Shown here: positions 1-25,109 of the stretch, piece by piece
Position numbering within the stretch: the first letter of the stretch is position 1
Layout: each line of letters opens with the position of its first letter
Assembly: GCA_046091055.1 (NCBI GenBank)
Contig: JBJTAX010000044.1
Location: 1-25,109 of the forward strand
Origin: Verrucomicrobiota bacterium
Lineage (GTDB): Bacteria > Verrucomicrobiota > Verrucomicrobiia > Opitutales > UBA953
Direction of reading: 5' to 3'
Length of the DNA: 25,109 nt
Notes under the pieces: generated by a model
Told to the model about the DNA's origin: nothing
The model's input: only the letters and a program-made list of their open reading frames with translations
Database searches by the model: none
Made by a program: the position numbers and the translations under genes

Positions 1-2478
1 GGCCAGCTCGGCGACCTCATCCTCAAGACCTACAAGCACTGCGGCCGCGAGGCTTCGATCCCCGTCCTCGACGCGCTCAAGGAGACCGGCTTCCGCATCG
101 CGACCAAGGCCGGCATCTCCATCGGCGTGAACGACATGATCAACCCGAAGGAGAAGGACGGCCTCGTCCGCGTAGCCACCCCCAAGGTCCGCGAAGTCCA
201 GCGCCAGAACGCATCCGGCACGAGCACCACCGACGAACGCCGCAACAAGGTCGTCGACACCTGGTCCGGCGCCACCGACGCCATCGCGCAGTCGGTGTAC
301 ACGACGCTTTCGCAGTCCGCGAAGGTGGCCGGCGCGAAGAAAGGCGACCCCCGCCATGCCCATCGCATGCTCATCAACCCGGTGTACGTCCTCATGGACT
401 CCGGCGCGCGCGGCAACAAGGCGCAGGTGAAGCAGCTCTGCGGCGCCCGCGGCCTGATGGCGAAGCCCTCCGGCGAGATCATCGAACGCCCGATCCTTTC
501 GTCCTTCCGCGAAGGCCTCTCGGTCCTCGAGTACTTCATCTCGACGCACGGCGCCCGCAAGGGCCTGTCCGACACCGCGCTGAAGACCGCCGACGCCGGT
601 TACATGACCCGCAAGCTCTGCGACGTGGCCATGGACGTCATCGTCACGGATTCCCGCGACGTCGCCCCCGGCTCCGAAGTCATCACGCTCGGCGAAGCCG
701 CCCTCGGGCGTCACCTGGCCGCCGACGTCCCGAATCCGTCCGGCGCCGCCAAGGCCTTGGCCAAGTCCGAGGCTCCGCTCACCGAAGAGCTCATCGCCAA
801 GCTGCGCGACGCCGGCGTCGACCGCGTCCACGTCCACATCCCGAACGGCGTGTGGAAGACCCCGATCTACGACGGCGACGAACTGCTGGTGTCGCTCTCC
901 GAGCGCATCGTCGGCCGCTGCCCGTCCGAGGACGTCGCCAATCCGCTCAATCCCGCCGAGATCATCGTGAAGGCCGGCGAACTCATCGACGAAGCCTCCG
1001 CGAAGCGCATCGAGACCGTCGGCCTCGACCGCGTCAAGGTGCTCTCGCCGCTCACGCACATGAACGTGAACGCGATCCCGCCCACCTCCTACGGCCTCGA
1101 TCCGTCGACCGGCCGGATGGTCGAGCGCGGCACCGCCGTCGGCATCATCGCCGCCCAGTCCATCGGCGAGCCGGGCACCCAGCTGACCATGCGCACGTTC
1201 CACATCGGCGGCGTCGCGCAGCTGAAGACCCCCGAGATCAAGTCCAAGGGCAAGGGCCTCGTCCAGTACGTGGACCTCACCACGGTCGCCGTCGGCGACA
1301 AGTTCATCGCCGTCAACGGCAACGGGTCGATCCGCCTCCTCAACGAGGCCGGTTCGCCGACCGAGGAATACCGCATCGTCGCCGGCTCCGTCGTCGGCGT
1401 CGAGGACGGCAAGCCCGTCGACAAGGGCGCGCTCATCGCCGCGTGGGATCCGAATTCCACCCCGATCATCGCCAACGGCGACGGCAAGATCCGCCTGGTC
1501 GACATGATCTCCGGAGTGACCTTCACCGAGGAACGCGATCCGTCCAACAACACGTTCTACAAGTCCGTCATCGAGCACTCCGACGAGCAGAACCCGCAGA
1601 TCCAGATCATCGCCGCCAACGGCAAGGAGGTCGGCTCCTTCTCGATCCCCGCCGGCGCCCGCGTCGAGGTGGACGAAGGCGACAAGGTCAGCCGCGGTTC
1701 CATCGTCGCCAAGATCCCCCGCCAGGCCGCCAAGACCCAGGACATCACCGCCGGCCTTCCGCGCATCTCCGAGCTCTTCGAGGCCCGTCCGCCCAAGGAC
1801 GCCGCCGAGATCGCCAAGATCGACGGCACGGTCCGCTTCGAGCCTTCCGTCCGCGGCAAGAAGCGCCTCGTGATCGCCGACTCCATCGGCCGCGAAGAGG
1901 AGCATCTCATCCCGCACGGGAAGCACATCATCGTCGCCGCCGGCGACAAGGTGAAGCAAGGCCAGGTGCTGACCGACGGCGCCGTCGATCCCCATGACAT
2001 CCTCGACATCCTCGGTCAGTCCAAGGTGCAGGATTACCTCATCACCGAGATCCAGAAGGTGTACCGGACCCAGGGCGTCGTCATCAACGACAAGCACATC
2101 GAGATCATCGTCTCGCGCATGCTCCGCAAGGTCCGTATCACCGAGCCGGGAGACTCCGACTACCTCTGGGGTGAGCAGGTGGACCGCACGCTCCTCGCCG
2201 AGAACAACCGCTCCATCAACGAACGCGGCGGCCAGATCGCCGAGTCCGAGCCGATCCTCCTGGGCATCACCAAGGCCTCCCTCGAGACCGAGTCGTTCAT
2301 CTCGGCCGCCTCCTTCCAGGAGACGACCCGAGTCCTGACCGACGCCGCCACGATGGCCAAGCGCGACAACCTGACCGGCTTCAAGGAGAACGTGATCATG
2401 GGTCACCTTGTCCCAGCCGGAACGGGATTACCTGCCTATCGCCGGATTCGCGTCTTCCAGACCCAGGTGGAAGCCTGA
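1..2478 (+). CDS. rpoC: DNA-directed RNA polymerase beta' subunit, 5'-truncated by the window edge
   Basis: Frame 1 is open from base 1 (GQLGDLILKTYKHCG...). It contains the hallmark motifs DSGARG, SFREGLSVLEYFISTHGARKGLSDTALKTADAGYMTRKL (bridge helix), AAQSIGEPGTQLTMRTFHIGG (trigger loop), DITAGLPRISELFEAR and SFISAASFQETTRVLT...GFKENVIMGHLVPAGTG. Confidence 0.99.
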   Translation, partial: GQLGDLILKTYKHCGREASIPVLDALKETGFRIATKAGISIGVNDMINPKEKDGLVRVATPKVREVQRQNASGTSTTDERRNKVVDTWSGATDAIAQSVYTTLSQSAKVAGAKKGDPRHAHRMLINPVYVLMDSGARGNKAQVKQLCGARGLMAKPSGEIIERPILSSFREGLSVLEYFISTHGARKGLSDTALKTADAGYMTRKLCDVAMDVIVTDSRDVAPGSEVITLGEAALGRHLAADVPNPSGAAKALAKSEAPLTEELIAKLRDAGVDRVHVHIPNGVWKTPIYDGDELLVSLSERIVGRCPSEDVANPLNPAEIIVKAGELIDEASAKRIETVGLDRVKVLSPLTHMNVNAIPPTSYGLDPSTGRMVERGTAVGIIAAQSIGEPGTQLTMRTFHIGGVAQLKTPEIKSKGKGLVQYVDLTTVAVGDKFIAVNGNGSIRLLNEAGSPTEEYRIVAGSVVGVEDGKPVDKGALIAAWDPNSTPIIANGDGKIRLVDMISGVTFTEERDPSNNTFYKSVIEHSDEQNPQIQIIAANGKEVGSFSIPAGARVEVDEGDKVSRGSIVAKIPRQAAKTQDITAGLPRISELFEARPPKDAAEIAKIDGTVRFEPSVRGKKRLVIADSIGREEEHLIPHGKHIIVAAGDKVKQGQVLTDGAVDPHDILDILGQSKVQDYLITEIQKVYRTQGVVINDKHIEIIVSRMLRKVRITEPGDSDYLWGEQVDRTLLAENNRSINERGGQIAESEPILLGITKASLETESFISAASFQETTRVLTDAATMAKRDNLTGFKENVIMGHLVPAGTGLPAYRRIRVFQTQVEA
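676..1044 (+). repeat. Diverged in-frame tandem duplication of a 54-aa segment within rpoC (copies 676-837 and 883-1044)
   Basis: Gapless manual alignment of EVITLGEAALGRHLAADVPNP...AGVDRVHVH with LLVSLSERIVGRCPSEDVANP...VGLDRVKVL gives 16/54 identities at an offset of 207 nt. Confidence 0.8.
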
Positions 2479-2500
2479 GGTAGGTCCCGCAGCCCCCTCC

Positions 2501-2534
2501 AGACCCCGCCCGATTGGGTGGGGTCTTTGTTTTT
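2501..2534 (+). terminator. Intrinsic terminator after rpoC
   Basis: AGACCCCGCCC-GATT-GGGTGGGGTCT forms an 11-bp stem (one G-U pair), followed by TTGTTTTT, 22 nt after the rpoC stop. Confidence 0.85.
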
Positions 2535-2608
2535 GAGCCTTACCGGTCTCTTTGGGGGTTGCTGACCTGCCCCAAAAGCTTATCAAGTCCTGACCCCTAG
2601 TCATCCCT

Positions 2609-3877
2609 ATGTCTCGCTTCCTCCTCGCTGCTTCGGCCCTCGTGCTTTCCTCCGCCGCCCAAGGCGCCAACTGGATTCCGACCTCGCCGTTGATTCAGAT
2701 CGGCAACGACTGCGATATCGTCTTCAACGCCTCCACCCAACTGGAGGTCACCGACAACCTATACTCGGGGTCCGTCAAGAAGTCCGCCACCAGCTGGCTC
2801 CTGACCCCGGGTCTCGCCCTCGAGTACGGGCAGGACTCGGCCCTCACGGTTCAATTCAAGGCCAGCCGGATGTTCGTCAATTTCGCCGGCGCGGAGTTCA
2901 ACGGCCTCGAAGACGATCGTGACGCCCTCAGCCTGGCCGTCACTTTCGCCGACGGCGGCCCGCTCAAGCTTTCGCTCAATTCCTCCTATCGCGTCACCGC
3001 CCGTAACGACGACCTCCAGATGCAAGGCGTCGGACCGGGCGTGATCGGCGCGACGCTCGTCCGTCAGGCCAACTATTCGCATAACATAAGGGCCGATTAC
3101 AAGCTCACGGAGCGTCTCAGCATCGGATTGGGCTATGGTAACACCTTCAACCAATACCTCGATCCCGTCACTTTGGTTTCCGGCGGCCTTTCGACCTACA
3201 ACACCAATCCGCTGACCGAGCTCAACACGCAGTCGATGCCCCTCAGCTTCGATTATCAGGCCTTCGAGAAGCTCCGCTTCGGCCTCGTCTTGCAGCATGA
3301 CGTCACCGATTTTTCCGCCGCGCCTTATCTGAGCTCCGGCACCGGCGCGGTCAACCCGCGCCCCGCCTTGCAGAACCAGCGCCTCGAGAAGGATTTCTAC
3401 GGCCTCACCGCCAACGGCCAGCTGACCGAATCGGGCAAGCTGACCGGCGTCATCCGCGTCGGTTTCAACCGCTTCAATTACGACAATAATCCGTCGCAGA
3501 CCAATCCCTCCTACTCGATCGCCTTGACCCACGCCCTCGCCGAACGACTCAGCCATTCCCTGACCCTCGGCCGGGACATCTCCGCGTCGACCACCAACGG
3601 CCGCATAGACACCCGGAGCTATAATTACGGTCTCACCTACGCCGCCGCGGAGGACCTGGATTTGAAGCTCTCGGTCGCCAAGAGCGACGTCGAGGTCGAG
3701 GCCAACAGCCTGACCACCACCATCGATACCTGGACCTACGTACTCAGCGCGAATTACAACTATTCGGCCCATTGGAGTTTCCAGGCCTCCTACAACTTCA
3801 CCGACGCCAAGGCCTCCAACGCGTCGTCGACGTTCGACGCCAACACTTTCACGGTATCGGCCGCCTTCCGGTACTGA
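2609..3877 (+). CDS. Outer-membrane beta-barrel protein associated with polysaccharide export (BBP2/EpsX/VpsM-like), 422 aa
   Basis: N-terminal signal peptide (MSRFLLAASALVLSSAAQGA), a TDNLY...LLTPGLALEYG motif, alternating amphipathic strands rich in Y/N/S/T and a C-terminal beta-signal FTVSAAFRY. Lies directly upstream of the OPX and Wzc genes. Confidence 0.8.
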   Translation: MSRFLLAASALVLSSAAQGANWIPTSPLIQIGNDCDIVFNASTQLEVTDNLYSGSVKKSATSWLLTPGLALEYGQDSALTVQFKASRMFVNFAGAEFNGLEDDRDALSLAVTFADGGPLKLSLNSSYRVTARNDDLQMQGVGPGVIGATLVRQANYSHNIRADYKLTERLSIGLGYGNTFNQYLDPVTLVSGGLSTYNTNPLTELNTQSMPLSFDYQAFEKLRFGLVLQHDVTDFSAAPYLSSGTGAVNPRPALQNQRLEKDFYGLTANGQLTESGKLTGVIRVGFNRFNYDNNPSQTNPSYSIALTHALAERLSHSLTLGRDISASTTNGRIDTRSYNYGLTYAAAEDLDLKLSVAKSDVEVEANSLTTTIDTWTYVLSANYNYSAHWSFQASYNFTDAKASNASSTFDANTFTVSAAFRY

Positions 3878-4042
3878 TCTCGGGTCTTCCTCCGGATGTC
3901 GCCTTTCCGACGAATGGTGACGCTTCTCGCCGGCCGCCGACTTCTTTGCCGCCGTCCGGTCCGGTTGGCTTTTACTCGGGTCACCCCCGTTCACGTCCCC
4001 GGACCGTTTGACCGATTCCCCGCCGAACCCCAACATCCTTCC

Positions 4043-4774
4043 ATGCTTGACGCCTTCGTCCGATTCCTCGGCGCCACATGCGCCGCCGTGATGCTGACGG
4101 CCTGCGCCGTCTCCGGCGGGGCCAGCCCGGAAGCCGGCGCCACCGGAACCGACAAGGTGCCGACGGTCGGCCAGGCCTCGCCCGATTCCGCCCCTGCGGC
4201 GGCTGCTCCGCCCTCCGATGGGCGCGTGGTCACTGCCGCCCCGGCCACGCCCCCGGCCGAGACGGCCGACGGACAGAACAGTTACCGGCTGCGGGCGCGT
4301 GATTTCATCCGGGTCTTCGTGATCAACGAACCGGACACCCAGATCGAGCGGCGCATCAATCCGGACGGCACCATCGACATCCCTTTCCTGAAGAAGCTCG
4401 TCCCTGTGGCGGGACTGACCTTGACGCAGGCCCAGGTCGAGCTGGCCGGCCAGTTCAGGCTTTATTTCAAGAAGCCGCAGGTCGCGATCTCCATCGTCAG
4501 TTACGCCGAGCGTCGCGTGTATGTCTCCGGATACGTCGGCCGGCCTGGTCCGATCGCGATTCCGCCGGAGGAGACGATCACCCTCGGCCGGGCGCTCGCG
4601 ATGGCCGGCGGCATCCTTCCGCGCGGTAATCGTTCCGAGGTCACCATCAAGCGGGCCCGCCAAGGGTCTCCTCTGGTGATCACCAAGGACGTGCGCCGGA
4701 TCGACGACGGCGACGAGCCGGATTTCGTGCTTGAGGACGAGGACCAGATCTACGTCCGCGACAGCCGCATCTGA
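4043..4774 (+). CDS. Short OPX polysaccharide export lipoprotein (Poly_export domain + one SLBB domain, no C-terminal membrane helix), 243 aa
   Basis: Start re-picked at 4043 (MLDAFVRF...MLTAC lipobox). Poly_export domain YRLRARDFIRVFV...INPDGTIDIPFL and SLBB domain VYVSGYVGRPG...TLGRALAMAGG. Ends at EDEDQIYVRDSRI. Confidence 0.9.
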   Translation: MLDAFVRFLGATCAAVMLTACAVSGGASPEAGATGTDKVPTVGQASPDSAPAAAAPPSDGRVVTAAPATPPAETADGQNSYRLRARDFIRVFVINEPDTQIERRINPDGTIDIPFLKKLVPVAGLTLTQAQVELAGQFRLYFKKPQVAISIVSYAERRVYVSGYVGRPGPIAIPPEETITLGRALAMAGGILPRGNRSEVTIKRARQGSPLVITKDVRRIDDGDEPDFVLEDEDQIYVRDSRI

Positions 4775-4781
4775 CCTTACC

Positions 4782-7100
4782 ATGCCTACCCCCGATCCCG
4801 CTTCCGACCCGCGTCAACCGGGGCCTGCCCGACGTGGCTCCAGGTCTTACGGTCCTTATGGCGCCTATGGTCCTCCCGGGCCCGGAGGCCAGGGCTATGG
4901 TTATGGCGGTTACGGCGGTTACGGTGGTTACGGCGGTTACGGACCTGAAGGCCGTCACCCCGGCGGCTCCGGCAAGCCGGGAGGTTCGAGCAACCCGTTC
5001 GCGGCTTACCTCGTCATGTTGCGTGAGCGTTATTGGTGGGTCATCCTGTCGGTGCTCGTCTTCCTGACCTTGTCCTTGCTGGATACTTTCAACACGAGGG
5101 CGGAATACCGGGCGACAGGTCGCCTGCGGGTCTTCCGGCTCACCCCGAACATCAACGGAGGCAACTCCTCCGCCGAAGACAACTTCAAGATCGTCTCCAA
5201 CGACGACTTCTTCACCTCCGTCGAGGCGATGCGCAGCGCCAACATCATCGAGGGCGTCGCCAAACGGCTGACGACCGCCGAGCGCAAGCTGGTCCTCGAG
5301 CCCTACCAGGCCGGCAACATCTTCTCCGGTCCGTTGACCGAGCAGGAGGTCTTCGCGAAGCAGCGCGGCATCACGCCTCAGCGCCAGACACTGATCGTCA
5401 ACAGCGAATTCACCCATCCCAACCGCGACCTGGCCCGCCAGGTCGCCCGCCTGTTCTGCGAATCGATCCAGAAGTACAGCGAGGACGAGCGCCTCATCGT
5501 CACCAACCCGCTCGTCGAGAAGGCCCGCATCGAGATCGAGACGCTGGACGAAAAGGTCCGCGGGCTCTACGAGCAGAAGAACCAGCTCATCAAGACGCAG
5601 AAGCTCCTTTCCATCGCGAAGGACACCAATACCCTGACCACCGAGCGTTCCGTCCTCGTCAAGGACCGCGAAGAGACCCGCAAGCAGATCGATGAGAACG
5701 AGATCCTCGTCTCCGTCATCGCCGCGTACGAGAAGGAAGTTCGCCCGATCGGGGATATCCCGCAGATCCGGGCCGACGCCGACGTGGCGGCCGCCCAGAC
5801 CGGCATCGCCGCCTCGAAGATCCGCATCGGGCAGATGATGGAGACCTACACCGAGCAGCACCCCAAGCTCGTGGCCGAACGCGAGGCCCTCAACCAGCTG
5901 GAGCGTCAGTCAAAGGACGCCGTCGCGCAGGCCGTGAAATCCCGCCGGGCCGCGCTCGAGAACGCCAAGGCCAGGCATGAGGCGATCCTCCGCAACCTCG
6001 CCGCCAAGGAAGAGGAGATCTCCAAGCTCCAGGCCGCCAACGTCGAGCTGGAGCGCGTGGACAAGGAGGTCCGCGCCGGCGAAGAGTTCCTTTCCCGCCA
6101 GAAGCTCAACTACGAGGAGGCCAAGCTGCGTTCCTCGACCTCCGGCACGAGCACCTCGATCCGCATCCTGGACCTGCCTTCGGTTTCCGACAAGCCCATC
6201 AACAAGAACTATTATTTGAGCGCCCTCATCGGCGTCGGCATCGGCTTGGTCTTCGGCATCGTGCTCGCCGTCGTGCTCGGCACGCTCGACGACCGCATCA
6301 AATCGGCGCGGGACGTCGAAGGCTCCTTGGGCCTGCCGCTCATCGGCACCGTGCCCCAGGTCCTCCGCGTGACCGGTCCCGACCGGGCCCTGCTCGGCCG
6401 TCAGGACAAGGACCGCATCGCCGTGGAAGCGATTTCTTCGATCTACTCCGCGCTCAAGGTCAACCCGGCCGTCTCTAAGGCGCGCGTCTTCCTGACCACC
6501 TCGACGCGCCCCGGGGAAGGGAAGACCTTCGTCACGACCAACCTCGCCTTGGTCTTCGCCCAGAATGCCGAGCGCGTGCTCGTGATCGACGCCGACCTGC
6601 GTCTGCCGAACGTCGGTCCTTCCTTGGGCCTGAAAGGCGACGCCGGCCTGAGCAGCTGGTTCAACGGCGAGATCTCCCTCGAGGAGGCCACCGTCCGCGA
6701 CGTCGCCCCTGGCCTTGACGTCATCCCGGTCGGGATGGCCTGCAAGAATCCCACCCAGGTGATCAACCACCCGAAGTTCCTCGCCTTGATCGACGAGCTC
6801 CGGGGCCGGTACGACCGGATCTTCATCGACTCTCCGCCGATCGGCGCGGTCTCCGACGCCCTCCATCTCCTGCGACGGGCCGACGGCGTGATCTACGTCA
6901 TCCGCTACAACAACGTCAATCTCCGCCATGCCGTCGCCTGCCTCGGGAGGTTGCGCGAAGCCCATGCCCGCGTATTGGGCGTGGTCCTCAACGCGATGTC
7001 GATGCGCATGGCCTCGGACTACACCGACACCTACGACTCGTCTTACCGCAAGTATTACGTCGACGAGCCGTCCGGCCAGGATGACCGGCCCCGCGCCTGA
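4782..7100 (+). CDS. wzc: Wzc/GumC-type polysaccharide co-polymerase with fused BY-kinase, 772 aa
   Basis: Two TM segments (WWVILSVLVFLTLSLL; LSALIGVGIGLVFGIVLAVVLG) flank a coiled-coil periplasmic region. Walker A STRPGEGKT, A' VLVIDADLR, B IFIDSPP, and a C-terminal Tyr cluster DYTDTYDSSYRKYY. ATG at 4782 is 7 nt after the OPX stop. Confidence 0.95.
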   Translation: MPTPDPASDPRQPGPARRGSRSYGPYGAYGPPGPGGQGYGYGGYGGYGGYGGYGPEGRHPGGSGKPGGSSNPFAAYLVMLRERYWWVILSVLVFLTLSLLDTFNTRAEYRATGRLRVFRLTPNINGGNSSAEDNFKIVSNDDFFTSVEAMRSANIIEGVAKRLTTAERKLVLEPYQAGNIFSGPLTEQEVFAKQRGITPQRQTLIVNSEFTHPNRDLARQVARLFCESIQKYSEDERLIVTNPLVEKARIEIETLDEKVRGLYEQKNQLIKTQKLLSIAKDTNTLTTERSVLVKDREETRKQIDENEILVSVIAAYEKEVRPIGDIPQIRADADVAAAQTGIAASKIRIGQMMETYTEQHPKLVAEREALNQLERQSKDAVAQAVKSRRAALENAKARHEAILRNLAAKEEEISKLQAANVELERVDKEVRAGEEFLSRQKLNYEEAKLRSSTSGTSTSIRILDLPSVSDKPINKNYYLSALIGVGIGLVFGIVLAVVLGTLDDRIKSARDVEGSLGLPLIGTVPQVLRVTGPDRALLGRQDKDRIAVEAISSIYSALKVNPAVSKARVFLTTSTRPGEGKTFVTTNLALVFAQNAERVLVIDADLRLPNVGPSLGLKGDAGLSSWFNGEISLEEATVRDVAPGLDVIPVGMACKNPTQVINHPKFLALIDELRGRYDRIFIDSPPIGAVSDALHLLRRADGVIYVIRYNNVNLRHAVACLGRLREAHARVLGVVLNAMSMRMASDYTDTYDSSYRKYYVDEPSGQDDRPRA
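4899..4943 (+). repeat. Five tandem 9-bp units GGTTAYGGN encoding (GYG)5
   Basis: ggttatggc ggttacggc ggttacggt ggttacggc ggttacgga, read directly. Confidence 0.95.
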
Positions 7101-7106
7101 CTTCCC

Positions 7107-7874
7107 ATGCGCCGGCTTTTCTTCCTGTCCGCCCTGTTCCTCGCCGGTTGCCAGACCGCGCCGGTCACCGGGCGTTCCCAGTTCATCCTCGTCGACGAGG
7201 CCGACGTCGCCTCGCTCTCCGCGGCGGAGTTCTCGAAGATGAAGAAGCTGCCCGCCGACCCTCGCCTGCCGAAGCTGCGCGAGATCGGCCTCAAGATCGT
7301 CGCGGCGGCCCGGCGCGACGACAAGGCGGGCGTCCTGCCGCCGGCTTCGCGGTGGGAGTTCGCCGTCATCGACGACAAGTCGCCCAACGCCTTCGCGATG
7401 CCGGGCGGCAAGATCGGCTTCCATACGGGCATGTTCGCCTTCGCTCCCACCGACGCCGACCTCGCGGTCATCCTCGGCCATGAGGTTGCCCACGTCATCT
7501 GCCGCCATGGCGCGGAGCGCGTCTCTCAGGCCGTCGGCGTGGCGATGGCCGCCGCGGTCGCCGATGAGGCGACGAAGAATTCCTCGGCGAAGACCCGCTC
7601 GGCCTGGATGGCCGCGGTGGGCGTGGGAGCCCATTACGGCGTCCTGCTGCCTTTCAGCCGCGGTCATGAATCCGAGGCCGACCGACTAGGCCTGCTCTTC
7701 ATGGCCCGCGCGGGCTATGACCCGGCCGCCGCCCCGGCGTTCTGGACGCGTTTCGGCCAGGCTGGCGCGAAGCCGCCTGAATTCCTTTCGACGCACCCGT
7801 CGGACGCGACGCGCGTGCGCCAGCTGCAGTCCTGGTTGCCCGAAGCCCGCGCGCAGATGCCGAAGCGCCTTTGA
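7107..7874 (+). CDS. M48-family zinc metallopeptidase lipoprotein (LoiP/YcaL/BepA-like), 255 aa
   Basis: Lipobox FLAGC, NAFAMPGGKI, HEVAH zinc motif, FSRGHESEADRLG and FLSTHPSDATR. Confidence 0.93.
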   Translation: MRRLFFLSALFLAGCQTAPVTGRSQFILVDEADVASLSAAEFSKMKKLPADPRLPKLREIGLKIVAAARRDDKAGVLPPASRWEFAVIDDKSPNAFAMPGGKIGFHTGMFAFAPTDADLAVILGHEVAHVICRHGAERVSQAVGVAMAAAVADEATKNSSAKTRSAWMAAVGVGAHYGVLLPFSRGHESEADRLGLLFMARAGYDPAAAPAFWTRFGQAGAKPPEFLSTHPSDATRVRQLQSWLPEARAQMPKRL

Positions 7875-7880
7875 GCCGGC

Positions 7881-9680
7881 TCAACGGGCCGGCGGCGCGA
7901 GAGGGCAGCTCAGATAGACCCCTTGCGGATCGTTGAGGACGCGCAGCGAGCGGAGCCAGCGGGCGTTCGCCCGGAGGAAATCCACGGCGGGATCCGCGGT
8001 CGCCTTGGCGAACAACGGCCTCTCGTCTTCGTCGTCCGCGAGCAGCTGCTGGAGGAAGGATTCGCGGCCGGCGTGCAACGCGGGAACCTGCACCCACGCG
8101 GCTTCCTCGAGCCGGGCGAGGGTCTTGGCTTCGCGGAGGGCGTCGCGCAGCCCGCCGAACTTATCGACGAGCTTCAGGCCGCGCGCGTCTTCCCCCAGCC
8201 AGACCCGGCCTTGGGCGATGTCATGCACGTCGTCGCGCTTCAGGCCGCGTCCCGCGGCGACGATGCGCAGGAAATCCTCGTAGACCGCGTCGACCGAAGC
8301 CTGCACGATCGCCAGTTCCGCGGGCGTGGCCGGGCGGTGCTCGGCGAGGAGGTCGGCGTATTTCCCGGTCTTCACGCCGTCCGTCCCGAGGCGGATCTTG
8401 CTCGCGAGCTCCCCGTAGTTCAGGTGGAGCCCGAAGACGCCGATCGAGCCCGTGATCGTCGCCGGGTCGGCCATGATGACGTTGGCGCGGGCCGCGATGT
8501 AATAGCCGCCGCTGGCCGCGACGTCGCCCATCGAGACCACCACGGGGACGCCCTTCTTGCGCAGCAGGCCGACTTCACGGGCGACCACGTCGCTGGCGAA
8601 GGCGGAACCGCCGGGGCTGTTGACCCGCAGGACCACGGCCTTGAATTCTTCGTCGCCCCGGACCATGCGCAGGTCATGGGCCAGACGATCGCCGCCGGCC
8701 TCGTAGGCGCCGCCCCAGCCGTCCACGATGTCACCCTCGGCGTAGATCAGGGCGATCTTGCCGCCGCGCGAGGGCAGGGCGACCTTGCGCGCATACCGTT
8801 GGAGGCTGATCTTGCGGAAGGAGGTCCCGGTCTCGTCCGCGGCCGCGCCGGCCTTACGGACGCGGTCGACCAGTTCGTCGCGGTGCAGGGCGGCGTCGGC
8901 GAGCTTGAGTTCGACGGCCTTCCGCGCGGAGAAGACACCGGCGGAATCCACGGCGCGGGCGAGCGCCTCAGGGCTCAGCGACCGCGACTTGGCGACGTCG
9001 CCGAGGACGCGCTTCCACAGGCCCCCGTAGAGCGCATCAGCCTGCTCCCGGGCTTCGACGCTCATCGTCCCGCCGACGTAGGGCTCCACGGCCGACTTAT
9101 ATTTGCCGACCTTGGTCACCTGCACCCCGAGACCGAGCAGCCGGAGCGTCTCGCCGAAGTAGAAGTCGAAGGAGGCGAGCCCCTTGAACTCCAGTTCGCC
9201 GCTGGCGTGCACGTAGGCCTTGTCCGCGACGCTCGCGAGGAAGTATTCTCCCTGCGAGGCGTTCTCGAGCCAGGCGATGACGGGCTTGCCGCTGGCCTTG
9301 AAGGCGGCCAAGGCGCGGCGCAGTTCGGCCTTCTGCGCGATGCCGGCGTCGAGGCCGCCGCTCAGGAGGATGCCGGCGACCTGCTTGTCCTTGGCGGCGA
9401 GGTCGATGGCTTCCAGCGCCCGCAGGAGATCCAGCCGCGGGCCTTCGGCGCCGAAGAGCAGGGAGTCGAAGCCGGGCGAGCCGTGCTCGGGCGTGTCGTC
9501 GATGGCGAGACCGCCGATCACCAGCATCGATTTGGGCTTCATCGAAACCGCCGCGTGCCGGCCGTCGCCGGACGAACCGGCGATCGCCATGATGATCACG
9601 AGGAGGAGGGCGCCGCCGGCGAAGGCGGCCAGCAGGGTGCCGAAGGCGGAAGCAAGGACGGATTTGAGGAATTCTCTCAT
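7881..9680 (-). CDS. sppA: Signal peptide peptidase SppA, long (67K) form
   Basis: N-terminal TM helix and tandem S49 domains: KVGKYKSA (catalytic Lys), LRVNSPGGSAFAS (catalytic Ser), SMGDVAASGGYY, TITGSIGVFG, DIAQGRVWLG. Start re-picked at MREFLKS. Confidence 0.95.
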   Translation of the reverse strand: MREFLKSVLASAFGTLLAAFAGGALLLVIIMAIAGSSGDGRHAAVSMKPKSMLVIGGLAIDDTPEHGSPGFDSLLFGAEGPRLDLLRALEAIDLAAKDKQVAGILLSGGLDAGIAQKAELRRALAAFKASGKPVIAWLENASQGEYFLASVADKAYVHASGELEFKGLASFDFYFGETLRLLGLGVQVTKVGKYKSAVEPYVGGTMSVEAREQADALYGGLWKRVLGDVAKSRSLSPEALARAVDSAGVFSARKAVELKLADAALHRDELVDRVRKAGAAADETGTSFRKISLQRYARKVALPSRGGKIALIYAEGDIVDGWGGAYEAGGDRLAHDLRMVRGDEEFKAVVLRVNSPGGSAFASDVVAREVGLLRKKGVPVVVSMGDVAASGGYYIAARANVIMADPATITGSIGVFGLHLNYGELASKIRLGTDGVKTGKYADLLAEHRPATPAELAIVQASVDAVYEDFLRIVAAGRGLKRDDVHDIAQGRVWLGEDARGLKLVDKFGGLRDALREAKTLARLEEAAWVQVPALHAGRESFLQQLLADDEDERPLFAKATADPAVDFLRANARWLRSLRVLNDPQGVYLSCPLAPPAR

Positions 9681-9799
9681 GGGCGGTTCAGGGTGACGTC
9701 CAGATGATGCTTCCATGCTTTCTTTTCGCCAACCCAAAGCACGTTTTTCACATGCGGTTTCCTCTCGATGCCGCCCGTGCGCGGCCTATTTTCAAGGTC

Positions 9800-11248
9800 A
9801 TGTCAGAGCCTACGTCCACGGCCGGCGCCGCCACCTCCCGCAAGGCCCTGGCCATCAACCTTGACCGCTCGGCCTACGGCGCTTTCGCCGAGATCGGGGC
9901 CGGCCAGGAGGTGGTCCGTCATTTCTTCAAGGCGGGCGGCGCCTCCGGTACCGTGGCCAAGAGCATCTCGGCTTATGACATGCGCGTCAGCGACGCGATC
10001 TACGGCCACCCCCAGCGGTACGTCTCCCGCCAGCGTCTCGAGCAGATGCTCGACCACGAATACGGCCTGCTGGTCGACCGGCTGAAGGCCGAACGCGGCC
10101 CGGTCACCCGCTTCTTCGCGTTCGCCGACACGGTGGCGACCACCCCGCATGACGGCAAAGGACAGGGCCACTCGTGGATCGGCGTCCGTTTCCAGGACCA
10201 GCCGCAGGCGGAGCCGAGCGAGGTGATCCTCCACCTGAGGCTGTGGGACAAGGACGCGGGCCGCCAGCAGGACGCCCTCGGCGCCGTCGGGGTCAACCTC
10301 ATCCATGCCGCGCTCAACACCCGCGACAGCGTCGACAGCTTCCTCCTGGCCTTGGTGGACGAAGTCGGGGCGGGCCGCGTGGAGGTCGAATTCGCCCATT
10401 TCAGCGGGCCGGCCTTCGGCGCATTCGACAACCGTTCGGCCGCCTTGCGTCTGGTCCGCCTCGGCCTCACGGACGCCGTGCTTTTCGGCCCGGAGGGCGA
10501 TCCGCAGGTTCCGAGCGAATACTTCTACAAACGCTCGGTCCTGGTCGCCCGCGGCACCTTCCGCCCGGTCTCGCTGGTCAACGAGGACATGCTCGCCTGC
10601 GCGCTGCGCGCCATGCCCGACGGCGGCAAGGACGTGCTCGCCTTGTTCGAGATGTGCATCGGGTCCGACCCGCATCCGGAGGCCGAGCTCATCGACCGCA
10701 TCCGCCTCGTCGGCGCCATGCAGCATCCTTTGCTGGTCACCCGGCACCGCGGCTGGTACCGGCTCCCCGCCTATTTCCGCCTGCATACCACGGGGGGCAT
10801 CACGCTGGTCGCCGGAATGAACAACCTCGTCGACCTCTTCAACCCCGAGCATTACGTCCATCTCGAAGGCGGTGTCCTGGAGTCCTGCGGGCGCCTGTTC
10901 AAGGACGGCGTCCGCGTGATGGTCTACCCGATGCGGGGCGACCAGCTCCGCCGGCTCATCTTGGATCCGGTGGCGTGCAAGGTCTGTTTCCCTGACTCTT
11001 ACAGCGTGGCGGAGGATTCGGTCGTGACGGCTTCCGACATCCAGATGCGACCTTCGGTCGCCGGACTGTTCCAACACCTGCTGAACAATGGTTTCCTGGT
11101 GCCCATCGCGGGGGCGGACCCCCAGGCGATGGCCTGCCAGCCGCGCACGCTGGCCGAGCGCATCCGGAAGAACGACCCGGGCTGGGAGAAAGAAGTGCCC
11201 CCGTCGGTTGCGGTCGCGATCCGGAGCCTCAAGTTATGGGCTAGGTAG
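9800..11248 (+). CDS. Uncharacterised protein: N-terminal CinA/PncC-like fold plus C-terminal HUP/nucleotidyltransferase-like domain, 482 aa
   Basis: FAEIGAGQEVV...GGASGTVAKSISAYD aligns without gaps to the recalled PncC motif TAESCTGG...GSS...VTYSN. RGTFRPVSLVNEDM resembles a degenerate NTase GxFxPxHxGH motif, and the end WEKEVPPSVAVAIRSLKLW is NadD-like. No signal peptide. Domain calls are by motif recall only. Confidence 0.7.
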   Translation: MSEPTSTAGAATSRKALAINLDRSAYGAFAEIGAGQEVVRHFFKAGGASGTVAKSISAYDMRVSDAIYGHPQRYVSRQRLEQMLDHEYGLLVDRLKAERGPVTRFFAFADTVATTPHDGKGQGHSWIGVRFQDQPQAEPSEVILHLRLWDKDAGRQQDALGAVGVNLIHAALNTRDSVDSFLLALVDEVGAGRVEVEFAHFSGPAFGAFDNRSAALRLVRLGLTDAVLFGPEGDPQVPSEYFYKRSVLVARGTFRPVSLVNEDMLACALRAMPDGGKDVLALFEMCIGSDPHPEAELIDRIRLVGAMQHPLLVTRHRGWYRLPAYFRLHTTGGITLVAGMNNLVDLFNPEHYVHLEGGVLESCGRLFKDGVRVMVYPMRGDQLRRLILDPVACKVCFPDSYSVAEDSVVTASDIQMRPSVAGLFQHLLNNGFLVPIAGADPQAMACQPRTLAERIRKNDPGWEKEVPPSVAVAIRSLKLWAR

Positions 11249-11251
11249 CCC

Positions 11252-11848
11252 ATGCCCGTCACTTCACTTCCTCCCGCCCAGGACACCGAACTCGCCCTTT
11301 CGGTCGAGCGCGCCTATCGCGAATCGCTGGTGACGGACCGGCTCGGCGCGATCTGGTCCCTGATCCTCGCGAAATGCTTCCTCGCCCAATGGGCGATCCT
11401 GCGCTTCGCGATCCCGGTCGGCGGGCCGTTCTACGTCTGGACGCTGACGCTGGTGATGGGGGCCGTCGCCTCGTTTTATTACCTGCGCGCCCATCGGGTG
11501 AAGCTGCGGCTGCTGCCGGCGCATTTCCGGGTCGGCGCCGCCGTGCTCGCCGGACTGCTCGTCGCGCTGGGTTTCGTCGCTTACGCCACCTTCGCCCTCG
11601 GGGCGCTGCCCGCGCCCGTGGCCGCCGCCTTCGCCGCGATCCTCATGGGCTCATGGTCGCTGGCCCGCGCCGCTTTGCGGCGCGCCTGGCCGCCGTTCGC
11701 CGGCGCCTTGCTCTGGTGGGGGCTGGCGGGCACCGCCCTCCGCTCGCCCGCCGAGCAGGCGCTCCTCTGGCTGGGGCTGGGGATGCTCTGCGCGCAGGCT
11801 CTGCCGGGGTTCGCCGTGGCGGCCCGGCAGGCGAAACAGCGGGTCTGA
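11252..11848 (+). CDS. Hypothetical integral membrane protein (about 6 TM), 198 aa
   Basis: Fills the gap exactly between the upstream stop (3 nt away) and the convergent LysR stop. Several long hydrophobic stretches. Confidence 0.8.
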   Translation: MPVTSLPPAQDTELALSVERAYRESLVTDRLGAIWSLILAKCFLAQWAILRFAIPVGGPFYVWTLTLVMGAVASFYYLRAHRVKLRLLPAHFRVGAAVLAGLLVALGFVAYATFALGALPAPVAAAFAAILMGSWSLARAALRRAWPPFAGALLWWGLAGTALRSPAEQALLWLGLGMLCAQALPGFAVAARQAKQRV

Positions 11849-12748
11849 TCAGGCCGCGGCGTTGCCGCCGGCGCTGTTCATGAGGTGCGTCATGAACCGT
11901 TTCATGGCGGGCGTCAGGACGCGGCCTTTGCGGTGCAGGATGGCCAGCGGTCGCGCCACCCGGCGGTCGCGTAGGCGGAGCATGACGAGCGTGCCTTGTT
12001 CGACTTCCTGGCGGATGGTGCCCTCCGGCACGAGCGCCACGCCGGCGTCGACTTCCACCGCGCGCTTGAGCGTCTCGATGTTGTCGAACTCCATCGACGG
12101 CTCGAGCTCGATGCGCTGCTCGCGGAAGAACTGGTCGAGCGCCTTGCGCGTCGGGATGTCCTGGTCGAAGCCAATGAACTTGCCGCCCTGCAGGTCGGCG
12201 AGTTCCATCTCCTTCTTCGCCGCGAGCTTGTGCTTGGGCGAGCAGATGGCCACCAGCTGGTCCTCCATGAGCGGGATGATCTCGACCTGGCGGGTCTTCT
12301 GCGGGAAGGCCACGAGGCCGAAGTCCACGGCGTTGGAGATGACGTCCTCGTAGACGAGGTTCGAACGGCGGTATTCGACGCGCACGTTGACGTGCGGGAA
12401 TTCCTGCATGAACGACTTCACGTGGGGCGGCAGCTCGTGGAGGCCGATGGAGACGATGGTCGAGATGTGCACGGTGCCGCTGACGACCTTGCGCATCTCC
12501 TGCATCTCGCTGCCGACCTGCTCGTAGCGGTTGAGGATGTCCTTGGCCGCTTCGTAGAGGCTCCGGCCTTCGCGCGTGAGCCGGAACTGCTTCTGGCTGC
12601 GGTCGACGATCAGGACGTTGAAATGCTTTTCCATCGAGCGCAGCTGCTGGCTGACGGCCGACTGGGTGATGGCGTTGAGCTTGGCGGCCTTGGAGAAGCT
12701 TTCGTTGTCCACGAGGTCGCGGAAGATCTTCAGGTTCTCGATGTGCAT
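11849..12748 (-). CDS. LysR-family transcriptional regulator, 299 aa
   Basis: HTH ENLKIFRDLVDNESFSKAAKLNAITQSAVSQQLRSMEKHF...RLTREG plus a substrate-binding domain (FDNIETLKRAVEVDAGVALVP). Start re-picked at MHIENLK. Confidence 0.97.
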   Translation of the reverse strand: MHIENLKIFRDLVDNESFSKAAKLNAITQSAVSQQLRSMEKHFNVLIVDRSQKQFRLTREGRSLYEAAKDILNRYEQVGSEMQEMRKVVSGTVHISTIVSIGLHELPPHVKSFMQEFPHVNVRVEYRRSNLVYEDVISNAVDFGLVAFPQKTRQVEIIPLMEDQLVAICSPKHKLAAKKEMELADLQGGKFIGFDQDIPTRKALDQFFREQRIELEPSMEFDNIETLKRAVEVDAGVALVPEGTIRQEVEQGTLVMLRLRDRRVARPLAILHRKGRVLTPAMKRFMTHLMNSAGGNAAA

Positions 12749-12766
12749 GGAAGGATAGTCAGGATG

Positions 12767-12781
12767 ATTAATAAAACTAAT
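12767..12781. promoter_or_regulatory. Putative LysR recognition site ATTA-N7-TAAT
   Basis: ATTAATAAAACTAAT is a perfect dyad with T-N11-A spacing. It forms an AT-rich island 19-33 bp upstream of the LysR start in a GC-rich window. Confidence 0.7.
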
Positions 12782-12890
12782 GGCGAAGGTCTTCAAGTGT
12801 AGACCTGCTAATCCTGCGAGGGGCCCGCCCAGGCGGGCTAGGGAAGCCCGTTGGTTGACTCCCCGCCCGTTCTGCCTCCCTCTGGTGGAA

Positions 12891-13589
12891 ATGGTCACCT
12901 CCGACCAATTCAAGGCCCAGTGCGAGGGGGTGCTGGCCCGCATCCAGGCCGCTTGCGTCCTTTCCGGCCGTGACCCGGCCTCCGTCCGCCTCCTGCCGGT
13001 GACCAAGACCCACCCGGTCGAGGCCGCTTTGCTGGCCTATGGCTTCGGTCTCCGCGCCGTCGGCGAGAATCGGGTCCAGGAAGCCGCCCAGAAGCGCCTC
13101 CTGGCCCCGGCCGACCTCCGTTGGGAGCTCATCGGCCATCTGCAATCCAACAAGGCCAAGCACGCCTTGCAGGCTTTCGATGTCATCCAGAGCATGGATT
13201 CGCCCGAGCTGGCCACCCGGCTCGGTCGCCTGGCCGGCGAGATGGGCCTGCGTCGGGAGGTCCTCCTGCAGGTCAACTCCGGCGACGATCCGGCGAAGTT
13301 CGGGTGCGACTTGGCGGATGCCCCCCGGCTCCTCGAAGCGGCCTTGGCCCAGCCGGCGCTTGTCGTGAAGGGGCTGATGGACATCGCGCCGCTGTCCGAC
13401 GATCCCGCGGTCGCCGCCCGCACCTTCGCCGAGCTCCGTCTCTGTCGCGACGCCCTCGCCGCCCGCTTCGGCGTGAGCCTCCCGGAATTGTCGAGGGGGA
13501 GGAGCGGCGACCGTGAATCTGCCGTCGCCGCAGGTTCTACTTGCGTCCGCGTCGGCTCCGCTTTGTTCGGCAGCCGGCCTTCCGCATGA
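12891..13589 (+). CDS. yggS: PLP-homeostasis protein YggS/PROSC family, 232 aa
   Basis: PVTKTHP (PLP lysine), GENRVQE, WELIGHLQSNK, QVNSGDDPAKFG and GSTCVRVGSALFGSR. The LSMGMS motif reads LSRGRS (see findings). Confidence 0.93.
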   Translation: MVTSDQFKAQCEGVLARIQAACVLSGRDPASVRLLPVTKTHPVEAALLAYGFGLRAVGENRVQEAAQKRLLAPADLRWELIGHLQSNKAKHALQAFDVIQSMDSPELATRLGRLAGEMGLRREVLLQVNSGDDPAKFGCDLADAPRLLEAALAQPALVVKGLMDIAPLSDDPAVAARTFAELRLCRDALAARFGVSLPELSRGRSGDRESAVAAGSTCVRVGSALFGSRPSA

Positions 13590-15247
13590 TCCGCCGCCTC
13601 CAAATCCGCGACCTCGCCCTGATGGACCGCACCGTGCTCGAACTGGGCGCAGGCTTCACGGTGGTCACGGGCGAGACCGGCGCGGGCAAGTCCGTGCTGC
13701 TCGGCGCGCTCTCGCTCCTCGCCGGCAACCGCGCGGCGAAGACGATCGTCCGCAAGGGGACCGAGGAATGCTCGGTCGAGGCCGAGCTGGACACCGACGG
13801 CGACCATCGTTTCGACGAGGTGCTGAAGGCCCTCGACCTGCCGGCCGGCGACGACGGCCTGCTCATCCTGAAGCGTTCGGTGCACGCGACCAAGGCGGGC
13901 CGGATTTCCGTCAACGGCGGCGCCGCCACCCTCGCGCAGCTCCAGCAGCTCGGCGAACTCTGGATCGATTTCCACGGCCCGGGCGAACCGCAGAAGCTCA
14001 TGCGCGCCGAGACCCAGCTGGAGATGCTCGACCTGCACGCGGGCCTGGCCGCACCTCTAGCGACCTATCGCGCCGGTTGGCGCCAGCGCAACGAGCTCCT
14101 CCGCGAGGCCGCCGAAGCGGCCACGGCCGAACGCCTCTCCGAGGACGAAGAGGCGTTCCTCCGCTCCCAGCTGGCGAAACTTGATTCGCTCGATCTCTCC
14201 GAAGAGGCCATCGCGAAGCTCGAGCGCGACCACGCCCGCGCGTCGCGCGCCCAGGAGCTCGCTGCCTTGCTCGGCCAGCTCGAGGCCGGCCTTGGTTCCG
14301 ACGGCCTCGGCGAAGTGCTGCCCAAGCTGCTCAAGGCCGGCGACGACGTGGCCCGCATCGACGAGGAGGCGGCCGCGCTCCGCGACCGCCTGAATTCCCT
14401 CGCGGCCGAAGCGGAGGACATCCGCGCCGATTTCGCCCGTCTCGGCCGGGGGCTTTCGTCCGACGACGAGTCCGCCGCCGAGCTCGACGGCAAGATGAAC
14501 CTCTGGCTGGAGTTCCGTCGCAGGTATGGTCCCGGCGCCGAAGCCGTCCGCGAGAAGCGCGAAGCCCTCCGCCGCCGCCTGGCCTCGCAGGGCGACGTCG
14601 AAGCCCGCGTGGCGAAGCTGAAGGCCGAGGCCGCCAAGGTGGAGAAAGACCTCCGCAGGCAGGCCGACGTCCTGCGTGCCTCCCGTACGAAGGCCGCCGA
14701 CAAGCTCGCGGACGCCGCCCGCAAGATGCTCGGCTCGCTGGGCTTCAAGAAGGCCGACCTCCGCCTCGAGGTAGTCCTTGCCGAGCTCGGCCCGCACGGC
14801 GCCGACGCGGTCCGTGTCCTTTTCTGCCCCAACGCCGGCCAGGACCTCCTGCCGCTCGACCAGATCGCCTCCAGCGGCGAAGCCGCCCGCGTGATGCTCG
14901 CCCTCAAGACCGTGCTCGCCGCCGTCGACCGCACCCCGGTGCTGGTCTTCGACGAGGTCGACGCCAACGTCGGCGGCGAGATCGGCGCCCAGGTCGGCCG
15001 CGAGCTCGCCGCCCTCGGCAAGGGCCATCAGGTCTTCTGCGTGACCCACCTCCCGCAGGTCGCCGCGCTCGGCCACGCCCATCTGGTCGTCACCAAGACG
15101 CAGGACGACAAGTCGACGACGGTCGAGATCGCCCCGGTCCACGGCAAGCGCAAGGACCGCGAGTCCGAACTTGCCCGTATGCTCGGCGACCGTGCCAGCA
15201 AGGTCGCGCTTTCGCACGCCCGCGAGCTGCTCGACGGCGCGAAGTAG
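13586..15247 (+). CDS. recN: DNA repair protein RecN, 553 aa
   Basis: VVTGETGAGKS Walker A, IDFHGPGEPQKL, coiled coil, signature IASSGEAARVMLALK, Walker B VLVFDEVDANVGG and VFCVTHLPQVAA. ATGA overlap with yggS. Confidence 0.97.
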   Translation: MIRRLQIRDLALMDRTVLELGAGFTVVTGETGAGKSVLLGALSLLAGNRAAKTIVRKGTEECSVEAELDTDGDHRFDEVLKALDLPAGDDGLLILKRSVHATKAGRISVNGGAATLAQLQQLGELWIDFHGPGEPQKLMRAETQLEMLDLHAGLAAPLATYRAGWRQRNELLREAAEAATAERLSEDEEAFLRSQLAKLDSLDLSEEAIAKLERDHARASRAQELAALLGQLEAGLGSDGLGEVLPKLLKAGDDVARIDEEAAALRDRLNSLAAEAEDIRADFARLGRGLSSDDESAAELDGKMNLWLEFRRRYGPGAEAVREKREALRRRLASQGDVEARVAKLKAEAAKVEKDLRRQADVLRASRTKAADKLADAARKMLGSLGFKKADLRLEVVLAELGPHGADAVRVLFCPNAGQDLLPLDQIASSGEAARVMLALKTVLAAVDRTPVLVFDEVDANVGGEIGAQVGRELAALGKGHQVFCVTHLPQVAALGHAHLVVTKTQDDKSTTVEIAPVHGKRKDRESELARMLGDRASKVALSHARELLDGAK

Positions 15248-15249
15248 GC

Positions 15250-16068
15250 TCAGGCCTGCTTGACGAAGCGGTCCAGCCGCAGGCGTCGGATCATCCGCAG
15301 GCCGATCGCCGCCGCCCAGGGCTTGGGCAGGCGCGCCGAGAACATGGCGAGGATCTTGTGCTTCCAGCCTGTGACCACGACCGGCCGCGCGGCCGCCATG
15401 CCGCGCACGGCCTCGTCGGCGCACACGTCCGCGGTCTGGCCGCCGAGGCCGGTCGAACTCGCGAAGCCGGCCGCCTTGGAGAAATTCGTGGACACGGGGC
15501 CGGGGCAGATCGCCACGCAACGGACGCCGTGCGGCTTCGCCTCGGCGTCCAGCGCGACGCTCCAGTCGAGCAGGAAGGATTTCGTCGCCGCATACGTCGT
15601 CATCAGCGGCGTGGGCTGGAAGCCCGCGAGCGAAGCGACGTTCGCGACCTGGCCGCCGCGGGCTTTGAGCTCGTCCCAGAGCCGTGCCGTGAGTTCGACC
15701 GGGGCGCGCACGTTGACGTCGATCATCCGCAAGGTGTGGTCGACGGCGGGCGCCGGAAACTCCCCGTAGGCTCCGAAACCGCTGTTATTAACCAGCAGTA
15801 TCCTGCCTTCGCCGGGCATTAGTTTCCGTAATTCGGAGACAACGTTCGCGAGGTCAGCGGGTTGCGAGAGGTCGCAGGTAAGGTGAGTGAAGTTAAGGGA
15901 ATTCGGGACGCCTTCCGGGGCGGTGCGGGAAAGGTTGAACACGGCCGCCTTGGTCTCAGAATGAACGATACGCGAAAGCATCGCGCGTCCGATCCCGGAA
16001 GAAGCCCCTGATATGATGATCACGGAAAACCCCCTGAAGAAATCATCGACGGTCTTGTTCTTTGACAT
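15250..16068 (-). CDS. Short-chain dehydrogenase/reductase (SDR), 272 aa
   Basis: IIISGASSGIG, LLVNNSGFG, NVASLAG, catalytic YAATK and ICPGPVSTNF. Confidence 0.93.
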   Translation of the reverse strand: MSKNKTVDDFFRGFSVIIISGASSGIGRAMLSRIVHSETKAAVFNLSRTAPEGVPNSLNFTHLTCDLSQPADLANVVSELRKLMPGEGRILLVNNSGFGAYGEFPAPAVDHTLRMIDVNVRAPVELTARLWDELKARGGQVANVASLAGFQPTPLMTTYAATKSFLLDWSVALDAEAKPHGVRCVAICPGPVSTNFSKAAGFASSTGLGGQTADVCADEAVRGMAAARPVVVTGWKHKILAMFSARLPKPWAAAIGLRMIRRLRLDRFVKQA

Positions 16069-16108
16069 GGGCGCAGGGTCTCACGTCACCCCCCAAAACA
16101 CAACACAC

Positions 16109-16468
16109 ATGACAAGTGCTCCGATCGTCGTGACCGGGGTCCATCTGGACCTCACCGACGCCCTGAAGGAAAAGGTGCGCGCCAAGGTCGAAAGACTGCT
16201 GCGCCACAACCCGCGGATCATCCGCGTGCACGTCGAACTCGTCCACACCCGCTGCAGCGACCATAGTCGCGAGTTCGGGGCTCAGATCAGGCTGGAGATC
16301 CCCGGGCCGGACATCGTCGTCCGGGAGGAGTCGGACGACCTTTACAAATCCATCGACATTTTGATCGACAAGGTCGACCGCCAGCTTCGCCGCCGCCATC
16401 GCCTGGATAAGGAGAAAAGGAATCATCCGCATCCGACAGACCTGGGCGACCTGGGACGCGCGGCGTAA
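16109..16468 (+). CDS. hpf: Ribosome hibernation promoting factor (HPF/RaiA), 119 aa
   Basis: IVVTGVHLDLTDALKEKVRAKVERL...DDLYKSIDILIDKVDRQLRR is the S30AE family pattern. Start re-picked at 16109. Confidence 0.92.
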   Translation: MTSAPIVVTGVHLDLTDALKEKVRAKVERLLRHNPRIIRVHVELVHTRCSDHSREFGAQIRLEIPGPDIVVREESDDLYKSIDILIDKVDRQLRRRHRLDKEKRNHPHPTDLGDLGRAA

Positions 16469-16642
16469 GGAGGGTACGGTACCGGCCGGCTGTCGGTGAG
16501 GACTGGACGTCGGTGAAAGTCGAAGTCGGCATGGCCGGAAGTCGGTGAAAACAGACGGAAAGCCAGTCAGACAGCGAAGTTGACGGACCGTCAGTCAGGG
16601 TACAGGCAACATCAGCCAAGTCAGCGTAGCCAAAGATGGTAC

Positions 16643-16682
16643 AGGACCCCGGTCGCCGCAAGGCGGCCGGGGTCCTCCTTTT
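16643..16682 (+). terminator. Intrinsic terminator downstream of hpf
   Basis: AGGACCCCGGTCGCC-GCAA-GGCGGCCGGGGTCCT forms a 15-bp stem (one G-U pair) with a GNRA loop, followed by CCTTTT. Confidence 0.88.
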
Positions 16683-16744
16683 GGACGGGTCGCCCGCCGC
16701 CTTAGTTTCTCGCCCTTGGGACTCGGGGGGCTTTTATCTGCCCC

Positions 16745-18157
16745 ATGCGCATTTATTTCATGGGCATCTGCGGCACGGCGATGGGCAACGCCGCCTTGCT
16801 GATGCGCGCCTTGGGTCACGAGGTCATGGGCTCCGACACGGGCATCTACCCGCCGATGTCCGACCACCTGCGCGGCGCGGGCGTCGAGATCCTGGAGGGC
16901 TGGTCCGCCGACCGCCTCGCCCAGCTGAAGCCGGACCTGGTCGTCGTCGGCAACGTCGCCTCGCGCGGCCACCCTGAGGTCGAATGGCTGCTCGAAGCCC
17001 GCACCCAGCCCTACGTCTCGCTCCCCGAACTGCTCCGCACCCGACTGCTGAACGAACGCCGTAACGTCGTCGTGGCCGGCACGCACGGCAAGACCACCAC
17101 GACCTGCATGGCCGCGGTGCTCCTCCAGGCCAACGGCGCCGCCCCCGGCTGGCTCGTCGGCGGCGTCCCCCGCGACCTGCCCGATTCCTCGCATCCGGGC
17201 AAGCAGGGCGGCCCTTTCGTCATCGAAGGCGACGAATACGACACGGCCTTCTTCGACAAGCGCAGCAAGTTCATCCAGTACCTGCCGCACGTCCTCGCGA
17301 TCAATAACTGCGAGTTCGACCATGCTGACATCTTCCGCGACCTCGATGACGTCCTGCGCACGTTCTCGCACGTCGTCCGCATCGTCCCGCGCGACGGAGC
17401 GATCGTCGCCAACGGCGACGACGCCAACGTCCTCGGTCTGGTGAAGAACGTCGCCTGGGCTCCGGTCATCCGCGTGGGCGTCGGCGCCGGCAACGACGCC
17501 GTCATCGCCGATTTCACGGAATCCCCGACGGGGTCTTCCTTCACGCTCCTCTGGAAGGGCAAGGAGTGGGGCAGGGTGAAGTGGGCCCTGCCGGGTCTGT
17601 TCAACGCCCGTAACGCCGCCATGGCGGCCGTTTCCGCGGGACTCCTGCTCGACGCCCAGGATCCGACCAAGCTGAAGCTCGAGGCGCTCAATTCCTTCCA
17701 AGGCGTCCAGCGTCGTCAGCAGGTGCTGGTAGACCGTCCCGACCTGACGGTGATCGAGGATTTCGGTCATCATCCGACCGCCCTCGACCTGACGCTGGAG
17801 TCCCTGCGAGCCCGCTATCCGCACCACCGCCTCGTCGCCTGCTTCGAGCCCCGGAGCAACACCGCCGCCCGAAAGGTGATGCAGGATGCCTTCCAAGAGG
17901 CGCTGAAGAAGGCCGATGAGGTCTTCCTGCCTCCGCCCCATCGCGCGGACAAGCTCGGCGAAGAACGCTTCGACAGCCCCGGCGTCGCCGCCGCGATCAC
18001 GGCGGCCGGCCGGAAGGGTTTCGCCTCGGCTTCGAACGAAGCCTTGCTGGCCGAACTCACCGCTCTCGTGAAGTCGGACAAGTCCCCGCGTTGCATCGTC
18101 TTCTTCTCGAACGGCGCCTTCGGCGGCATCATCAAGAAGTTCGCCCAAGCCGTCTGA
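16745..18157 (+). CDS. mpl: Murein peptide ligase Mpl (MurC-like ligase family), 470 aa
   Basis: IYFMGICGTAMG...GSDTGIYPPMS, VAGTHGKTTT, FVIEGDEYDTAFFDKRSKF, EFDHADIF, IEDFGHHPTA and FEPRSNT are Mpl-type rather than MurC-type motifs. Confidence 0.88.
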   Translation: MRIYFMGICGTAMGNAALLMRALGHEVMGSDTGIYPPMSDHLRGAGVEILEGWSADRLAQLKPDLVVVGNVASRGHPEVEWLLEARTQPYVSLPELLRTRLLNERRNVVVAGTHGKTTTTCMAAVLLQANGAAPGWLVGGVPRDLPDSSHPGKQGGPFVIEGDEYDTAFFDKRSKFIQYLPHVLAINNCEFDHADIFRDLDDVLRTFSHVVRIVPRDGAIVANGDDANVLGLVKNVAWAPVIRVGVGAGNDAVIADFTESPTGSSFTLLWKGKEWGRVKWALPGLFNARNAAMAAVSAGLLLDAQDPTKLKLEALNSFQGVQRRQQVLVDRPDLTVIEDFGHHPTALDLTLESLRARYPHHRLVACFEPRSNTAARKVMQDAFQEALKKADEVFLPPPHRADKLGEERFDSPGVAAAITAAGRKGFASASNEALLAELTALVKSDKSPRCIVFFSNGAFGGIIKKFAQAV

Positions 18158-18186
18158 TATCCGCGGCCTGACGTCCGGCAGTCCGC

Positions 18187-19086
18187 CTAGCCGAACAGGC
18201 CGAGCACCTGCTTTGCCTGAGCGGAGTCTTTCGCGATCTGCGACCGCAAGGCCGCGAGGTCCGTGAACTTCTGTTCGGCGCGGAGTCGTCGCACCCAGCG
18301 GATACGGACGGTGTCACCTGTGTTCGGCGCTGGCCCGCGGAGTATATGGGCTTCAAGCAGGGGAGCGACAGGGCCGCTTTCGACCGTCGGGCGCTGACCG
18401 TAGTTGGCGACGGCGGGGAGGGCCTCGCCCTGGAAGATCACTTCGACAGCGTAGACGCCGTAGGCGGGCCTGAGTTCGGGTTGCCAGGCGAGGTTCACGG
18501 TCGGGAAACCGATGGTCCGGCCGAGTCGTCGTCCGCCGATGATGACGCCTTCGGCCTCGTAGGGTCGGAGCAGCATCGCGTTCGCGAGGGTGAGGTCCCC
18601 GGAGGCTAGGCACTGGCGGATCCGCGAGCTGCTGACGGTCTCCTCGCCCAGGCTGACCGCCGCGACGAGCCTGACGCCGAGGCCTTCGTCCGCGCCGTGG
18701 GCGATGAGGGTCTCGCCGTGGCCGGCGCGCCCCCGGCCATACTGGAAACTGGAGCCGACGTGCAGCGACCTCAGTCCCGGGAAGGCCTGCTTCAGCCACT
18801 TCGGGAAGTCGGCGGCTTCCATGCCGGCATGGGCGCGGTCGAACTTCTCGTGATGGATCAGCTGGGCGCCGGCTTCGGTCAGGCGTTCGTCCTTCTGCGC
18901 GCGCGTGAAGATCAGCGGGACCGCCGACTCCGGGCGCAGGACCTTGCTCGGGTGCGGGTCGTAGGTGAGCACGCCGACGCTGCCGCCGTCCGCCCGGGCG
19001 GCCTCGCGGGCGGAGTGCAGCACGGCGCGATGGCCGAGGTGCACGCCGTCGAAGGCGCCGATGGCGAGATGGAGGGGCGAGGTCAT
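18187..19086 (-). CDS. ribF: Bifunctional riboflavin kinase/FAD synthetase, 299 aa
   Basis: [53 protein letters not shown] and LRAEQKF. The true start is MTSPLH; the longer ORF call is shadow sequence. Confidence 0.97.
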
Positions 19087-19802
19087 GTGGCGGGCGCGGC
19101 TTCGCTCACGGGCACGAGGGCGGCGGCGAGCTGGTCGTCGTTCATCGCGCCGAGCTGTGGCAAGGTGTGGCCGCGCGACAGGTCGAGCCGGCCCGAGCGC
19201 GTGCGGCGGAGCATCGAGAGGTGAGCGCCCGGGCCGAGCTTGCGTCCGAGGTCGTAGGCCAGCGTGCGCACGTAGGTCCCTTTGGTGCAGCGGACGCGGA
19301 AATTGATCCGGGGCCTTTCCCAGGAGAGCAGCTCGAACTCGGAGATGCGGATCGCGCGGGGTTCGCGCACGACTTCGATGCCCTTGCGGGCGAGGTCGTA
19401 GAGTTTCCGGCCGCCGACCTTCTTGGCCGAATGCATCGGCGGGACCTGCGACTGGTCGCCCAGCATCGAAGCGAGGGCGGCGCGCACCTGCGCTTCCGTG
19501 AGCTCGGGGACCGGGTTCGTATCCAGCGTCTCGCCTTCGGCGTCCTGGGTGTCGGTCACGATGCCAAGGGTGGCCTCGCCGAGGTATTCCTTGTCCTGGG
19601 CCATCAGCTGGTCGGAGGCCTTGGTCGCCTTGCCGACGAGCACGATGAGCAGGCCGGTCGCCATCGGGTCGAGCGTGCCGGCGTGGCCGACGCGGCGCGT
19701 GCGGTAGAGCCGGCGGACGCTGTCCACGACGTCGTGCGAGGTGATGCCCTGCGGCTTGTCGACGAGCAGCACGCCCGCGGGTTCGGCGACGGGCTCGCTC
19801 AT
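19083..19802 (-). CDS. truB: tRNA pseudouridine(55) synthase TruB, short form, 239 aa
   Basis: [37 protein letters not shown] and [19 protein letters not shown] overlap with ribF. Confidence 0.97.
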
Positions 19803-20800
19803 TTCGCCGCGTATTCGCGATAGTGGGCGATGACGATCCCGAGGATCTTCGCGCGGTCCTGGGGCAGGCGGCAGCCCTGCATGTTGAAGCCGGCCGCGAG
19901 CATGTGGCCGCCGCCGTTGAGCTTGGAGGCGCAGAGGTCGAGGCGGAGCTTCGGGTCGCGGCCACGCAGGCTGCCGCGGATGCCGTCGGCGCCTTCCTCC
20001 ATCAGCACGGCGACCTCGACGCCTTCGACGGAACGCGGGAATTCGACGAGGCCTTCCTTATCCTCCTTCGAAGTGCCGGTCGCGGCGTAATCGGCCTGCG
20101 TGAGTTCGCCCGAGCAGATCTTGCCGCCTTCGTTGAAGGCGATCGTGTTGAGGAAGCGCTTCGTGAGCTCGAGTTTCCCGCGGCTTTCCTGCTCGAAGAC
20201 GCGGGTGTTGGCCTCGGCGGGGTCGGCGACGCGCCTGACGAGTTCGGCGACGATACCGAAGACTTCGGCGGTCGTGCTGCGGTAGCAGAAACGTCCGGTG
20301 TCGGTCAGGATACCGAGGTGCAGGGCCTTGGCGGTGACGGCATCGACGGCCAGGCCCTGGGCGAGGGCGCCGGCGGCGAGGATGTGGCAGGTGGCGGCGG
20401 CCTCGCGGACGACGATGTTCGTGCGCGCGTAGTCCGGGTTCGAGGCGTGGTGGTCGATGTTGGCGAGGATGCCCGCCGGGAATTTGGCGAGCAGTTCCGT
20501 CCCGATGCGGGACGCATCGGCACAGTCGACCGTGACGGCGACACGGTCGGTCGCGTCATAATCGGCCCCTTTGACGAAGGCCACGCCCTCGGCGTAGGGG
20601 ACGAGGTTCGGGGGGATCCGATCTCGGTTCACGCAGAGGGCGTCGACGTCCTCGGCCAGCAGCATCCGGCAGAGCGCGACCTGGGAGCCGATGCAGTCGC
20701 CATCTGGGCGCATATGGCCCAATACGGCCACTTTCCTCCCTTTGAGGCCCTTGACGAGGCCTCGGAGGGCCTCGCCCGCCGCTTGCATGCTGATACCCAT
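19799..20800 (-). CDS. nrnA: DHH/DHHA1 phosphoesterase NrnA (nanoRNase / pAp phosphatase), about 333 aa
   Basis: [33 protein letters not shown] and [13 protein letters not shown] overlap with truB. The start could be 20800 or 20788. Confidence 0.92.
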
Positions 20801-20880
20801 GGTCTTGGCGATGAACAAACAGGCGGGTTCCGCCGCTGGCAAAGGCAAAAGGCGGGGTTATCCCCGACTTCGGGGAACGC

Positions 20881-20908
20881 TTGAACCTCTCCGCGGTTCG
20901 GGCATAGT
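20881..20908 (+). promoter_or_regulatory. Possible sigma70-type promoter for clpC (TTGAAC-16-CATAGT)
   Basis: Motif match by eye, 48 nt upstream of the clpC ATG. Weak evidence. Confidence 0.3.
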
Positions 20909-20956
20909 CCCTGCTAACCACCTCACGAGGCGCTTCGCCTTCAAACCCTACTTCTC

Positions 20957-23509
20957 ATGGATAAGGACAAAAACAGCAATTTCACTCCCCGCGCCCGCAA
21001 GGTCGTGGAACTGGCCCGGGCGGAAGCCCGCCGGTTCAACCACAACTACGTCGGCACGGAGCACATCCTGCTCGGGCTCATCAAGCTCGGCGAGGGCGTC
21101 GCGGTCAACGTCCTCGGCCGCATGGGCCTCGACCTGAAGATTGTCCGCTCCGCCGTCGAGAAACAGGTCGGTCCCGGCCCCGAAGAAGCCAAGGCGCCCG
21201 ACACGATTCCGCTCACGCCTCGCGTCCAGAAGGTCATGGCGCACGCCGTCACCGAAGCCCGCGCCCTCGGGCATGCCTACGTCGGCACGGAGCACATCCT
21301 GCTCGGTCTTCTCAAGGAAGGGGAGGGCGTCGCCGCCCGCGTCCTGCAGCAGCTCGACGTCGACCTCGAACGCTGCCGAAAGGAGATCCTCGCCGATATC
21401 GACCCCTCCGCCGCCGACGAGGCCGAGAAGAAAGACGGCGACACGCCGCCCCCGTCTGAAGATTCCTCGGACGACGCGCCGCCGCCTTCCCGTCGCTCCT
21501 CCTCCGAAGAGGGTGCCCGCCCAGGCCGCGGCGAACGTCTCTCGCTCCTTAAGACCTTCGGTCGCGACCTCACCGAGCTCGCCAAGGCCGGCGAACTCGA
21601 CCCGGTCATCGGCCGTAAGGAAGAGATCCGTCGCGTGGTGCAGATCCTCTGCCGCCGCACGAAGAACAATCCGGTCCTCATCGGCGAAGCCGGCGTGGGC
21701 AAGACCGCCATCGTCGAAGGCCTCGCCCAGGAGATCGCCTCCGGCGTCGTGCCGGAGATCCTGCTCGACCGCAAGGTCATCACGCTCGACCTCGCCTTGA
21801 TGGTCGCCGGGACGAAATACCGCGGCCAGTTCGAAGAGCGCATCAAGGGCATCATGGACGAGATCAAGCGCGCCAAGAACGTCATCCTGTTCATCGACGA
21901 GATGCACACGATCGTCGGCGCCGGCGCCGCCGAAGGCGCGATGGACGCCTCGAACATCCTCAAGCCGGCCTTGTCGCGCGGCGAGATCCAGTGCGTCGGC
22001 GCCACCACGCTCTCGGAATATCGCAAGCACATCGAGAAGGACGCCGCCCTCGAGCGCCGCTTCCAGTCCGTCAAGGTCGACGACCCGACGCCGGAGGACG
22101 CCGTGCTCATACTGCGCGGCATCCGCGCGAAATACGAGGAGCACCACAAGTGCGAGTACACCGACGCCGCCATCGAGGCCGCGGTCCGTCTCTCGCATCG
22201 TTACATCACCGCCCGCCACCTGCCTGACAAGGCCATCGACGTCATGGACGAGGCCGGCGCCCGCGCCCGCATCCGTTCCCTGAACCTGCCCCCGGAGATC
22301 GACTCGGTCCAGGCCGAGGTCGACAAGGTCGTGCAGCAGAAGGAGGAGGCTTCCCGCCACCAGCAGTTCGAGGAGGCCGCCGGCCTCCGGGACACCGAGA
22401 AGAAGCTCCGCGCGAAGCGCGAGAAGATGCTCGAGGAGTGGCGCAAGAAGCGCGACGAGAAGCGCATCGTCGTCGGCGAGGAGGAGATGCTCCACATCGT
22501 CGCCGACTGGACGGGCGTGCCCCTCAACCGTCTCGAGAAGAAGGAGACCAAGAAGCTCCTCGAGCTCGAGAAGGACCTGCAGACGGCCGTCATCGGCCAG
22601 GACCGCGCCTGCGAGGTCGTGGCCCGCGCCCTCCGGCGCTCCCGCGCCGACCTCAAGGATCCGCGCCGCCCGATCGGATCCTTCCTCTTCCTCGGCCCCA
22701 CCGGCGTCGGCAAGACGCTCCTGGCCCGCTCCCTGGCCGAACGCATGTTCGGCGAGAAGGACGCGGTCATCCAGATCGACATGTCCGAGTACATGGAGAA
22801 GTTCACGGTCTCACGCCTGATCGGCTCGCCGCCCGGCTACGTGGGCCACGACGAAGGCGGCCAGCTCACCGAGGCGGTCCGCCGCAAGCCCTATTCCGTC
22901 GTGCTCTTCGACGAGATCGAGAAGGCCCACCCGGACGTCATCCAGCTCCTCCTGCAGGCCCTGGAGGACGGTCGCCTGACCGACTCGCTCGGCCGCGTCG
23001 TCGACTTCCGCAACACGATCATCATCCTGACCTCCAACGTCGGGGCCGACGTGCTGCAGCGCAACAACTCCGTCGGCTTCGACGTCGGCGTGGACTCCAC
23101 GCGCGACTACGAGAAGCTCAAGGAGCGCATCATGGACGAGACCAAGCGAGCCTTCAAGCCCGAGTTCCTCAACCGTCTGACGGATATCGTCATCTTCCAG
23201 CAGCTTGCGAAGGTCCACATGACCAAGATCGTCGACATCGAGGTCGACAAGGTCGCCAAGCGCCTCCTCGAGCTCGGCGTGAAGCTCGTGGTCAACGAAG
23301 CCGCCCGCGGCTACTTGGTCGACAACGGCTGGGACGAGAAATACGGCGCCCGCCCGCTCCGCCGCGCGGTCGAACGTCTCCTCGAGGATCCGCTGGCCGA
23401 AGCCATCCTGCGCGACGACTACAATAAGGAGGAGCCGGTCATCGTCTCGGTCGGCGAGAAGGGCCTCGTCTTCACGCAGAAGAAGAGTGGTGCCGACACC
23501 GGCGCCTAA
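20957..23509 (+). CDS. clpC: ATP-dependent Clp protease ATPase subunit ClpC, 850 aa
   Basis: Two Clp_N repeats ([11 protein letters not shown] twice), AAA1 GEAGVGKT / FIDEMH, a UVR-like M domain ([11 protein letters not shown]), AAA2 GPTGVGKT / LFDEIEKAH, and a ClpP-docking loop SVGF. Confidence 0.95.
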
Positions 23510-23512
23510 GCG

Positions 23513-23860
23513 ATGTCCCGTCTGGTCACCGCAGGGCTCCTCGGCACGACCGCCATCGCGCTGGGGGCCTTCGGCGCGCATGGCCTGAAGGAGCGTCTCG
23601 CCTTGATCCCGGAGGCCTCCGGCTGGTGGGAGACGGCCACGTTCTACCTGCTCACGCATGCCGTCGCCATCGGCGCGGTCGCCGGGCGTTCGCCGTGGCC
23701 GGCCCGGCTCTGGGCCGTCGGCGCCGCGATCTTCGCCGCCACGCTCTACGCGATGGCCATGGGCGCCCCGCGCTGGCTGGGTGCGATTACGCCGATCGGC
23801 GGTTCTTCGCTGATCGCGGGCTGGGTCGTGTTCGCTTGGACGGCTCGCAAGGAATCCTGA
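23513..23860 (+). CDS. DUF423 (YgdD/TMEM256) family membrane protein, 115 aa
   Basis: LGAFGAHGL, WETATFYLLTHA and LGAITPIGG are family motifs; 4 TM segments. Confidence 0.9.
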   Translation: MSRLVTAGLLGTTAIALGAFGAHGLKERLALIPEASGWWETATFYLLTHAVAIGAVAGRSPWPARLWAVGAAIFAATLYAMAMGAPRWLGAITPIGGSSLIAGWVVFAWTARKES

Positions 23861-23895
23861 CTTGCCGAAGCGACGGCCGCCGCCGAACTTGGGGC

Positions 23896-24282
23896 ATGGC
23901 GGAGCCTTTTACTTATCACGACGACGGCGGCGATGACCTCGAGCCGGCCGAGCGCGAGGTGGTCTGCCGTTATTATATCGAAGCAGGCCCGCAGCACACC
24001 GAGTTCGTGACGCAGTTCCTCGGACCCAGCGAATGCGGCAAGTTCGACGTCCTCTGGGAAGAATCCGACATGACCGAGGAAGTCCCGGTCGCCGTGGCCT
24101 GGCTGCCGCGCGGACAGCTGACCGGCTTCGAGCTTTGGCAGACCCTGGCCTTGGCGTTCTGGAACGTGAAGAAGGAGGGCGAGTATTGGGAGAACGCCGA
24201 TTGCATCGAAGTCATCGATCGACCAGACACGTTGGTTGATGCTGATGCCTTTCGTGCGGTGCTCACCGCGGTCTGGCCTTAG
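23896..24282 (+). CDS. Hypothetical acidic protein, 128 aa
   Basis: ATG at 23896 lies 35 nt after the DUF423 stop. Globular-looking composition, GC3-rich codons over most of its length, and it ends just before a hairpin. Confidence 0.75.
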   Translation: MAEPFTYHDDGGDDLEPAEREVVCRYYIEAGPQHTEFVTQFLGPSECGKFDVLWEESDMTEEVPVAVAWLPRGQLTGFELWQTLALAFWNVKKEGEYWENADCIEVIDRPDTLVDADAFRAVLTAVWP

Positions 24283-24292
24283 GGTTTAAGCC

Positions 24293-24323
24293 AAAAGAAA
24301 AGGCGGAGCCTGTCGGCTCCGCC
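24293..24323 (-). terminator. Intrinsic terminator for the minus-strand lipoprotein gene (possibly bidirectional)
   Basis: GGCGGAGCC-TGTC-GGCTCCGCC is a 9-bp perfect stem with AAAAGAAAA on its left side, which is a U-tract on the minus strand. Confidence 0.88.
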
Positions 24324-24347
24324 CGGGTCACGCGAGCGCGGCGTCGT

Positions 24348-24893
24348 TCAGCCGCCGAGGCCGGCGGGCGCGGCGTCGAGCCGGCTCGCGGCCGAGGCTG
24401 CGCCGGCGTCGGTCGAACTGACTTCCAGCAGGAGTCCGCGGCGGTCGACCCGGTGGTCGTAGGCGACGCCGTTCTTGCCGCCGGTATGGCGGCGCTCCAT
24501 CAGGGCGCTTCCGGCGCCCGGACGGCTTTCGGTCACGGTCAGCGTGAGGCGACGTTCGTCGGCCTTGTGGTCGTAGCTGACGCCGTTCTTCCCGCCGGTG
24601 TGCTGGCGTTCGGTCGAGGACCGGAGGTCGCTCGTCACGGTGACGATGAGCTTCGCGGTTTCCGCCGACGCGGGGCTCAGGCCGGCCTTCTGCAGGCGGT
24701 CGCGGAGTCCCCGGATCTCGTTTTCACCGAGCCCGGAGCGACGAGCGTCCAGGTGATAGGTCGTGCCTTGCTTGGCGACCTCTTGCAGGTTGCCGCGGCT
24801 CTGCACGACGGGTTGCGACGCGCAACCGACGCTGAGCGCGGCGACGAGGAGGGCGAGGGCGGACGCCTTCAAGCGGATTTGGTTTTTCGACAT
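24348..24893 (-). CDS. Hypothetical lipoprotein, loosely DUF4136-like, with an internal repeat, 181 aa
   Basis: Basic N-terminus, hydrophobic core and lipobox LSVGC. The GLSPASAETAKLIVTV segment resembles DUF4136-type lipoproteins (recall only). Has its own terminator. Confidence 0.8.
   Translation of the reverse strand: MSKNQIRLKASALALLVAALSVGCASQPVVQSRGNLQEVAKQGTTYHLDARRSGLGENEIRGLRDRLQKAGLSPASAETAKLIVTVTSDLRSSTERQHTGGKNGVSYDHKADERRLTLTVTESRPGAGSALMERRHTGGKNGVAYDHRVDRRGLLLEVSSTDAGAASAASRLDAAPAGLGG
24417..24611 (-). repeat. Diverged direct repeat of 81 nt / 27 aa (copies 24531-24611 and 24417-24497)
   Basis: ERQHTGGKNGVSYDHKADERRLTLTVT vs ERRHTGGKNGVAYDHRVDRRGLLLEVS: 18/27 identical, period 114 nt. 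Confidence 0.92.
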
Positions 24894-24930
24894 GCTTGCA
24901 GCCCCCGGTTTTGCTCTTAAACATAGGGCT

Positions 24931-25109
24931 ATGAACTACATAGCATCGTTCTTGCTGCTGTTCGCCTCCTTCGCCTCGGCGGAAGAATCCCCTGGTCTGC
25001 TCGCCGTGCCGGTCAAGGACATCGACGGCAAGTCGACGACGCTCGGCGCGGCGAAGGGCGGCAAGGCCTGGCTCGTGGTCAACGTCGCCAGCCAGTGCGG
25101 CTATACCCG
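24931..25109 (+). CDS. Glutathione peroxidase-family protein (Cys type, with signal peptide), 3'-truncated by the window edge
   Basis: Not in the ORF track. My translation is MNYIASFLLLFASFASAEESPGLLAVPVKDIDGKSTTLGAAKGGKAWLVVNVASQCGYT, which contains the Gpx motif LVVNVASxCG. Confidence 0.9.
   Translation, partial: MNYIASFLLLFASFASAEESPGLLAVPVKDIDGKSTTLGAAKGGKAWLVVNVASQCGYT

Follow-up and report, generated by a model that had tools for sequence, protein, structure and literature searches.

Two sister genera of freshwater planktonic Opitutales carry in the beta' subunit of their RNA polymerase (RNAP) an additional segment which is, in all likelihood, a second copy of the BBM2 module (beta-beta' module 2): a copy that stems from an internal duplication of rpoC in the ancestor shared by both genera and persists as a surface module under purifying selection. 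The window analysed here, a stretch of 25,109 nucleotides from one end of a verrucomicrobial contig, begins within rpoC, and Pfam recognizes Rpb1 domains 3, 4 and 5 in its positions 1-2478 (Rpb1_3, Rpb1_4 and RNA_pol_Rpb1_5, the last with E 1.5e-63). Full-length RpoC orthologues within the window's genus have 1445-1457 aa. The arrangement of the region is given in Table 1.

Table 1. Features of the rpoC region of the window; positions are in nucleotides, residue numbers in the window's rpoC frame.
Feature	Position	Strand	Basis or remark
3' part of rpoC (beta'), last 825 codons and stop	1..2478	+	truncated on its 5' side by the contig end
Upstream flank of the insert: bridge-helix region (aa 178-212, last residues ...YMTRKLCDVAMD)	532..636	+	columns invariant phylum-wide (alignments)
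Asp220, equivalent to E. coli beta' Cys814, the first Zn2 ligand; immediately 5' of the insert	658..660	+	alignment
Lineage-specific insert, aa 221-281, 61 aa replacing ancestral 'GNR' (net +58 aa)	661..843	+	
Copy 1, putative new BBM2 module, aa 227-281	679..843	+	self-match, hhalign, profile matches, predicted fold, dN/dS
Conserved beta-hairpin, aa 282-295, NGVWKTPIYDGDEL, between the copies; present in relatives too	844..885	+	alignment, model
Copy 2, resident BBM2 module of all bacterial beta', aa 296-350	886..1050	+	alignment, profiles
Former C-terminal zinc knuckle, cysteine-free	1051..1098	+	alignment
Trigger loop start, GEPGTQLTMRTFHIGG, aa 389-404; invariant downstream flank of the insert	1165..1212	+	alignments

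The two copies align without gaps at an offset of 69 aa, with 17 of 55 residues identical; all other offsets from 60 to 79 yield nine identities at most. The initial annotation, made from the letters of the window, had counted 16/54 at the same offset and was thus correct within one residue. The self-similarity is significant: the Smith-Waterman self-match scores 74, compared with 25.4 +/- 4.9 in 2000 shuffles (maximum 53; z about 10), and BLASTP of copy 1 against copy 2 returns E 2e-7. The distance from the bridge helix to the trigger loop is 180-182 aa in carriers of the insert versus 121-126 aa in their relatives. Measured from DVAMD to GEPGTQ it amounts to 181 aa in the window versus 123 aa in the closest insert-free relatives, which sets the net gain at 58 aa and makes the previously suggested 65-70 extra residues an overestimate. 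E. coli beta' does have a single copy, as the initial annotation stated, at residues 834-883. Copy 2 is its positional orthologue and shares 66-79% identity with the resident module of insert-free Opitutales, and the alignments identify the upstream copy as the newcomer. At the DNA level the two copies are only 54.5% identical, so the duplication is old. The original description of the event as a tandem duplication holds for the duplication itself but not for a strictly tandem arrangement, as a hairpin of 14 aa separates the copies and the gain of 58 aa falls short of the 69-aa period.

The insert was found in all 39 genomes sampled from the window's genus and in all 11 sampled from one sister genus. 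It is absent from three other genera of the same family (g18, 0/19; g19, 0/1; g20, 0/8; 28 genomes), from about 38 further Opitutales and from about 125 other Verrucomicrobiota, about 190 non-carriers overall. Presence was scored as a contiguous match to a 227-aa query from the window, which only the two carrier genera provide; elsewhere the match is split into query residues 1-47 and 109-227. The beta' tree unites the carriers in one clade (SH-aLRT 100) and needs one change, so a single gain suffices. The segment thus has the properties of a lineage-specific insertion, being in frame, bounded by universally shared flanks, confined to a monophyletic subset and absent in relatives. Alignment across Verrucomicrobiota, proposed as a check at the outset, accordingly restricts it to two genera and not to the phylum as a whole, and the view of it as an old, fixed duplication that created a lineage-specific RNAP insertion and could serve as a clade marker agrees with its presence in 50 of 50 genomes of one clade and in none of the about 190 others. 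In a profile search of 1.84 billion representative proteins, only the cluster of the carrier clade matches the insert profile at E<1e-30. A single 58-aa indel in a universal gene is a clean and easily scored marker joining two GTDB genera. The MAG titles within these genera, which belong to abundant freshwater Opitutales, include UBA953, UBA7397, BS6 and BS10.

Two apparent irregularities in this distribution were considered and rejected. Proteins P0062 and P0076, which match the query over its full length (100%) with 45% identity and have 'VTDDTV' in common with the sister genus, could have represented an insert-free sister lineage or a diverged insert; their spacing is 126 aa, they have no insert, and they branch within the g20 group. 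An rpoB-rpoC fusion suggested by reading frames of 2898 and 1823 aa in three assemblies of the sister genus is likewise spurious: what precedes the true start of RpoC (MIQPEH...) is GC-rich rpoB read out of frame, free of stops and rich in Arg/Pro. That the insert itself is an artefact of assembly or gene calling can hardly be entertained. The source MAG is indeed fragmented (271 contigs, 76% complete), with rpoC cut by the contig end, but the same in-frame, diverged yet conserved insert recurs in over 50 MAGs that independent projects recovered from different lakes and rivers, and some of the insert-bearing contigs are 0.3-0.9 Mb long.

Sequence profiles, profile-profile comparison and the predicted fold agree in identifying the extra segment as BBM2, an alpha/beta module of about 55 aa. 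In hhalign the insert profile matches the resident modules at 97.7% (E 2e-12, 57 columns). Searched against PDB sequences, it finds the resident module in beta' chains of solved structures at E-values from 1e-6 to 1e-4 (6j9e_D 830-885 with E 1e-6; 6wmp_D 824-881), while the match to E. coli beta' 834-883 is weak (E 0.3). The profile is also shared with beta-i4, where it matches BBM2b of Xanthomonas (6j9e_C 296-339) with E 1.2e-3; E is about 0.009 for 7xya_C and 7f0r_C, also beta chains. When five genomes were searched with the insert profile, matches were confined to the insert and the resident module next to it. Proteins P0122-P0125 and P0129-P0131 also match the insert profile, with several repeats each and without a Pfam match; P0122 resembles the C-terminal BBM2 array of the RpoC P0126 (1779 aa).

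An AF2 model built from the insert sequences alone (66 aa, pLDDT 80) predicts a small alpha/beta fold like that of beta-i4 (PDB 3LTI). In Foldseek comparisons the model superposes on E. coli beta-i4, including the crystal structure 3lti, with rmsd 1.6-1.9 A over 51 aa (1.6 A and TM 0.66 for 3lti, many E. coli beta chains behaving alike) and on beta' chains with rmsd 1.1-1.3 A over 45 aa, although E-values for a 66-aa model reach only 0.01-0.06. VIA-align gives Z 7.7 for the E. coli lobe/i4 (7egs_A 215-339) and 7.5 for cyanobacterial beta' 220-293; MoeA domains stand above the RNAP modules with Z 9.9, so the fold also occurs beyond RNAP. A 255-aa context model, which renders the bridge-helix and trigger-loop parts at low confidence, has pLDDT 75-92 over both copies and gives them the same order of secondary structure elements. 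The hairpin strands fall at model residues 121-123, 126-128 and 131-134. Foldseek with the whole context model retrieved only whole beta' chains, which is uninformative on the insert, and was set aside.

How could the second copy have come about? We propose that the duplication took place inside rpoC in the ancestor of the two genera, after its split from the rest of the family. The disagreement between the 69-aa period and the 58-aa gain fits either a 69-aa tandem duplication with a subsequent 11-aa deletion or the displaced insertion of one module. By the simplest route, a 69-aa unit comprising hairpin and module would have been duplicated in tandem and the first hairpin then lost (about 11 aa), which would explain both the offset of 69 aa and the net gain of 58 aa; since the copies are not strictly adjacent, a tandem route needs this deletion as a second event. 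The new module would thereby have entered the loop in which the first ligand of zinc site II used to lie, within the beta' shelf (E. coli beta' 787-931/1135-1150/1216-1317; PMC6970531). It is predicted to fold on its own and, judging from E. coli numbering, most likely protrudes as a surface decoration beside the resident module.

Similarity by itself does not fix the donor, because the resident modules of several unrelated lineages reach 35-40 bits with the insert profile, as high as or above the 30-36 bits of the adjacent copy; P0133, P0136 and P0139 score 39.9, 39.7 and 38.9 bits. Such scores are compatible with acquisition of the module by recombination from a foreign rpoC or rpoB, or from another BBM2-bearing gene, and so are the short motifs of copy 1 (LGRHLA, RV.VH.P) in an extra beta' module of Abditibacteriota. 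We nevertheless regard a foreign source as quite improbable. Nothing outside the clade comes near the insert (a single cluster at E<1e-30), the Abditibacteriota module attains only 9 bits on the insert profile, and the flanking rpoC sequence is without a mosaic break. Copy 1 also has the DV-x-NP motif seen in the resident modules of Opitutales, whose HMM gives the insert sequences a higher mean score (30.3 bits) than the HMM of other phyla does (24.1 bits), a weak comparison given that the two HMMs are unequal in diversity. A donor next door, as the duplication requires, is the most economical choice.

The new module and the resident one are under equally strong purifying selection, with dN/dS of 0.127 (copy 1) and 0.132 (copy 2), compared with 0.013 for the bridge helix. 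Between the two genera ClpC differs by about 20%; 14 positions of the insert, among them GRH and the helix motif LRDAG, are invariant in both. This degree of conservation speaks against neutral domain accretion, in which a functionless module would be kept since its unfolding or imprecise deletion harms an essential subunit, and so does the lack of any loss in 50 genomes, many of them streamlined (1.3-2.7 Mb), where 58 useless residues would be expected to shrink. Neutral accretion remains a serious contender all the same, if on balance an unlikely one: insert-free relatives do well, sister genera of the same family included, a dN/dS of 0.13 is simply that of the resident module and ten times looser than that of the bridge helix, and the number of extra BBM2 modules in Selenomonadaceae varies widely (spacing 268-623 aa), which suggests that the site tolerates additions. 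Clade-diagnostic substitutions, 30 in 373 columns, are mostly conservative and scattered, giving no clear sign of co-adaptation clustered round the insert; a slight excess occurs at aa 500-600, the SI3 region. The branch leading to the carriers measures about 0.78 in beta' versus 0.35 in ClpC.

Another possibility for the role of the module is suggested by its position directly after that of the first ligand of zinc site II, in a clade which has none of the four cysteines. E. coli C814, C888, C895 and C898 correspond to Asp220, His353, Pro360 and Ser363 of the window, and the module could compensate structurally for the missing site, as the idea of a stabiliser replacing it had assumed. Every Opitutales genome sampled, however, lacks the three C-terminal cysteines, about 65 of these genomes being insert-free, and the loss is thus a trait of the whole order, independent of the insert. 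It follows that the zinc loss is the older change and that beta' tolerates it in the absence of the module. In Abditibacteriota and Selenomonadaceae, moreover, an intact Cys4 site coexists with extra modules in this region. Compensation is therefore very improbable, though loss of the knuckle may have freed the loop to accept an insertion. At the first-ligand site, ...EDDCG... is found in one Opitutales family and in the other Verrucomicrobiota sampled, and ...SRD|VAP... in the carrier clade. Other classes of Verrucomicrobiota have ...LTCES..GVC..CYG at the C-terminal knuckle, and all four Zn2 cysteines are kept in three genomes of other Verrucomicrobiota families.

Growth of RNAP by BBM2 modules has been documented previously. 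The definition of BBM2 inserts goes back to Iyer, Koonin & Aravind (2004) and their catalogue to Lane & Darst (2010), both papers being cited for this in PMC2939025 and bioRxiv 10.1101/2022.01.17.476619. The insert beta-i4 (SI1) of E. coli consists of two BBM2 (PDB 3LTI), as does beta-i5 of Firmicutes. For beta-i4, PMC2939025 reports one to six tandem BBM2 repeats. In the account given by PMC1586193, Iyer et al. also proposed two BBM2 insertions in beta'. The Opitutales insert resembles beta-i4 and beta-i5 in the module, which by profile and predicted fold appears to be the same, and in its mode of evolution, in which one lineage adds copies of a small module, with no known function, to a large subunit at a surface loop. 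It differs from them in lying in beta', in the shelf, as a single extra copy adjoining the universal beta' BBM2, and in being confined to two uncultured genera. E. coli SI3 (beta'i6) is likewise a small, repeated domain of this beta' stretch that is specific to a lineage, and it has roles in pausing and in the action of TraR/DksA (PMC6970531); SI3, unlike the Opitutales insert, is a sandwich-barrel hybrid motif (SBHM) and lies inside the trigger loop. SBHM-type sequence is present in the window's beta' too, downstream of the trigger loop (Pfam RPOC_hybrid).

Further parallels come from two other phyla. In Abditibacteriota, beta' has an extra module of about 57 aa; among the 38 top matches, of which those with a named source belong to this phylum, the spacing is 180-185 aa instead of 126 aa in 37 of the 37 measurable cases. 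As in Opitutales, one extra BBM2 module lies between the bridge helix and the trigger loop; unlike there, it follows the hairpin and directly precedes the resident module, in strict tandem, and Cys4 is intact. Its score of only 9 bits on the insert profile marks this as an independent gain. Selenomonadaceae (Bacillota) have two extra modules, the first of which matches the BBM2 profile at 18.8 bits (i-E 7e-7). These modules share with the Opitutales insert the position between the first zinc ligand, which they directly follow, and the hairpin, and differ from it in number (two, about 150 aa) and in the intact Cys4; some Selenomonadaceae have in addition long, recent tandem arrays after the resident module, with spacing of up to 623 aa. 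The fragment P0128 has a module before the hairpin as in the Opitutales carriers and keeps at least the first two C-terminal zinc-site cysteines; its tail looks frameshifted.

BBM2 gains near the first zinc ligand or the hairpin are thus seen in the Opitutales clade, Abditibacteriota and Selenomonadaceae, and the stretch that follows the bridge helix has accepted such modules more than once. In Opitutales, the added copy may take no part in catalysis and instead offer a surface on the mobile shelf that stabilises the enzyme or lets factors dock. A bolder reading, and in our estimation a rather doubtful one, would take the recurrence of gains at a possible shelf hot-spot in at least three unrelated lineages, together with the burst of change in beta' that coincided with the gain in the Opitutales clade, to mean that the modules are non-neutral and form a new regulatory docking surface which, in each lineage, retunes pausing or factor binding.

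The insert is a real clade marker and yet an ordinary example of a known mode of RNAP growth. As the organisms are uncultured and the understanding of the enzyme is unchanged, its practical weight is modest. What the two genera of freshwater Opitutales contribute is a further case of BBM2 accretion, this time in beta' itself and beside the resident copy.

In the window rpoC lacks its 5' part because the gene is cut by the contig's 5' end; in the same genus, complete beta' orthologues measure 1445-1457 aa. The remaining reading frame encodes two copies of a small module between the end of the bridge helix and the start of the trigger loop. The copies align without gaps at an offset of 69 aa with 17 of 55 residues identical, and other offsets from 60 to 79 never give more than nine identities. 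The self-similarity of the extra segment is significant, with a local alignment score of 74 against 25.4 +/- 4.9 in 2000 shuffles (maximum 53) and a BLASTP E-value of 2e-7 between the copies; the initial annotation, which counted 16 of 54 identities at this offset, was correct within one residue. When relatives are aligned, the downstream copy, along with its preceding hairpin (NGVWKTPIYDGDEL), matches the single module of all other Opitutales with 66-79% identity; aa 221-281 have no counterpart there, and a short 'GNR' is found instead. From DVAMD to GEPGTQ, carriers of the insert have 180-182 aa and genomes without it 121-126 aa (one has 130 aa), therefore the net gain is 58 aa rather than the 65-70 aa originally estimated.

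Features of the window, with residues numbered along the partial beta'
Feature	Window (nt)	Residues (aa)	Strand	Remark
beta', C-terminal part	1 to stop 2476-2478	825 aa	+	frame 1; Pfam Rpb1 domains 3, 4, 5
Bridge helix end, ...YMTRKLCDVAMD		201-212	+	
Copy 1	679-843	227-281	+	ungapped match to copy 2
Copy 2 (resident)	886-1050	296-350	+	ungapped match to copy 1
Trigger loop start, GEPGTQ		from 389	+	
ORF	7923-9707		+	no Pfam match (E<=1e-5)
ORF	9704-11248		+	no Pfam match (E<=1e-5)
ORF	11252-11848		+	no Pfam match (E<=1e-5)
ORF	19823-20884		+	no Pfam match (E<=1e-5)
ClpC	20957-23509			comparator for the beta' tree

The four sizeable ORFs without a Pfam match have as neighbours a LysR regulator, a RecN-like protein, an SDR, a Mur ligase, RibF and ClpC. 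An apparent rpoB-rpoC fusion upstream in the sister genus (loci L033, L034, L035; stop-free frames of 2898 and 1823 aa) was rejected, being made of out-of-frame, Arg/Pro-rich readings of GC-rich rpoB.

The insert is present in all 39 genomes of the window's own genus (g1) and in 11/11 of the sister genus g21, and absent from three further genera of the family (0/19 in g18, 0/1 in g19, 0/8 genomes having a match in g20), from about 38 genomes of other Opitutales families and from about 125 of other classes of the phylum. The carriers are freshwater Opitutales, with MAG titles such as 'Opitutia bacterium UBA953', 'UBA7397' and 'Opitutae bacterium BS6/BS10', along with numerous bins from lakes and rivers. 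On a beta' tree computed with the insert columns left out they form one clade (SH-aLRT 100), so that a single change is sufficient, and the proposed use of the insert as a clade marker is borne out. At E<1e-30, the sole match of the insert profile among 1.84 billion representative proteins was the carriers' own cluster. An assembly artefact was rejected, since the insert is in frame and diverged by many substitutions in more than 50 MAGs of independent projects. The copies share 54.5% identity in DNA, which indicates an old duplication; together with its fixation in both genera and absence elsewhere in the sample, this upholds the reading of an old, fixed, lineage-specific duplication.

The inserted module is 'beta-beta' module 2' (BBM2) of Iyer, Koonin and Aravind, a small module of RNA polymerase large subunits. 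A profile of 22 insert sequences aligns with the resident-module profile in hhalign (probability 97.7%, E 2e-12), and among sequences of solved structures it matches the resident beta' modules of Xanthomonas (830-885, E 1e-6), Francisella and cyanobacteria, and weakly that of E. coli (834-883, E 0.3). In beta subunits it matches the second of the BBM2 repeats of Xanthomonas beta-i4 (296-339, E 1e-3), as well as two more chains, 7xya_C and 7f0r_C. E. coli beta-i4 is built from two BBM2 copies (structure 3LTI; PMC2939025), and Firmicutes beta-i5 is likewise formed by BBM2 (bioRxiv 10.1101/2022.01.17.476619). An AF2 model from insert sequences only (pLDDT 80) superposes on E. coli beta chains and 3lti (51 residues, rmsd 1.6-1.9 A) as well as on beta' chains (45 residues, rmsd 1.1-1.3 A); the VIA-align Z-scores are 7.7 to E. 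coli lobe/i4 and 7.5 to cyanobacterial beta' 220-293. Two copies of the small domain do appear in the predicted structure of aa 164-418, both at pLDDT 75-92 and with identical order of strands and helices. The bridge helix and trigger loop, cut from their context, are of low confidence. The best PDB superposition of the insert model, the MoeA/gephyrin E domain (Z 9.9 and 8.5), lies above the RNAP matches, and the fold is therefore not exclusive to RNAP. The C-terminal domain of Orn/Lys/Arg decarboxylase also superposes (Z 5-7). Judging by the model, BBM2 may be distantly related in fold to these domains outside RNAP.

How could the second copy have arisen? The 69-aa offset equals the length of the ancestral unit of hairpin and module (DGIWK to ...MSP), and the junction ...HIP|NGVWK is as expected from tandem duplication of this unit, yet the first hairpin is absent. 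Two histories are therefore possible: either the 69-aa unit was duplicated in tandem and 11 aa were later deleted, or a single module was inserted at a displaced site. Searched with the insert profile, five genomes of the family yield no match besides the insert and the resident module next to it. Insert sequences score on average 30.3 bits on an HMM of Opitutales resident modules and 24.1 bits on that of other phyla, and share with the former a DV-x-NP motif; against the insert profile, several resident modules of foreign origin score 35-40 bits. The HMM scores and motif hint weakly at an origin within the Opitutales gene, and duplication within rpoC is favoured mainly as the most economical source.

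The insert lies directly after the first ligand position of zinc site II, all four positions of which are non-cysteine in the window (Asp220, His353, Pro360, Ser363; nt 640-1098). None of the Opitutales genomes examined has any of the three C-terminal cysteines, whether it carries the insert or not, hence the loss is order-wide and older than the insert, and the suggestion that the latter is a stabiliser replacing the lost site was wrong. The first cysteine persists in one Opitutales family (f19), and all four are kept in three genomes of other Verrucomicrobiota families. We conjecture that loss of the zinc knuckle may have made the insertion loop permissive.

The wide insert-profile search also surfaced other lineages whose beta' contains two modules or more. 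Among the 38 top hits (P0279-P0316), assigned to Abditibacteriota through those named by a source, the bridge-helix-to-trigger-loop spacing is 180-185 aa in 37 of 37 measurable. These proteins (~1575-1610 aa) carry one extra BBM2-like module in strict tandem between hairpin and resident module, with Cys4 intact; the module apparently occurs across the phylum. Selenomonadaceae (for example P0206, P0223, P0241, P0250, P0262), with a spacing of mostly 268-290 aa, have two extra BBM2-like modules (~150 residues) directly after the first zinc-site cysteine and ahead of the hairpin, which is also the insertion point in the Opitutales carriers; unlike these, they retain Cys4. In some members the resident copy is followed by further copies of itself in long, near-perfect tandem arrays (spacing 466-623 aa). 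In the fragment P0128 a module precedes the hairpin, and at least the first two C-terminal zinc-site cysteines are kept; in P0126, an RpoC of 1779 aa, four copies of BBM2 follow the trigger-loop region. According to a secondary source (PMC1586193), Iyer et al. proposed two insertions of BBM2 in beta'. A separate observation concerns P0133 (2046 aa; Logan assemblies, 12 contigs), a compact chain in which the Pfam domains of beta (Rpb2) and of beta' (Rpb1) occur together, giving a real-looking fused, reduced beta-beta' whose resident module also lacks the zinc cysteines.

Among seven members of the genus, dN/dS is 0.127 in copy 1 and 0.132 in copy 2 (hairpin 0.079, bridge helix 0.013, trigger-loop side 0.069), and the two genera show no variation at 14 positions of the insert, which include G-R-H and the L-R-D-A-G motif of the helix; the new module is thus constrained like the old one. 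A serious rival to any functional role is neutral accretion, whereby the extra module would be retained solely through folding constraints. Three-point distances for the same 15 genomes, from the beta' tree (insert excluded) and that of ClpC, place 0.78 and 0.35 substitutions per site, respectively, on the branch to the window's genus lineage, while the other two branches are alike in both proteins (0.23 vs 0.20; 0.38 vs 0.32). The distance between the two carrier genera is 0.45 in beta' and 0.40 in ClpC, and the beta' stem to their clade is long (0.66-0.73 under a mixture model). With ClpC as the single comparator, these values suggest a burst of change, specific to beta', along the stem on which the insert was gained. 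Diagnostic substitutions of the clade in beta' are scattered.

The E. coli shelf module (beta' 787-931/1135-1150/1216-1317) is entered directly from the bridge helix, adjoins the downstream DNA channel, touches SI3 and rotates upon TraR binding (PMC6970531). The resident BBM2 (E. coli 834-883) lies within the shelf, to which the Opitutales insert therefore gives a second small domain. By analogy with beta-i4, whose two BBM2 form one cylinder, the best reading we can infer is that of a surface module which would fold by itself, pack alongside the resident one and, taking no part in catalysis, act in docking or in stiffening a mobile portion of the enzyme. The insert belongs to a known class, the BBM2 lineage-specific inserts of bacterial RNAP, to which it is newly added.
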